Assembly: GCA_002773135.1 (NCBI GenBank)
Contig: PFCB01000022.1
Span: 7,591 to 71,590, forward strand
Direction of reading: 5' to 3'
Length of the DNA: 64,000 nt
DNA from: Candidatus Magasanikbacteria bacterium CG10_big_fil_rev_8_21_14_0_10_47_10
Lineage (GTDB): Bacteria; Patescibacteriota; Patescibacteriia; Magasanikbacterales; UBA922
In this document: positions 1-64,000 of the stretch, one piece after another
How the letters are laid out: each line of letters begins with the position of its first letter
Position numbering within the stretch: the first letter of the stretch is position 1
Made by a program: the position numbers and the translations under genes
Notes under the pieces: model-generated
Database searches by the model: none
Told to the model about the DNA's origin: nothing
The model's input: only the letters and a program-made list of their open reading frames with translations

Positions 1-40
1 TTCTCGAATTATCTTCGTTCTCAATCCTTAATATTCACGT

Positions 41-634
41 ATGTCCAGTCAATCTCTCGACAAGCTCATGTACTCCTTTGTAATGGAAGATGTATTGAAA
101 GGATTTTTTATTTATGTACCGCCGGGCTATGTGGCGTGCGTGTACGATCTTGGTCGCGGGGTCTTGAAAAAAGTGCTCACGCCTGGGCTTCATTTTAAAA
201 TTCCTTTTTGGCAAAAAGCAAAATTATTCAATACACAGACGCTGGAATATAGTATCAGTCGTGATTTTAACCCACAAAATGAAAAGGCTATGGGGGACAT
301 TCCTATAGCCGCGGTTTCTCAAAATGGGCAGCGGATGGGAGTTGAGGGGACTATCTTACTGCGTTTGGATATCCACCAAATACCTGCCATATGGCAGACG
401 ATTGGTGAAGACTTTGTGGCAAAAATTATCCGTCCCACAGTCAGAAGCCGTATTCGAATGGTGGCCAGTCGCTTTGATCAGGCGGAGATCATGGGTGCCA
501 AACGTGATTCTGTGGAGACGGAGCTGAAAAATGAATTGGAACGGATTTTTTATTCCAGAGGTATATTTGTTGAAAATGTGTTATTGAGCGAGATTGGTAA
601 TATTGAGGATTACAAGAAAGCGGCGACAGAGTAG
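41..634 (+). CDS. SPFH/band-7 (prohibitin/HflC/stomatin-like) domain protein
   Basis: 197-aa ORF; the translation contains an SPFH-like core (GYVACVYDLGRGVLKKVLTPGLHFKIPFWQK...). An in-frame stop lies at 29-31, so the gene looks complete. Confidence 0.6.
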   Translation: MSSQSLDKLMYSFVMEDVLKGFFIYVPPGYVACVYDLGRGVLKKVLTPGLHFKIPFWQKAKLFNTQTLEYSISRDFNPQNEKAMGDIPIAAVSQNGQRMGVEGTILLRLDIHQIPAIWQTIGEDFVAKIIRPTVRSRIRMVASRFDQAEIMGAKRDSVETELKNELERIFYSRGIFVENVLLSEIGNIEDYKKAATE

Positions 635-649
635 GATTGTTTAGAGTGA

Positions 650-680
650 AAAAAAATCGCTATGTTTAGCGATTTTTTTA
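650..680 (+). terminator. intrinsic terminator after the SPFH gene
   Basis: A-run, stem tcgcta/tagcga with loop tgtt, then a T7 run (aaaaaaaatcgctatgtttagcgattttttt). Confidence 0.6.
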
Positions 681-694
681 CATTTTAAACATTG

Positions 695-723
695 TTGACA
701 GCTTTTTTTTACTGTGCTATTAT
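695..723 (+). promoter_or_regulatory. sigma70-like promoter of the hrcA operon
   Basis: TTGACA at 695-700, a 17-bp spacer, then TATTAT at 718-723. The -10 lies about 10 nt upstream of the hrcA ATG. Confidence 0.55.
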
Positions 724-746
724 CACTCTAATATGACGAGTGATAG
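720..746. promoter_or_regulatory. CIRCE-like inverted repeat (HrcA operator)
   Basis: TTATCACTC-N9-GAGTGATAG, compared with the CIRCE consensus TTAGCACTC-N9-GAGTGCTAA. It overlaps the -10 element and the hrcA start codon. Confidence 0.55.
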
Positions 747-1440
747 TCCTCAATTTGATGAACGAAAGCAGCAACTTTTAAAAATTGTTGTTGAGTCATT
801 CATTGCAACGGCTCAGCCGATTGGGTCCTCTGCCATTGTTGATGCTGATATGTTACAAGTAAGCGGTGCGACTGTTCGCAATGAAATGAGGGCATTGGAG
901 GATATGGGGTATTTAACACACCCTCATACATCATCCGGCCGTATTCCCACGGAGCAGGGCTACACATTTTACGCGGAAAATTTGATGCAGCCGACACCAG
1001 TCCCAGTACCAATCAAGCATGAGATAGAACAAATTTTATCTTCCGATGACAGTCAACCAAAAATTAAAAAAGTGGCACAGTGCATCGCGCACAGTACGGG
1101 CAATGCTGTTCTTCTTTCACTGCCGAACAATGTTACCTACTATACGGGCATTTCACAGCTATTTTCGCAGCCGGAGTTTGCCGCAGCCGCACGCGCGATT
1201 GAAATATCACAGGTGTTCGATCATTGTGAACAAAATATGCCAATGCTGCATGAATTGGTTGTCGGAAGCGATGTTCATATATTTGTCGGCGAACAAAATC
1301 CGCTCGGCAAGGGATGCGGACTGGTTGCCGGCCGCATCGCGGATGATCACATGATTATGCTTCTTGGCCCGCTGCGCATGAAGTATGCGCTTTCTACTTC
1401 GCTGGTAGACTATATTCAATCACTGTTTCGATACGTATGA
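733..1440 (+). CDS. hrcA: heat-inducible transcription repressor HrcA (short form)
   Basis: 235 aa; N-terminal wHTH (QQLLKIVVESFIATAQPIGSSAIV...ATVRNEMRALEDMGYL). Context: a CIRCE-like site upstream and grpE downstream with an ATGA overlap. Confidence 0.85.
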   Translation: MTSDSPQFDERKQQLLKIVVESFIATAQPIGSSAIVDADMLQVSGATVRNEMRALEDMGYLTHPHTSSGRIPTEQGYTFYAENLMQPTPVPVPIKHEIEQILSSDDSQPKIKKVAQCIAHSTGNAVLLSLPNNVTYYTGISQLFSQPEFAAAARAIEISQVFDHCEQNMPMLHELVVGSDVHIFVGEQNPLGKGCGLVAGRIADDHMIMLLGPLRMKYALSTSLVDYIQSLFRYV

Positions 1441-1958
1441 GTCACAATGACAAAAATCAAGACACGCACCCGGTTGATACTGACAACACGCCTCCCGATG
1501 GAGCAGAAGCTGTAGCACAGGATATCGTTGATGCTGTTGATTACAAAGATATGTGGTTGCGCGCGCAGGCCGATTATCAAAACTTACAGCGTGAAACAAC
1601 ATTGGTGCGGGTACACTGGGCAAAAATGAGCGAAATTCAGGTCCTTGAGGAGTTTATTCCTGTCTTGGAAAATTTAAAAAAAGCGTTTGCTGCCGATAGC
1701 GGTAACAACGCGCAGCAATTTGAAAATTGGAAAAAGGGAATTGCATTTATTGTGAAGCAGTTCGAAGACATTATGACATTGCACGGTGTTGAGAAAATTG
1801 TGACGGTTGGCCTGCAATTTGATCCAACAGTGCACGAGGCGGTTGGAGAGGAATCATCGGATGCGTTTGCGGAGGGTACCATTATTCGAGAAGTTGATGG
1901 CGGCTACATTTCGGGAGACACGGTACTGCGCGCGGCGCGCGTTATTGTTTCAAAGTAG
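1437..1958 (+). CDS. grpE: nucleotide exchange factor GrpE
   Basis: 173 aa; GrpE-like coiled coil and C-terminal beta domain (DYQNLQRE...VLPVLENL...). Its start overlaps the hrcA stop (ATGA). Confidence 0.85.
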   Translation: MSHNDKNQDTHPVDTDNTPPDGAEAVAQDIVDAVDYKDMWLRAQADYQNLQRETTLVRVHWAKMSEIQVLEEFIPVLENLKKAFAADSGNNAQQFENWKKGIAFIVKQFEDIMTLHGVEKIVTVGLQFDPTVHEAVGEESSDAFAEGTIIREVDGGYISGDTVLRAARVIVSK

Positions 1959-2014
1959 TCTTATTCAATATTGTCAGTATTTGCCATACGGTGGGTACTG
2001 ATAAGGAGAACACT

Positions 2015-2446
2015 ATGGCACTTGTACAATGGGACCCGTTTCGAGAGATGGAGGAAATGCTTTCACGTTTCCCATCTCAGGGGAGAGGAACAACACTATC
2101 AAGCGCGTTTACACCGGCAGTGGATATATATGAGGAAGGCAATAATTTGATCGTGCGGACACCTCTTGCCGGAGTCAATCCAAAGGACGTAGAAGTGAAC
2201 GTTGAAAATGGTCTCCTTACCATAAAAGGGGAGGATAAAAGTGAGCACGAGGTTGATGAAAAAAATTATTATCGCAAAGAAGTGCGAACCGGATCTTTCT
2301 TCAGAAAAATTGCGTTACCTATCGCTGTTGATGAAGAAAAAGTCCAGGCGGAGTTTGAGGATGGCATTCTCAAGGTGACCGCACCGAAAAAAGCCGATTC
2401 ACCGGCAAAAAAGGTGAATGTAAAAGTGGTAAAAAAAGAAACATAA
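2015..2446 (+). CDS. Hsp20/alpha-crystallin family small heat-shock protein
   Basis: Alpha-crystallin domain (VDIYEEGNNLIVRTPLAGVNPKDVEVNVENGLLTIKGE...ILKVTAPKK). AAGGAG sits 6 nt upstream of ATG 2015. The longer ORF from 1991 starts with GTG. Confidence 0.85.
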   Translation: MALVQWDPFREMEEMLSRFPSQGRGTTLSSAFTPAVDIYEEGNNLIVRTPLAGVNPKDVEVNVENGLLTIKGEDKSEHEVDEKNYYRKEVRTGSFFRKIALPIAVDEEKVQAEFEDGILKVTAPKKADSPAKKVNVKVVKKET

Positions 2447-2545
2447 TGCACGGTGATGGTTCAAAGGCGGGCTGATACAGGTCTGAAGAATCGGCATCGG
2501 CCAGTCATTTGAATCATTACACATTGTATAAATATATAATAATAG

Positions 2546-4513
<1,968 letters not shown>

Positions 4514-4526
4514 CGGTACAATGGTT

Positions 4527-4556
4527 TGGGGTCGCAAGGCCCCATTCTATTATTTA
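4527..4556 (+). terminator. possible terminator/attenuator after dnaK
   Basis: Hairpin tggggtc-gcaa-ggcccca with a GNRA-type loop, followed by a T-rich tract (ttctattatttac). Confidence 0.4.
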
Positions 4557-4573
4557 CTCGTAAGCCGGATTGT

Positions 4574-5197
4574 ATGAAAAAAGTTATTATTGTTTTAATT
4601 ATGACGGGAGCTGTCGCGTTGGCATGGTGGCTTATCTCTCCACTGTGGATAAACAAGACCGTTGATGACGTGCTTCCAACAGCAGCAAAGAGTCCACAGA
4701 CACAGGCCACCGGGAATGTTCAAATGGGTGTGACAATTGCTCCGGACAAGACACTGTCAGAAGTTGAGATGCTGGTGGAGCAGGTAGCCCCGGCAGATCG
4801 CGAACAATTTATGCAAGAGATGGAAGACCAAAAAACACATGAAATGGCTGAGTTAGTACCGTCATCTCCGCGCATCCTATCACAGGGAAACTTTTACAGT
4901 GTCGCGCATGAAGGTAGCGGTATTGCAAAATTGTTGAGCGTGGACGGATCAAACATATTGCGTCTTGAAAATTTGGATGTTCTCAATGGTCCTGACCTGC
5001 GCGTTGTCCTGTCAAAAAATACCGGTATCCGGACAAGCGCGGATCTTGGTGACTATATTGAGCTAGATACGCTAAAAGGGAACAAGGGAAACCAAAATTA
5101 TGAAATTGATTCATCGATTGATATAGGTGAATACAAATCTGCGGTTGTATACTGCAAAGCATTTCACGTTGTATTTAATGTCGCTGAACTACAGTAG
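4574..5197 (+). CDS. secreted DM13-domain protein (hypothetical)
   Basis: N-terminal signal/TM ([19 protein letters not shown]). The C-terminal region resembles a DM13 domain ([47 protein letters not shown]); this is recognition from memory. The longer ORF from 4526 starts with TTG. Confidence 0.5.
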
Positions 5198-5199
5198 GC

Positions 5200-6294
5200 A
5201 TGGGAAAAGATTACTACAATACACTCGGCGTTGAAAAAGGCGCAACTGATGAAGAGATAAAGAAAGCCTTTCGAAAGCTTGCGCATAAGTATCACCCGGA
5301 TAAGCCGACCGGAGACGAGCAAAAGTTCAAAGAAGTGAATGAAGCTTATCAGGTGATTGGGAATACAGAAAAGCGCAAGCAGTACGACCAATATGGCGCG
5401 ACCTTTGGCCAACAGGGCGGTTTTGGCGGCGGCATGAATTGGGAAGACTTCATGCGGGCGACACGCCAAGGTGGGGGTGGCGCAAATTTTGACTTTGGTG
5501 TTGACCTGGGCGATATTTTTGGTGACCTTTTTGGATTTGGCGGTGGGCGGAGCCGAGGCGGGCGGGGACGTGGAAGGGATATTCAAGTTGATGTTGAATT
5601 AACCTTCAAGGAAGCTGTCTTTGGAGTTGAAAAAGATCTTCATCTCACAAAGAATAACGCGTGCGCAGTGTGCAGCGGTTCTGGTGCAGAGCCCGGATCG
5701 GATAGAAAAAAATGTGATACATGTCATGGTCAAGGGCAGGTGCGGGTGGTTCAGAGAACCATTCTTGGCGATATGCAATCAGCGCGAGTGTGTACCGCAT
5801 GCTCAGGCGCGGGAGATATTCCAGAAAAGCGCTGCAAACATTGCAGCGGTGCTGGTGTTGAAAAAAGTAGCACATCGCTAACTGTAAAAATTCCTGCTGG
5901 TATTGATAATGGGTCATCGATACGCTTGACAGGCAAGGGGGAATATGGTGGCCCGGGATCAAGCGCAGGAGACCTGTATGTGGCCGTCCATGTTCACGAG
6001 GATAAAAGATTTGTCCGTCAGGGAGATGATATTTTGACAGAAGATACCATATCGTATCCCCAGGCAGTGCTTGGTGATACTATTGATATTGAAACAATTG
6101 ATGGAACCAAGCAGCTTGTTATTCCTTCCGGCACTCAGTCGCATCAACAATTTCGTCTCAAAGGTTTGGGTGTGCCGCATTTGCGTGGCAGCGGAAGAGG
6201 GGATCAGTATGTTCGTGTGAAGGTAGATGTGCCAAAGAAGCCGAGCAGACATGCAAAAAAATTGATTGAGGAGCTCAAAAATGAGCTACAATAA
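5200..6294 (+). CDS. dnaJ: molecular chaperone DnaJ
   Basis: J-domain with HPD ([11 protein letters not shown]), a G/F-rich linker, and four CxxCxGxG zinc-finger repeats. Confidence 0.95.
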
Positions 6295-6303
6295 GCAAAA
6301 AAA

Positions 6304-6338
6304 CAAAAAAACAGGCTTGACAAAGACCTGTTTTTTTG
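6304..6338 (+). terminator. intrinsic terminator after dnaJ
   Basis: aaacagg...cctgttt stem followed by a T7 run. Confidence 0.5.
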
Positions 6339-6385
6339 TTATTGTAATTTGTCCAAACTGCGTTGGACGTACCAAGGAGATTCTC

Positions 6386-6862
6386 GTGATCACGATCATT
6401 CTCGCTGTCCTGCTGGCTGTCGCCATGGCGTTCGCCGCCTTCTTGCTCAAGGAGATGTTCAAGAAGTTTGACTTCATGGCCGAGTTCCTGAGGAGCTCGG
6501 CGCTTATGGTGCACTATCGGCACGATGGGGAAGTCCGCGGGATGCAGAACATCGTGCTGAGGGGCAATGAGCCGTTCTGTGTGCTCGTCGGGTTCAAGAT
6601 GGTGCTCCCGGTTCTGGGGAACGTCGGGTTCGACTACTTCGGATTCGTTCGGTCGAACGACGACGGTGTGGCTGTCATCTGCACCTACCTCGGCTCGGGG
6701 TCGTGCGATTTTATCTTCGTCGCCGATTGTGACGTTGACATCAACCCGATCACAGCATCCTCGACGACAGAGGACCAGCAGCTCCAGCCGGATGTACGGT
6801 ACCCGCCGCACCCGCTGCTGCAGGTGCTGCCGGACAAGCTGAAGATGTTGTTCAACAAGTAG
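6386..6862 (+). CDS. GC-rich hypothetical membrane-anchored protein (compositionally foreign)
   Basis: GTG start 5 nt after AAGGAGA. N-terminal TM (VITIILAVLLAVAMAFAAFLL). GC about 58-60% with very high GC3, against about 45% in the flanks. A hairpin follows the stop. The antisense ORF 6275-6967 would clash with rnhA. Confidence 0.5.
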   Translation: MITIILAVLLAVAMAFAAFLLKEMFKKFDFMAEFLRSSALMVHYRHDGEVRGMQNIVLRGNEPFCVLVGFKMVLPVLGNVGFDYFGFVRSNDDGVAVICTYLGSGSCDFIFVADCDVDINPITASSTTEDQQLQPDVRYPPHPLLQVLPDKLKMLFNK

Positions 6863-6881
6863 GAACAGGGAGGAAGGAGAC

Positions 6882-6912
6882 GAAAAAAGCCCTCGAATCA
6901 TCGGGGGCTTTC
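6882..6912. terminator. bidirectional hairpin between convergent genes
   Basis: agccc...gggct stem flanked by an A-run and a T-run. It lies between the GC-rich gene (+) and rnhA (-). Confidence 0.4.
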
Positions 6913-6929
6913 GCAATGTTACACGTTCC

Positions 6930-7331
6930 TTACATGCGCGCATCAAGCGTTTTGTTGACCTCGGCATCGGCCAGCTTATTGTACTCGCGGCGAATATGCT
7001 TTATGGACCAAGGCTTGAATTCCTGAAGCGCATTGTACGCCTGGACAAATAGCTTTTGCAGTGTCGGCTCTTTTACTTTCCATCGTCCGTTCAGCTGCTC
7101 AACAACAAGTTTACTATCCAATCGGCACTCCACACTTGTTGCGCCAAGTGTTTTTGCTCGTTTCAGTCCGGAAATAATTGCTGAATACTCTGCATAATTA
7201 TTTGTCTGATGACCCAAAAAATCGCCATAGGCAGCCAGCGTTTTACCGGCTGTATCATGAATAACAACACCGGATGCAGAGGGACCGGGATTGCCCCGAG
7301 ATCCGCCGTCCGCGTAAATGATACATTTCAT
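6930..7331 (-). CDS. rnhA: ribonuclease HI
   Basis: 133 aa; the RNase H fold signature (IIYADGGSRGNPGPSASG...NNYAEYSAIISGL...) is obvious. Confidence 0.9.
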   Translation of the reverse strand: MKCIIYADGGSRGNPGPSASGVVIHDTAGKTLAAYGDFLGHQTNNYAEYSAIISGLKRAKTLGATSVECRLDSKLVVEQLNGRWKVKEPTLQKLFVQAYNALQEFKPWSIKHIRREYNKLADAEVNKTLDARM

Positions 7332-7334
7332 AGG

Positions 7335-9098
7335 TTACTTCTTTTTAAGATCAACAATTGTCATTTGTAATTCACGGTTGCCATTCCACTCATTGACACC
7401 AATTTCAAAAACTATATCAAGCACGTCTCCCTTCGACAGTTCACGACTCCAGTCTATCTCTCCACTGCACAAGTTCCAGCCGATTGTTTTGCGAATTGTG
7501 GTAGAGGTATGAGTGATCATGATTCGAAGGTGCTTGCCTTCCTTGCCCACAGGTTCGACACCTACAACAGTTACGTTCTGTGCTAAATATTTCGGCTCCT
7601 CATTTGCCTGACCAAATGGTTTAAATCGGCCAAGTAATTCATAGAGCCCCCAATTTACTTGTTCCAAATCAATCTGGGCATCAATTTTTATCGTCGGTGT
7701 CAAATCAATATCTTTTGTCACGTCTAAAAAATAATCGATAAATGCATTTTCAAATTCTTCGCGAATATCTGGCGATGCAAGGGTAAAACCGCATGCCATT
7801 GGATGGCCGCCAAATTTGGAAAAAAAATGCGGCATCTGTTGCAGCGCCTCAATCATATTGAACCCCTCAACACTGCGGCCTGAACCCATAAACTCAGAAT
7901 CGTCCTTCATGGTCATCGCAAAAACAGGTTTTTGGAATTCATTTTTTATCTGGCTTGCAATCAGACCCACAACCCCACTGGCCCAACCGGGTGCATACAC
8001 AAACAATACTGGTTTATCCATTTGTTTCTGACGTACTTGCTGAATTGCCTCAGTCACAAATTCGTCTGTCATGCGTCTTCGCTCATCATTACTTTGGTTG
8101 AGTTGCCATGCCAAATCCACGGCTTCTGTGCCATCTTTTGTCACCAGCAGCTGATACGCTGTATTGGCATGGTCAAGGCGTCCAGCAGCATTAATTCTGG
8201 GCGCAATGCGAAAGCCAATGGTTTGTGCATCAAGTTCGCGCGTGAGTGATCCGTCTTCATTCATTAGGCGTGCCTCCAAAAGAAGCTTTTGCAGGCCGAT
8301 ACGTTTTGTTTTGTTTAAAACAATAAGTCCAAAGGTTGTCAGAGTCCGTGATTCACCGACAAGTGGCACCATGTCCGCAACACTGGCGATGGCTACCATG
8401 TCGAGCAGCCATTTTTCAAATGCTTCATGATTTTCACCACTTTCAAGAAGTTCATTTTTTTCAGCATGGGTTCTGAGCAGTGCTTGCGCAAGTTTAAATG
8501 CAACACCTCCGCCAGCCAAATGTTTGTACGGGTACGTTTCACCTTCGACTTTTGGATGAATAATGGCAAAGGCAGGAGGGAGTCTTTCTGGAATGCTATG
8601 GTGATCAGTAATAATTACGTCTATCCCTTTTTCGTTGGCGTATTCAACCTCTGCTGTATTACTAATACCACAGTCGCACGTGATGATCAGCGATGTTTCT
8701 TGCGCATGTAGCAGATCAATTGTTTTCATGTTCAGACCATAGCCATCAGTTTCTCTGTGCGGCAAAAAAACGTCAACCGCAGTTGCTCCCAATGCGTGCA
8801 GTGTGTCTGTCAAAATAACCGATGCGCTCACACCGTCGGCATCATAATCTCCATGAATGGTTATTTTTTCATTTTTCTTAACCGCATCAATCAACCGCGA
8901 AACAGCCTTCTTCATGTCTTTAAATAAAAAAGGATCATGAACATGGCAGGTATAATCAGGATTCAGAAATTCGTCAATTGCATCCTGCGTGCGGATGTCT
9001 CTGTGATATAACAATGAGGCAACAGTTCGAGGCAGCTCTGGAAATTGCTCAAAAAAGCTATCTGGCGGAGAGGGGAGGACGTCCCAGCGTTTTTGCAT
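7335..9098 (-). CDS. recJ: single-stranded-DNA-specific exonuclease RecJ
   Basis: 587 aa; DHH (ITIHGDYDADGVSAS...DHH) and DHHA1 motifs. Lies immediately upstream of rnhA on the same strand. Confidence 0.9.
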   Translation of the reverse strand: MQKRWDVLPSPPDSFFEQFPELPRTVASLLYHRDIRTQDAIDEFLNPDYTCHVHDPFLFKDMKKAVSRLIDAVKKNEKITIHGDYDADGVSASVILTDTLHALGATAVDVFLPHRETDGYGLNMKTIDLLHAQETSLIITCDCGISNTAEVEYANEKGIDVIITDHHSIPERLPPAFAIIHPKVEGETYPYKHLAGGGVAFKLAQALLRTHAEKNELLESGENHEAFEKWLLDMVAIASVADMVPLVGESRTLTTFGLIVLNKTKRIGLQKLLLEARLMNEDGSLTRELDAQTIGFRIAPRINAAGRLDHANTAYQLLVTKDGTEAVDLAWQLNQSNDERRRMTDEFVTEAIQQVRQKQMDKPVLFVYAPGWASGVVGLIASQIKNEFQKPVFAMTMKDDSEFMGSGRSVEGFNMIEALQQMPHFFSKFGGHPMACGFTLASPDIREEFENAFIDYFLDVTKDIDLTPTIKIDAQIDLEQVNWGLYELLGRFKPFGQANEEPKYLAQNVTVVGVEPVGKEGKHLRIMITHTSTTIRKTIGWNLCSGEIDWSRELSKGDVLDIVFEIGVNEWNGNRELQMTIVDLKKK

Positions 9099-9163
9099 AC
9101 TACGTATATCTTGATAAGACTGACTTAGGGATGCGCAGCCTGGAGTTTTGCCATACAGGTACG

Positions 9164-9268
9164 CTAAAAAGCGCTAAAAAGCGGTAGAATCGTAAAAATA
9201 ATCATTCCGCCAATACCGACAATGGCAATGATGATTTTAAGTGTCTTCTGTGATTTTTTTCCCCACAT
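9164..9268 (-). CDS. possible small hydrophobic peptide (34 aa)
   Basis: Hand translation: MWGKKSQKTLKIIIAIVGIGGMIIFTILPLFSAF. It lies upstream of recJ on the same strand. No clear SD was found, so this is speculative. Confidence 0.2.
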   Translation of the reverse strand: MWGKKSQKTLKIIIAIVGIGGMIIFTILPLFSAF

Positions 9269-9325
9269 ATTACAATGATTAGTCCTACCGATAATACCAC
9301 AAAGATGTAAACGATGCATACCCCA

Positions 9326-9350
9326 TAAAAAAATCCCCAAAAGGGGATTT
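9326..9350 (-). terminator. intrinsic terminator of lepA
   Basis: Read on the minus strand: stem atcccc/ggggat with loop tttt, then a T7 run directly after the lepA stop. Confidence 0.55.
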
Positions 9351-11137
9351 TAGCGCTTTAAGACTGCCATATATGCCTCGGTTGGAATTTCAACCTTTCC
9401 TTTTCCATGCGCAAGCATTTTTTTCTTTCCCTTTTTCTGCTTTTCAAGCAATTTGCGTTTTCGCGTGACATCACCGCCATAGAGCTTTGCGGTCACATCT
9501 TTACGCAGCGCAGACAGACGCTCTGACGCAACAATTTTCCCTCCAATGGCTGCTTGAATTTTAACTACAAATTGCTGCTTTGGCAGTGTCTCCTTTAGGG
9601 AATGTACAATTTGTTTGCCAATACGAAACGCTTCGTCTTCCCAAACAAGAAGTGCGAGAGCTTCTACGGGTTCCTCTGCCACAACAATATCCATTTTCAC
9701 AACATTTGTCTTCCGGTATTCCTTGAGGTCGTAGCTCAAGGATGCATATCCGCTTGTCACTGATTTTAGCTTATCATAAAAATCTGTAATCAATGCCGCC
9801 AGTGGCATATCGTAGTGAAGCATTGCCCGTTTGCCACCACCCACACTCAGGTACTCAGTTGTGGTATATTCTCCTTTGCGTTCAGCAACCAGGCTCATGA
9901 CATTTCCAATATAGTTGTCTGGAGTAATAATATCCACGCGCATCCACGGTTCCTCAATCCGCTCAATTGACTGAACCTCCGGAAGATCCTGAGGACTTTT
10001 TACAATAAGATCTACTCCATTCGTTTTATACACATGGTACGCAACACTTGGCACTGTGGCAATAATATGGAGACCGAATTCGCGTCGCAATCTTTCTTGA
10101 AAAATTTCAAGGTGCAACATACCGAGAAATCCGCATCGGAATCCAAAGCCAAGCGCCTGTGAGTGTTCCGGCTCAAACATGAGCGCAGAGTCATTGAGTT
10201 TCAGCTTATCCATGGCATCGCGCAGCGCATTGTAGTCATCGCCCTCAGCAGGAAACACACCGGCAAAAACCATGGGGCGTACTTCCTTATATCCCGGTAG
10301 CCGATCGGTCGTTTGCGAATCAAGGCGGGTAATCGTGTCGCCCACAGCGACTTCGCCGATTTCTTTGAGACCGGAAACCAGATATCCAATTTGCCCATTC
10401 TCCATCTGCGCATCCGGTGACATTTTTGGCGAATAGTGACCGATATCCAAAATTTCAGCGGTAGCGCCTGTGCTCATAAAGCGTATTTTGTCACCCTTTT
10501 TGAGAAAGCCATCCTTCATGCGAATCGATGCGACCACGCCTTTATAATCATCGTACGATGAGTCAAAAATGAGCGCGCGTGGGGGCAGCGCGGATGTATC
10601 GACCGGCGCGGGTATTTGCGCGATAACAGTATCAAGCAATTGCGGGACTCCTTCTCCTGTTTTGCCGGAGCAGTGAAGTATGTCCTCGCGTTTGCAACCC
10701 AAAAGATGAATGATCTCCTCACTGACTTTTTCGGGATTAGCGTTTGGCAGGTCAATTTTATTCAAAACAGGGATGATGGCAAGGTCCAGATCCAATGCCA
10801 AATAGAGGTTGGCGATAGTTTGCGCCTGAACACCCTGTGACGCGTCTACCAAAAGAATAGCTCCTTCAACTGCGGCTAGAGAGCGTGAAACCTCGTAAGT
10901 AAAGTCGACGTGGCCCGGTGTATCAATAAGATTGAGCGTGCAGCCCTTGTACTGCATCCGCACGGGCTGTAGTTTTATGGTAATACCGCGTTCCTGCTCC
11001 AGCTCCATTTGATCGAGCATTTGGGCCTTCATATTTCGCTTGTCCACGGTTCCGGTTAATTCCAAAAAGCGGTCAGCCAGCGTGGACTTCCCGTGATCAA
11101 TGTGAGCGATAATACAAAAGTTACGAATAGGGGACAT
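9350..11137 (-). CDS. lepA: translation elongation factor 4 (LepA)
   Basis: 595 aa; GTPase G-domain (IIAHIDHGKSTLADR) and a LepA-type C-terminus. Confidence 0.95.
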   Translation of the reverse strand: MSPIRNFCIIAHIDHGKSTLADRFLELTGTVDKRNMKAQMLDQMELEQERGITIKLQPVRMQYKGCTLNLIDTPGHVDFTYEVSRSLAAVEGAILLVDASQGVQAQTIANLYLALDLDLAIIPVLNKIDLPNANPEKVSEEIIHLLGCKREDILHCSGKTGEGVPQLLDTVIAQIPAPVDTSALPPRALIFDSSYDDYKGVVASIRMKDGFLKKGDKIRFMSTGATAEILDIGHYSPKMSPDAQMENGQIGYLVSGLKEIGEVAVGDTITRLDSQTTDRLPGYKEVRPMVFAGVFPAEGDDYNALRDAMDKLKLNDSALMFEPEHSQALGFGFRCGFLGMLHLEIFQERLRREFGLHIIATVPSVAYHVYKTNGVDLIVKSPQDLPEVQSIERIEEPWMRVDIITPDNYIGNVMSLVAERKGEYTTTEYLSVGGGKRAMLHYDMPLAALITDFYDKLKSVTSGYASLSYDLKEYRKTNVVKMDIVVAEEPVEALALLVWEDEAFRIGKQIVHSLKETLPKQQFVVKIQAAIGGKIVASERLSALRKDVTAKLYGGDVTRKRKLLEKQKKGKKKMLAHGKGKVEIPTEAYMAVLKR

Positions 11138-11176
11138 AGCGAGCGGATACTATCACACAAAGATGATGAAATCAAT

Positions 11177-12796
11177 CTAAATTTCATCCGGTTCTGTCAC
11201 TTCAACATGTCCAGGCATAATTTTGAGCCAGCGTTTGTGGAGCGATCCCAAAAGTTCCATAAGCTCCGGTGATCGAAGAAGATACAGCGTGACCGCGTAT
11301 ACGCCAATCCCCACCACACCCGTGGCGGCGCCTTGTACAAATATTCCCCAAAATCTCGTCATGTCCACAAGGCTCGCAATGGGTCCTTTGAGCCACTGCA
11401 TGAGCATTGCCATGGCAATGCCGCCAACCAATATCTTGTAGGATGATGTTGCAATGCTCTGGGCGTTCATGCTTTGGATTTTCCTCCGCAGAACAACTGC
11501 CAGAGTTGTAGCTTGAAAAACAGCTGCAATAGAAAAGGCAAGGGCAAGTCCGACTATTCCCATACTTTCCTTAAGTGAAAGCGCGGCAATAATGTTGATC
11601 AACACACTCACAAACGCAATAAGAAGCGGTTTTTGCGTGTCATGCATAGCATAAAACGCGCGTGTAAGGAGCGGAATAAGGCATTGCGCGAAAAATGAAA
11701 GCGCGAACAACGCAAGCGCGTTTGCCGTGGTGATTGTCGCGGACCAGTCAAATTTCCCCGCTCCCAAAACCACGCGAACGATTTGAGCGCGTAACAACAG
11801 AAAAACAACACTAAGCGGAATGATAAAAAAAAGAATTTGACGAATAGTATTGGACAGATGCGCGACAAACTCGTTTCGATCGTTTGCCGCAAAATATTCT
11901 GAAAGGGTGGGGAATGCCGCCAACGCGAAAGAAACGCCGATAATACCGACAGGAAAAAATTGCAAATTATTCGCGAAGTTATATATGGTAAGACTGCCGA
12001 TTGCAAGGGTGGATGCCAATATGGTTGTCACCACCATGTTGAGCTGGCTGGTAGCCAAGGTCAGGGTTCGAGGAATCATCAACTTGGCAATTTCGCGCAA
12101 TTCATGACTCTTTAGATCAATCAAGGGTTGGTAGCGGAATCCGGCATGGTAGAGCGTAGGCATCTGAATTGCCAGGTGAAGTACCGCACCGAGCAGCACA
12201 CCATACGCCAGCCCTGCCAGTCCCCAAAGCGGGACAAAAAATAGAGCGCCGATAATGATTCCAATGTTATAAAAAATAGGTGTGAGCGAATAGATAAAAA
12301 AACACTTCAATGACTGCAGAACGCTGCTGGCAATACCACTGAGTCCCAGCAGGAGTGGGCTTGCCAACATGATTCTCGATAAGAGCACAGTCTGACGCAT
12401 TTGATCGGGGTCAAATCCCGGCACTATCAACTTCATAACCCATGGCATAGCCAAAAAAAGTATGAGCAGCACTCCAACAAGGACAACAGCCAGTGAATTT
12501 ATCACGTTATTGGTCAAGACCGCTGCCTCCTTTTTATCCTTCATCCACACCGCCGTAAACACTGGGATAAAACCCGCTGACAGCGCGCCAACGATGATCA
12601 TGTTGTATACCAGATCCGGTATTCGAAAAGCTGCGTAGTAAACATCCAACTCTGTCCCGGCTCCAAACTGCGACGCAAAAATTCGGTCACGGATAACGCC
12701 AATGAACCTGCTCACAAAGGAGGCAGATCCAAGCACCAGCGCAGCGCCGGTAATTGTTTTTGTTTTTGCTGAAACAAATTTTTTAATCATAGCCAT
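11177..12796 (-). CDS. murJ: lipid II flippase MurJ/MviN
   Basis: Multi-TM protein with a MurJ-type N-terminus (GSASFVSRFIGVIRDRIFASQFGAGTELDVYYAAFRIPD). The start is ATG 12796 or 12790; the latter overlaps the corA stop as ATGA. The longer ORF from 12862 overlaps corA. Confidence 0.85.
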   Translation of the reverse strand: MAMIKKFVSAKTKTITGAALVLGSASFVSRFIGVIRDRIFASQFGAGTELDVYYAAFRIPDLVYNMIIVGALSAGFIPVFTAVWMKDKKEAAVLTNNVINSLAVVLVGVLLILFLAMPWVMKLIVPGFDPDQMRQTVLLSRIMLASPLLLGLSGIASSVLQSLKCFFIYSLTPIFYNIGIIIGALFFVPLWGLAGLAYGVLLGAVLHLAIQMPTLYHAGFRYQPLIDLKSHELREIAKLMIPRTLTLATSQLNMVVTTILASTLAIGSLTIYNFANNLQFFPVGIIGVSFALAAFPTLSEYFAANDRNEFVAHLSNTIRQILFFIIPLSVVFLLLRAQIVRVVLGAGKFDWSATITTANALALFALSFFAQCLIPLLTRAFYAMHDTQKPLLIAFVSVLINIIAALSLKESMGIVGLALAFSIAAVFQATTLAVVLRRKIQSMNAQSIATSSYKILVGGIAMAMLMQWLKGPIASLVDMTRFWGIFVQGAATGVVGIGVYAVTLYLLRSPELMELLGSLHKRWLKIMPGHVEVTEPDEI

Positions 12797-13707
12797 TTTT
12801 TGCTTCTCATCGTCCAAATCACAACGGTAACGATGATCGCGAGTACCGCGAACATTCCCCATATCGTCACCGCGTTGTCCGCAAACGGAAGACCAACGAT
12901 ATTCATACCGTAAATGCTGGCAAGCACGGTAAATGGCAGCATCGCCACCGAAATCGTTGTGAGAGATCCGATGACTTTATTTGTGCGCTGATTAATCAGC
13001 GACTCAACCGTGACATGGAGGCCATCAATAGTATCCTTATATGTATCAACAACCGCCCATGTTTTATTAAGGTAGTCGCTGATATCGTCAAAGTAAAGAG
13101 TTGTTTGCTCGTTTACAAATGGCTTACGCACATGAGAAAGTGTCGCAATTAAGTACCGCTGCGGATCTATAATCCTGCGTATTGTAAGAACAGCGCGCCT
13201 GTACACAGCAAGCTCCTTCACCATTTGAGTGTACTGCTGCCCATCAAAAATGGAGGTCTCAATTTTTGAAAGGGTGCGGCCAATGTTATTGATCATTGGC
13301 CGCGAATTTTTAAATAGTGATTCAAGCAGTCTATAGAGTAAGTAGCCGGAAGTGGCGTTCATCCAGTCCTTCTGAATTTTTTTATTTCGCATGCTTTTGT
13401 AAAAAAATTCTTTCATCTGTTTTGATTGTCCCCTCTGAATGGTTATGAGAAAGCCCTCACCAACAAAAATGCTAAGCTCCTCTGCAGTCACCTGCGTATT
13501 CTGTTGATCCCAGTACGGGAAATGAAGAATAAGAAACAAGTAATTTTTGTACGTGTCAAGCTTTGGTGTCTGCGCTTCACCCTGAATATCATCAAGGTCA
13601 AGGTGGTGAAAATTATATTTTTTTTTCAAAAAATCAAGAGCCGCATCATCGACTTGATCAATGTGCACCCATTTCAGAGTGTCTGCTTTGAGTGTTTTAA
13701 TTGCCAT
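12787..13707 (-). CDS. corA: magnesium/cobalt transporter CorA
   Basis: Two C-terminal TM helices with the YGMN signature (YGMNIVGLPF). The likely start is the internal ATG at 13707 (MAIKTLK...). Confidence 0.85.
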   Translation of the reverse strand: MAIKTLKADTLKWVHIDQVDDAALDFLKKKYNFHHLDLDDIQGEAQTPKLDTYKNYLFLILHFPYWDQQNTQVTAEELSIFVGEGFLITIQRGQSKQMKEFFYKSMRNKKIQKDWMNATSGYLLYRLLESLFKNSRPMINNIGRTLSKIETSIFDGQQYTQMVKELAVYRRAVLTIRRIIDPQRYLIATLSHVRKPFVNEQTTLYFDDISDYLNKTWAVVDTYKDTIDGLHVTVESLINQRTNKVIGSLTTISVAMLPFTVLASIYGMNIVGLPFADNAVTIWGMFAVLAIIVTVVIWTMRSKKWL

Positions 13708-14356
13708 AGGAGGCGTGTGTAGGAATAAATACGTCAATAGTCATGAGCGATGTTCCTATTCCGGAAGTATCGGCGGTAATGACGAGCACTCCTTCCACAT
13801 CATTTTTTTTGAATGAAAATCGGTACTCACCGGGTTCCTCGATTTGACGGCTGAGTGTAAAGTCATGTGACTCGTACTCGCGAGTATGAAAATCATATAA
13901 AAAAGATGGCTTCGTCGGCAGATTACGCCACTCAATGGCATACATGTCTCTGTGATCAGCCACAGGCTTTTGCACAAAGTCAGCAACGGATCGGATAAAA
14001 GATGTTTCTGGTGGCTGGTCACCGGTGACAACAAGGATTGGAGAGAGAACCGTTTTTGGAATGTAGGCGGCATACTCCAGTGCTCTGTTGCGAGCCACGC
14101 CGGGACGATACGAGATTGAAAAAACTTGTTCCGGATCGTATATGGGGATAGCGTCTCGAATGTCCGCTCCTAATTCGTGTATTTCCAATTCACGCGGCCC
14201 CGATAGGATCGAAAGCAAAATGGCAAAGGCGGCAATAAAAAAAACCATACAGCCACAGCCGATAAAACATGTCCGTTTGATACAAGAGCGCTGTCTGCCT
14301 ATTTGTTGCATTGGCGGCTCCTGTATGACGACAGTGTCATTTTTGTGTGGCATAGG
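13697..14356 (-). CDS. hypothetical membrane-anchored protein
   Basis: ORF with one TM (CFIGCGCMVFFIAAFAILLSIL) and a soluble domain of unknown family. The start is uncertain (14356, or the upstream alternative at 14467). It heads the corA-murJ-lepA run. Confidence 0.45.
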   Translation of the reverse strand, partial: PMPHKNDTVVIQEPPMQQIGRQRSCIKRTCFIGCGCMVFFIAAFAILLSILSGPRELEIHELGADIRDAIPIYDPEQVFSISYRPGVARNRALEYAAYIPKTVLSPILVVTGDQPPETSFIRSVADFVQKPVADHRDMYAIEWRNLPTKPSFLYDFHTREYESHDFTLSRQIEEPGEYRFSFKKNDVEGVLVITADTSGIGTSLMTIDVFIPTHASYGN

Positions 14357-14456
14357 AACAGTATCTATGATAGCAGAATTGGCACTGAATTGGTAGGCTG
14401 GTAATTTGTTTGGTATAGTAACCTGTAAAGCAGTATTATTAAGATCAACGGACAGT

Positions 14457-15812
14457 ATGAAAGTCACTTTTTTTGGTGCGGCGCATCAGGTTACCGGGTC
14501 GTGTCACCTTATTGAAACAAAGACAAAGCGTATATTATTTGATTGCGGCATGTTTCAGGGAGGTAATTATAATGAGGGCAGAAATGCAGATGCATTTCCG
14601 TTTGACCCGTCTGAGCTTGATGCTGTTTTTGTAAGTCATGCACACGCAGATCACAGCGGACGTGTGCCAAAGCTCATACGCGATGGATACGCTGGCGCGG
14701 TATACATGACGAAAGGCACTCGGGAGCTGGCGAAAATTATTTGGGATGATTCGCTCTCAATCATGCGGTATGACAATGAAAAATTTCAGCGGCCAATTTT
14801 GTTTGATGAACATGATATTGATGAGGCCTATGGCTGCTGTGATGGTGTGGACTATCATCAAAAAATTGACCTGGGTGACGGAGTGACTGCACTATTTAAA
14901 GATGCGGGGCATATATTTGGCTCATCCTTTATAGAGCTTCATGCAGACGGCAAAACCCTAGCATATTCCGGTGATTTGGGCAATAAGAATGCCCCAATCG
15001 TGCGTCCTACTGAAATGCTTGGGGAAATAGACGTACTTCTTATAGAATCAACCTATGGGGACAGACTTCATGAACCAGAGGGGCACAGAAAACAGCTTTT
15101 GCTTGATATTGTAAAAAAGGGGATAGCAAATGGAGGTGTGATTATGATGCCGGCCTTTTCCATAGAACGAACACAGGAAATTTTGTATGATTTGGATCAA
15201 CTCAAAGAGCACGATAAGACACTACCAAATTTACCGATCTACCTGGACAGTCCAATGGCTATTAAAGCGGGCAAAGTATACAAAGAATTTCCAGAGTACT
15301 ATGACGAAGAGGCTGCTCAGCAATATAAAATGGGTGATGATTTTTTACATTTTGACGGTTTGGAAGTAACACCATCTCGAGAAGATTCAAAGCGCATCAA
15401 TCATTCGCCAAATCCAAAGATGATAATCGCGGGAGCTGGCATGATGAACGGTGGGCGGATATTGCACCATGCGAAGCGATATTTACCAGATCCTGCATCG
15501 CTTCTTGTTTTGGTTGGATATCAGGCGCAGGGAACATTGGGTCGCAGATTGTACGAAGGTGCAGAGGAAGTTGAAATACATGGTGATAGAATTCCTGTTC
15601 GTGCAACGGTCACTGCTATTGGCGCGTTGTCAGCGCACGCAGATCAAGATAAGTTGGTTGATTGGGTTCGTTCAGCAAAAAAAACACCGGCAAAGGTGTA
15701 TTGTGTTCATGGCGAGCCGCATGCATCAACTGAGCTTGCTCATCGATTAAAAAAAGAAATTTCAGGTTTAGAAGCATTTGTTCCAGAAGAAGGGGAGACG
15801 GTTGAAATTTGA
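14457..15812 (+). CDS. MBL-fold beta-CASP ribonuclease (RNase J/CPSF-like)
   Basis: HxHxDH motif (SHAHADHSGRVPKL) plus a beta-CASP and RNA-specificity domain architecture, about 450 aa. Start taken at ATG 14457; the 14406 start is TTG. Confidence 0.75.
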   Translation: MKVTFFGAAHQVTGSCHLIETKTKRILFDCGMFQGGNYNEGRNADAFPFDPSELDAVFVSHAHADHSGRVPKLIRDGYAGAVYMTKGTRELAKIIWDDSLSIMRYDNEKFQRPILFDEHDIDEAYGCCDGVDYHQKIDLGDGVTALFKDAGHIFGSSFIELHADGKTLAYSGDLGNKNAPIVRPTEMLGEIDVLLIESTYGDRLHEPEGHRKQLLLDIVKKGIANGGVIMMPAFSIERTQEILYDLDQLKEHDKTLPNLPIYLDSPMAIKAGKVYKEFPEYYDEEAAQQYKMGDDFLHFDGLEVTPSREDSKRINHSPNPKMIIAGAGMMNGGRILHHAKRYLPDPASLLVLVGYQAQGTLGRRLYEGAEEVEIHGDRIPVRATVTAIGALSAHADQDKLVDWVRSAKKTPAKVYCVHGEPHASTELAHRLKKEISGLEAFVPEEGETVEI

Positions 15813-15844
15813 TTGCCTGGGTGAGCAATACAAATCAATCCATA

Positions 15845-16085
15845 GCTGCAGCCGTCGAGGTGTCGTTCCAGATGGTGAGGATACGACCTTCTCGATGCTG
15901 AGGATTGCCGCGCTGACTATTGTGGCACCTCTACCGCCACAAACTGTATTGATCACCCAGGGGTTCTCTCCTACCGCGTCATCGCGTCCTCCGGCCTGCT
16001 TGCCCGCCAGCGCGATGAACCCAACTGTGGTATCAGCGTACCAAGTCAGGCATGCAGGGACATCTGCGCACCCTCGGAAATGCGC
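15845..16085 (-). pseudogene. rhodanese-like gene remnant (no start codon)
   Basis: The minus-strand frame reads ...LEHWIIAHFRGCADVP...ENPWVINTVCGGRGATIVSAAIL..., resembling the rhodanese GHIPGA and active-site Cys-loop motifs. An in-frame TGA precedes it and there is no ATG/GTG/TTG start. It lies in a GC-rich island. Confidence 0.25.
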
Positions 16086-16133
16086 AATTATCCAATGCTC
16101 TAATCATATCAATCAGTTTGAATTGAAGCAAAC

Positions 16134-16160
16134 AAAAAAGCACCAATATGGCGCTTTTTT
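16134..16160. terminator. bidirectional intrinsic terminator
   Basis: aaaaaagcacc-aatat-ggcgctttttt: a GC core stem flanked by an A6 and a T6 run. Confidence 0.55.
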
Positions 16161-16448
16161 GTTCCGTCTATCTGCTAGAAGTAACAAAGAGAGGGGAATT
16201 GGGTGATACCGAAGTACCACCCGTGTGGGATTTACTAGGTTCCCGAACCTCTGTTAGCACGCCGCATCTGCCGTTGCAGATGGCCACAATGCGGCGAGAG
16301 CCGACAGTGGCGACCTATGTCGCCTTCACGCGGGATAAACCCGCGGAGCGTAGATTTCTCCACGCTCGCCAATGGCCAGGCATTGAATGCCGGGCACAAC
16401 TTTGGCGAGATACGTATCTCATCAGAGTTGTGCCTGTCACTTACTGAC
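16135..16448 (-). ncRNA. candidate structured ncRNA (about 310 nt) of unknown family
   Basis: On the minus strand it is bounded by a TTGACA-16-TATAGT promoter and the 16134-16160 terminator. The sequence is GC-rich, has no credible ORF in any frame, and carries at least 7 consecutive short hairpins (e.g. ggcgac-atag-gtcgcc, cgcggg-tttat-cccgcg, catctgc-aacg-gcagatg, cacaact...agttgtg). Confidence 0.35.
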
Positions 16449-16454
16449 CACTCA

Positions 16455-16482
16455 CTATAACAGACAATTATCATTCTGTCAA
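16455..16482 (-). promoter_or_regulatory. sigma70-like promoter driving the candidate ncRNA
   Basis: Minus-strand TTGACA (16482-16477), a 16-nt spacer, then TATAGT (16460-16455). Confidence 0.45.
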
Positions 16483-16639
16483 GTACTGCCAGCCTCTGTG
16501 GTGTGAATAACTAGAATATTGGCTTATTCTATCCAATTTTATCCATGATCATACCACCTTTGCAGATGGAATAGTCACGGGTGAGGTTGGGCAAGCAACC
16601 TCTGACCCTCCAATTGTACCCCTCTTGCCAGGGGCAGAC

Positions 16640-16891
16640 CTACGTGTGGTCGTTAAAGCCGTCGAGCGGGTCCTCGTCACGTCGCAGTGCGATTCGCGCC
16701 ATGTGCTCACAGGCGACGCCCAGTGCTACGCAGAGGAGCACGACTGCGGTAAAGAACCAGTTGACGGCGATGTTCGTCACATAGGCGTACCAGGCGAGGT
16801 ACATCGCGCCACCCAACAGCCCGAAGGCCACCAGGTAGAGCACAGTCGCTGCCGCGATCTGTGAGGGTCGCAGCCCTTTGTGCTTGTCCAT
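16640..16891 (-). CDS. GC-rich small two-TM membrane protein (hypothetical)
   Basis: 83 aa (MDKHKGLRPSQIAAATVLYLVAFGLLGGAMYLAWYAYVTNIAVNWFFTAVVLLCVALGVA...). Strong SD (GGAGA with a 4-nt spacer). Very high GC3. Confidence 0.55.
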   Translation of the reverse strand: MDKHKGLRPSQIAAATVLYLVAFGLLGGAMYLAWYAYVTNIAVNWFFTAVVLLCVALGVACEHMARIALRRDEDPLDGFNDHT

Positions 16892-16931
16892 GTTTTCTCC
16901 TTCTTGATGGACATCCCACCATACTATATCT

Positions 16932-16960
16932 TTGTAAACCTGTCAAGATTATGATACAAT
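16932..16960 (+). promoter_or_regulatory. sigma70-like promoter upstream of the 17002 gene and uvrB
   Basis: TTGTAA, a 17-nt spacer, then TACAAT, in an AT-rich spacer following the GC-rich island. Confidence 0.45.
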
Positions 16961-17001
16961 AATTGCGCTAAAACTAAATAAATATAATCCACAAATTGCA
17001 T

Positions 17002-17685
17002 ATGCCTGAGCGAATTATATCCGGAAAAGAAATTTTTGCGCTTAGACTTATAGATCAACATTCTAATAAAGTTTTGGCTGATAATCCCGGTATACTTGAC
17101 GATATCGCCGGTGGAGAGCTAAGTACAGAAGAGATTGCTATAAAGTATGAGGTTGCGCGCAAATATGGTGTTACACCTGAAATTGCTAAATCCATCATCA
17201 AGGGCATAGGTCAGCGTGAATTTTCTGCTGAAGAAAGAGCTAAAATTTTTGAGCCCAGGGTGCGTGAGAGTAGGCAGCGTGGAGGATATACAACATTGGC
17301 CGCAGGAACTGGAGTACATGGACTAACAGAGTCACAGCGACGAGATGCCTCACACAAGGCTGGTTCGGTCGCAGGGCCGCAGAGTTATAAAGAGAGATTT
17401 GGTTTGTTTGGGCTGGACAAGGAGACCCTAAGAAAAAGGATAGCGAGCAGTATGCGGGGGAAAGAAACTAGTTGGTTTAATCCCAACAATGTTCGCGATG
17501 GCAAAACAGAAGCAGAATATGCACTTTTTTTGGTTTCTCAACCAGATTATCAGTTGCACAAGGGAGACGTAGTTTCGCCGGATTACACAAAGATCATGGG
17601 AGCCGTAAACGCAATATTTGGGAGAAATCGTTCTAGGGCGGCAGTGAAGGGTTTTTTTGAAAATGAAAAAATGCGCAATCGTTAA
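17002..17685 (+). CDS. hypothetical protein (unknown family)
   Basis: 227 aa from ATG 17002 (the ORF at 16996 starts with TTG). Basic and hydrophilic, with no recognisable motifs. Its stop abuts the uvrB start. Confidence 0.5.
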   Translation: MPERIISGKEIFALRLIDQHSNKVLADNPGILDDIAGGELSTEEIAIKYEVARKYGVTPEIAKSIIKGIGQREFSAEERAKIFEPRVRESRQRGGYTTLAAGTGVHGLTESQRRDASHKAGSVAGPQSYKERFGLFGLDKETLRKRIASSMRGKETSWFNPNNVRDGKTEAEYALFLVSQPDYQLHKGDVVSPDYTKIMGAVNAIFGRNRSRAAVKGFFENEKMRNR

Positions 17686-19755
17686 ATGAATATGGAGAGT
17701 CTGAAGTTTAAACTTCAATCACAATACAAACCAGCAGGCGACCAGCCACAGGCCATAGAAGGCCTTGTTTCTGGTTACAAAAATGGCATGAAGCGACAGA
17801 CCTTGCTTGGGGTAACCGGATCAGGAAAAACATTCACCATGGCAAATGTTATTCAACAAACGCAACTGCCAACGCTTGTTATTGCACACAACAAAACACT
17901 GGCCGCCCAGCTATGCAATGAGTTTAGAGAATTTTTTCCAAACAATGCGGTTGAGTACTTTGTGAGTTACTATGATTATTACCAGCCAGAGGCGTACATG
18001 CCGGGTTCTGATACATATATAGAAAAAGAAGCGCAGATCAATGAAGAAATTGATCGCCTGCGCCACGCGTCTACTCAAGCCATTTTATCTCGCAAAGACA
18101 CTATTATCGTGGCGTCTGTTTCTGCTATTTATTCTCTTGGGTCGCCAAAAGAATATGAAAGCAGTGTGCTCCATTTGGAAAAAGGGCAAAAATTGGATAG
18201 ACGCAGCATGCTGGAGCGGCTGGTAGAAATGCAGTTTGAACGAACAAATGCGGATTTGACGCGTGGAACATTTCGCATGCACGGACAAATTTTTGATATC
18301 ATGCCGGTGAATGAGGAGCGGGTGTACAGATTTGAAATAGGGGAGGAGATTAACGCGATTGAACGGATTCATCCAGTATCAAGAAAAATTCTGAATGAAC
18401 TGCAAGACGCATGGATTTTCCCTGCCAAGCATTATGTCGCGACGCCGGCACAGCGAGAACGCGCAATAAAAAGTATTGATGCTGAATTAGTTAATCAGCT
18501 TGCTTTTTTTAAAAAAAGTGGAAAAGTGTTAGAACACGAACGATTAAAACGACGAGTAAAGTATGATATTGAAATGATTCGCAATGTTGGATACTGTAAT
18601 GGTATAGAAAATTACTCGAGCCATTTTGATGGAAGGGCGCCGGGCGAGGCTGCCTATACACTGCTTGATTTTTTTCAGCATGGTGCTGGTGAATACCTCA
18701 CGATTATTGATGAATCGCATGTGACTGTCCCGCAAATTGGTGCTATGTATCGCGGTGATCGTGCACGAAAAGAAACTTTGGTTGAACATGGGTTTCGATT
18801 ACCAAGTGCAAAAGACAACAGGCCGCTCACATTTGAGGAGTTTGACGAACGGGTTAAAAAAATTACATATGTTTCTGCCACGCCAGCAGAATATGAACTG
18901 AAAATCGCAGAGCAAGTGGTGGAGCAGATTGTACGGCCAACCGGCCTTATTGATCCTGAAGTGATCATTTGCCCTGTGACAGAAACAAAGACCAATGCAT
19001 CTCAGGTTGATGATGTGATTATGCGGATTCAAGAGCGAGTTGCTTCTGGCGAGCGCGCATTAGTGACAACACTGACCAAACGTATGGCAGAGGATTTGAC
19101 TGAGTTTCTCGACAAAAAAGGACTAAAGGTTACATATCTGCATAGCGACATTAAGACAATTGAGAGAATAGATATTATTGGTAAGCTTCGGAAAGGCGAA
19201 GTAGACGTCATTGTGGGTGTGAACTTGCTTAGAGAAGGACTGGATATTCCCGAGGTTTCTCTTGTGGCAATTTTGGACGCGGATAAAGAAGGATTTTTGC
19301 GGAGTGAAACAAGCCTTATTCAGACAATTGGTCGTGCAGCGCGGAACGTGAATGGGCAAGTGGTGATGTACGCAGATCACAGTACCGGATCCATTCAGCG
19401 TGCGATAGCTGAAACAGACCGACGCCGCACCGTGCAACTGGCGTATAATAAAAAACATGGCATAACACCAAAGACAATTGAAAAAGCAATTCGGAATATA
19501 TTGGAAGAATTTGGAATAGATACTGTGCAATCTGCAAATGGCATGAACGCGCGAAAAAAAGGAAGAGGAAAACGTGAGAGTTCTATATTGGAGCTCGATT
19601 TAATTGGTGATGCAAGGCCGATAGCAACAATTATTAAAGACAAAGAATCAAAAATGAAAGAGGCTGCAAAAAATTTGGAATTTGAATTAGCTGCAATTTT
19701 GCGCGATGAAGTGCGGGAGCTTCGGGCAAGAGAGAGGACAGGAGAGAAATTATGA
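17686..19755 (+). CDS. uvrB: excinuclease ABC subunit B
   Basis: 689 aa; Walker A (GVTGSGKTFTMANVIQ), helicase motifs and a C-terminal UVR domain. Confidence 0.95.
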   Translation: MNMESLKFKLQSQYKPAGDQPQAIEGLVSGYKNGMKRQTLLGVTGSGKTFTMANVIQQTQLPTLVIAHNKTLAAQLCNEFREFFPNNAVEYFVSYYDYYQPEAYMPGSDTYIEKEAQINEEIDRLRHASTQAILSRKDTIIVASVSAIYSLGSPKEYESSVLHLEKGQKLDRRSMLERLVEMQFERTNADLTRGTFRMHGQIFDIMPVNEERVYRFEIGEEINAIERIHPVSRKILNELQDAWIFPAKHYVATPAQRERAIKSIDAELVNQLAFFKKSGKVLEHERLKRRVKYDIEMIRNVGYCNGIENYSSHFDGRAPGEAAYTLLDFFQHGAGEYLTIIDESHVTVPQIGAMYRGDRARKETLVEHGFRLPSAKDNRPLTFEEFDERVKKITYVSATPAEYELKIAEQVVEQIVRPTGLIDPEVIICPVTETKTNASQVDDVIMRIQERVASGERALVTTLTKRMAEDLTEFLDKKGLKVTYLHSDIKTIERIDIIGKLRKGEVDVIVGVNLLREGLDIPEVSLVAILDADKEGFLRSETSLIQTIGRAARNVNGQVVMYADHSTGSIQRAIAETDRRRTVQLAYNKKHGITPKTIEKAIRNILEEFGIDTVQSANGMNARKKGRGKRESSILELDLIGDARPIATIIKDKESKMKEAAKNLEFELAAILRDEVRELRARERTGEKL

Positions 19756-20369
19756 AAATTTTCACAAGAATAAGTAGCAGCTTGATCATATGTGGCATTT
19801 TGGCCGCCGTGCTTGCGAACTACATCATTTTATTTCATCCGTCTTATACGGGAACACATGAAATTTTGTTCTCGCAATATGATACGGTCCTGGTATTTGG
19901 CGGTGGCATGGAATCAGACGGTACAATGAGCGATTTGCAGCGTTTGCGCGTTGACAAAGCAGTGGAGCTTTATCATGAGGCAAAGGTGTCAAAACTGATC
20001 ATGACAGGGGATGACGGTGCGCATCGATTTAACGAGGTAGACGCGATGATGCAGTATGCAATAGAGCATGGTGTGCCGGAAACGGCAGTCAATGTTGACC
20101 CGCACGGGTACAACACGTATAGCAGTTGCTACAGAGCGTCGCATGAATATCAGCTAGAGAGTGTCATTGTGGTATCTCAGTCGTTTCATTTGCCTCGAAT
20201 TGTGTATTTTTGTTCGCAACAGGGGATTCAAACTGCCTATATTACTGCCGATGACCCGGCATATAGCGCGCTGGGTAATCTCTGGACAATGCATATACGA
20301 GAAATGTTAGCACGCGTGAAAGGGGTATGGCAGACACAATTTACAAGGCCAGCGCCCAGGATGTATTAA
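19752..20369 (+). CDS. SanA/YdcF (DUF218) family protein
   Basis: N-terminal TM plus a DUF218 core (VLVFGGGMESDGTMSDLQRLRVDKAVELYHEAKVSKLIMTGD). ATGA overlap with uvrB. Confidence 0.7.
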   Translation: MKIFTRISSSLIICGILAAVLANYIILFHPSYTGTHEILFSQYDTVLVFGGGMESDGTMSDLQRLRVDKAVELYHEAKVSKLIMTGDDGAHRFNEVDAMMQYAIEHGVPETAVNVDPHGYNTYSSCYRASHEYQLESVIVVSQSFHLPRIVYFCSQQGIQTAYITADDPAYSALGNLWTMHIREMLARVKGVWQTQFTRPAPRMY

Positions 20370-20398
20370 AAAAGAAGAGCGGAAGCTCTTCTTTTTTT
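20367..20398. terminator. bidirectional intrinsic terminator
   Basis: aagaagagc-ggaa-gctcttctt, a perfect 9-bp stem flanked by A- and T-runs. It sits between convergent genes. Confidence 0.6.
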
Positions 20399-20402
20399 AC
20401 GC

Positions 20403-20921
20403 TTAATTTCCTGGAACAGATATCATCACGTCATTGCTATAGACGGTGCACACGTCGTTTTCAACCACGCACAGGCGAAAGTGTGCGTCGCCATCCGGGA
20501 GTCCTTCCCAGATTAAATTCCTGTGCGCCGGACCACGCTCCCACCACCAGCTGGCCGGATAGGTTGGGTTCTCTTCCTCTCCACGAGCAAAGCGAAATCC
20601 CTCTGCGCGCTCCGATAGGTCGCTGGATATGGCCCAATCAAATTTCACTGTGCCTTTTCCTTGTGCAGATCCTGACAGGGTGACGCCTGACTCCGAAAGT
20701 ACCTCCTCCGTCACTTTTTGGTCGTCCGTTGCTTTGTCTTCACTTTGCACATCTCCGTTCTCCATCTCTTCGGAGAACTCGCCCTTTGCCTGTTCTGTTT
20801 CTATCGTCGCGGCATCGTCCATCTGCTCTGCATCGTCGGCTTCTTGATACGCCGCGCAGCCCTGCCCAACGAGGACTACCGCAGATATAAGCAAAAGCCC
20901 CTGGATAAATGTTCTCTTCAT
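20403..20921 (-). CDS. acidic lipoprotein (hypothetical)
   Basis: Signal peptide with a lipobox (LLISAVVLVGQGC), a D/E-rich region, and a Trp-rich C-terminal domain. Confidence 0.55.
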   Translation of the reverse strand: MKRTFIQGLLLISAVVLVGQGCAAYQEADDAEQMDDAATIETEQAKGEFSEEMENGDVQSEDKATDDQKVTEEVLSESGVTLSGSAQGKGTVKFDWAISSDLSERAEGFRFARGEEENPTYPASWWWERGPAHRNLIWEGLPDGDAHFRLCVVENDVCTVYSNDVMISVPGN

Positions 20922-20939
20922 ACGTTCGGGTTAGTGAGT

Positions 20940-20955
20940 TACACTGTATAGTGTA
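20940..20955. promoter_or_regulatory. palindromic operator candidate in the divergent uvrA/lipoprotein promoter region
   Basis: TACACTGTATAGTGTA, a perfect 6-bp arm palindrome, overlaps a TATAAT hexamer. It contains a CTGTAT core reminiscent of SOS boxes. Confidence 0.35.
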
Positions 20956-20972
20956 TAATAGCCATGCTGTCA

Positions 20973-21000
20973 TTGACAAGCGTGTCACTCCATGTATACT
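20973..21000 (+). promoter_or_regulatory. sigma70-like promoter for uvrA
   Basis: TTGACA, a 16-nt spacer, then TATACT. Confidence 0.4.
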
Positions 21001-21061
21001 GCGACAAGATCATTTACTCTTAATTGTTTAGTACAAGCCCGACCGGGGCATTTTTGTGTTT

Positions 21062-23644
21062 ATGCAAGAAAAAATAATCATAAAAGGGGCACGTGAGCAC
21101 AACTTAAAAAATATAAGTCTGGAGCTTCCTCGCAATAGCATGATCGTCTTTACCGGCTTATCCGGTTCCGGGAAATCTTCCCTGGCCTTTGACACGATCT
21201 TTGCCGAGGGACAGCGAAGATATATTGAGAGCCTTTCATCCTACGCTCGGCAGTTTTTAGGTGGGATGCAAAAGCCGGATGTTGATGAAATAGAAGGTTT
21301 GTCCCCGGCCATCTCTATTGATCAGAAGGCTCATTCGGCGAATCCGAGGTCCACTGTATCGACCATAACCGAATTGTATGATTATCTTCGGGTACTTTTT
21401 GCCCGTGTCGGGCATCCGTATTGCCCTGTCTGTGGCGAAAAAATTGAAAAGATGAGTATAGATGCGATGGTCGAAAACGTCGCCGCAAAAATGGAGGATT
21501 CAACACAGACCCCGGAGAAATCCTCAAAAAATGAGGTCGTTATCTTGGCGCCCGTCGTGCGCGGCCGAAAAGGGGAATATTATCAAATGCTGTATGATAT
21601 GTATAACAGCGGTTACCTGGAAGTGAGAATAGACGGAAAAATATTGAGTCTTAAAGAGCGGATCAAACTTTCAAAAAACAAGAAGCACACTATCGAAATT
21701 GTCATAGACAAAATTCCCGGCAGCATCGCGCGGCAGGAGCCGGCGCCGCGCCTAGCGGAGGGGGTGGAGACAGCGGTTGAGTTATCTGATGGGCTCTGCT
21801 CGGTTATCTTTCCGAATGGACACGAGCAAGTGTACAGCACGCAATACGCGTGTCCGAATGATGGATATAGTTTTCCGGAGATTGAACCGCGCATGTTTAG
21901 CTTTAACAGTCCCTACGGATATTGTCAGGCGTGCACCGGATTGGGAACCAAGGAAATATTTAGCGAGGAGATTTGTTCGGTCTGTCAAGGAAAGCGCCTT
22001 AATGAAAATGCGCTGAGCGTTAAGGTAAGCGAAAAGAATATCTGGGAGGTTACTGATTTTACAATCGGCAGGGCAAAAACTTTTTTTGACGCGATTGATA
22101 AAGTGCTGTCCGACAGGGATAAAGAAATAGCAGGTGCCGCATTGCGGGAAATCCGCAATCGGTTGAATTTTTTGCATAATGTGGGGTTGCATTACATCAC
22201 ACTCAATAGGAAAGCCGGAACACTCTCCGGCGGTGAAGCGCAACGTATCCGGCTTGCGTCACAGGTAGGACAGCAGCTGGTAGGATCTCTTTATGTTCTC
22301 GATGAGCCAACCATCGGGTTGCATCAGCGGGACAATGATCGTCTTGTCGCGACCTTGCGAAACCTGTGCGATATTGGCAACACAATTATCGTGGTCGAGC
22401 ATGACGAAGATACTATATTGACCAGTGATTGGGTGGTTGATATCGGACCGGGTGCCGGAACGCATGGCGGCCAAATCGTATATTCCGGCCCATTGGGCGA
22501 GCTGCTTGGAAAAAAGGGAGGAAAGCTAAAAAATGGAGTTTACATTGATACCCAGGGAAGCGCGCGCGAATCCCTCACTGGAAAATACCTGCGGGGCGAG
22601 GAGCGCATTGAGGTGCCCAAAAAAAGAAGGAAGGTGGACAGTTCCACCGCGAAATTAAAGATAAAAAAGGCATCAGAGCACAATCTGAAGCACATTGACG
22701 TGGATATTCCGCTACGACGATTCGTCTGTTTGACGGGCGTTTCCGGTTCCGGGAAGTCAACATTGATGCACAAAATTTTATATCGAGCAGTCGCCAACAA
22801 GCTCAATCATGTAAAGAAAAAAATCGGCGATCACAAGGAGATAACAGGCATTGAATACATTGACAAAATCATTCGAATCGACCAGAGCGCCATTGGCAGA
22901 ACGCCCCGCAGTAATCCAGCAACATATACCAAGGCCTACGATGGAATTCGTGATCTGTTTGCCGCAACAGCAGAGGCGCGTATTCGGGGTTTCAGAAAAG
23001 GGAGATTTAGTTTTAACAGGCCGGGTGGTCGCTGTGAAAATTGCGAGGGTCGTGGCGCACTGCAGATAGAGATGCATTTTTTGCCAAGTGTTGAAATATC
23101 CTGTGATGAATGCTCAGGAAAGCGATTTAACAAAGAAACCTTGCAGGTACACTATAATGGAAAGTCCATTGCGGACGTCCTGAACATGACCATTGAAGAC
23201 GCGGAGGAATTTTTTGCGGACATCCCTTTTATTTTTGATAAGCTCAAAGTACTTAATCAAGTCGGTCTTGGCTACCTGACTCTTGGACAGTCCGCTACTA
23301 CGTTGTCGGGCGGTGAAGCACAGCGCATTAAGCTCTCAAAAGAGCTGGCTAAGCGAAATACAACCAAAACATTGTATTTGCTCGATGAGCCCACCACAGG
23401 ACTGCACTATGACGATGTGAAAAAATTGATAGGCGTGATACAAGACCTGGTTTCAAAGGGCAACACGGTTATGACAATAGAACATAATTTGGATGTCATA
23501 AAGTGTGCTGACTGGATCATTGACCTTGGCCCCGAGGGGGGTGATAAAGGCGGAACAGTGGTGGCGACTGGAACGCCCGAAGAGATAGCGCAGAAAAGTA
23601 CCGCAAGTTACACAGGCGCATACTTGAAGAGATTCTTAGCGTAG
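21062..23644 (+). CDS. uvrA: excinuclease ABC subunit A
   Basis: About 860 aa; two ABC ATPase modules (GLSGSGKSSLAFDT..., GVSGSGKSTLMHK...) and Zn-finger Cys pairs. Start taken at the first ATG (MQEKIIIKG). Confidence 0.95.
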   Translation: MQEKIIIKGAREHNLKNISLELPRNSMIVFTGLSGSGKSSLAFDTIFAEGQRRYIESLSSYARQFLGGMQKPDVDEIEGLSPAISIDQKAHSANPRSTVSTITELYDYLRVLFARVGHPYCPVCGEKIEKMSIDAMVENVAAKMEDSTQTPEKSSKNEVVILAPVVRGRKGEYYQMLYDMYNSGYLEVRIDGKILSLKERIKLSKNKKHTIEIVIDKIPGSIARQEPAPRLAEGVETAVELSDGLCSVIFPNGHEQVYSTQYACPNDGYSFPEIEPRMFSFNSPYGYCQACTGLGTKEIFSEEICSVCQGKRLNENALSVKVSEKNIWEVTDFTIGRAKTFFDAIDKVLSDRDKEIAGAALREIRNRLNFLHNVGLHYITLNRKAGTLSGGEAQRIRLASQVGQQLVGSLYVLDEPTIGLHQRDNDRLVATLRNLCDIGNTIIVVEHDEDTILTSDWVVDIGPGAGTHGGQIVYSGPLGELLGKKGGKLKNGVYIDTQGSARESLTGKYLRGEERIEVPKKRRKVDSSTAKLKIKKASEHNLKHIDVDIPLRRFVCLTGVSGSGKSTLMHKILYRAVANKLNHVKKKIGDHKEITGIEYIDKIIRIDQSAIGRTPRSNPATYTKAYDGIRDLFAATAEARIRGFRKGRFSFNRPGGRCENCEGRGALQIEMHFLPSVEISCDECSGKRFNKETLQVHYNGKSIADVLNMTIEDAEEFFADIPFIFDKLKVLNQVGLGYLTLGQSATTLSGGEAQRIKLSKELAKRNTTKTLYLLDEPTTGLHYDDVKKLIGVIQDLVSKGNTVMTIEHNLDVIKCADWIIDLGPEGGDKGGTVVATGTPEEIAQKSTASYTGAYLKRFLA

Positions 23645-23703
23645 TGGACAACGACACAAAAAAATTCGTCCAAGCGAGTTTTTTTTGCTATACTACTTTC
23701 AAT

Positions 23704-25533
23704 ATGAAACGCAGGAACATCACTATTATTGTATTAGTTCTCGTGATACTGAGCTTGGCTCTGCTTTATTATACACTGCGTTCGCCGGCTGTTGCATACG
23801 ACATTTCGTGGGTTCCCGTTGAACAGGGTGAGCTGGTACAAACTGTTTCAGAAACCGGAACAGTCACATCGGACGATGTACTTGCCTACGGGTGGGAGGT
23901 GAGTGGCAGGGTGTCGGTCATACATAAAAAAATCGGGGACGTGGTGCTAAAAGGTGATGTCATTGCGGAGTTGGAAAATGGGCAGCAGTCCTCGGCGGTT
24001 AAGGAAGCGGATGCCACAGTTGCTGCGGCTCAGGCTTTTCTAAATCGAGAATTGGCGGGTCATACACCCGAACGTGTGCAGGAGTCATTCTCGTCAATCG
24101 CGCAATATGAAGCCGCCCTCTCTCAATCAAAGGCTGAGCTGCTCAAAACACAGGTGACTGCGCAGAAGGCCATCGACGCGGCACAGCAGGCCCTTCGAGA
24201 TGCTGAAAATGACCTGCAGCGTCTGGATGTCACGCATGTATCTCAAATTACACAGTCCGCGTATGATGATTTGCGGACAACGCTTCAGCTGACCATCACA
24301 AAGTTGAACAAGGCACTGCTTGAGGCGGACTTGATTCTGGGGGTTGACGACAAGGACGTTAATGATTCTTTTGAATATTTGCTGGGCGCGTCGGACGTAT
24401 CAACCTATACGCGAGCGGTTCGGTCATACCGCAACGCGCGAGCGACAATCAGGACGCTTGAGCCGCTTGTTTTTTCGCTGACTCGAAATGCCGACTCGGA
24501 GATACTAAACGCAGCTGCCCGTGACGTGCAGGATGCGGGCGATTTGACGCAACTCATGATGTTGCACGTGCAGCAATTATTGTCTGCATCAGAAGGTGTT
24601 TTCATTGACGCAACCCAGGCAACGCTGGACGGCTTTAAAAATAGCATCTCGACCCAGCAGACAGCGGTAGCGACGGCAGAAGCGGCGCTGATCGACGCGG
24701 TGCAGGCAGTGGAGAGCGCAAAGAATTCGGTCGTGACCACCCAAATAGCATATGAGTCATCTGTGCTGAATTTTTCTCATGCCCAGAAGCAGGGCGACGC
24801 TGATACGGCTGTAGCGCAGGCGCGTGTTGAGGCTGATGAAGCAAGGTTAGTGCAGGTACAAGCTGCGCATAGCAATCTTGTTGCGCCACCACGAGCGGTT
24901 GATGTTGCCGCACTGCGAGCTGACGTTGCAAGGGCGGTCGCGGCTCGGGATAGAGCCATTGATACGCTTGAAAAAACACGGCTGGTGGCCCAGGCCGATG
25001 GGGTGATCTCGCGGCTTGAGGTGGCAGTGGGAGAAAATGTCACTGCTCAGATGGAAATAGTGATGCTTATCTCGGACACTCTTTTTGTCGATGTGGACAT
25101 TTCAGAGTCTGACATTGCAAAGGTGCATATTGGGGACTCAGTCACCGTCACGTTGGACGCCTTTGGTGATGAACGCGTCTTTACGGGGACAGTTCGTGCT
25201 GTTGAGCCAGGGGAAACGGAAATATCAGGTGTTATATATTACAATACGGACATTGCATTTGATAAAAATGGTGTTGAAGGCGTTAAAGCGGGAATGACCG
25301 CCAACATTATTATTTATACTGATAACCGCTCAGACGCGCTGTTTGTTCCATCTCGAGCCGTCCTTGGCCAAAATGGCAGACGTTTTGTGCGTGTACTGCT
25401 CGATGAAACAAAGGGCAAATTTGAGGAAAGAGATGTCACGGTGGGACTTCGCGGCGATGATGGCAAGATAGAAATACTATCCGGCGTGCGCGCGAATGAG
25501 CCGGTTATTACCTTCCTGCGTGAAAGAGAATAA
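23704..25533 (+). CDS. HlyD-family periplasmic adaptor (MacA-like efflux membrane fusion protein)
   Basis: N-terminal TM, a long coiled-coil, and C-terminal beta-barrel and lipoyl-like regions. Start at ATG 23704 (MKRRNITIIVL). Confidence 0.75.
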   Translation: MKRRNITIIVLVLVILSLALLYYTLRSPAVAYDISWVPVEQGELVQTVSETGTVTSDDVLAYGWEVSGRVSVIHKKIGDVVLKGDVIAELENGQQSSAVKEADATVAAAQAFLNRELAGHTPERVQESFSSIAQYEAALSQSKAELLKTQVTAQKAIDAAQQALRDAENDLQRLDVTHVSQITQSAYDDLRTTLQLTITKLNKALLEADLILGVDDKDVNDSFEYLLGASDVSTYTRAVRSYRNARATIRTLEPLVFSLTRNADSEILNAAARDVQDAGDLTQLMMLHVQQLLSASEGVFIDATQATLDGFKNSISTQQTAVATAEAALIDAVQAVESAKNSVVTTQIAYESSVLNFSHAQKQGDADTAVAQARVEADEARLVQVQAAHSNLVAPPRAVDVAALRADVARAVAARDRAIDTLEKTRLVAQADGVISRLEVAVGENVTAQMEIVMLISDTLFVDVDISESDIAKVHIGDSVTVTLDAFGDERVFTGTVRAVEPGETEISGVIYYNTDIAFDKNGVEGVKAGMTANIIIYTDNRSDALFVPSRAVLGQNGRRFVRVLLDETKGKFEERDVTVGLRGDDGKIEILSGVRANEPVITFLRERE

Positions 25534-25537
25534 ACGT

Positions 25538-26257
25538 ATGCCTGTAAAAAAGCCCCTTTTGATACAAGCAAGGAACATTACCAAGCAATATGAGACGGGC
25601 GAGGTGATCACACGGGTCTTACATGGTGTTGATCTTGCTGTTGAAGAAGGTGATTTTCTCGCGATCATGGGACCAAGCGGTTCGGGAAAATCCACGTTCA
25701 TGCATATATTGAGCTTTCTGGATTCTCCTACCAGCGGCACCTATGCATTTCGTGGAGAGAATGTATCCAGCCTCACAGAAAATGAATTGGCGAAAATGAG
25801 GAATGAGAGACTTGGTTTTGTGTTTCAATCGTTTAATCTTCTCCCACGAACGACTGTATTTGACAACGTGTCATTGCCTCTTATCTATGCGAAGCAGACC
25901 TTTTCCAGGCAGCGAGTTTTTGACGCGATTGCGGCGGTCGGATTGACTGAACGGGCGCACCATTTTTCAAATCAGCTGTCCGGAGGAGAGAAGCAGCGCG
26001 TGGCTATTGCCAGAGCTATTATCAACAAACCGGATATCATATTTGCGGATGAACCAACAGGAAATTTGGATTCAAAAGCCGGGGCACAGATTTTAAACAT
26101 TTTGCAGTCCTTAAATAAGGACGGAAAAACGATATTGATGGTAACGCATGAGCAAGATGCCGCTGATCACGCGAAACGCATCGTCCGCATTCGCGATGGA
26201 CGGATTATTTCGGATAAAAAAGTGGCAAAGAGGAGTCACGCCGTGGTCGAGTCATAG
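25538..26257 (+). CDS. ABC transporter ATP-binding protein (MacB/LolD-like)
   Basis: Walker [10 protein letters not shown], signature [14 protein letters not shown], Walker [13 protein letters not shown]. Confidence 0.9.
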
Positions 26258-26262
26258 GTTGT

Positions 26263-27489
26263 ATGCAGATAAAACGCACTGCTATCCTTGCCCTAAAAAG
26301 TATGCAGGCCCAGAAGCGGAGGGCTTTTTTAACAATGCTTGGTATTATTATCGGCATTTTTTCCGTTGTGCTGGTTATGTCAATAGGCGCGGGCGCGCAA
26401 GGAATTATTTTGGATCAGGTTGAGCGCCGCGGTCCGACTCAAATTGTTATTTTACCCGGTGCAAGCGATTCAGCAGGACCGCCGGCGCAGGCTCTTGGTA
26501 TTATAATTACATCACTCACTGACGAGGACAGAGATGCGCTTTTGGATAAAGATAACGTAACACACCTCGCTGATCTCACGGGATATATCTTGGGGAATGG
26601 TATTTTGAGTTGGCAAGGTGATGAGCAGTCGGCCACGTTTACGGGCGCAAGCGCCAGTTACGAGCGTGTGGAGCGGATTGATATTACCGAGGGTATTTTT
26701 TTTACCGAGGAAGACGAAAAAGCACGTGAGAAAGTAATTGTACTTGGTTCCAATCTCCGAGAAGATATATTTGGCAACCAGGATGCCGTTGGCCAGCGAC
26801 TCAAGCTGGACGGGATACAATTTCGAGTTATCGGTGTGATGGCCGCAAAGGGGGCCAGTCCGATTGAAGACGTGGATAACGCGGCGATCATACCACTTTC
26901 AGTGGTACAGCGGGATCTGCTGGGCGTGCGTCATGTATCATTTATGCGCGGAGATGTGTCTGATGCCCGTTTTATTGATCAAACCGTAGAGGAAATCCGC
27001 AGTACATTGATAGAACGGCATGGGGAAGAAGATTTTTCAGTGCGGAATATAGCGGACGCGCTGGAAATAATTCGTACGATCACGGACGCGCTTAAGTTTT
27101 TTCTTGTGGGTATCGCGGCCATTTCTTTGTTTGTCGGTGGAGTTGGTGTTATGAATATCATGTTGATCGCTGTTAGAGAAAAAACGCGAGAGATTGGTCT
27201 GCGCAAAGCCGTAGGGGCCACCCGCAGCGATATTTTATTTCAATTCTTGGCGGAAACATTTGTCATTACAATCATAGGGACGTTTGTCGGTTTTCTCTTG
27301 GGAAGCGCGCTTGCGTACGCGATTGCACTGGGTGTGCAGTCACTGGGTTACGCGTATCCCTTTGCCATTTCAATGGCAGGTGCGTTGGTATCTTTCGTGA
27401 TAGCACTCATTATTGCACTCATATTTGGCATTGTTCCCGCCAGTAGAGCCTCCGATTTAAATCCTATTGACGCGCTGCGATATGAATAA
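26263..27489 (+). CDS. ABC transporter permease, FtsX-like (MacB-type)
   Basis: N-terminal TM, a large periplasmic domain, and three C-terminal TM helices of the FtsX family. Confidence 0.8.
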
Positions 27490-27495
27490 TGCACT

Positions 27496-28740
27496 ATGAG
27501 CCGTATCCCTCTGATACTTGCCATGCAGACATTGAAAAAAAATGGACTGCGCAGCATATTAACAGTATTTGGAATTACCATCGGTGTTGCGATGGTGGTG
27601 CTTGTGTTATCTGCGGGGATTGGGGTAAAAACGCTTGTGCTCGGAGAGGTGTCGCAGTTTGGAGATGATTGGATCGATATAGAAATTAAAATTCCGTCAG
27701 CGGGAAAGACCTCGATTGAAAACGCAACCTCTGTAACAAAGGGTGTCTCAATTACAACCCTCACGCAAGGGGACATGCGTGCCGTCGTGGGACTTGATAA
27801 TGTCCGCAACGCCTATGCCGGGATCACAACGCAGGCTGTTGTTTCGTACGGAGCGCAGAAGGAACGTCCATCCGTTTTTGGCGTGTCTGCCAGCTACAAT
27901 GACATAGACAAGACCGAGATAGTGGATGGACGTTTTTTCACCAGTGAAGAGGATCAGGCTGCTGCACAGGTTGTTGTCCTTGGTCATGAAATACGCAGTA
28001 CGCTATTTGGCAATCAAGAGGCGATTGGAACAACCGTAAAAATCGATGGCAGGGGTTTTCGTGTTATTGGTGTGTTTGAAGAGATCGGAGCAGCCGCGTT
28101 TATTAACCTCGATGAACTGGTGTACATTCCCGTGACAACGGTACAAAAGAAAATGATGGGGATTGATCATGTCCTTTGGATTATTGGACAGGTCAAAGAT
28201 AACAGCAAGGCAGAGAGCACTGCGGAGGAAATACGGTCACTCATTCGTCAGCGACACTCGATCACTGATCCGGATAAGGATGATTTCTCGGTAACAACGC
28301 AGGGAGAGGCGCTTGCTATTGTGGACACGGTTTTTGTTGCCATCACCTGGCTGCTTGTCGGCCTTGCTACCGTATCGTTGCTCGTCGGGGGCGTAGGCAT
28401 TATGAATGTCATGTATGTGTCTGTCGCAGAGCGGACATTTGAAATTGGCCTGCGCAAAGCCGTCGGCGCGACACGTCGAGATATCTTGTTGCAATTTTTA
28501 ACAGAGGCCACGTTTATTACCTTTGTGGGCGCAGTTATGGGTGTGTTGCTGGGGATTGCACTATCGTTTACAATGAGTGTTCTTGCGCGCACGTTTGGCG
28601 TTGAGCTGCAATTCGCCGTATCTGTGACGGGAATTGTAATTTCGATACTATTCTCTACCGCAGTTGGTCTTTTTTTCGGTCTCCAGCCCGCGCGAAATGC
28701 CGCCTCGCTGGATCCGATAGAGGCGCTTCGGAAGGAGTAG
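27496..28740 (+). CDS. ABC transporter permease, FtsX-like (second copy)
   Basis: Same architecture as the preceding gene; a paralogous pair. Confidence 0.8.
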   Translation: MSRIPLILAMQTLKKNGLRSILTVFGITIGVAMVVLVLSAGIGVKTLVLGEVSQFGDDWIDIEIKIPSAGKTSIENATSVTKGVSITTLTQGDMRAVVGLDNVRNAYAGITTQAVVSYGAQKERPSVFGVSASYNDIDKTEIVDGRFFTSEEDQAAAQVVVLGHEIRSTLFGNQEAIGTTVKIDGRGFRVIGVFEEIGAAAFINLDELVYIPVTTVQKKMMGIDHVLWIIGQVKDNSKAESTAEEIRSLIRQRHSITDPDKDDFSVTTQGEALAIVDTVFVAITWLLVGLATVSLLVGGVGIMNVMYVSVAERTFEIGLRKAVGATRRDILLQFLTEATFITFVGAVMGVLLGIALSFTMSVLARTFGVELQFAVSVTGIVISILFSTAVGLFFGLQPARNAASLDPIEALRKE

Positions 28741-28761
28741 CAATCCGTACCAACATACTTT

Positions 28762-30171
28762 TTATTGGCCCAACAAGCGCAGGACAACATTGAATGTTCG
28801 AAGAATAATTGAAATATCAAGAAGGAACGATCTGTTTTTGATGTAATACAGATCATACTGAAGCTTTACGAGCGATGCCTCTTTGCTGTCAGCGTAATTT
28901 TGGTGAAGAACAGCCCAGCCACTCAACCCGGGTTTGATCACGTGTCGAAGCGGATAATATGGCATCTCTTCTGTTAACTCGTTTACAAGGTCGGGCCTTT
29001 CCGGCCGAGGCCCGATAAGTGTAATATCCCTGCGCAGTAAATTGAGCACTTGCGGCAGTTCATCTATCCGCATTTTTCTTAAAAAGTTACCGACTGGGGT
29101 TATGCGCTCATCATCCTTGCGCGTAAATTCATACCCGCCAATTTCAGCACTTCCATCCTGCGTGAGGGCGTACATCGAACGAAATTTGTACAGCATAAAT
29201 GTTTCCCCACCCTTGCCAACTCTTTTTTGACTGTAAAAAAGCGGACCTCTTGATGTTAATTTAATAGCCAAAGCGACAAAAGGAAGCAACAGGAGCAGGA
29301 TAACTCCCAAAATAAGTGCCGCCGCATAGTCCATAAGCGATTTCCATCGCTCATAGACAGGAGAGTCCGCGTGCCGCAGATGATCAAGAAACCAAGATTC
29401 GGAAAACGTGGATGGCGGTATACGGCCTGTCAGTCGTTCATAAAAAGCGGGTAAATGAATGAGCTGAACCGGCCAAAAAAGAAGCTCATACAGTTCTCGC
29501 ATGGTTTCTTCATCTCCATGCAAATGACCCGCAATAACAACCATGTCAACACGCTTGTTGGAGATAATTGGACGGAGGGTCTTGATTGCGTGGTAAATGT
29601 CCGTCTGCATGCCCACCTTTTCGTGGGGTGGCAATTTTTTTTCCGGATCAACAAGAGCGCATACTCTGTACCCCTTACTCATGTCTCCCTCAATCAGTGT
29701 CACCAGCTCGCTCACATCTTCCGAATATCCGACAAAGACGACGTTTGTCTGCAATTTTGAGATGCCCAGGAGACGTTCCGCCCCAATACGCCACGCGTAG
29801 AGAAGCGCGTAGCCAATGACGACATTGAACAGAAGAATCGTCTTCGGTGTAATTCCACGGGATGGAATGATATAAAAGAAGACAACACCAACTACCAGCG
29901 ACATCAGGGCTGTGGAGAAAATGCGGCGATCAAAAGCAATTTTATTTGAGCGAAATCGAAGATCATACAAACCGTTAATGTAGTTTACCAGGATCCACAT
30001 CAGGTAAGTAATCGCAAATAGCTTCACGTGCCGCACCGTTACGTCTCCGCTTGGGTACGTCTGGTGACGAAGAACCTGCGCAATAAAAAAACTGGCGACG
30101 AACATGGTCAGGTCACCAACAATCAGCATGAGTTGTTTCAATCGATAGACGACAGTCATATCATTGCCCAC
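28762..30171 (-). CDS. undecaprenyl-phosphate sugar phosphotransferase (WbaP/bacterial sugar transferase family)
   Basis: Multi-TM N-terminus with a C-terminal sugar-transferase domain (YSQKRVGKGGETFMLYKFRSMY...DELPQ). Alternative start at ATG 30159. Confidence 0.85.
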   Translation of the reverse strand: MGNDMTVVYRLKQLMLIVGDLTMFVASFFIAQVLRHQTYPSGDVTVRHVKLFAITYLMWILVNYINGLYDLRFRSNKIAFDRRIFSTALMSLVVGVVFFYIIPSRGITPKTILLFNVVIGYALLYAWRIGAERLLGISKLQTNVVFVGYSEDVSELVTLIEGDMSKGYRVCALVDPEKKLPPHEKVGMQTDIYHAIKTLRPIISNKRVDMVVIAGHLHGDEETMRELYELLFWPVQLIHLPAFYERLTGRIPPSTFSESWFLDHLRHADSPVYERWKSLMDYAAALILGVILLLLLPFVALAIKLTSRGPLFYSQKRVGKGGETFMLYKFRSMYALTQDGSAEIGGYEFTRKDDERITPVGNFLRKMRIDELPQVLNLLRRDITLIGPRPERPDLVNELTEEMPYYPLRHVIKPGLSGWAVLHQNYADSKEASLVKLQYDLYYIKNRSFLLDISIILRTFNVVLRLLGQ

Positions 30172-30229
30172 GCGCTTCTTTTTTAGTATACTATCATCAT
30201 TCGTTTAGTGCATCAGTTATAGCACAGGT

Positions 30230-31735
30230 ATGCGCAGAAATCAATCCATTGGCACCTGCATCTTTGTATTGGGGATATTGTTCTTCTCCGGGGCTGTTCA
30301 GGCAGAGGAGCAGCGCGTGTTTATCAACTCCAATGATCCATTTACTGACACTCGCGCTGTCCGTTTATCAGTAACTCCACCTGCAGGAGTTGTTGAAATG
30401 AGAGTATCGAACACGGAAAATTTTTCCGATGGGTCATCGTGGCAGCCGATTCAACTGAAAAAAGTGTGGAATCTCAGCTATGGGACCGGTCAAAAAATCG
30501 TATACATTAACTTTAGAGCGGCCAGCAAGGCTGAGACAGGGTGGTATTCCGACTCAATTATTTTGGTCGGTCCGGATGCTCCCGGTGTCGTGGCTCATAT
30601 AAACAATTGGGAAAAGCAGACCAGCAGTAGGCGGGTAACGCTGGTATCGGAATACACGGATGGAATAGAATCAGTTGCAATTAGCAATACATCTGATTTT
30701 ACCGGTGTTCGATATCAGCCGATCAGTAAATCTATCCCCTGGATATTGACTGTCGGGTCGGCGGAGAAGAGAGTGTATGTGCGGTATAGAGATGTGAATG
30801 GCAAAACAACAGACGTGCAGGTTTCCATAACATATATTGAACCGCCCAACCATATCGCAGAGGGGACTCTTTTAAAGGGGCAAACAGACACCGTCTATTA
30901 CCTTGGGTATGACGGAAGTATCCATCCTTTTTTGCATAGCAGTATTTTTTTAAGCTTTAGTCAGGATTTTTCGGCCATTCGGCACGTGAGCAATGCATCT
31001 CTGCGTCAATATTCGATAGCTGAGCCCGTATGTATGCGGCAGGGGACATGGCTTGTGAAGTTCAGAGGGTTGCCTCGCGTGTATGCGCCGGAGCCGGGCT
31101 GTGAACTTCGGCCCATTCGATCCGAAGCAGAGGCATTTTTATTATATGGTTCCGCATGGCGATCACGCCTTATTGAGCTCGACCCGGTGCTATCCGGAAC
31201 CTATAGTATTCACGAGCTTACCGATTTTTCGCGCACGGAAGACCGCGACAGAGACGGACTTGATCGCGCGACAGAGGCGCGTTATGGAACGTCTGATACG
31301 AACGAAGATAGTGACAATGATCGTGTGAGCGACTATGAGGAAATATTTTATTGGCTTCTGGATCCAACAGAGCCTGACACTGATGGCGATGGGATATTGG
31401 ATGGCGTTGAGCTGTCGCAGGGACGCTCCCCCTTTGGAACGGGGAATATCACGGCAGTGCCAAAGGGAACCTATGTATACCCATTTGGATCGGTCGTAAA
31501 CCGTTGGTGGGAGGATAGGTATCTTTATTATTATCATCAGGACGGATATGTGTATTATCTTTCAAAAAAGGCGCAAGATACGCCCTTCGCCTCAAATAAA
31601 TTGCAGTCACGATTTGTTATCACACCGCCCGTTGAGATTCCGATGGAGCTGCGCGACGGTTGGTATATCCAGTCGGACCATCTAGATATCAAAGCGCCAT
31701 TAATTCATAGAAATGGTCAAATTGCTCCACTTTAA
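30230..31735 (+). CDS. secreted protein with internal repeats and Ca-binding TSP3-like aspartate repeats
   Basis: Signal peptide; two repeats of about 85 aa; a DRDRDGLD...DSDNDRVSD...DTDGDGILDG tract. Confidence 0.5.
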   Translation: MRRNQSIGTCIFVLGILFFSGAVQAEEQRVFINSNDPFTDTRAVRLSVTPPAGVVEMRVSNTENFSDGSSWQPIQLKKVWNLSYGTGQKIVYINFRAASKAETGWYSDSIILVGPDAPGVVAHINNWEKQTSSRRVTLVSEYTDGIESVAISNTSDFTGVRYQPISKSIPWILTVGSAEKRVYVRYRDVNGKTTDVQVSITYIEPPNHIAEGTLLKGQTDTVYYLGYDGSIHPFLHSSIFLSFSQDFSAIRHVSNASLRQYSIAEPVCMRQGTWLVKFRGLPRVYAPEPGCELRPIRSEAEAFLLYGSAWRSRLIELDPVLSGTYSIHELTDFSRTEDRDRDGLDRATEARYGTSDTNEDSDNDRVSDYEEIFYWLLDPTEPDTDGDGILDGVELSQGRSPFGTGNITAVPKGTYVYPFGSVVNRWWEDRYLYYYHQDGYVYYLSKKAQDTPFASNKLQSRFVITPPVEIPMELRDGWYIQSDHLDIKAPLIHRNGQIAPL

Positions 31736-31739
31736 TACT

Positions 31740-33776
31740 ATGAGGCAGTCGTATTCAATTGGTCTTGTTACTGCGTTCGTCATGAGTGTTTTTAGTATGT
31801 TCCCCCATGTGGCATATGCTGTCACTCCAAACGATCCATTTGTCGAGCAGTGGTCTTTTCGCGATGTGGGCGCGTATGCGGCATGGGATATAGCGCAAGG
31901 GAATCGTGATGTTGTTGTCGCGCTGATTGACAATGGTTTTGATACATTTCACCCGGATTTGCAGGAGAATGTCTGGGTCAACGAGGATGAAATAGCTGAT
32001 AACGGCATTGATGACGACGGGAATGGATATATTGACGATCGGTATGGGTGGAATTTTGTACCGACAGATATTGATAAAAATGGCGCGCTTGAGCTGAGCG
32101 AGGTCAAGGGATCAAACGACCCGCGTCCTCCCGTCGCAGACCTTGATCAAATGGAGAAGGCGCGCGGAAAGGTGCACCATGGAACATTGGTCGCCGGTAT
32201 CATCGGGGCTGTGGCTAATAATAATCAGGGCATCGCCGGTATCAATTGGCATGTCCGCCTCATGAATATTCGATTGCTATCATCCGATGGAGCCGGATCA
32301 ATCGACGCGCTCGCGGACGCCATTATGTACGCTGTTGATAACGGTGCTGATGTTATCAACTTTAGCATTGTGGGAGAATATATTACCCCGGAAGCGTCCG
32401 CAGCCATTGATTATGCGTATAGTCACAATGTCGTGATGGTTGCCGCGGCGGGCAACAATGGTTTATCCCTGGAGAGTGCACCTCTCTATCCCGTTTGCTC
32501 CGATGCGACAGGTCCAAGAAAAATACTGGGGGTCAGCGCTATTACTGAAGATCACTATCTCGCGTCCTTCTCCAACGTTGGGTCAAATTGTATTGATATC
32601 ACAGCGCCGGGCGCGTATATCACATCCACTGTCCGATACGCGCCTCAATATGGCATGACCGATAAGGTATCGGGAGGGTGGCATGGAACATCTTTTGCCG
32701 CCCCATTTGTAAGTGCGACCGCGGCGCTGGTAAAATCAATGCAGCCTCACTGGTCGGCAACCAAAATAATGACGGCTATTTTGGAATCCACGCATGTGAC
32801 ACCCACCGTGATAACCCCCGAATATGCGCAGATGTACGGCCACGGTCTGCTTCAAATTGATAAAACAGTGGCATATGTGCTCGATCACATGGAAAAAACT
32901 GTTCTCCCAATTCGATCTGTCAGTGTTATTGATACGGCAAGCGGTGCGCGAGTATCCAAGTCACTGGTGTCCGAACCACGTCAGCAAATTCAAGCCGAGC
33001 TTCAAGGCATTGACGATATTGCGGCCTATCCGCTTGGAGACATACGATATGCCACGGTTACCTATAGCCATACTACGCGGAGCGCGACCGTCTCTTTGTT
33101 GAGTGGCGCGTATACTGTTCTCTCATCGTTTACCCTGGCCTCCCAGGGGACGCTGCGAATAGAGCTGGCTGATTTGGTTGGAGATGCCGCGCCTGAGATT
33201 ATCTTGGCCCCGGCATATGCATCCGACGAGTTGTTTCGCGTCTATGCTGTCAGTGGCGGCCTTATTGACGCGACAAAGGCAAAGGCAGTGCATACGGGTA
33301 TTTTTCTCGCACGAAAAAATACACTGGCAAAAGATCGTGTTGCTGTGGGGTATATGACAGCCGAATCACGCGTTGTCACTATTGAAATCTACGATGGGGG
33401 CGGCCGAACTCCGGCGGAAGGCGTCACTGTTGACGCGGGACTGCAGTCTCTGGGAGATTTTGCGGCAGTGGATATAAATGGAAGTGGAGGCGATGAATAC
33501 ATCCTCGCCGCCGGGCCGGATGAGCAAGCGGCTCTGGTATACGTTGCGGGTGACGGGAGCATCCTAAGAAAGTTTATTGCCTATGATACGGCAAGAAATG
33601 CGGGAATACATTTGGCGGCCGGGGACTATAGCGGCAACGGCGTCGGTAATGTTGTTACCGTCATGCGGTCCGGTACCTTTAATAAAGTAAGAGTATGGGA
33701 TGCGCGCTCAAAAAAAATTGACCAATGGGACATTTCCGCAATAGGCGGCCCATTGCTCATTTCTCCAAATTATTGA
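31740..33776 (+). CDS. S8 family serine peptidase (subtilase) with C-terminal FG-GAP/VCBS-like repeats
   Basis: Signal peptide, then the Asp, His and Ser catalytic motifs (VALIDNGFD, HGTLVAGIIGA, GTSFAAPFVSA). Confidence 0.85.
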   Translation: MRQSYSIGLVTAFVMSVFSMFPHVAYAVTPNDPFVEQWSFRDVGAYAAWDIAQGNRDVVVALIDNGFDTFHPDLQENVWVNEDEIADNGIDDDGNGYIDDRYGWNFVPTDIDKNGALELSEVKGSNDPRPPVADLDQMEKARGKVHHGTLVAGIIGAVANNNQGIAGINWHVRLMNIRLLSSDGAGSIDALADAIMYAVDNGADVINFSIVGEYITPEASAAIDYAYSHNVVMVAAAGNNGLSLESAPLYPVCSDATGPRKILGVSAITEDHYLASFSNVGSNCIDITAPGAYITSTVRYAPQYGMTDKVSGGWHGTSFAAPFVSATAALVKSMQPHWSATKIMTAILESTHVTPTVITPEYAQMYGHGLLQIDKTVAYVLDHMEKTVLPIRSVSVIDTASGARVSKSLVSEPRQQIQAELQGIDDIAAYPLGDIRYATVTYSHTTRSATVSLLSGAYTVLSSFTLASQGTLRIELADLVGDAAPEIILAPAYASDELFRVYAVSGGLIDATKAKAVHTGIFLARKNTLAKDRVAVGYMTAESRVVTIEIYDGGGRTPAEGVTVDAGLQSLGDFAAVDINGSGGDEYILAAGPDEQAALVYVAGDGSILRKFIAYDTARNAGIHLAAGDYSGNGVGNVVTVMRSGTFNKVRVWDARSKKIDQWDISAIGGPLLISPNY

Positions 33777-33787
33777 CCCTATATATT

Positions 33788-34843
33788 ATGGATAATCCAG
33801 GTTCTATTCCAATTTTTGAAAAAAAGAATGTTGTTATCACAGGTGGCGCGGGATTTATCGGCTCCCACCTGTGTGAGCGGCTGCTTAAAGAGGCAAAAGT
33901 CATTTGCATTGATGACCTTTCAAATTCATCAATAGGAAATATTGAGCATTTGCTGCAGTATCCGGACTTTGAATTTATTAAATATGACGTGAATAATCCA
34001 ATCGATTTGGACGCGTTTGATGAGCTGGATAAATTTAGGGTGAAATATCAAGGGGTTCAGGAAATATATCATCTTGCATGCCCGACAAGCCCAAAAAACT
34101 TTGAGCAGCTTAAAATTCATTCGCTATGGGCAAATTCCATGGCTATGATTTCCACCTTGGATTTGGCGGTGAAATACAAGGCGAAGTATGTATTTGGTTC
34201 GAGCTCCGTGGTGTATGGCTCCCCAACAGAATCAAACACGACATTTTCCGAACCGGAGGAGGGGATTGTCAATCATCTGTCGCCCCGCGCGTGTTATGAT
34301 GAGGGGAAGCGGTTTGCCGAGACCTGCGTTGAGACCTACCGCCAGGTGTATGGCATTGACGGTAAATCGGCGCGTATCTTTACGACGTTCGGTCCGAGAA
34401 TGCGCTTGCGCGATGGCTTGCTCATCCCTGATTTCATCATTAATGCGCTTGACAGCAGGGATTTGACTATTTACGGTGACGGGCTCATGTCGCAAACATT
34501 TGTCTATGTCAGTGATGTTGTGGATGGACTGGTACGGCTTATGCAGTCCGGCCCGGATATATCAATTGTTAATCTGGGGTCAGACCATCTTATAAATGTT
34601 TCTGAGGTCGCGCAAAAAATTATTCAAATGACCCAGTCGCAGTCAAAAGTCGTTTTTGAGAAAGAATTGATTTTTTTAACAAAAAAAGGTATCCCGGATC
34701 TGCAAGTTGCAAAAGAGAAACTTGATTGGATTCCGCTTGTCCTTCTTGAAGATGGCCTGCGAAAAACGATTGACTATGCCATAGCCAATAAATCCGCGGT
34801 TACCCTGGGGGATGCCCCCGGCGGTCAAGGCTCATTGTCATAG
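33788..34843 (+). CDS. NAD-dependent epimerase/dehydratase (UDP-glucuronate decarboxylase-like)
   Basis: Rossmann motif GGAGFIGSHL and a UXS-like length and motif arrangement. Start at ATG 33788. Confidence 0.8.
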   Translation: MDNPGSIPIFEKKNVVITGGAGFIGSHLCERLLKEAKVICIDDLSNSSIGNIEHLLQYPDFEFIKYDVNNPIDLDAFDELDKFRVKYQGVQEIYHLACPTSPKNFEQLKIHSLWANSMAMISTLDLAVKYKAKYVFGSSSVVYGSPTESNTTFSEPEEGIVNHLSPRACYDEGKRFAETCVETYRQVYGIDGKSARIFTTFGPRMRLRDGLLIPDFIINALDSRDLTIYGDGLMSQTFVYVSDVVDGLVRLMQSGPDISIVNLGSDHLINVSEVAQKIIQMTQSQSKVVFEKELIFLTKKGIPDLQVAKEKLDWIPLVLLEDGLRKTIDYAIANKSAVTLGDAPGGQGSLS

Positions 34844-34854
34844 GAGCCTTGTTC

Positions 34855-35532
34855 GTGATACGCTCTGGCTGTATGTTTCTTGCTATTGTACCAGCGTACA
34901 ATGAGGCGCCGCGTATAGGTTCCGTTATCCGGAGCCTTTTTGCGCATGTGGACCGAGTTCTCGTCGTGGATGATGGATCCACCGATGAGACGGCACGAGT
35001 CGCCGGGGAGCTGGGTGCCCATGTTATTATTCACCGCGTAAATCGTGGTCAAGGGGCGGCGCTGGAAACGGGGCACGCCTATGCTCGTCTCATTGGAGCT
35101 GAGTATGTTCTGCATTTTGATGCGGATGGCCAATTTGATGCAGCGGATGTTTCAGGCGCGCTTCAACAGTTGCGCGAGCAGAACGCGGATATCCTGCTCG
35201 GATCTCGTTTTATGGATGTACGCTCAAGGGTTCCCTGGACAAAGCGACACCTGATACTGCCCATCGGCAGACTGATTCACCGTTTCGTGTTTGGAGTACA
35301 CCTGTCGGACGCGCACAATGGCTTTCGAATACTCAACAAGCAGGCAATCGAGTTGCTTCACATTACACAAGACAGGATGGCGCACGCGACAGAGATTCCC
35401 GCTCGCGCGCAGCGGCTGCGACTACGAATTATTGAACACCCTGTCCGCGTCACATACCATACATATGGACAGGGTATTAAAGGCGGCATGAACGTAGTGA
35501 AGGATTTATTATTTAGTCGGTTTGTTAAATAG
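34855..35532 (+). CDS. family 2 glycosyltransferase (polyprenyl-phosphate sugar synthase-like)
   Basis: IVPAYNEAPRIG...VDDGSTDETA signature. Start ambiguous: GTG 34855 has an SD; ATG 34873 is the alternative. Confidence 0.8.
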   Translation: MIRSGCMFLAIVPAYNEAPRIGSVIRSLFAHVDRVLVVDDGSTDETARVAGELGAHVIIHRVNRGQGAALETGHAYARLIGAEYVLHFDADGQFDAADVSGALQQLREQNADILLGSRFMDVRSRVPWTKRHLILPIGRLIHRFVFGVHLSDAHNGFRILNKQAIELLHITQDRMAHATEIPARAQRLRLRIIEHPVRVTYHTYGQGIKGGMNVVKDLLFSRFVK

Positions 35533-35533
35533 T

Positions 35534-35866
35534 ATGCTCCTCATATTTCAAATTATATTCATCGGATTTTCGCTTTTGGCTATCAGATCCGTTTACAAAC
35601 GGCGGAAGGAAGGATTTCTTGGATTGAGCGGTTTCCTTTTTTGGTCACTATTTTGGATTTTTGTCGCCGTTGTGGTGGCAGTACCGGAATCTGCAAATTC
35701 CGCGGCCCGTCTTTTTGGAATAGGTCGTGGGGCTGATTTTGCGATTTATTCATCGATTGGACTGATTTTTTTTATACTCTTTCGCCTCCACATCAAAATT
35801 GAATCGATTGGGCGCGATATCACCAAGTTAACCCGCCATCAGGCGCTGGAGGAAAAAAATGAATAA
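35534..35866 (+). CDS. DUF2304-like small membrane protein (GT2 partner)
   Basis: About 110 aa with four hydrophobic segments. It lies immediately after the GT2, as is typical for DUF2304. Confidence 0.5.
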   Translation: MLLIFQIIFIGFSLLAIRSVYKRRKEGFLGLSGFLFWSLFWIFVAVVVAVPESANSAARLFGIGRGADFAIYSSIGLIFFILFRLHIKIESIGRDITKLTRHQALEEKNE

Positions 35867-37073
35867 TATGAAAATCGCGCATATTGTCAGTACATATCCA
35901 CCCTATTATGGCGGCATGGGGAATGTGGTCTTCCAAACCGTGGAACAATTGGCAGGACGTGGCCATGATGTCTATGTATTTACCCCCGGTGTTCACGAAC
36001 CAAACGAGGTTCGCGCGGTTGACGCACCCCAAACACCCACCCACGCGCAGCCACTGCGCGAAGAGATATTTACGGTTCGACGTCTTAGCCCTTCGCTGCG
36101 ATACGGAAACGCTGCCCGCTTGCCGCAGTTGACTCGAGAACTCGATGACATGGATGTTGTGCATTTACATTACCCTTTTTTTGGCAGCGCTCGTCTTGTT
36201 CGTACATGGAAGCAAACACATCCAAAGGGAGCGCTTGTTATCACATACCATATGGACACGCGCGCTTCAGGGTGGAAGGGACTCATTTTTCAGCTATATA
36301 CCAAATTTTGGATGCCGCGTGTCCTGGGAGCTGCTGATGCGTTAATCGGCAGCTCCTTTGACTATGTACGACATTGTGACGCGTCCATGCTGTATCGCGA
36401 CGCACCGAGCGTCTGGCATGAGCTTCCTTTTGGTGTGGATATTAATCGCTTTTTTCCTCGCCGGCGTTCCGAATCACTCATGCACAGGCATGGGCTAAAC
36501 CCAAATCTTCCTACGGTATTATTTGTTGGAGGCATGGATAGCGCGCATTATTTTAAGGGGATGCCGGATCTGATCAAAGCGCTCTTCCTTTTGAGGAAAT
36601 CCGAGGTACCGGTGCAAGCTATTTTTGTGGGGGATGGAAATTTGCGACCGGAATTTGAGCGCCAAGCTCATGCGCTTCAACTGAAAGCCGCTTATTTTGT
36701 TGGGAGGGTGAGCGATGTGGAGCTGCCGGAATACTACGCGCTGGGCGATCTGTGCGTGCTGCCGTCCACAACGGTCGGCGAGGCCTTCGGCATGGTCTTG
36801 CTGGAGGCAATGGCCAGCGGTATCCCGGTACTTGCCAGTGATTTACCCGGCGTTCGAGTTGTTGCCGGTAAAGGCGGTGATGTTGTTCCCGTCCACAATC
36901 CTGCCGCATTGGCCGAAGCTATAACATCCTACTTTTCACAGAATGATTTAATTATTGCTCAAATGAAGAACACTGCTCGTGCCGTTGTCGAGCGAGATTA
37001 TTCGTGGCCTGACATTGCGGAACGGTTGGAGGGCATATATAAAAAAGCCATTGCCGCAGCGCGATTGGAGTGA
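35859..37073 (+). CDS. family 4 glycosyltransferase (GT-B)
   Basis: C-terminal EAMASGIPVLASDLPG motif of GT4. Confidence 0.8.
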   Translation: MNNMKIAHIVSTYPPYYGGMGNVVFQTVEQLAGRGHDVYVFTPGVHEPNEVRAVDAPQTPTHAQPLREEIFTVRRLSPSLRYGNAARLPQLTRELDDMDVVHLHYPFFGSARLVRTWKQTHPKGALVITYHMDTRASGWKGLIFQLYTKFWMPRVLGAADALIGSSFDYVRHCDASMLYRDAPSVWHELPFGVDINRFFPRRRSESLMHRHGLNPNLPTVLFVGGMDSAHYFKGMPDLIKALFLLRKSEVPVQAIFVGDGNLRPEFERQAHALQLKAAYFVGRVSDVELPEYYALGDLCVLPSTTVGEAFGMVLLEAMASGIPVLASDLPGVRVVAGKGGDVVPVHNPAALAEAITSYFSQNDLIIAQMKNTARAVVERDYSWPDIAERLEGIYKKAIAAARLE

Positions 37074-37115
37074 TATAATGGAAGTATCATTTACTGGCAC
37101 GTAATCACTCTATCT

Positions 37116-37439
37116 ATGGGAAAATTTAAAAAGGGGCTTTTTTTGGGTGGACTTATTGGCGCCGGTTTGACATGGATGTCGACCACGAAAAAGGGAAGGG
37201 AAGTCCGCGACGAAATATTGGATAAGGCTGCCGAGGTCTATGAAGATCTCAAAAAGAAAGTCATGGCATCGGAACAGTACAAAAAAATGACAAAGAGCCA
37301 GTTTGTCAGCATGGTAAGGGATACCGTGGACAAATACGCGGCAAAAAATGGCCTGGCTGACAATGTAAAAACAATGATGGTAAAGCTCGTGAGCGCTCAG
37401 TGGGACAGACTGCGCAAAGAGATCGCGGAAAAAAAGTAG
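37116..37439 (+). CDS. YtxH-like (DUF948) small protein
   Basis: 107 aa with an N-terminal GxxxG-rich TM (GLFLGGLIGAGLTW) followed by a charged coiled-coil. Confidence 0.5.
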   Translation: MGKFKKGLFLGGLIGAGLTWMSTTKKGREVRDEILDKAAEVYEDLKKKVMASEQYKKMTKSQFVSMVRDTVDKYAAKNGLADNVKTMMVKLVSAQWDRLRKEIAEKK

Positions 37440-37451
37440 GGGATTTAAAAA

Positions 37452-37482
37452 GAAACATGCCGTTGCAACGGCATGTTTTTCT
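37452..37482. terminator. intrinsic terminator (perfect palindrome catgccgttgcaacggcatg plus a T5 run)
   Basis: Seen in sequence after the YtxH-like gene. Confidence 0.6.
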
Positions 37483-37582
37483 TATTATAGCCAGGTGTCG
37501 CTTCTATAGATAAGAATTGCCACGTCTACTACACCATGAAATGGGAGCCCCTCAGAGTAATATATGTAAGTATCGATCCGTT

Positions 37583-38806
37583 TCATATCTTTAACAACGT
37601 TTTCTCAATGAAACTAAACAGTGTTTTAAACGTTTTTTCTGAATTAAATTGCCTATCAATCGTTTTCAGTCCATTTGCTATAAATAATTGCCGGACGTCT
37701 TTATCATTGAGCAGGCTCAGTAGCCTATTCGATAAATGACTTGCATCATTTGGGATGGTTAAGTACCCATTAACACCATCTTCTATGATTTCCGGCACTC
37801 CTCCAACCTTTGTACCCAACACCGGGAGTCCGCATGCCATTGCCTCAAGATATACTTGTCCGAACGTTTCGTTTTCTGAAGCAAGGACGAAAACATCTGA
37901 ACCGGCGTATACTCGAGGCATTTCTTCAAGTTTGAATGTGCGAACGATGACCTGATCTTCAACCCCATGAATTTGGATAAAGCCCTCAAGTTTTTTTAAC
38001 GCTTCTTGGAATTGGATATGCAGTCGAGCTGGGGGTTTCCCAATAGCAAGTAACAGACGAAGTGACTCATCTTGATGAGCTATTTTTGAAAAAGCATCAA
38101 GCAGGTTGATAAAACCCTTTTCTTGAATAATGTCTTTGTACCCGTGTAAAATTCTTGAAGCACACAAAATTACTTTCTTTTCTTGAGATAATTTAAGTTT
38201 CTTCTTTAACCACTTTTTATTAACAACTTGATTAAACTCTTTTATATTCACTCCAAGATATTTGGTCGTCAAACTTTTGATATTTGACCCCTTTTGAAAT
38301 ACATCACCTGCGACGCTTTTACTCACACAAATAATCTTTTGCCAAAACAGATTATTAATGAGTTCAGTTTGTAGTTCATTTGTAGAGAAAGAGTGTAGTT
38401 GCAAAAACAGTGGCACATCCTTTGCGTGACAGATCATGTTGACGAGCAAACTGTATGATGGAGGCAGTCCAACATGAAAATTTTGCGCAATCACCGCATC
38501 AATTTCTTTTTGTTCAATGAACGTGTTCAAAAATGAAAAGAACTCATGAGATTTACTTTTTACAGTCTTTTTTGATGCTAACCCGATGTCCAATCCTTTC
38601 CCCGGTCTTGGGGCCATGTCAAGCGATTCCCTATAATAAATCGTGACATTTTTTTGCTTGATGATGGCATCCTTTGTTTTGCTCGGGAGGATAAAATAAT
38701 AACGACCTTCTTGCCTCTCACAATACTCGATAAGATTTTTGATGTATCGTTCTACGCCGCCAATGCTCAATTGAGGTGAATTTGGACTGATAATGAGAAA
38801 ATTCAT
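37583..38806 (-). CDS. family 4 glycosyltransferase
   Basis: GT4 C-terminal motif (EAMACGLPVLGTKVGGVPE). ATG at 38806; the longer ORF from 38866 starts with GTG. Confidence 0.75.
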   Translation of the reverse strand: MNFLIISPNSPQLSIGGVERYIKNLIEYCERQEGRYYFILPSKTKDAIIKQKNVTIYYRESLDMAPRPGKGLDIGLASKKTVKSKSHEFFSFLNTFIEQKEIDAVIAQNFHVGLPPSYSLLVNMICHAKDVPLFLQLHSFSTNELQTELINNLFWQKIICVSKSVAGDVFQKGSNIKSLTTKYLGVNIKEFNQVVNKKWLKKKLKLSQEKKVILCASRILHGYKDIIQEKGFINLLDAFSKIAHQDESLRLLLAIGKPPARLHIQFQEALKKLEGFIQIHGVEDQVIVRTFKLEEMPRVYAGSDVFVLASENETFGQVYLEAMACGLPVLGTKVGGVPEIIEDGVNGYLTIPNDASHLSNRLLSLLNDKDVRQLFIANGLKTIDRQFNSEKTFKTLFSFIEKTLLKI

Positions 38807-38892
38807 GCAAACGTTTTTGTTTATTTTAATATGTTCTGTATCAATACCATCTGTATCAATAACCACTCACTGTTGCCGTTTTCAAATCGTTG

Positions 38893-38964
38893 CTCGGAGA
38901 CTAGGATTCGAACCTAGATACCCAGGACCAGAACCTGGAGTCCTACCATTAGACGATCTCCGAA
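38893..38964 (-). tRNA. tRNA-Gln (anticodon CUG)
   Basis: Hand-folded cloverleaf: acceptor TCGGAGA/TCTCCGA, D-stem GTCT/GGAC, anticodon stem CCAGG/CCTGG with loop TTCTGGT, T-arm CTAGG-TTCGAAT-CCTAG, discriminator G. No CCA is encoded. Confidence 0.8.
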
Positions 38965-38966
38965 TG

Positions 38967-39947
38967 TTATTGCGTTATTTGTGCCCCGTCCGACAGACTC
39001 CGGATAAAGGCACCGCTGAGCACACGGACCGCACTCCATGTCCACCCATGCGACAGAAAAACCGCTTCATTGATAATATGGCGCTTTACGCCACCAATTG
39101 AGAGTGAATACACCTTTGGATCAGACGGAGACTTTATAACGCTACCGACAGGGAGGCGCTGCTCGTTTATTGTCGGCAGATACCCATTGGCAACTTCATA
39201 CCCATCGGTAAATCCATCTCCATCACTATCCGCAAGCCACAGTATAGTACCAAAATCAATTTCCTGCTGCTTGGTGAGACCATCTTCATCCGCATCACTG
39301 CTCGCGGTATCAAGCAGTTCTCTACGAGTGAAAATAGCTCGTGGCGACCCGTTCGCTGTATCGCCCGGAACATAGTCGTGCATCGCGTTCATGATAGTAT
39401 CATATGAATAGTGATAGTCAAGACCATATCGGGTACCCGGCTCCTGAGCAATAAATGTTTGGGACGTATCGTCATAACCCGATATAACGACTGTGTGATA
39501 CACAGGACCGGACGCACGGAAGTGAGGATTATAAAGCGCTCGGCCATAGACAGGTACAATGACCGGATGCCCTGTATCTATTTCACGCTTGATTTGATCC
39601 AAAGAAGGACTGTCTACCACATATGCCTCCCATGGATAGTAGGCGTTAATAATATCACTTATTTTTTGCGCGTTTTCATCAAGACTGGAGCCAAATTTGG
39701 CATTTTTAATATTGAAAACATTCAGCAGCCTTTTTTCGCTTGAATCAACAGAGAGCATTTGGCCGGCGTAGTAGGCGTCAATCATAACAATTGTGGCCTC
39801 TTCACATGCATCCTGCCAAGGCTGTGTCCACGCACCCCGTGGCGCCTGTGAGGTAAAGGGGACTGGCAGTGTTGCCGCACTGACCGGTACCCAAAGAGCC
39901 AGCAGCACAACGGTCAATCCAATATACGACAGGCGGTTAACGGTCAT
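38967..39947 (-). CDS. secreted C39-like cysteine peptidase domain protein with TSP3-like Ca-binding repeats
   Basis: Signal peptide; a peptidase_C39-like region (HPVIVPVYG...YHTVVISGYDD); DADEDG...DSDGDGFTDGYE repeats. Strong SD (GGAGGA). ATGA overlap with dnaX. Confidence 0.5.
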   Translation of the reverse strand: MTVNRLSYIGLTVVLLALWVPVSAATLPVPFTSQAPRGAWTQPWQDACEEATIVMIDAYYAGQMLSVDSSEKRLLNVFNIKNAKFGSSLDENAQKISDIINAYYPWEAYVVDSPSLDQIKREIDTGHPVIVPVYGRALYNPHFRASGPVYHTVVISGYDDTSQTFIAQEPGTRYGLDYHYSYDTIMNAMHDYVPGDTANGSPRAIFTRRELLDTASSDADEDGLTKQQEIDFGTILWLADSDGDGFTDGYEVANGYLPTINEQRLPVGSVIKSPSDPKVYSLSIGGVKRHIINEAVFLSHGWTWSAVRVLSGAFIRSLSDGAQITQ

Positions 39948-41500
39948 AGGACTTCTCCTCCAAAAGCAGCGGCAAGATGGGTGATCTCATTGATGCGCTC
40001 AACCTCCCGCTCCGACTTTTCAACAACAAAATCAAGCTCAATACCAGGGGTGCCCAAGGAGTCGGAAAAGCTTTCCTGTAGTTGTTTTTTACACCTTTTG
40101 TCAGCAAGGCGGTCTCTGTGAAATTCAGACAACACGGCGACGGTAATACTCGTATTATTCACCTGCTCCACTCGGCAACTTTTGAGGATATAGACAAGTG
40201 AGGGTGATTCCTTTTCAATGGCTAGAATTGCGGCATCAAATGCTTTGCGGACATCCGCCTCCGAGAAGGAAGAGATAGAATGCCCGGTATTTTTTTGATC
40301 GAGAATGGTTGGGTGTGGTGATGAGGCTTTTGCTCCAGTTGGTCGCGGCTCAACGGCCTCTATCGGCGGTTTGCGGTGAAGCATTTCTTCGCCCTGATTT
40401 TCTTTTTCATTGCGTGCTTCTTGGGAGTCACACCACTCTATGACTAACAATTCAAGCGGTAGCTGGGCGAGGGGAGCGGTGCCCACCTGTCCACGGCGGG
40501 AGCTTAACATATCCGCAAGGCGCACAAGTTCTATTGGAGAAACAGATCCTTGCGTAGACTCGATCCAATCAATAGTACGCGGGTCATGTTCCGACGATAT
40601 ATTTTTTTGGTAGGCGTATATCAAGAGCGTCCGCAGCATAGTAATAGCCTCATCACAAAAAATTGCGATATCTATACCCTCTGTGCTTACGCGCTGTATC
40701 AACGATAGGCATGCTGCCGCATTTTTTTGAAACAGAGACTGCAACAGGGCGGTTACCTCCTCGGACGTGGATGGCGGAAGAACCATTGAAACGCTTTCGT
40801 CGGTTACCGCGCCGCCGGCCGCGGCAATCAGTTGCTCAAGAAGACTCACTGCATCGCGAACACACCCCTCACTCTTGCCGGCAACTCGCTTTAATACGGA
40901 ATCATCAACCGCCACATTTTCCGCCTTGGCAATGCCCCGCAGCGTATCTATAATTGTGGCCTCACTGACACGACTAAATGCAAAGCGTTGGCAGCGAGAT
41001 TGTATGGTTTGAGGAAGCTTATGCAATTCTGTTGTGGCCAATATAAATAGTACATGACCCGGTGGCTCCTCCAATATTTTTAAAAGGGCGTTAAAAGCAC
41101 TGAGCGATAGCATGTGAACCTCGTCAATGATAAACACTTTGTATCTGGAGGTCGCCGGCTTAAATTTTGCGTTATCAATAATGTTTTCACGAACATTATC
41201 AACTCCCGTATGGCTTGCCGCGTCAATCTCAATCACATCAATCGACATGCCTGCGTTTATTTCATTGCAACTGACACAGTTGTTGCATGGGTTAGCCTCA
41301 GTATCATTTTTATTCACGCAGTTAACCGCCTTGGCAAGAACTCTGGCCGTGGTCGTTTTGCCAATACCTCTTGGTCCGGAAAAAAGATACGCGTGTGCCG
41401 GATGTCCACCGATGACTTGATTCTGTATCGTATGGATAATGTGATGTTGACCAATAATGCTATCAAAGGTTTGCGGCCGGTGTGTATGATAGAGTGCCAT
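39944..41500 (-). CDS. dnaX: DNA polymerase III subunit gamma/tau
   Basis: AAA+ clamp-loader motifs (GPRGIGKTTTARVLAKAVNC, a Zn-module CxxC, SRC). Start at ATG 41500 (MALYHTHRPQTFD...). Confidence 0.85.
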   Translation of the reverse strand: MALYHTHRPQTFDSIIGQHHIIHTIQNQVIGGHPAHAYLFSGPRGIGKTTTARVLAKAVNCVNKNDTEANPCNNCVSCNEINAGMSIDVIEIDAASHTGVDNVRENIIDNAKFKPATSRYKVFIIDEVHMLSLSAFNALLKILEEPPGHVLFILATTELHKLPQTIQSRCQRFAFSRVSEATIIDTLRGIAKAENVAVDDSVLKRVAGKSEGCVRDAVSLLEQLIAAAGGAVTDESVSMVLPPSTSEEVTALLQSLFQKNAAACLSLIQRVSTEGIDIAIFCDEAITMLRTLLIYAYQKNISSEHDPRTIDWIESTQGSVSPIELVRLADMLSSRRGQVGTAPLAQLPLELLVIEWCDSQEARNEKENQGEEMLHRKPPIEAVEPRPTGAKASSPHPTILDQKNTGHSISSFSEADVRKAFDAAILAIEKESPSLVYILKSCRVEQVNNTSITVAVLSEFHRDRLADKRCKKQLQESFSDSLGTPGIELDFVVEKSEREVERINEITHLAAAFGGEVL

Positions 41501-41675
41501 AGTGAGAAGAGAGGCCACTGATTGGCCCGACGAAGTAATGCTGAACAGATGCCTAGTATAGCGCACTGCTGTGCCCCAGTAAACCGTTAGTATGGAGTGG
41601 TATTGCCAACAGTACACATATATGCTATACTGTGGATAACTTATTCAAGGCGTATTTAGTCACTAACACATAGCT

Positions 41676-41933
41676 ATGCCAAGGAAACTGAACCCAGCAT
41701 TGGCCAAACCGCTGAAGTTGACTTCTGAGTTGGAAGCCGTCGTAGGCAATGGACCATTACCACGTTCTGAAGTCATCAAAAAGATTTGGGAGTATATTAA
41801 GAAAAATGACTTACAGAATCCGGAGAATAAACGAAACATCCTTGCAGATGATAAGCTCCTTCCGTTGTTTGATGGAAAGAAGGAAGTAAGTATGTTTGAA
41901 ATGACAAAACTCATTTCAAAGCACATGAGTTAA
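41676..41933 (+). CDS. SWIB/MDM2-domain protein
   Basis: 85 aa; a SWIB-like core (LKLTSELEAVVGNGPLPRSEVIKKIWEYIKKNDLQNPENKRNILADDKLLPLFDGKK). Confidence 0.8.
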   Translation: MPRKLNPALAKPLKLTSELEAVVGNGPLPRSEVIKKIWEYIKKNDLQNPENKRNILADDKLLPLFDGKKEVSMFEMTKLISKHMS

Positions 41934-41944
41934 TTGACGGATAG

Positions 41945-41975
41945 ATAAAAATCCCGCGACGCGGGATTTTTTATT
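41945..41975. terminator. bidirectional intrinsic terminator
   Basis: aaaaatcccgcg-ac-gcgggatttttt. Confidence 0.6.
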
Positions 41976-42624
41976 TCTTGATTAAATGTTCTATTGCCGC
42001 CCACTCACTCTCTCCGTCATCCGGGATAACGCAGGTCAGCGCATCGCCAATTTCACCCCGATGAAATGTGATGGCCGCCGTCAAAATCTTGTATTGCCTG
42101 CCATCCACAACGGCATTCCACTGTTTGTTCGGCGCGTCGTACAAAAGTGAACCGCCGACGTGTCGCCGCACAATCGGACCGATTTGTTTATATATCAGCC
42201 TTCCGTTTTCATCAATGGTCAGCTTTAACAGATCTCCTTCAACCAACTTTGACTTGCTGGCATAATTTGGCGACAGGGGATATTCATTGCCATCCTGGGC
42301 CACCATGCTGTATCCGCTGAAGACGCCCTCCAATGTGGTGCCCGCAGAAGATGGGACATGTCGCGGTACAGCGAAATCCGTCTCCAACAACGCAGTATTA
42401 TCTCCATCAAGCATATTTAAAATCGCTCCGAGCTGGGTTTGTACCAGGAGTATTGCGTCGCGCAGTGCAGGCACATTAATACCTGCTGCTGTCTGCGGTG
42501 GGGGAGATTCCGGCTCAGGCAAAACAACGGTCGGTTCTATCTCTGCCGCCACCTCACGCCCCGCTCCCTTGACAAAGAATGCCTTGGTGTCCAACTCACC
42601 GAGCAAATCTGATAAATGATTCAT
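41971..42624 (-). CDS. hypothetical protein (last gene of the coupling-ATPase operon)
   Basis: About 217 aa, soluble, with no recognisable motif. Its start (MNHLSDLL) directly follows the stop of the upstream ATPase gene. Confidence 0.45.
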   Translation of the reverse strand: MNHLSDLLGELDTKAFFVKGAGREVAAEIEPTVVLPEPESPPPQTAAGINVPALRDAILLVQTQLGAILNMLDGDNTALLETDFAVPRHVPSSAGTTLEGVFSGYSMVAQDGNEYPLSPNYASKSKLVEGDLLKLTIDENGRLIYKQIGPIVRRHVGGSLLYDAPNKQWNAVVDGRQYKILTAAITFHRGEIGDALTCVIPDDGESEWAAIEHLIKK

Positions 42625-42625
42625 A

Positions 42626-45196
42626 CTAGAGTGTCGGTTGTGCGGGATCGGTTTTTCCGGACATTTCCGGCTGATCCAGCTTTGTGCGCTCCATAATTTC
42701 CGATTCCACAATGCGTCTGTCACGACCATACTTCAGTCGAGATAGCTGCTTCATCGCGGCCGCCAACTGTGGATTTCCCTTTTGCGGTGGATACGCGTGC
42801 ATTAAAAAGGGTTTGCTGGCCTGATTATCGATCAGTTCTTTTACATAGAATGAGTACTGCGGTGTATTGAGCAGGTCATACGAACCAAACACGGGCGCAA
42901 ATTCCTTGGCCAATATCTCAGAATCATCAGGGCCTATTCTGCCAACCATCATTGTTCCCACGTTGCCCAAGACCGCGTCACGAATGTCCGATCTTCCTTT
43001 GTCATCGGTAAGCTGCCCCATATATTGGTGCGCAACAATCAGATCCAGTCTATATTTTCGTGCCTCTGACAAAATAGTTGATATCGAATCGGTTACAAAG
43101 TTTTGGAACTCATCGATATACAGATAAAAATCTTTTCGCAATTCCTCTGCCATATCCGCGCGACCCATGGCCGCCATTTGCAGTTTGGCCACGACAATGA
43201 GGCCCAGGAGCTTTGCATTTATCTCGCCCGTTTTCCCTTTTGAAAGGTTCACCAGCAGTATCTTTTGATTATCCATTACATCGCGGAAGTCAAACCCCGA
43301 ATGCTGCTGCCCCATGATGTTGCGCATCATTTCATTCCCCACAAAACGTCCAACCTTGGAGACCAAATAGCCCAACATTTCTGACTTGTGAAAGTCGCTT
43401 GTTTTTGCCATTTCCTTTTCCCAAAAGGCACGAACAACCGGGTCTTTCAAATGCACCAGATATTGTTTGACATAATCATCATCCGTAAACATGCGAGGAA
43501 TATCAATGACCGTGCCGGGGTTACTGATATCGGCCATCAATGTGAGCATTACGTTCCGCATTTGGTGCTCAAACATTGGTCCAATCATCTCGGGTGGAAA
43601 CAGCTTATAAAAAATTGAAATCATTTCTTGAACTGCAAAATCGCGCTGCTCCTCGGTTTTCGGTTCAAGCATGTTCAGACCGACCGGCCGTTCAAGATCC
43701 GATGGCTCAAATATGATGACGTCGTCCGCGCGATGTTTGGGAATGTGCTCCAGGACGGCTTCAACCAAGTCACCATGCGGGTCAACCACGCAGACGCCGT
43801 GGCCGGTCAGTATATCTTGTATAGCCAAATTCGCGACCGTAACAGATTTACCACTGCCGGATTTTCCTATGATATACAGGTGACGCTGGCGGTCGTGAGT
43901 CTGCAATCGGACATCAACGCGACTTCCCCGGTACTCAACATACCCCAGCTGCAGTCCTTCTTTTGGTAGATTGACCGGTGGGGGAGCGCTGCGGCCCTTC
44001 AACCACGCGATATTCGGTGCCTCTGTTGAGTGCAAGGGCAAATGCCATAACGATGACATCTCCTCCGTGTTGACCAACACCTGTCGGCGCTCATTGAATG
44101 ACCTGTAAATAAAATCCTGAATGAGCGGGGTCTGCGTACGAGGAATCACGGCCTTAAAACTGTTGCCAAATCGATACAGATTATACTGACTGAAAGAATT
44201 TATGACATTATCCAAATTCATGCGGGCGCGATCCGCGTTGTCTGACACGCTCAAGACGCGTATGGTCGCGTCCATGCCTCCCTTGGAAATTTTTTCTTCA
44301 ATTCCTTTCAGCATCTGCTCCTCCATTTCAGACAGGCGGTACTGCTCTGGCGTTGATTGGCTTTGATTACCCGTTTGCAGCGCCTCGGCGGTTGCTTTAC
44401 CCGTTGAACGCAGCGCTCGGGATAAAAGGGATTTGCCTGCGACCTCTTCAAATTTTTTTCCTTTTTTAACTTCTCTGACGATACGAATTCCGGCCGCGCG
44501 CCATTTTTTGTGCGCGCTACGAACAACAAATTGTATTGCCGCCGTGCTGTTTTCATCATGAATTTTTGACAGCGTGATGAGAACGGCCGAGAGCGGATCC
44601 GAATCCATTGATTTATATGTGCGCAGTGGGAAAACAGACTGGTTGGTCGCGACCAAGTATCCACCAACAATAGTGCTGTGCTCAAAAAATATATTGTAGT
44701 CCATTATTTCCTCAACCTGCGCGTCCGGATACTGGGCATGTACCTGTTGTTCAATGAATTGCTTCATCTGACGTGGAAGGTCAACATAAAAATGAATCTG
44801 ACCACCATGAACAACAATTTCAAATGAAAAAGAATCGTTTCTGCCGGTGAGCCAGTACTTGAGCCCCTTTTGCGCTTTAAGCCCGGCAATCGTGGAAAAC
44901 AATGTTTCAGTCAGACCAATCTCCTCGCGTATTTGCTCGAGGCGATCTTCGCCACCCACCTGACCGCCCTGCCCTTCTGATTTTCTTTCCTTCGGAACCA
45001 ATATATGGAGTACGACACGACGAAATGCCTTGTTTGAACGGTTCTGGCCTTGATATACCGTGCGGATAATAAAAAGAATACCCGCCCCCACACCCAAAAT
45101 AATGATGCCTAAAAAAAGAGGAAAAAAAATGTCAAGAGAAATGTTTGTTTGCGGCCCGAAGTTTTGCGGTTCAGATCCAAGAAAAAATTGCAACAT
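42626..45196 (-). CDS. VirD4/TraG/TraD-like type IV secretion coupling protein (membrane-anchored P-loop ATPase)
   Basis: Two N-terminal TM helices; Walker A YIIGKSGSGKS; Walker B LYIDEFQNF; a C-terminal RK...Q...QL motif (ARKYRLDLIVAHQYMGQL), as in T4CP/VirB4-type ATPases. Confidence 0.65.
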   Translation of the reverse strand: MLQFFLGSEPQNFGPQTNISLDIFFPLFLGIIILGVGAGILFIIRTVYQGQNRSNKAFRRVVLHILVPKERKSEGQGGQVGGEDRLEQIREEIGLTETLFSTIAGLKAQKGLKYWLTGRNDSFSFEIVVHGGQIHFYVDLPRQMKQFIEQQVHAQYPDAQVEEIMDYNIFFEHSTIVGGYLVATNQSVFPLRTYKSMDSDPLSAVLITLSKIHDENSTAAIQFVVRSAHKKWRAAGIRIVREVKKGKKFEEVAGKSLLSRALRSTGKATAEALQTGNQSQSTPEQYRLSEMEEQMLKGIEEKISKGGMDATIRVLSVSDNADRARMNLDNVINSFSQYNLYRFGNSFKAVIPRTQTPLIQDFIYRSFNERRQVLVNTEEMSSLWHLPLHSTEAPNIAWLKGRSAPPPVNLPKEGLQLGYVEYRGSRVDVRLQTHDRQRHLYIIGKSGSGKSVTVANLAIQDILTGHGVCVVDPHGDLVEAVLEHIPKHRADDVIIFEPSDLERPVGLNMLEPKTEEQRDFAVQEMISIFYKLFPPEMIGPMFEHQMRNVMLTLMADISNPGTVIDIPRMFTDDDYVKQYLVHLKDPVVRAFWEKEMAKTSDFHKSEMLGYLVSKVGRFVGNEMMRNIMGQQHSGFDFRDVMDNQKILLVNLSKGKTGEINAKLLGLIVVAKLQMAAMGRADMAEELRKDFYLYIDEFQNFVTDSISTILSEARKYRLDLIVAHQYMGQLTDDKGRSDIRDAVLGNVGTMMVGRIGPDDSEILAKEFAPVFGSYDLLNTPQYSFYVKELIDNQASKPFLMHAYPPQKGNPQLAAAMKQLSRLKYGRDRRIVESEIMERTKLDQPEMSGKTDPAQPTL

Positions 45197-45198
45197 AA

Positions 45199-45714
45199 TC
45201 ACCCTGTATATTTTTCGTACTCACCCAGCGATACGATTTTATCTGTTTTTATCTTGGCTTCCTGCATCAGGTAAAACCGATTGATTCCGGGCAATTTTTT
45301 TAGCCATCCGACAATGATCTCAAATATTTTTTTTATTTTCACATGTCCGCCTCGAAGCGCCTTCCGTATCTCCATGGCCGCGCGCTCCCCGGCAAGCTTA
45401 AACTCTTGCCGTTCAACCACTGAAAGCTCTGAAAATGCGTCTTGTAAGCCTTCTTCCATAATTTGCTCAACCCGAAGGGTCAACTCGTCTCGGACTTGCG
45501 GTATGGCATTCGGCCTTTGATTCTTCGGCTTGCGCAATCGAGAGCGCAGCGTATCGATATGGCCATCAATGGTTTCCGCCTGGGCGGGGATGGTCTCCCG
45601 GGACGGCTCCAAGAATACCTCTGCAGATTCTTGCCGCGGCAATTGCTCAACAGAAGGTGTCTCCGGAATAAAACGTGAGTGCTCCACGAGCGGAGCGCCC
45701 GGTTGATCAGCCAT
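45199..45714 (-). CDS. hypothetical protein (first gene of the coupling-ATPase operon)
   Basis: About 171 aa, acidic and hydrophilic. Its TGA stop lies 2 nt before the ATPase ATG. Confidence 0.45.
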   Translation of the reverse strand: MADQPGAPLVEHSRFIPETPSVEQLPRQESAEVFLEPSRETIPAQAETIDGHIDTLRSRLRKPKNQRPNAIPQVRDELTLRVEQIMEEGLQDAFSELSVVERQEFKLAGERAAMEIRKALRGGHVKIKKIFEIIVGWLKKLPGINRFYLMQEAKIKTDKIVSLGEYEKYTG

Positions 45715-45827
45715 AGCAAACAAAATAAAGGTGATGGGAGTATACCAAAAAAAAACAGTTTTGAGAATTGTCGCCCGCGGGTGGACGACAGCGTGCCAGT
45801 ATGGTATTGTAGCCTACAAATCACACT

Positions 45828-47348
45828 ATGAAGAAACCGTACTATATTACGCTTACGATCCCATATGTGAATGCTGTTCCGCATATTGGGTACGCGCTTG
45901 AGGCGATTCAGGGCGACACAATGGCGCGCTATCAACGCCTGCTTGGAAAAAATGTCCATTTTGTTTATGGAACCGATGAAAATTCTTTGAAAAATGTGCA
46001 GGCGGCATTGCGCGCCGGAGAGGACGTCAAGTCATTTGTCGATAGACATGCCGCAGCGTTTGAGCGATTACACGATATATTAAATCTTTCCAATGATTCT
46101 TTTATTCGCACCACTGAAGCGAGGCATATCGCAGGCGCGCAAAAGCTCTGGCAGATGTGTAATCCTGATGACATTTACAAAAAAACGTACAAGGGTCTTT
46201 ACTGTATTGGCTGCGAATCTTTTTATGCGAAAGACGACCTGATCCAAGGACTGTGTCCCGAGCACAATACAGCGCCGGAGGACATAGAGGAGGAGAACTA
46301 TTTTTTTAAACTCTCAAAATATCAGCCACAGCTTGAGCAAATTTTCTTGACGGACACGGTCCGTGTCGTTCCCGAGGGGAGAAAAAATGAAATGATGTCG
46401 TTTATCAAGCGGGGGCTTGAAGATTTCAGCATCTCACGTTCAGTCGAACGTGCTCATGGATGGGGGGTTCCCGTCCCCGGCGATGGGTCGCAAATTATGT
46501 ATGTGTGGTTTGATGCTCTAACTAATTATTTGAGCGTTTTGGACTTTGATACGGACGGAAAGAACTACAGTACGTATTGGCTGCAGCCAAATCAGACACC
46601 CCGTGAAGTTGTGCATGTTTTGGGCAAGGGAGTTTCACGGTTCCATCTTATTTACTGGCTTGGCATGCTGCTTTCTGCAAATATCCCGCTGCCGACAGAG
46701 GAATTTGTTCATGGGTACATCACAGTCAACGGCCAAAAAATGAGTAAGTCCCTTGGAAACGTCCTTGACCCCTCAGCGATTGTTGATCTCTACGGACAAG
46801 AGCCTTTTCGCTACTATATGCTCGCCGGTGTATCTGCCTACCAAGACGGTGATTTCTCTGATGAACGCTTTAAAGAAATATATGCGTCGGATTTGGCGAA
46901 CGGTATTGGTAACTTGACGTCACGCGTTATGACCATGCTTATTAAATATAACAAGGGCGTGGTTCCAAAAGCAGCGTCCAATATTTTTGATATAGAAGGA
47001 TTCTGGAAGCAGTATCGAAAGCAAATGGAGGACTTTGCATTTCACGACGTTATTCATAATATACAAACGTTGGTCACCGCGTGTGACGCAACTATCTCCG
47101 CAGATCGGCCTTGGGAGAAAGCGGAGCAGGGGCTGCATGTGGGTGACACGCTTTATCGCGTTGCCGAGGGATTGCGCCACATCGCGCTCGCGTTGCTGCC
47201 TATCATGCCACATGCATCCGGCGCAATTTTTTCTGTTTTGGGTCTTTCGCCAAAGAATATCAAAACGTTAGACCGCGAGTGTGTATGGGGTCTTCTTTTG
47301 GAAGGAACACCCGTAAAAAAACCTGAGCCTCTTTTTCCAAGACTTTGA
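45828..47348 (+). CDS. metG: methionine--tRNA ligase
   Basis: HIGY-type motif (PYVNAVPHIGYA) and KMSKS. Confidence 0.93.
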   Translation: MKKPYYITLTIPYVNAVPHIGYALEAIQGDTMARYQRLLGKNVHFVYGTDENSLKNVQAALRAGEDVKSFVDRHAAAFERLHDILNLSNDSFIRTTEARHIAGAQKLWQMCNPDDIYKKTYKGLYCIGCESFYAKDDLIQGLCPEHNTAPEDIEEENYFFKLSKYQPQLEQIFLTDTVRVVPEGRKNEMMSFIKRGLEDFSISRSVERAHGWGVPVPGDGSQIMYVWFDALTNYLSVLDFDTDGKNYSTYWLQPNQTPREVVHVLGKGVSRFHLIYWLGMLLSANIPLPTEEFVHGYITVNGQKMSKSLGNVLDPSAIVDLYGQEPFRYYMLAGVSAYQDGDFSDERFKEIYASDLANGIGNLTSRVMTMLIKYNKGVVPKAASNIFDIEGFWKQYRKQMEDFAFHDVIHNIQTLVTACDATISADRPWEKAEQGLHVGDTLYRVAEGLRHIALALLPIMPHASGAIFSVLGLSPKNIKTLDRECVWGLLLEGTPVKKPEPLFPRL

Positions 47349-47351
47349 TAT

Positions 47352-48224
47352 ATGCTTTTTGACACGCACTGCCATATTCAATTCAACGCATATAAGGACG
47401 ATAGGGATAGCGTCATCGCGCGATGCACGGAAAAAGGAGTTATCATGAACGTGGTCGGGACGCAAATACCCTCCAGTATCAGTGCTGTCGATTTGGCAAA
47501 TACGCATGATGGCATATACGCAAGTGTCGGCATCCACCCTATTCAGCATGATGTTGTTGATGTAGAGGAGGAGGCGGATTCGTTTCAAACGCGAGGTGAG
47601 CAATGGGATGATGAATTGTTTTATACGCTCGCGCGCGAGCCAAAAGTTATCGGCATTGGGGAGACAGGATTAGATCGATTTCATATACGAACGGATCTTT
47701 CGATTGAAGAGATATTTAATAAGCAGAAAGATCTCTTTTTAAAGCATTATGACCTTGCACGGTCTGTGGATAAACCATTGATCATACATGTCCGGGAGGC
47801 GCATGATGAAATGATTGATCTGCTCGTAGCCCTTGAGAGAAAGCAGAAAGATGAGGGAACCACCGGCGGAAAATTACGGGGTACGATTCATTGTTTTACC
47901 GGCACATGGAGTCATGCGCAAAAATATATAGAGCTTGGGCTTCACCTTGGCTTTACCGGCGTGATTACATTTCCGACTAAAGCCTCTGACCCAAATACCA
48001 TGAATGTTCTGGAAGAAACCATATTCAATATGCCGCTCGACAGGGTGTTGGTCGAGACAGATTCGCCATACCTCACTGCGCAGATTCTTCGGGGGACTCG
48101 AAACGAACCATGGTTGGTAGAGGAATGTGTCAAAAAAATTGCAGCTATTAGGGGGCTTACGTATGATGAAGTTGCGGAAGTGACAACATATAACGCAAAG
48201 CGGCTCTTTGGATTAGCGATCTAG
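47352..48224 (+). CDS. tatD: TatD family metal-dependent hydrolase/DNase
   Basis: N-terminal DTHCH motif and a TIM-barrel hydrolase layout. Confidence 0.88.
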   Translation: MLFDTHCHIQFNAYKDDRDSVIARCTEKGVIMNVVGTQIPSSISAVDLANTHDGIYASVGIHPIQHDVVDVEEEADSFQTRGEQWDDELFYTLAREPKVIGIGETGLDRFHIRTDLSIEEIFNKQKDLFLKHYDLARSVDKPLIIHVREAHDEMIDLLVALERKQKDEGTTGGKLRGTIHCFTGTWSHAQKYIELGLHLGFTGVITFPTKASDPNTMNVLEETIFNMPLDRVLVETDSPYLTAQILRGTRNEPWLVEECVKKIAAIRGLTYDEVAEVTTYNAKRLFGLAI

Positions 48225-48261
48225 CTGACTCTTGTTGGTCTGATGAGGTACCAAAATAAAA

Positions 48262-48285
48262 AAACACACAGATGTGTGAATTGCC
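48262..48285 (-). terminator. terminator downstream of the GC-rich wHTH gene (minus strand)
   Basis: Minus-strand cacaca-tc-tgtgtg followed by a T7 run. Confidence 0.4.
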
Positions 48286-48296
48286 CGCCGAAGCTG

Positions 48297-48620
48297 TTAC
48301 GCTCCGGCGGACGAGGGGTGGGGGATTGGCGGGATGGTGGACACTTGGGATGCCAAATGGTCCGGTGGCTCAGGGAGCATGCTGTTCAGGCATTGCCTCA
48401 CCTCGCGACGGATGGCAACCCATCCGTTGATCACCACGATCAGCCGGGCTCTCTGTAAGCAGTCGATCACATAGATCAACCGCTTCTTCCCCAGATGTTT
48501 TGGGGCATCCGCCATCATACTGTCGAATGCCTGGTTGCCCTCCTTGTGCAGGCTGTAGAGAACCTGCAGGTGAACTCTGTGAAGAAGCGCCGCCCGCGTC
48601 CAAAATTCCTGCTCCGTCAT
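48297..48620 (-). CDS. GC-rich small putative winged-helix DNA-binding protein
   Basis: About 107 aa from MTEQEFW. An HTH-like core (LHRVHLQVLYSLHKEGNQAFDSMMADAPKHLGKKRLIYVIDCLQRARLIVVINGW). High GC and GC3. Lies antisense to the flanking + genes. Confidence 0.45.
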   Translation of the reverse strand: MTEQEFWTRAALLHRVHLQVLYSLHKEGNQAFDSMMADAPKHLGKKRLIYVIDCLQRARLIVVINGWVAIRREVRQCLNSMLPEPPDHLASQVSTIPPIPHPSSAGA

Positions 48621-48689
48621 TGATACCTCCTGTTGTCGAATAAAAACTATATACCGATTTAGACGATTTGTCAATTATACGAGATCCCT

Positions 48690-49217
48690 ATGAAAAAAAT
48701 GTATTTGCTCGGTCTTATTCTACTCATGGGGCAGGGATGCATCAGGCTCGGTCAAACTTCAGAGCCTATTTTGCCGCCTTTAGACGGAAATCCACAGCAG
48801 GAAACACCGAACGATCAACAAAATCGCGATGTGATCCATATGCCTGCGGTTGATAAAAAAGATGATGTCAACGTACAGGTTGACATTGAAAATGCTAACC
48901 AGATACAGGCTGCTGATGATATTCCGGTCGTTCCTGCCACTCGCCCTGCGGTTGTACAACCTACACCAGCTCCCAAACCTGCTCTCCCCGCACAGGTATG
49001 TACAGACAATGACCAAGACGGGTTCTTTGCTGAGGGCGGCAACTGCGGACCAAAGGATTGTGATGATATTTATTCAAACTCGTATCCGGGTACATTTGAA
49101 ATTTGTCTTGATGGCTCTGATAACGATTGCGATGGCAAGGTGGACGAAGAGGATGATTGCAAAATGAGGAAAATTTGCATTGGCGAGGGATGTCAACGTA
49201 CCATTTATTTTGAGTAA
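48690..49217 (+). CDS. Cys-rich secreted lipoprotein with CxDxDxDG-type putative metal-binding motifs
   Basis: Lipobox (LLMGQGC); a Pro/Gln-rich linker; a C-terminal module VCTDNDQDGFFAEGGNCGPKDCDD...CLDGSDNDCDGKVDEEDDC. Confidence 0.55.
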   Translation: MKKMYLLGLILLMGQGCIRLGQTSEPILPPLDGNPQQETPNDQQNRDVIHMPAVDKKDDVNVQVDIENANQIQAADDIPVVPATRPAVVQPTPAPKPALPAQVCTDNDQDGFFAEGGNCGPKDCDDIYSNSYPGTFEICLDGSDNDCDGKVDEEDDCKMRKICIGEGCQRTIYFE

Positions 49218-49270
49218 CACCGGACGCCCTGCGTCGTATGTCCTATTAAAAAAACCATTGACTTATTCGT

Positions 49271-49645
49271 ATGCATTCTCTATACTATGCCCGTTTTAGA
49301 TTGACCGATATGATCAAAGATGATTTGGAGCATATACGCAAAAAAAAAGAGCAACTTGGACATACGTCCTTCATCATGGCGCTCCAATTAATTTTTGTTT
49401 TTGGCCTTCCCGCGGTGGCGGCACTGTTGCTGGGAAAGTGGCTCAATGATTCGACCAGCATTGCCCCGTATGGTACCCTCCTGACCGGTGGACTTGCGTT
49501 TGCTCTCTCTTGGGCAATTGTGATACGGATGTACCAAAGACTGACGAGGTCTTTCAAAGAATTGCAGGAGCAAGAACAAGATATTTTATCATCTCCAGAA
49601 GAGCTGGCGCTCGACAAAGAGCACAGTGAAGATCATCGCCCGTAA
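49271..49645 (+). CDS. AtpI/AtpZ-like small membrane protein preceding ATP synthase genes
   Basis: 124 aa with two TM segments, at the head of the atp operon. Confidence 0.5.
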   Translation: MHSLYYARFRLTDMIKDDLEHIRKKKEQLGHTSFIMALQLIFVFGLPAVAALLLGKWLNDSTSIAPYGTLLTGGLAFALSWAIVIRMYQRLTRSFKELQEQEQDILSSPEELALDKEHSEDHRP

Positions 49646-49648
49646 TAT

Positions 49649-50434
49649 ATGTTTTTTCAAGTGGCAAGCGAACAAGCAAGCATTCAGCCGGAAACCATTT
49701 TTTTAGTGCGAAGTTGGCCAGTCACCAATGCAATGCTCATGGGGCTGCTTGTGACGGCTATTATTTTTATTGTCTCCATTATCATTACCTATCGCTCAAA
49801 AATTCTTCCCTCGAAATTTCAAACTGTGATTGAAATTATGGTGGAGGGTTTTTTTCATCTTGTGACGCAGATCACAGGAAGCGATGGCACGGGAAGAAAG
49901 TTGCTACCACTCATAGGTGCCATTTTTGTTTTTTTCGGCATGTCCAACTTGATCGGGCTTGTTCCGGGATTGACGTCGCTGACATTCGACGGCGTTTCGT
50001 TCCTGAGAACACCAACGAACGACTTTAATATGACCTTTAGCATTGCCCTTTCAATGGTTCTTTTGACTCAGATTGCCAGTATTCGCCATTTCGGCGTCTT
50101 TGGTCATCTGGGCAAGTACTTTAAGCTAAAGGAGCTCATTGCCGGTTTTAGGCAAGGGATTGGCGCGGGCGCTATAGCGTTCATTGAATTTTTGATAGGA
50201 CTCCTCGATATTGTGTCCGAGGTGGCAAAGGTTATTTCGCTTTCACTCCGTTTGTTTGGAAATATGTATGCCGGTGAGGTATTGGCCGCAATTTTGCTTG
50301 GTGCGTTTGCGCTTGCCATACCCTCTGTTTGGCTTGTAATGAACTTGCTTGTGGCCGTGATCCAAGCACTGGTGTTCGGAGCCCTCACAGCAGCATATTT
50401 TCAGCTGGCGGTAGCGGACAGTGAAACACAATAA
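49649..50434 (+). CDS. atpB: F0F1 ATP synthase subunit a
   Basis: Polytopic protein with the conserved Arg region (LSLRLFGNMYAGEV). Confidence 0.85.
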   Translation: MFFQVASEQASIQPETIFLVRSWPVTNAMLMGLLVTAIIFIVSIIITYRSKILPSKFQTVIEIMVEGFFHLVTQITGSDGTGRKLLPLIGAIFVFFGMSNLIGLVPGLTSLTFDGVSFLRTPTNDFNMTFSIALSMVLLTQIASIRHFGVFGHLGKYFKLKELIAGFRQGIGAGAIAFIEFLIGLLDIVSEVAKVISLSLRLFGNMYAGEVLAAILLGAFALAIPSVWLVMNLLVAVIQALVFGALTAAYFQLAVADSETQ

Positions 50435-50468
50435 CATACATTATTATTCGTTATTAATCATATATTCT

Positions 50469-50684
50469 ATGGATATTGAATCAGCACGACTGTTGGCAAA
50501 AGGAATCGCCCTTGCATCAATGTTTGGGTCAGGTATCGGAGAAGGGTACCTCATCGGTAAAGCGCTCGAAGCAATTGGAAGAAACCCAAAGCTTGAGGGT
50601 TCTATTTTTACAAAGATGTTGATCGGTGTCGCGTTGGCGGAGTCAACTGCCATTTACGCGTTTGCCGCCTTCTTTATTCTTTAA
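50469..50684 (+). CDS. atpE: F0F1 ATP synthase subunit c
   Basis: 71 aa hairpin proteolipid (GIALASMFGSGIGEGYLIGKALEAIGRNPKL...AESTAIYAF). Start at ATG 50469. Confidence 0.9.
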   Translation: MDIESARLLAKGIALASMFGSGIGEGYLIGKALEAIGRNPKLEGSIFTKMLIGVALAESTAIYAFAAFFIL

Positions 50685-50822
50685 TCACTTCCCAAATCAC
50701 TTTCCACTGATCCTGACCGCGCACTGATACAGGCAGCGTGGTCGGGGGAGGAGGAATCACAGGAAGAGTCTTCCCATGATTCCTCGTCGCTTACATTGCA
50801 GATAACATTTAGGAACCCCGCT

Positions 50823-51329
50823 ATGCAATTTCTTTTAGACATACTCGCAAAGATAGGCTTTGACTGGCACATGGCATTGTTCAATTTGATTAACTTTTTG
50901 ATTGTTTTTTGGATTCTCAAGCGCCTTGCCTTTGATCCGGTGATGAAAATAATTGATGAACGCCAACAAAAAATGAGGGATGGCATTGATAATTATCAAA
51001 AATCAAAGACAGAACTGCAAATGGCCGAGCGTAAGGCACAGGAAATTATTGACGAGGCAAAATCCGAAGGGAATAAACTTGTGGAGCGGGCGCACGACGC
51101 GGCAAAAGATACCGCCGGGCAAATGAAGGAAAAAGCGAGAGCTGAAATCAGTATGCTTGTGGAGCAAGCAAAGAAGAATATTGAAATAGACAGGCAGGAA
51201 ATGCGTGAGCAGCTTCGCAGAGACACCGTTGCCCTGGTAGCCGAGGCCGCGGAAAAGATTATCGGTGAGAAAATTGATACGCAAAAGGACGAGGCATATA
51301 TTACGAGCATTATCGAAGCCTCCGCCTGA
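50823..51329 (+). CDS. atpF: F0F1 ATP synthase subunit b
   Basis: N-terminal TM followed by a long charged helix. AGGAA sits 7 nt upstream of ATG 50823; the 50796 start is TTG. Confidence 0.8.
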   Translation: MQFLLDILAKIGFDWHMALFNLINFLIVFWILKRLAFDPVMKIIDERQQKMRDGIDNYQKSKTELQMAERKAQEIIDEAKSEGNKLVERAHDAAKDTAGQMKEKARAEISMLVEQAKKNIEIDRQEMREQLRRDTVALVAEAAEKIIGEKIDTQKDEAYITSIIEASA

Positions 51330-51330
51330 T

Positions 51331-51714
51331 ATGCCAAAGCTTATACCAATACAATACGCAAAAATTTTGTATCATCTGACCGCTGAATGCGACGACCGGA
51401 ATATTGATGCCGCGGTGGACAGATTTATGCGTTATCTGCGCGAAAATCAGGCCCTATCAAAGCTGGACTACATTTTGGATGCATTTGTGACGTATGCAAA
51501 AGAGCGGCAGGGAATTGTTTCTTTGCGCATAACATCCGCGCGGGAACTCCGTCCTGCATTTATTGAACAAATGGCGCGGCGCGTATCGGACAAGGCGGAA
51601 ACAGAGGTCGCAGTTGACCCATTGCTCATTGGCGGTCTTGTCATTCAGCATGGAAATTCGATTATAGACGCGAGCGTGAAGCATCAGCTGGACAAACTTC
51701 GACGCGCGCTCTGA
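51331..51714 (+). CDS. atpH: F0F1 ATP synthase subunit delta (OSCP)
   Basis: Position in the operon, size and a delta-like C-terminus (VDPLLIGGLVIQHGNSIIDASVK). Confidence 0.75.
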   Translation: MPKLIPIQYAKILYHLTAECDDRNIDAAVDRFMRYLRENQALSKLDYILDAFVTYAKERQGIVSLRITSARELRPAFIEQMARRVSDKAETEVAVDPLLIGGLVIQHGNSIIDASVKHQLDKLRRAL

Positions 51715-51747
51715 ATATCTTAGACTCAACGTTAATTGTTAAATGTG

Positions 51748-53244
51748 ATGGATATGTCATACACAGATCAAGTCGTTCAATCAATTCGAAAAAACCTTGA
51801 GCAGTTTACAAAGCAAGCTGATGTTCTTGAGGTTGGAACCGTTATAGAAGTGGGTGATGGTATCGCCCGCATGACAGGACTGGACAATTGCCAGGCCCAG
51901 GAAATGCTTTCGTTTGAAAATGGCGCCCTTGGGCTGGCGCTGAATCTCGAAGCGGAAACCGTTAGCGCCATTGTTTTGGGCGAATATAAAGGGATATCCG
52001 AGGGAATGACGGTTAAAAGAACCGGCAAAATCATGTCCGTGCCTGTGGGCGACGCGCTCATAGGAAGAGTTGTGGACGCGCTTGGTCAGCCCATTGATGG
52101 AAAAGGGGACCTTGCTACACAGGAGTTTTATCCTGTTGAGCGTATTGCACCCGGCGTGATGAGTCGCGAGCCTGTCAACAAACCCTTGATCACAGGCATA
52201 AAGGCCATTGACGCACTTATTCCCGTTGGACGAGGCCAGCGCGAATTGATTATCGGGGACAGACAGACGGGTAAAACGGCTATTGCTATTGATACTATTT
52301 TAAATCAAAAGGATCAGGATGTTATTTGTGTGTATGTCGCTGTTGGTCAAAAAGAGTCTAAGGTTGCGCGCATAGTGGCAAAACTTCAGGAGGAAGGCGC
52401 CATGGGGTACACCATTGTTGTATCCGCCGGAGCGAGCGAGCCGGCTCCTATGAGCTACCTTGCTCCCTATACCGGCGTCACAATGGCTGAATTTTTTGCC
52501 GACAAAGGAAAAGACGTGCTTGTTATCTACGATGATTTGACAAAGCAGGCATGGGCATATAGAGAAATGTCGCTCCTATTGCGTAGGCCGCCGGGTCGTG
52601 AGGCATATCCCGGTGATGTCTTTTATCTTCACTCTCGGCTTTTAGAGCGGGCCTGTAACCTCAATACAAAAAATGGTGGCGGCTCTATCACCGCGCTGCC
52701 CATCATAGAAACGCAAGCGGGAGATATTAGCGCCTATGTACCAACAAACGTGATTTCCATTACGGATGGGCAAATTTTTCTGGAAACTTCGCTTTTTTAC
52801 AAGGGCATCCGGCCTGCCCTCAACGTGGGCCTATCCGTATCCCGTGTAGGTGGAGCAGCGCAGACAAAACCAATGAAAAAAGTCGCCGGAAGTTTAAAGC
52901 TGGCACTGGCTCAGTTTCGTGAGCTTGAGGCATTCGCGCAGTTTAGCTCTGATCTGGACCCTGACACAAAAAAACAAATAGATAGAGGACAGCGTCTGAC
53001 AGAACTTCTCAAGCAGCCGCAATATTCTCCAATGCCCGCAGAAGAGCAAGTGCTATCAATTTACGCCGCAAGCAATGGCTATTTTGATGCTATCGACCTG
53101 AAGGAAGTGAAGGCCGCAGAGGAATCCCTTATAAAATTTGCAAGAAAAGCAAAATCCGCGCTTCTTGATAAACTTCGTGCGGGTGAATGGAGCGATGACA
53201 TTCAAAATGAACTCAAGGATACCTGCGAGCAATACGCAAAGTAA
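51748..53244 (+). CDS. atpA: F0F1 ATP synthase subunit alpha
   Basis: Walker [16 protein letters not shown] and an alpha-type C-terminus. The start could be 51748 or 51754. Confidence 0.95.
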
Positions 53245-53247
53245 TCT

Positions 53248-54210
53248 ATGGCAGTCTCCTCTAAAGCAATTAAGACCCGCATCAAGTCGGTCAAAAACAC
53301 TAAAAAAATTACCAAGGCAATGGAGCTTGTTTCGGCTGCAAAAATGAGAAAGGCCGTTGATGCGACACTGCAGGCGCGTTTGTACGCGACACTGGCGCAG
53401 CAGCTAATGGAACGTCTTTCAGAGCTGCAAGAGCCCAACTACCCGCTGTTTGAGCAGCGACCGGTCAAAAAGATTCTCATGATATTGATCAGCTCGAATA
53501 GGGGACTGTGCGGCAGTTTTAATGGGAATGTCATGAAGTTCGGCAAAAGGCTTTTGGAAGACAAAAAAAATCTTGCCGCTCACAGAGGTCCGGACGGACA
53601 AAGCACGCCTCCCGGTGCCGGCGATATTGACGTTGAAGTACTGGGAATTGGGCGCAAGAGCGCCGCATTTGCCAAAAAGAACGACCTCGAGCTTATTGAA
53701 GTGTACGATTCTCTTGGCGATAGTCCGGACATTGATGACGCAATTCATATCAGCAAGAACGTGACGGAAAAATTTAAAACAGGTACATACGATAAGGTAG
53801 TGGTGCTCTTTACACACTTTGCCTCCAGTCTTACGCAGACTGTCAAAGTTCGGCAGCTGTTGCCGGTCGCAAAGGCAGAGGTGGACAAATTGCTGACTGA
53901 ATTTCCGAATAAAGATCACATTGGTGAACTCGCGCCGGACAATAGGCCAATTGAAACCTATTTTCTGGAGCCGAGCAGGGACGCGATTTTTGACATTGTT
54001 ATACCCAGGCTGATCGACGTCCAAGTGTATCAGGCCCTTCTTGAATCGGCCGCGAGCGAACACAGCGCGAGGATGGTGGCCATGAAGAACGCGAGCGAGG
54101 CGGCAAGCGAGATGATTGATGCGCTGACACTGGCATTTAATAAGGCCCGTCAGGCCGCGATTACGCAAGAGATTGCGGAAATTGCAGGCGGTGCGGCGGC
54201 ATTAGAATAA
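53248..54210 (+). CDS. atpG: F0F1 ATP synthase subunit gamma
   Basis: N-terminus (IKTRIKSVKNTKKITKAMELVSAAKMRKA) and C-terminal helix typical of gamma. Confidence 0.9.
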   Translation: MAVSSKAIKTRIKSVKNTKKITKAMELVSAAKMRKAVDATLQARLYATLAQQLMERLSELQEPNYPLFEQRPVKKILMILISSNRGLCGSFNGNVMKFGKRLLEDKKNLAAHRGPDGQSTPPGAGDIDVEVLGIGRKSAAFAKKNDLELIEVYDSLGDSPDIDDAIHISKNVTEKFKTGTYDKVVVLFTHFASSLTQTVKVRQLLPVAKAEVDKLLTEFPNKDHIGELAPDNRPIETYFLEPSRDAIFDIVIPRLIDVQVYQALLESAASEHSARMVAMKNASEAASEMIDALTLAFNKARQAAITQEIAEIAGGAAALE

Positions 54211-54219
54211 TATTATTGA

Positions 54220-55617
<1,398 letters not shown>

Positions 55618-55629
55618 ACAGTACGGACC

Positions 55630-55641
55630 GGGGGGGGGGGG
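55630..55641. repeat. homopolymeric G12 tract
   Basis: 12 consecutive G residues, 18 nt upstream of the cyclophilin ATG and 13 nt after the atpD stop. Confidence 0.9.
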
Positions 55642-55658
55642 AAATTGAGTCAGAGCGT

Positions 55659-56306
55659 ATGAAAAAAATTTCTCTTTTATTCGCAATTTTCATAACCATT
55701 GGCGCCGGATGCGCAGCAACCACGCCCCCGCAAGTGCAAGGCAAAGCTGCTGACGAGCAACCGGCTGTAACCCAACAGAAACCTATGAAACGAACACGCG
55801 ACGGGCAAGAGGATCTTGCACAGCAATATGGCAAGGCAATACTGCATACCACAAAGGGCGATATTTCAGTGCAATTTTACGCCGACGAATCTCCAGTCAC
55901 GGTGAACAATTTCATGCATCTTGCGCAGGAAGGATTTTATGACGGGACAGCCTTTCACCGGGTGATAAAGGATTTCATGATCCAGGGTGGTGATCCGCTG
56001 AGCCGCGACAAAGAGTCCGGGCAGCTTCCCGGTTCCGGAGGTCCGGGATATGCATTTGAGGATGAATTCAATAACCACAGGCTTGTGCGCGGCTCCCTGG
56101 CAATGGCTAACGCAGGACCGAATACGAACGGCTCTCAATTTTTTATCGTGACAGCCGCTGAAACGCCTTGGCTGGATCGCCGTCACACCAATTTTGGAGA
56201 AGTTATCGCCGGCATGAATGTGGTGGACAGTATTGAAAATACAGCTGTTGACAGCAATGATAATCCCACCGACCCAATCGTGATTACATCAGTTGAACTG
56301 CAGTAA
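55659..56306 (+). CDS. cyclophilin-type peptidyl-prolyl cis-trans isomerase, lipoprotein form
   Basis: Lipobox (IGAGC) and a cyclophilin core (FHRVIKDFMIQGGDP...GSLAMANAGPNTNGSQFFI). Confidence 0.85.
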   Translation: MKKISLLFAIFITIGAGCAATTPPQVQGKAADEQPAVTQQKPMKRTRDGQEDLAQQYGKAILHTTKGDISVQFYADESPVTVNNFMHLAQEGFYDGTAFHRVIKDFMIQGGDPLSRDKESGQLPGSGGPGYAFEDEFNNHRLVRGSLAMANAGPNTNGSQFFIVTAAETPWLDRRHTNFGEVIAGMNVVDSIENTAVDSNDNPTDPIVITSVELQ

Positions 56307-56307
56307 T

Positions 56308-56721
56308 ATGGAATTTAAGGTAGTAACCCCCCATGGGGTGACATATAATGACACCATTGAAAAAGTAACCGTCCCAACACTGGCCGGCGCTCTTACAATA
56401 CTCGATCAGCACGCGCCGATTGTATCTGTGCTGGCCGCCGGCGAAATGGTCATACATAGGATGGACGGTTCAACAGTGGATGTCGCCGTCTCAGGCGGTA
56501 TTATGGAGATCGTCTCAAGTGGCGCAGTGTACATAATGGCCGACACGGCGGAGCGAGCCGAGGAAATTGACATTTCTCGTGCCGAGGCGGCAAAAAAGCG
56601 AGCCGAGGAACTGCTTACGCAACAAAAGAATATAGCCGATGTTGACTTCGCTCGAATTCAGGCATCCATTGAAAAGGAATTGGCCCGCATCAGTATCGGA
56701 AAAAAGTATCGTAAACTGTAG
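56308..56721 (+). CDS. atpC: F0F1 ATP synthase subunit epsilon
   Basis: Beta-sandwich N-domain (FKVVTPHGVTYNDTIEKVTVPTLAGALTILDQHAPIV) and a C-terminal helix. ATG 56308 follows the cyclophilin stop by 1 nt. Confidence 0.85.
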   Translation: MEFKVVTPHGVTYNDTIEKVTVPTLAGALTILDQHAPIVSVLAAGEMVIHRMDGSTVDVAVSGGIMEIVSSGAVYIMADTAERAEEIDISRAEAAKKRAEELLTQQKNIADVDFARIQASIEKELARISIGKKYRKL

Positions 56722-56740
56722 GTAACAACATTATCCACAT

Positions 56741-56767
56741 AAAGCCCGCGTCGGGCTTTTTTTTTTT
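56741..56767 (+). terminator. intrinsic terminator ending the atp operon
   Basis: aaagcccg-cgt-cgggcttt followed by a T10 run. Confidence 0.65.
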
Positions 56768-56829
56768 ACGCAAAACTGTGTATGATATAGATATCACTTA
56801 ACAACGCGTACTATAATCTATCATATCTA

Positions 56830-56916
56830 TGGACTGCGAACATTGTGGCGCACCAATGGACGACGGCCCTTGCATGGATTGCACCGGCTGCAACGACTGC
56901 TGCACCTGCAAGTAGA
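56830..56916 (+). CDS. putative 28-aa cysteine-rich peptide
   Basis: MDCEHCGAPMDDGPCMDCTGCNDCCTCK (9 Cys in 28 aa). GC3-rich codons. TATAAT at 56812-56817 and a terminator hairpin directly downstream. No obvious SD. Confidence 0.35.
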
Positions 56917-56920
56917 TGAA

Positions 56921-56948
56921 AAACACGAGACGATCCTCGTGTTTTTTG
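56921..56948 (+). terminator. terminator/attenuator hairpin between the Cys-rich peptide ORF and the ABC exporter
   Basis: cacgag-acgatc-ctcgtg with a flanking A4 run and a T6 run. Confidence 0.5.
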
Positions 56949-56979
56949 ATATACTGATCGCACGATATGAGCCTGTCAT

Positions 56980-58737
56980 ATGAAGCGTCACACAAAGCGA
57001 ACTCTTCAAATATACTGGGAAAGCCTGAAGGGCAAACGCGTCCTTTCTTTTTTTGTTATTCTTGGTATCGTGGCGTCATCGATATTCAATCTCGCGCCGC
57101 CATTGCTCTACAAGGAATTTTTTAACACATTGCTGGCACCCAGGGACGCGCAGACCACGCATGCTCTTGTTCAAATTATCGGATTTGTCTTTATCGTGCA
57201 CTTCATTGGATGGTTTTTTTGGCGGTTGACATCGTTTATCAAGGCACGCATTCAGATTCGCGTGCTTGGCAGACTCTTTGATCGGGTATTTAACTCTATT
57301 CACCATCACTCTGTCGGTTTTTTTAATAATACATTTGTCGGGTCACTCGTAAAGCGCGTGAATAGATTTGTATTCGCGTTCAACGAACTCACGGACACTT
57401 TCTTGTATGACTTGCTGGGAACCGGTGTTGAAATAGTGATCATAACCACTGTCCTCTTTTTTCAAAGTCCGGTATTGGGATGGATTATCCTGGGATGGTC
57501 TGTCGTCTTTATTTTCTTTAACTATTTATTTACAGTTTACAAACTTAAATTTGACATTGAGCAGTCTGCCTTGGATTCTCGGACAACCGGGCACATCGCT
57601 GATACGGTTACCAATCAAATTAATCTGAAGTTTTTCGCCTCTCTCCAATCAGAGGCAACCCTTTTTAAAAAAATACATGGTGAGCAGCTTGCAAAACGGC
57701 TTTTTCGGTGGAATCTGGAGTATACCTATGAGGCATTCCAGACATTGCTGATGATCATGCTTGAGTTTGCCATGTTTTATTACGCGATCCGGCTATGGCA
57801 GGAAGGACAAATACAGGTCGGGGACTTTGTCCTTATACAGGCGTACCTGATAACATTATTTAACCGCCTTTGGGGATTTGCGCGCGTGATCCGGAGAATC
57901 TATGAGCAGCTCGCAGACGCGGAAGAGATGACGGAAATATTGGAAACACCGCGCGAGATAAAAGATCTCAAGCGGGCCAAGGATCTTATGGTAAAAAAAG
58001 GCGCGGTGGTCTTTCGGAATGTGAATTTTTTTTACAACAAAACCCGTCCCGTACTGAAAAATTTTTCTCTTTCTCTTAAACCGGGTGAACGAGTCGCACT
58101 GGTCGGTCCGTCCGGCGCCGGGAAAAGTACTATTATCAAGCTACTCTTGCGTTTTAGTGACATTGCTCAGGGCAGCATTATCATTGACAAGCAGGATATT
58201 CGCAAGGTAACACAAGACAGTCTCCATCGCGCCATGAGTGTTGTTCCGCAGGATCCCATTCTTTTTCACCGGTCGCTTATGGACAATATTCGGTATGGGA
58301 AGCCAGGTGCGACTGATGATGAGGTGATTGAGGCGTCAAAAGCGGCGCATTGCCACGAGTTCATTGATGAATTGCCGGAACAATATGGCACCTATGTGGG
58401 TGAGCGCGGAGTAAAGCTGTCAGGAGGTGAGCGTCAACGTGTGGCTATTGCGCGCGCAATATTAAAGAACGCGCCAATTTTGGTGCTTGATGAAGCAACG
58501 TCCAGTCTGGACTCTGAGTCAGAGTTTTACATTCAGGAAGCACTGGATGTACTTATGAAAGAAAAAACAGTCATTGTGATTGCGCATCGACTATCAACCA
58601 TTATGCGCATGGACCGAATCATCCTCCTGGAAAATGGGATGATCGCGGAGCAGGGCACGCACACACAACTCCTGTCTCAACACAAAGGACGATACAGACG
58701 ATTATGGGAGCTTCAGGCCGGCGGCTTTATTACCTAG
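56980..58737 (+). CDS. ABC transporter, fused permease/ATP-binding protein (MsbA/exporter type)
   Basis: Six-TM domain followed by an NBD with Walker A GPSGAGKST, signature [14 protein letters not shown] and Walker B LVLDEATSSLD. Confidence 0.9.
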   Translation: MKRHTKRTLQIYWESLKGKRVLSFFVILGIVASSIFNLAPPLLYKEFFNTLLAPRDAQTTHALVQIIGFVFIVHFIGWFFWRLTSFIKARIQIRVLGRLFDRVFNSIHHHSVGFFNNTFVGSLVKRVNRFVFAFNELTDTFLYDLLGTGVEIVIITTVLFFQSPVLGWIILGWSVVFIFFNYLFTVYKLKFDIEQSALDSRTTGHIADTVTNQINLKFFASLQSEATLFKKIHGEQLAKRLFRWNLEYTYEAFQTLLMIMLEFAMFYYAIRLWQEGQIQVGDFVLIQAYLITLFNRLWGFARVIRRIYEQLADAEEMTEILETPREIKDLKRAKDLMVKKGAVVFRNVNFFYNKTRPVLKNFSLSLKPGERVALVGPSGAGKSTIIKLLLRFSDIAQGSIIIDKQDIRKVTQDSLHRAMSVVPQDPILFHRSLMDNIRYGKPGATDDEVIEASKAAHCHEFIDELPEQYGTYVGERGVKLSGGERQRVAIARAILKNAPILVLDEATSSLDSESEFYIQEALDVLMKEKTVIVIAHRLSTIMRMDRIILLENGMIAEQGTHTQLLSQHKGRYRRLWELQAGGFIT

Positions 58738-58743
58738 CCATCG

Positions 58744-59313
58744 ATGACTTTCGGTCCTTCTCCTTTCGTCGTTGTACCAATGCTTCTGGACAGACGCCCT
58801 CCAGATGGTATACTACATTCACTAATACTCATATCTATGGCCAAGCATCCATTCCCGGCAAAGATGTTCTTTATGCATCTTTTATCTATCGTTACCCTTT
58901 ACGCGTCAGCAATAGCGTTTATCACCGTCACGCACCAAATGGTGAACCTCTATGTACCGGATCCTTTGTTGAATTATGCGGGATTCCATGAAAATGCAGT
59001 CCAGTCACTTCGTTCCGCATTGTCGTTCTTGATCATAATGTTTCCGGTGTATGTATGGACCCTCTCATACTTGCGAAAAATCTATACAAAAGATTCCGCC
59101 ACAGCCCACAGTGGCATTCGAAAATTTTTAGTATACATGACCATGTTTGTCGCAGGTATAACAATTTTATTTTCTCTTGTGTTCCTGGTGAATAAGTTTC
59201 TGGACGGAGAGCTGACACTGAGTTTTGTTCTCAAGCTCCTGTCCATTCTAATTGTCGCCGGCTCGGTTTTTGGGTACTATACCTATGAAAATAAACAGTA
59301 TGTCACGCATTAA
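58744..59313 (+). CDS. hypothetical polytopic membrane protein
   Basis: ORF with 4-5 hydrophobic segments. The start is uncertain (58744 or the internal MAKHPF at 58837). Confidence 0.45.
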   Translation: MTFGPSPFVVVPMLLDRRPPDGILHSLILISMAKHPFPAKMFFMHLLSIVTLYASAIAFITVTHQMVNLYVPDPLLNYAGFHENAVQSLRSALSFLIIMFPVYVWTLSYLRKIYTKDSATAHSGIRKFLVYMTMFVAGITILFSLVFLVNKFLDGELTLSFVLKLLSILIVAGSVFGYYTYENKQYVTH

Positions 59314-59791
59314 AATTTTTTACGGGCTGATTATCGCAATAGTCGTTTCGGTAATAGGGTTGGGACTATACTACGCAGGATCTCCGGCCCAAGCGCGCCG
59401 CGAAGCTATTGACCGCGCAAAGGTCAGCGATCTGCAACAAATTACCTGGGCTGCACAGGATTTTGCCTTCAATAGACATACGCTTCCTGAATCACTCGAT
59501 CAGCTCCAGATGACGTCGTCAGGATACAACCTGCGCATTGCGGATCCTGAGACGGCAGAGCGATATACGTATGAAATGAATCCGGATGCTCAGTTGTACG
59601 ATCAGCAAGGATTTCGCTTGTGTGCGACTTTTCTTACAGACAGTGAAGACACGACACCCGAGCTGCGACTTGTCCCAAAGGCAGCTGTGAACGAGGACTG
59701 GACACACCCGGCAGGCTCGTATTGTTTTGACCGATATGCTGACGTTACCGCATCGCCGAATGAACCTATTCGCGTCCCAAAATTTGAGTAG
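59300..59791 (+). CDS. hypothetical protein with N-terminal TM anchor
   Basis: MSRIKIFYGLIIAIVVSVIGLGLYY... followed by a soluble domain. Overlaps the previous gene by about 14 nt. Alternative starts at 59285 and 59252. Confidence 0.4.
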   Translation: MSRIKIFYGLIIAIVVSVIGLGLYYAGSPAQARREAIDRAKVSDLQQITWAAQDFAFNRHTLPESLDQLQMTSSGYNLRIADPETAERYTYEMNPDAQLYDQQGFRLCATFLTDSEDTTPELRLVPKAAVNEDWTHPAGSYCFDRYADVTASPNEPIRVPKFE

Positions 59792-59794
59792 CCT

Positions 59795-60346
59795 ATGTAT
59801 ATTCCAATCATATTAGGTACGGGAAGAAGCGATCGCCAGTCCGAAAAGGTGGCGCACTATGTGCACGTGCGCGCCGAATCGTTCGGGCAATTTGACACGG
59901 AGCTGATTGATGTGAGGGAATATGCCGCTCAATTTACCATACCTCCATGGGAGGAAAACGCCGCGACAAAGCCCTGGCGTGACATTGCGGCCAAGGCGGA
60001 CGGTTTTATAATCGTCGCGCCGGAGTATAATCATGGTTACCCGGGCGAGCTAAAGTTGCTGCTTGATCAGGCATATGAAGAATATTTTGATAAGCCTGTG
60101 GCGCTTTGCGGTGTTTCAAGCGGTCAGTTTTCCGGGGTGCGACTTAATTTTGCCCTGCAGGATGTCTGGTTTACCATGAAAATGGTTCCTGCAGGCGCGA
60201 CTTTTTTTGGAAATGTAAAAGAGCTGTTTGATGAGCACGAAAATATTCTGGATGAAACGTATAATACGAGAATTGATGACATGCTCAAACGCCTGCTGGC
60301 GTACGCCAAAGCATTGAAGAATGTCAGAGATGATTTGTCGAAGTAG
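59795..60346 (+). CDS. NADPH-dependent FMN reductase (flavodoxin-like fold)
   Basis: IILGTGRSDRQSEKVA... and APEYNHGYPGELK motifs typical of the NAD(P)H-dependent FMN reductase family. Confidence 0.8.
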   Translation: MYIPIILGTGRSDRQSEKVAHYVHVRAESFGQFDTELIDVREYAAQFTIPPWEENAATKPWRDIAAKADGFIIVAPEYNHGYPGELKLLLDQAYEEYFDKPVALCGVSSGQFSGVRLNFALQDVWFTMKMVPAGATFFGNVKELFDEHENILDETYNTRIDDMLKRLLAYAKALKNVRDDLSK

Positions 60347-60361
60347 AATATTTTCGTGCAA

Positions 60362-60385
60362 CGACCGCCTTCGGGCGGTTTTTCA
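60362..60385 (+). terminator. intrinsic terminator
   Basis: accgcc-ttcg-ggcggt with a UUCG-type loop, followed by a T-run. Confidence 0.55.
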
Positions 60386-60435
60386 TTTTGTCAGCGCTTG
60401 TCCCGACCTCGGCACTCTGATAAAATGATTGCACT

Positions 60436-63378
60436 ATGGCCGAGCGATCACTCAATGAGAACCAAAGAAAAGCCGTGGAGCACACAGGCGGGCCCCTTTT
60501 GATTGTAGCCGGCGCAGGCACCGGCAAAACCACTGTTATTTCCCAAAAAATAGCGCATTTGATCAGCGAGCAGGGCGTAGGGCCGGAACACATACTGGCC
60601 ATGACCTTTACCGACAAGGCGGCTGGGGAGATGGACAAGCGGGTGTCGTCTCTCGTTGACATCGGCTACGCAGATCTGCATATCTCCACATTTCACGCGT
60701 TCTGCCAGCGGCTCCTGGAGCAGTACGCGCTTGATATTGGCCTGCCGAATCGATTCCGCGTGCTGACACAAACCGATGCCTGGCTCCTTGTTCGGGATCA
60801 TATATACGAATTTGACCTAGACTACTACAGACCCTTGGGCAATCCAGGCGCGCACATTCATGAACTTATTCGTCACTTTTCCAAATGCAAGGACGAGCTA
60901 ATTACACCCGACGCGTATCTGGCATACGCGGAGTCGGTCAAACTAGACAACGATGACGTGCACACAGACGAAAAAAACCGTTTGACTGAAGTCGCAAACG
61001 CGTACCACATTTACAACCAACTTTTATTGAAAAAAAGCGCACTTGATTTTGGTGATCTTATATTTCATGCGGTGCGCTTACTCAGGGAGCGGCCCGCACT
61101 CCTCGCCGATCTCAAAAAGAAATATACGCATATTTTGGTTGATGAATTTCAAGACGTGAATTGGTCGCAGTATGAGTTGGTTCGGATGCTCACCAATAAA
61201 GACTCGGCGCTAACAGTCGTGGGGGATGATGATCAGAGCATTTACGCGTTTCGTGGCGCGTCTGTTTCAAATATTCTGCGCTTTAAGGAGGATTTCCCGA
61301 GCGCCAAGGAGGTTGTGCTGAATATAAATTACCGTTCAGGCCAAGAAATACTTGATGCCGCGTACACGCTTGTACAGCACAATAATCCGGACCGACTTGA
61401 GGTAAAATTGCGGCTGCCCAAGGCGCTCACTTCCGCGACAGAATCAACATCCACGGTAGCGCATCGTCACTATCCAACACTGGAGGAAGAAATTGCCGGC
61501 GTTGTCACAAAACTATGCGAGACCAAAAAGCAGAGCAGCAGTGCGGTGTGGGATGATTTTGCTATCCTGGTGCGGGCAAACAGCTACGCTGATCCATGCA
61601 TGCGAGCGCTTGAGGGTGCCGGTGTTCCCTATGAATTTTTGTCTTCCAGTGGTCTGTACCGTCAGCCCATTGTGATGGATTGTATTAACTTTTTTAAGGC
61701 GATTGAAAATCATTTTGACGCCACAGCACTGTACAGACTGATGACCATGCCCGCCCTCAATATGGATGCAGCTGATGTACATGCTATTGTGCAGAGTGCA
61801 AAAAAAAAGGCGTCTTCCTATTTTTCTATTCTCGAACACCCCCAGCACTATGCATTGAGCCAGGATGGCACGGCCAAGGCATTACTCCTGCACTCCTGTA
61901 TCATTCATGGACGTGAAGCAGCACTAAAGCGCAACCCGACAACTGTCTTATACCAATTTTTAGATGGGAGTGGTTATCTTTCGTACCTCGCGCGTGAAGA
62001 GAATCAAGGGAATCACGCAGTCTTGCGAAGTATTTATCACTTGAAACAATTTTTTGACTCAATTCAGGCCTTTGAAACGGCCCAGCCCGGTGCCACGGTG
62101 CATAGTCTCATCGAGCACCTCCTCTATAGCATGGAGGCGGGAGACGAAGGGAAACTGTACCAGCCGGACGATACACCGGACTCAGTGAACATACTCACTA
62201 TTCACGGCGCAAAAGGTCTTGAGTTTGACCATGTTTTTGTCGTCAATATGGTAGAAGATCGTTTCCCGTCTCGACGACGGTCTGATGCGATTGAGCTACC
62301 GCTTGCCCTTGTGAACGAGCAGTTGCCGGAGGGGGACTATCACTATCAGGAGGAACGGCGCCTCTGCTATGTGGCAATGACACGCGCGCGAAAAAATTTA
62401 TTTCTAACAAGCGCGGATGATTATGGCGGTGTCCGAAAGAAAAAAGTCAGTCGGTTTGTAGTGGAAAGTGGACTGCAGGCAACGAACCTTGGACAACAAC
62501 CCAAAAAGTCGGAGTCCCTTGCGGTTACCCGCGATCAGATGCCGACAGATAGAGGCTCATCAGGTGTCGACCACCTTTACCCTCTACCGAAAATGTTCTC
62601 GTTTTCACAAATACGAAGTTATGACACATGCCCATACCAGTACAAACTCGCGCATGTGCTCAAGATTCCTTTTCGCGGCTCCGCGAGCTTTAGCTTTGGC
62701 AATAGCATACACAACACCCTGCAACACTTTTATGAGCGAGTGCGGCAGCTCAACGAGGCCAAGCAATCTTCTCTGTTTGAGGCGACAACAACGCCGTCAC
62801 AGACGGATGAGATCCTGGTACCGGAGCTCAAAGAACTTTTAACGCTCTACGATGAAGCATGGATAGGAGACTGGTACGAGAGCAAGCGTCAAAAGGAGGA
62901 TTACTATAAAAAGGGAAAAGATATTCTTAAAATATTTTATTCGACAAATGAAAGTCACTGGACAATTCCCATTGCAATTGAAGGCAGCTTTAAAATTAAA
63001 GTGGGGCCGTATACTGTTACCGGAAAGATGGATCGCGTCGACGCGACCGGTGACGGGCTGCACATCATTGACTACAAAACAGGCAAGGGCAAAGAAAAAG
63101 TTGCCGGTGATGACAAAGATCAGCTCCTGATGTATCAAATAGCGGCACAGACACTGCCGCAGTACGCACATCATGGAACTGTTTCAAAGCTGACCTTTTA
63201 CTATATAAATGATAATATACAAACATCCTTTATTGGCAAGAGCAAGGAACTTGAAAAAATGCAAGAAAAAATGAAAAAAGTACTTGATCGAATACATACC
63301 CGAGAATTTGCACCGACACCATCCCAGTTCGTCTGCGCGCGCTGCGATTTTCGAGATATTTGTGAATTCAGAAAATAA
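60436..63378 (+). CDS. UvrD/PcrA-like superfamily I helicase fused to a C-terminal Cas4/AddB-like PD-(D/E)XK nuclease with a 4-Cys cluster
   Basis: Walker A AGAGTGKTTV and UvrD helicase motifs. The C-terminus has YDTCPYQYKL...DYKTGK...CARCDFRDICEF (one Cys, then three Cys). Confidence 0.85.
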   Translation: MAERSLNENQRKAVEHTGGPLLIVAGAGTGKTTVISQKIAHLISEQGVGPEHILAMTFTDKAAGEMDKRVSSLVDIGYADLHISTFHAFCQRLLEQYALDIGLPNRFRVLTQTDAWLLVRDHIYEFDLDYYRPLGNPGAHIHELIRHFSKCKDELITPDAYLAYAESVKLDNDDVHTDEKNRLTEVANAYHIYNQLLLKKSALDFGDLIFHAVRLLRERPALLADLKKKYTHILVDEFQDVNWSQYELVRMLTNKDSALTVVGDDDQSIYAFRGASVSNILRFKEDFPSAKEVVLNINYRSGQEILDAAYTLVQHNNPDRLEVKLRLPKALTSATESTSTVAHRHYPTLEEEIAGVVTKLCETKKQSSSAVWDDFAILVRANSYADPCMRALEGAGVPYEFLSSSGLYRQPIVMDCINFFKAIENHFDATALYRLMTMPALNMDAADVHAIVQSAKKKASSYFSILEHPQHYALSQDGTAKALLLHSCIIHGREAALKRNPTTVLYQFLDGSGYLSYLAREENQGNHAVLRSIYHLKQFFDSIQAFETAQPGATVHSLIEHLLYSMEAGDEGKLYQPDDTPDSVNILTIHGAKGLEFDHVFVVNMVEDRFPSRRRSDAIELPLALVNEQLPEGDYHYQEERRLCYVAMTRARKNLFLTSADDYGGVRKKKVSRFVVESGLQATNLGQQPKKSESLAVTRDQMPTDRGSSGVDHLYPLPKMFSFSQIRSYDTCPYQYKLAHVLKIPFRGSASFSFGNSIHNTLQHFYERVRQLNEAKQSSLFEATTTPSQTDEILVPELKELLTLYDEAWIGDWYESKRQKEDYYKKGKDILKIFYSTNESHWTIPIAIEGSFKIKVGPYTVTGKMDRVDATGDGLHIIDYKTGKGKEKVAGDDKDQLLMYQIAAQTLPQYAHHGTVSKLTFYYINDNIQTSFIGKSKELEKMQEKMKKVLDRIHTREFAPTPSQFVCARCDFRDICEFRK

Positions 63379-63464
63379 AAAAACCCCGACGATTCAGGAT
63401 CTTTTCAATGCTCCCGAGGGTCTCCAGGCCTCGGGGTAGGTGGTGGGACGCGATCAGAGATCGC

Positions 63465-64000
63465 CTAGCACGGAAGTGCGGCCCGTTCATAGCTATACGG
63501 CCAAGGAATGTCCAGCCGATCAAAGATATCGTGCCAGTTCCCGGCGACCATGATACCGTCCGGCACCGCGGGCGTGTCCGCGTCACAGGCGTCGTCTTCG
63601 AGAATGAAGGGACGGCGGCCGTACATGACGCGCTTGAGCTGCAGCATGCCAATGCCGGTCAGATCCGGCAGGCGTGCCGACACAAGCGCGCTCAGCCCCT
63701 GCTGCCGCACCACAGTGTCGGTCACCGCCGTCCCGCTGAAGCAGACCACATTCCGCGCCGACAGCTTGCAGTCGGCTAGCAGATGCAGCTCACCCAGCGT
63801 CGCCCCCAGGTCAAGAGCGACCCGCATGGCGTTGCCGCGGTTCATGGCGTTCATCTGCTCGATGGGCGCGAGGAGACGGACGTTATCCGGCCCCAACCGC
63901 TCCACCAGTCGGCGCAGTGGCATGTGGCACCGTCCGCTGCGGACCGCGTCCCTGTACGGATGCGACCCTCTGCCGTCCGTCGCAAGAAGCAGCCCGGGCA
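63465..64000 (-). CDS. GC-rich hypothetical protein, N-terminus beyond the window
   Basis: The minus-strand frame stays open to the window edge (...PGLLLATDGRGSHPYRDAVRSGRCHMPLRRLVERLG...GNWHDIFDRLDIPWPYS*). GC is about 65%. There is a vague resemblance to metallophosphoesterases. Partial gene. Confidence 0.35.
   Translation of the reverse strand, partial: PGLLLATDGRGSHPYRDAVRSGRCHMPLRRLVERLGPDNVRLLAPIEQMNAMNRGNAMRVALDLGATLGELHLLADCKLSARNVVCFSGTAVTDTVVRQQGLSALVSARLPDLTGIGMLQLKRVMYGRRPFILEDDACDADTPAVPDGIMVAGNWHDIFDRLDIPWPYSYERAALPC

Follow-up and report, generated by a model that had tools for sequence, protein, structure and literature searches.

Metallothioneins are defined as low-molecular-weight, cysteine-rich proteins that sequester metals (PMC7387436). 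In ferredoxins, the C-x-G-C-x2-C core serves as the heptapeptide that binds the cluster (PMC3320576), and short synthetic peptides that carry the ferredoxin motif assemble [4Fe-4S] clusters (PMC10946529). In mycobacteria, leaderless short open reading frames (sORFs) with at least two consecutive Cys codons attenuate downstream genes (bioRxiv 10.1101/834739). These polycysteine sORFs precede cysteine-metabolism operons, and their action involves an RNA duplex in which the ribosome-binding site downstream is hidden (Canestrari et al., bioRxiv 10.1101/834739).

The sORF described here lies in a 64-kb window (the whole stretch of DNA that was analyzed) from Candidatus Magasanikbacteria, which belong to the Candidate Phyla Radiation (CPR). 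It runs from ATG to TAG on the forward strand (56829..56915, +) and encodes the 28-aa product MDCEHCGAPMDDGPCMDCTGCNDCCTCK; three other assemblies carry identical DNA. With somewhat better than even confidence, we regard it as an independently transcribed gene whose product would be a stand-alone, cytoplasmic mini-protein of the metal-thiolate type (metallothionein-like, possibly Fe-S). The peptide contains eight Cys (29% of its 28 residues), one His, and no F, W, or Y, and it is net acidic. The original prediction gave the correct length but counted nine Cys, one more than the translation yields. CxxC and CxC motifs are present together with a single CC pair, and the Cys domain begins at residue 3 with neither a leader nor a double-glycine motif on the peptide. 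It is the sole Cys-rich ORF of this kind in the window. By itself the Cys count is only mildly unusual, as at least eight Cys within any 28-aa stretch occurred in 13 of 300 Markov-2 simulated windows (4%, P ~0.04). What decides the matter is that the peptide is conserved in other genomes.

The Cys scaffold C-x2-C-x4-9-C-x2-C-x-G-C-x2-C-x-T-C(-x-C) recurs in at least ten other loci. It is carried by four further Magasanikbacteria-type contigs and by several contigs of 29% GC, some of which harbor archaeal-type genes. The homologous sORFs encode 59 aa (L084), 26 aa (L087), 41 aa (L214), 48 aa (L236), 29 aa (L217/L220), 34 aa (L221), 28 aa (L224), 32 aa (L226), and 35 aa (L227/L228); among the homologous proteins, P0125 is a tandem duplicate and P0126 has 87 aa. 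The closest analog of the window peptide is the 48-aa protein of L236, CSECGAVLLEDEVCPRCNRCGDCCGC, and a 29-residue counterpart, MEEKCPSCGGPTCEKCGGCKKCGTCTCKD, stands alongside the 28-mer. Two to seven residues precede the first Cys in the family, and some members end in a variable acidic tail, which takes up 15-30 residues in L084, L214, and L236. In the family alignment (A3), the initial M, seven Cys, and one P, G, and T each are invariant. Cys fills each of the five core columns to 100% across 11 sequences, and both of its codons, TGC and TGT, are used in each such column; the conserved Gly is encoded by GGA, GGC, or GGG and the conserved Thr by ACA, ACT, ACC, or ACG, and positions between the Cys hold up to eight different residues. 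Invariant Cys with mixed codons and free drift in between point to selection on the peptide. The net charge flips from acidic in the window to Lys-rich in the 29%-GC members; together with the drift, this suggests selection on the scaffold alone, the outcome that folding driven by a metal would produce. The original prediction had named absence from all relatives among its refuting conditions, and the peptide proved to be conserved. Judged from this conservation, the sORF is a real, previously unannotated mini-protein gene found in ultra-small bacteria and on archaeal-type contigs.

Very little of the family can be seen in protein databases. A collection of 15 billion proteins lacks the window peptide, and an exhaustive HMMER search of 1.84 billion representatives returned five true members plus the spurious repeat protein P0124. 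A profile search of proteins with the family gave three matches only, a word-indexed search with the 59-aa relative gave no match besides itself, and tblastn against phage and plasmid collections gave none. The few longer relatives in the databases carry the label "hypothetical." At the DNA level, the final pattern, which is blind to the window subtype (P-C vs P-x-C, no final x-C), matched 13 metagenome sequences, six of them true members. A looser pattern (five Cys plus G and T) was discarded, since among the matches listed it retrieved viral low-complexity noise and phage CQxCQx-repeat proteins, and so was a pattern with P-x added, whose three matches were all noise. Literature searches brought up no relevant work on metallothioneins or small Cys-rich proteins of Patescibacteria or archaea.

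This scarcity, a length below the limits of gene callers, and the modest rarity of the Cys count are what one would expect of a chance ORF or a non-coding element caught between two terminators. That explanation is, however, largely refuted by the conservation data and appears extremely improbable. The spacing pattern C..C.{3,9}C..C..C..C..C arose in 0 of 300 simulated windows, the amino acids are conserved through synonymous changes in genomes spanning 29-50% GC, and low-GC members carry a strong Shine-Dalgarno (SD) sequence (GGAGGT) at the correct spacing. An Rfam scan of the sORF region returned no matches. The GC3 of the sORF is 0.75 vs a mean of 0.48 for the 46 long ORFs of the window, which agrees with the GC3-rich mini-gene first described. 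The foreign origin read from this value is unproven, as the raised GC3 is confined to the window copy and the other members resemble their own genomes.

The transcription signals around the sORF suggest a separate unit. Upstream, atpC (56293..56721, +) lies ahead of an intrinsic terminator of the ATP synthase operon (56741..56759, +; 8-bp stem with five GC pairs, then a T-run), which would isolate the sORF from upstream transcription. A promoter-like site follows (56788..56817, +), composed of TAGATA, an 18-nt spacer, and TATAAT, with 10/12 matches in a promoter scan. The perfect palindrome TGATAT-AG-ATATCA (56783..56796) overlaps the -35 region and is a candidate operator, which we take to resemble the 7-1-7 boxes of the Fur family. 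Its exact copy is unique in the window, and copies with up to two mismatches, 7 against an expected 3.4, show no enrichment. The TATAAT box (56812-56817) is separated from the ATG by 11 nt, so that the 5′ leader would be very short or missing altogether and the sORF would lack an SD sequence. An SD-like motif is found in 3 of the 36 window genes, several of which have -10-like boxes near their start codons, so this layout appears normal for the genome. Downstream, an intrinsic terminator (56919..56947, +) begins 4 nt past the stop codon. The arms AAAAACACGAG (56919-56929) and CTCGTGTTTTT (56936-46) form an 11-bp stem that includes A-U pairs and encloses a 6-nt loop, and T6 is located at 56942-56947. 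The hairpin has a free energy of -14.7 kcal/mol and is present in both the MFE and the centroid folds. A genuine small Cys-rich peptide gene with TATAAT, hairpin, and T6, as originally described, is thereby recovered.

The hairpin had also been proposed to act as an attenuator. The sORF would then encode a Cys-sensing leader peptide, and stalling at its Cys codons would tune terminator read-through into the downstream ABC gene. The leaderless-like layout, the eight Cys codons with one CC pair, and the terminator 4 nt past the stop codon fit this proposal, and an unannotated, leaderless-like, Cys-rich short ORF ahead of another gene is what the mycobacterial attenuators look like. Their leaderless sORFs with at least two consecutive Cys codons provide the analogy (bioRxiv 10.1101/834739). 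Against it, no antiterminator partner exists for the terminator's 5′ arm, which stays unpaired once the 3′ arm is removed. The Cys spacing and the residues P, G, and T are fixed across 8-11 members, whereas attenuators need the regulatory codons alone. Thus, neither of the two hallmarks of a leader-peptide attenuator, mutually exclusive structures and a peptide that is free to vary outside the codon run, is found in the sORF. In L084, L214, and L236, the long tails put the Cys codons far from any terminator, the genes downstream vary among loci, and the ABC gene has no demonstrated link to cysteine. Unlike the mycobacterial systems, the family keeps its spacing and its non-Cys residues, lacks an alternative RNA pairing, and precedes varying genes. 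We regard attenuation as very improbable, and the gene product itself as the selected entity.

The fused ABC gene downstream, as first reported, encodes an ABCB-type half-transporter of 585 aa (56980..58737, +) with a TMD-NBD fusion (PF00664, residues 24-296; PF00005, residues 359-508). Its start, originally placed 30 nt on, lies 32 nt past the T-run of the sORF and 64 nt past the stop codon. The protein has more than 8000 homologs, the best 120 of which show 51-58% identity; those named among the best 120 come from Magasanik-, Buchanan-, Komeili-, and Peregrinibacteria. By these relationships, the protein belongs to a widespread CPR ortholog group. Its best NCBIfam match is MsbA_lipidA (TIGR02203), with 368.6 bits vs a cutoff of 602, and it falls below the cutoff of every NCBIfam ABC equivalog. 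A designation as MsbA lipid A flippase was rejected on this basis in favor of a generic ABCB half-transporter. The best PDB half-transporter match is the Atm1-type exporter 4mrn (E = 2e-93). Atm1-type exporters export metal-thiol compounds. A TATACT -10-like box (56950-56955, +) without a good -35 element lies 24 nt ahead of the ABC start. Its position between the sORF terminator and the ABC start makes it probable that the ABC gene is transcribed from a promoter of its own.

The original prediction coupled the peptide to a dedicated exporter, and in this scheme the neighboring ABC protein would secrete it as an antimicrobial or an extracellular metal binder. Indeed, the ABC gene follows the sORF closely and in the same orientation in the window, L084, and L087, and it lies no more than 1.1 kb away in L236; this arrangement covers four of the five Magasanikbacteria-type loci. 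Other members lie near the transporter genes MATE, TauE, and TctA, and a small peptide gene adjoining an ABCB-type exporter gene is also the arrangement of class II bacteriocin/C39-ABC export modules. Unlike those modules, the locus lacks a C39 peptidase, a leader, and co-inheritance, and a terminator separates the two genes. The check for a peptidase C39 or accessory domain that had been called for was carried out with Pfam and detected none on the ABC protein, and the peptide lacks both a leader and a double-glycine motif for export. The two genes also occur apart. In L090, atpC is followed by the ABC gene without a Cys ORF, and in L214 the order is atpC-sORF-GATase without an ABC gene. The sORF likewise occurs without the ABC gene in L224, L227, L217, and L226, and the low-GC sORFs neighbor TrxR-like, MATE, TauE/TctA, or HAD genes. 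A contig scan seeded with the ABC alignment, in which the matches listed were mostly Proteobacteria, revealed no sORF upstream of distant CPR orthologs among those matches. This double dissociation leaves the exporter link unsupported and the peptide without an obligatory neighbor gene. The separate -10 box and the net charge, which is not conserved and is atypical of antimicrobial peptides, argue in the same direction. Export by the adjacent transporter is thus very unlikely. The peptide as cargo of the ABC protein is not supported, although the co-orientation at four of five loci still allows a functional link.

A small, very Cys-rich peptide may also be the precursor of a RiPP, either ranthipeptide/SCIFF-like or a Cys-modified peptide of the MNIO or methanobactin kind, with a maturase gene located elsewhere. 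The C-terminal extension of some members could serve as a follower peptide. However, genes for radical-SAM, MNIO, cyclodehydratase, or other maturases occur in 0 of ~10 neighborhoods, consistent with the original remark that no maturation enzyme is nearby. There are no NCBIfam matches, the SCIFF model included, so that neither the model match nor the adjacent radical-SAM maturase by which SCIFF/ranthipeptides are recognized was found in the examined neighborhoods. The Cys domain starts at residues 3-8, which leaves no room for a leader. A RiPP precursor is accordingly judged highly improbable.

For the favored metal-thiolate mini-protein, the closest likeness is to metallothioneins such as SmtA/BmtA, the Pseudomonas MTs, and mycobacterial MymT. 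The peptide shares with them the very small size, ~29% Cys, the absence of aromatics, and the CxxC/CxC/CC motifs; as in metallothioneins, the Cys scaffold alone is conserved while other residues drift, and the gene is stand-alone, with a presumably cytoplasmic product. By composition (size, ~30% Cys, motifs, no aromatics), it falls into the metallothionein operational class. No metallothionein profile recognizes it: Pfam gave no match for the window peptide at E ≤ 0.01 and no metallothionein family among the matches of eight members at E ≤ 10, and NCBIfam gave no match. More generally, the peptide has no family match in Pfam, NCBIfam, or the PDB. The family differs from SmtA-type metallothioneins by its i, i+3 periodicity (C-x2-C-x2-C-x2-C-x2-C) and its invariant G, P, and T. 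Zinc-finger micro-proteins and DnaJ-type CxxCxGxG zinc knuckles provide a second comparison. They resemble the family in their CxxC-G turns, and the eight Cys could form two Zn(Cys)4 sites; the Cys of the family are far denser, with eight within 22-27 residues, and no zinc-ribbon or DnaJ_CXXCXGXG model in Pfam matches the peptide or the members. Bacterial ferredoxins and their maquettes share the C-x-G-C-x2-C core. In contrast to ferredoxins, the fourth ligand of the family follows at x2 rather than x3 without a subsequent Pro, and peptides of 26-35 residues lack the α+β ferredoxin fold. The peptide thus has CxxCxxCxxC with no Pro in place of the Fer4 pattern CxxCxxCxxxCP, and no profile match above threshold. 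Only sub-threshold Fe-S echoes were observed, namely Fer4_22 in one of eight members (E = 0.006) and matches to PsaC and a [2Fe-2S] ferredoxin (E = 0.056-0.2; PsaC E ≥ 0.079). An AlphaFold model of the family built from a 4-sequence alignment reached a pLDDT of 57, too poor to judge a metal site.

Two related low-GC contigs (L224/L227) add a different neighbor. Here, a gene for a thioredoxin-reductase-like (TrxR-like) protein follows the sORF at a distance of 4-32 nt; the two TrxR-like proteins are 66% identical. Such a neighbor directly downstream fits a thiol or metal-thiolate function. The enzyme carries the C-terminal extension CSCVDEN(C) and, in a comparison with E. coli TrxB by eye, presumably lacks the canonical HRR NADPH motif. 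The family might accordingly be pictured as a natural minimal redox cofactor protein of 26-35 residues in CPR bacteria and DPANN-like archaea, which would hold a [4Fe-4S] cluster on C-x-G-C-x2-C-x-T-C or undergo thiol/disulfide cycling and would be the donor or substrate of the downstream TrxR-like flavoenzyme in L224/L227. We consider this extension doubtful and rather unlikely.

As a metal-thiolate mini-protein, the peptide would be produced as follows. The sORF mRNA would start from its own promoter, leaderless or nearly so, and end at its own terminator. The peptide would fold only around a metal-thiolate center, in the form of a pair of Zn(Cys)4 sites or of a metallothionein-like Zn/Cu(I) cluster; less likely, its ferredoxin-like C-x-G-C-x2-C segment would bind a [4Fe-4S] cluster. 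Inside the cell, it may then buffer or donate metal or serve as a small thiol-redox-active protein. The downstream ABC gene would be a separate housekeeping transcription unit, and its proximity would stem from the conserved order atpC ... ABC ... UvrD in Magasanikbacteria. Metal binding is inferred from composition and spacing, and for the peptide itself it stays the most economical reading, as originally suggested.

ORFs this short are skipped by gene callers. CPR bacteria and low-GC archaeal-type contigs harbor an 8-Cys microprotein family that is strictly conserved. Setting aside the idea of a peptide with a dedicated exporter avoids its mis-annotation as a bacteriocin or secretion module. 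The peptide is a very small, chemically synthesizable natural scaffold for metal-cluster studies. If the redox cofactor reading were true, the family would represent a living "proto-ferredoxin" that matches designed maquettes in size. Provided that the peptide binds metal, these reduced-genome organisms would gain their first described metallothionein-like or minimal Fe-S protein.

The gap between atpC and the ABC gene in the window spans 258 nt and houses a 28-aa ORF (sORF, 56829-56915, + strand), whose product MDCEHCGAPMDDGPCMDCTGCNDCCTCK contains eight cysteines rather than the nine originally counted. It lies 3′ of atpG (53248-54210), atpD (54226-55617), and atpC (56293-56721), all on the + strand, with a strong terminator after atpC (56741-56759). 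A cyclophilin-type peptidyl-prolyl isomerase gene is inserted into this ATP synthase operon between atpD and atpC (55659-56306, +), as also in contig L090 (2558-3223). The N-terminus of its product is lipoprotein-like, and in contig L214 a 239-aa ORF (6277-6996) takes the equivalent position. As predicted, the sORF is preceded by a TATAAT box (56812-56817), 11 nt 5′ of the ATG and paired with TAGATA across an 18-nt spacer, and is followed by a hairpin (56919-56946, −14.7 kcal/mol) plus T6. The hairpin is found in both the MFE and centroid folds and, with T6, constitutes a good intrinsic terminator. A TATACT box (56950-56955) lies 24 nt ahead of the fused TMD-NBD ABC transporter gene (56980-58737, +). 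The gap DNA is 100% identical in three independent assemblies with the same locus, which confirms the sequence and carries no evolutionary information.

No Shine-Dalgarno (SD) sequence precedes the sORF of the window. SD-like motifs occur at only 3 of 36 gene starts of the window and −10-like boxes lie just 5′ of several starts, so a short-leader or leaderless layout is normal for this genome. With TATAAT-like boxes 5 to 20 nt before many starts (e.g., 2552, 16996, 28762-30171 (−), and 39944-41617 (−)), this scarcity suggests that leaderless or short-leader mRNAs are widespread in this Magasanikbacterium. The perfect palindrome TGATAT-AG-ATATCA (56783-56796) overlaps the −35 region of the sORF promoter, and related GATA-type repeats lie on both sides of the −10 box (56819-56830). 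It resembles Fur/Zur/PerR 7-1-7 boxes. The window holds one exact copy, and mismatch-tolerant matches show no statistical enrichment. The sORF is GC3-rich, as originally noted (0.75 versus a mean of 0.48 for the long ORFs of the window). The “GC3-rich mini-genes” of the original prediction may include an 83-aa predicted membrane mini-protein (16640-16891, −; GC3 = 0.80), which lies in an intergenic gap of 790 nt. In the last kilobase (63379-64000) GC is 0.57 versus a window mean of 0.47, and an ORF from 63508 has a GC3 of 0.83.

Of 300 simulated windows, 13 had at least eight Cys within 28 residues and none had the Cys spacing of the sORF. A chance ORF is ruled out by family conservation; the scaffold is kept across 11 members, and absence of the ORF from all relatives, which would have refuted the original prediction, does not hold. 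The neighborhoods of the closest ABC orthologs, which are only 54 to 58% identical, were searched for Cys-rich ORFs. In Magasanikbacteria-type contigs, MEELKTCASCSGPACMECGGCSACSTCSCGSGEMS... (59 aa; L084) and MGRCSECDSPICTTCGGCDECGTCDC (26 aa; L087) lie 5′ of the ABC gene. Another such contig, L236, carries a tandem Cys-rich pair of 47 aa (12 Cys) and 48 aa, also 5′ of the ABC gene; the latter, MEDELIFCSECGAVLLEDEVCPRCNRCGDCCGCYD plus an acidic tail, mirrors the subtype of the window (CxxCGA, long spacer, CxxCxxCxDCCxC). A scan of metagenome contigs with a degenerate DNA pattern gave 13 matches with six true members, those of L214 (41 aa, acidic tail), L217/L220 (MEEKCPSCGGPTCEKCGGCKKCGTCTCKD), L221, L224, and L226. 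Three more came from profile searches: P0123 (35 aa), P0125 with the motif duplicated in tandem, and P0126 with the motif and a helical tail. Noise of the DNA scan included viral contigs (L102, L115, L130, L147, L171, and L178 from IMG/VR; L093, L182, and L209), in which long (C-Q-x)n repeat proteins such as NCCQANCCQTCQGCQSCQTCQGCQKCQ recur beside very large proteins with 38 to 87 Cys and CxxCxxC periodicity.

In the alignment of family members the invariant positions are M1, seven Cys, and a single Pro, Gly, and Thr each. Among 11 members, five core columns are 100% Cys with a TGC/TGT mixture at every one, the Gly and Thr columns use three to four synonymous codons each, and x positions take up to eight different residues. 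The hosts span GC contents of 29% to 50%, some members have an acidic net charge and others are Lys-rich, and canonical GGAGGT SD sequences stand ahead of the low-GC members. Together these features argue that purifying selection acts on the peptide scaffold and not on RNA or codon count. The hairpin had also been proposed as an attenuator, which would make the sORF a leader peptide like the polycysteine leaderless sORFs of mycobacteria, whose mechanism combines runs of Cys codons with RNA pairing (bioRxiv 10.1101/834739). However, the window sORF lacks an antiterminator, non-Cys residues and spacing are conserved in the family, and many members bear long tails past the Cys block.

The ABC protein consists of ABC_membrane and ABC_tran only, and the predicted lack of a C39 or accessory domain thus holds. 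It reaches no NCBIfam equivalog cutoff; the best match, MsbA_lipidA, scores 368.6 bits where 602 are required. Among half-transporters in the PDB, the Atm1-type exporter 4mrn matches best (E = 2e-93), ahead of ABCB6 and Sav1866. More than 8000 homologs are found at E < 1e-30; the best 120 are 51 to 58% identical, and named ones among these include Magasanik-, Buchanan-, Komeili-, and Peregrinibacteria. The ABC gene is a core CPR gene. The window copy of the protein matches identically an NCBI entry from Candidatus Magasanikbacteria bacterium CG10_big_fil_rev..., which places the window in the CPR/Patescibacteria. A dedicated peptide-exporter module, as originally envisaged, is not supported: the two genes dissociate in both directions. 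L090 retains atpC-ABC and lacks the Cys ORF; L214 retains atpC-sORF, has a GATase gene and DUF5671 next in line, and lacks the ABC gene. In L236, 1.1 kb and another gene separate the sORFs from the ABC gene, no sORF was found in L232 and L234, and low-GC members adjoin HAD/MATE, TctA/TauE/TyrRS, or TrxR-like genes. The adjacency in the window is therefore best explained by conserved gene order. There, the ABC gene is followed by genes for a DUF5671 membrane protein, an unknown 179-aa ORF, an FMN reductase, and a UvrD/PD-(D/E)XK helicase-nuclease.

The Magasanikbacteria atpC-to-ABC interval is a hot spot of further Cys-rich mini-genes with differing patterns. In the co-transcribed L236 pair (4541-4853, +), the 47-aa protein MNCQKCDIELTEETKCCDGSACCKGCCDCKEETKEEKSCGDGDCHCS is encoded 22 nt 5′ of the family member; neither bears any annotation beyond “hypothetical protein” (MFH1947176.1 and MFH1947175.1). 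L087 has a second ORF (1686-1850, +) of 54 aa with four Cys, arranged as CxxCx4CxC with an Ala/Pro/Asp-rich tail.

Five members are of Magasanikbacteria type and share the synteny of the atp operon. The contigs of 29% GC look archaeal: in L226 there is a gene for a TyrRS of archaeal/eukaryal type, whose best PDB matches are human cytoplasmic and archaeal enzymes, the TrxR-like protein of L227 is closest to Sulfolobus TrxB-3, and L224 carries a DUF7343/MarR-type regulator. We infer DPANN archaea as hosts of the low-GC members. The TrxR-like genes (L224:1910-2962, −; L227:204-1266, +; L228:148-1210, +) start 32 nt (L224) and 4 nt (L227/L228) 3′ of the sORF, an arrangement that hints at thiol or redox chemistry. 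The L224 and L227/L228 proteins are 66% identical, share a CALC active site, and reach 274 to 307 bits against TIGR01292, under its cutoff of 343. Their CSCVDEN(C) tail is an unusual C-terminal extension. The enzyme reads “ARH” in place of the HRR NADPH motif of E. coli TrxB, and its donor specificity may be non-canonical.

The sORF peptide has no family match in Pfam, NCBIfam, or PDB, and its AlphaFold model is too poor to bear on function. As a RiPP precursor it would be expected to have a leader and a maturase, but the peptide has no leader, no SCIFF model match is obtained, and every neighborhood examined is free of maturases, as had been predicted for the window. Its composition (29% Cys, no aromatic residues, CxxC, CC, and CxC motifs) fits the operational definition of metallothioneins (PMC7387436), and conservation of the scaffold only fits metal-dependent folding. 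The only similarities in the databases are matches below threshold to Fe-S motifs of the ferredoxin type, made via C-x-G-C-x2-C, a heptapeptide sufficient for [4Fe-4S] binding in designed peptides (PMC3320576, PMC10946529). On these sequence features we favor, with moderate confidence, a cytoplasmic metal-thiolate mini-protein that would either buffer or donate metal or be redox-active. Small Cys-rich metal-binding proteins are already known as a class; this family, its scaffold, and its CPR/archaeal-type distribution are undescribed in the databases and literature searched. If the peptide were a natural minimal Fe-S or redox carrier, it would be of greater interest.
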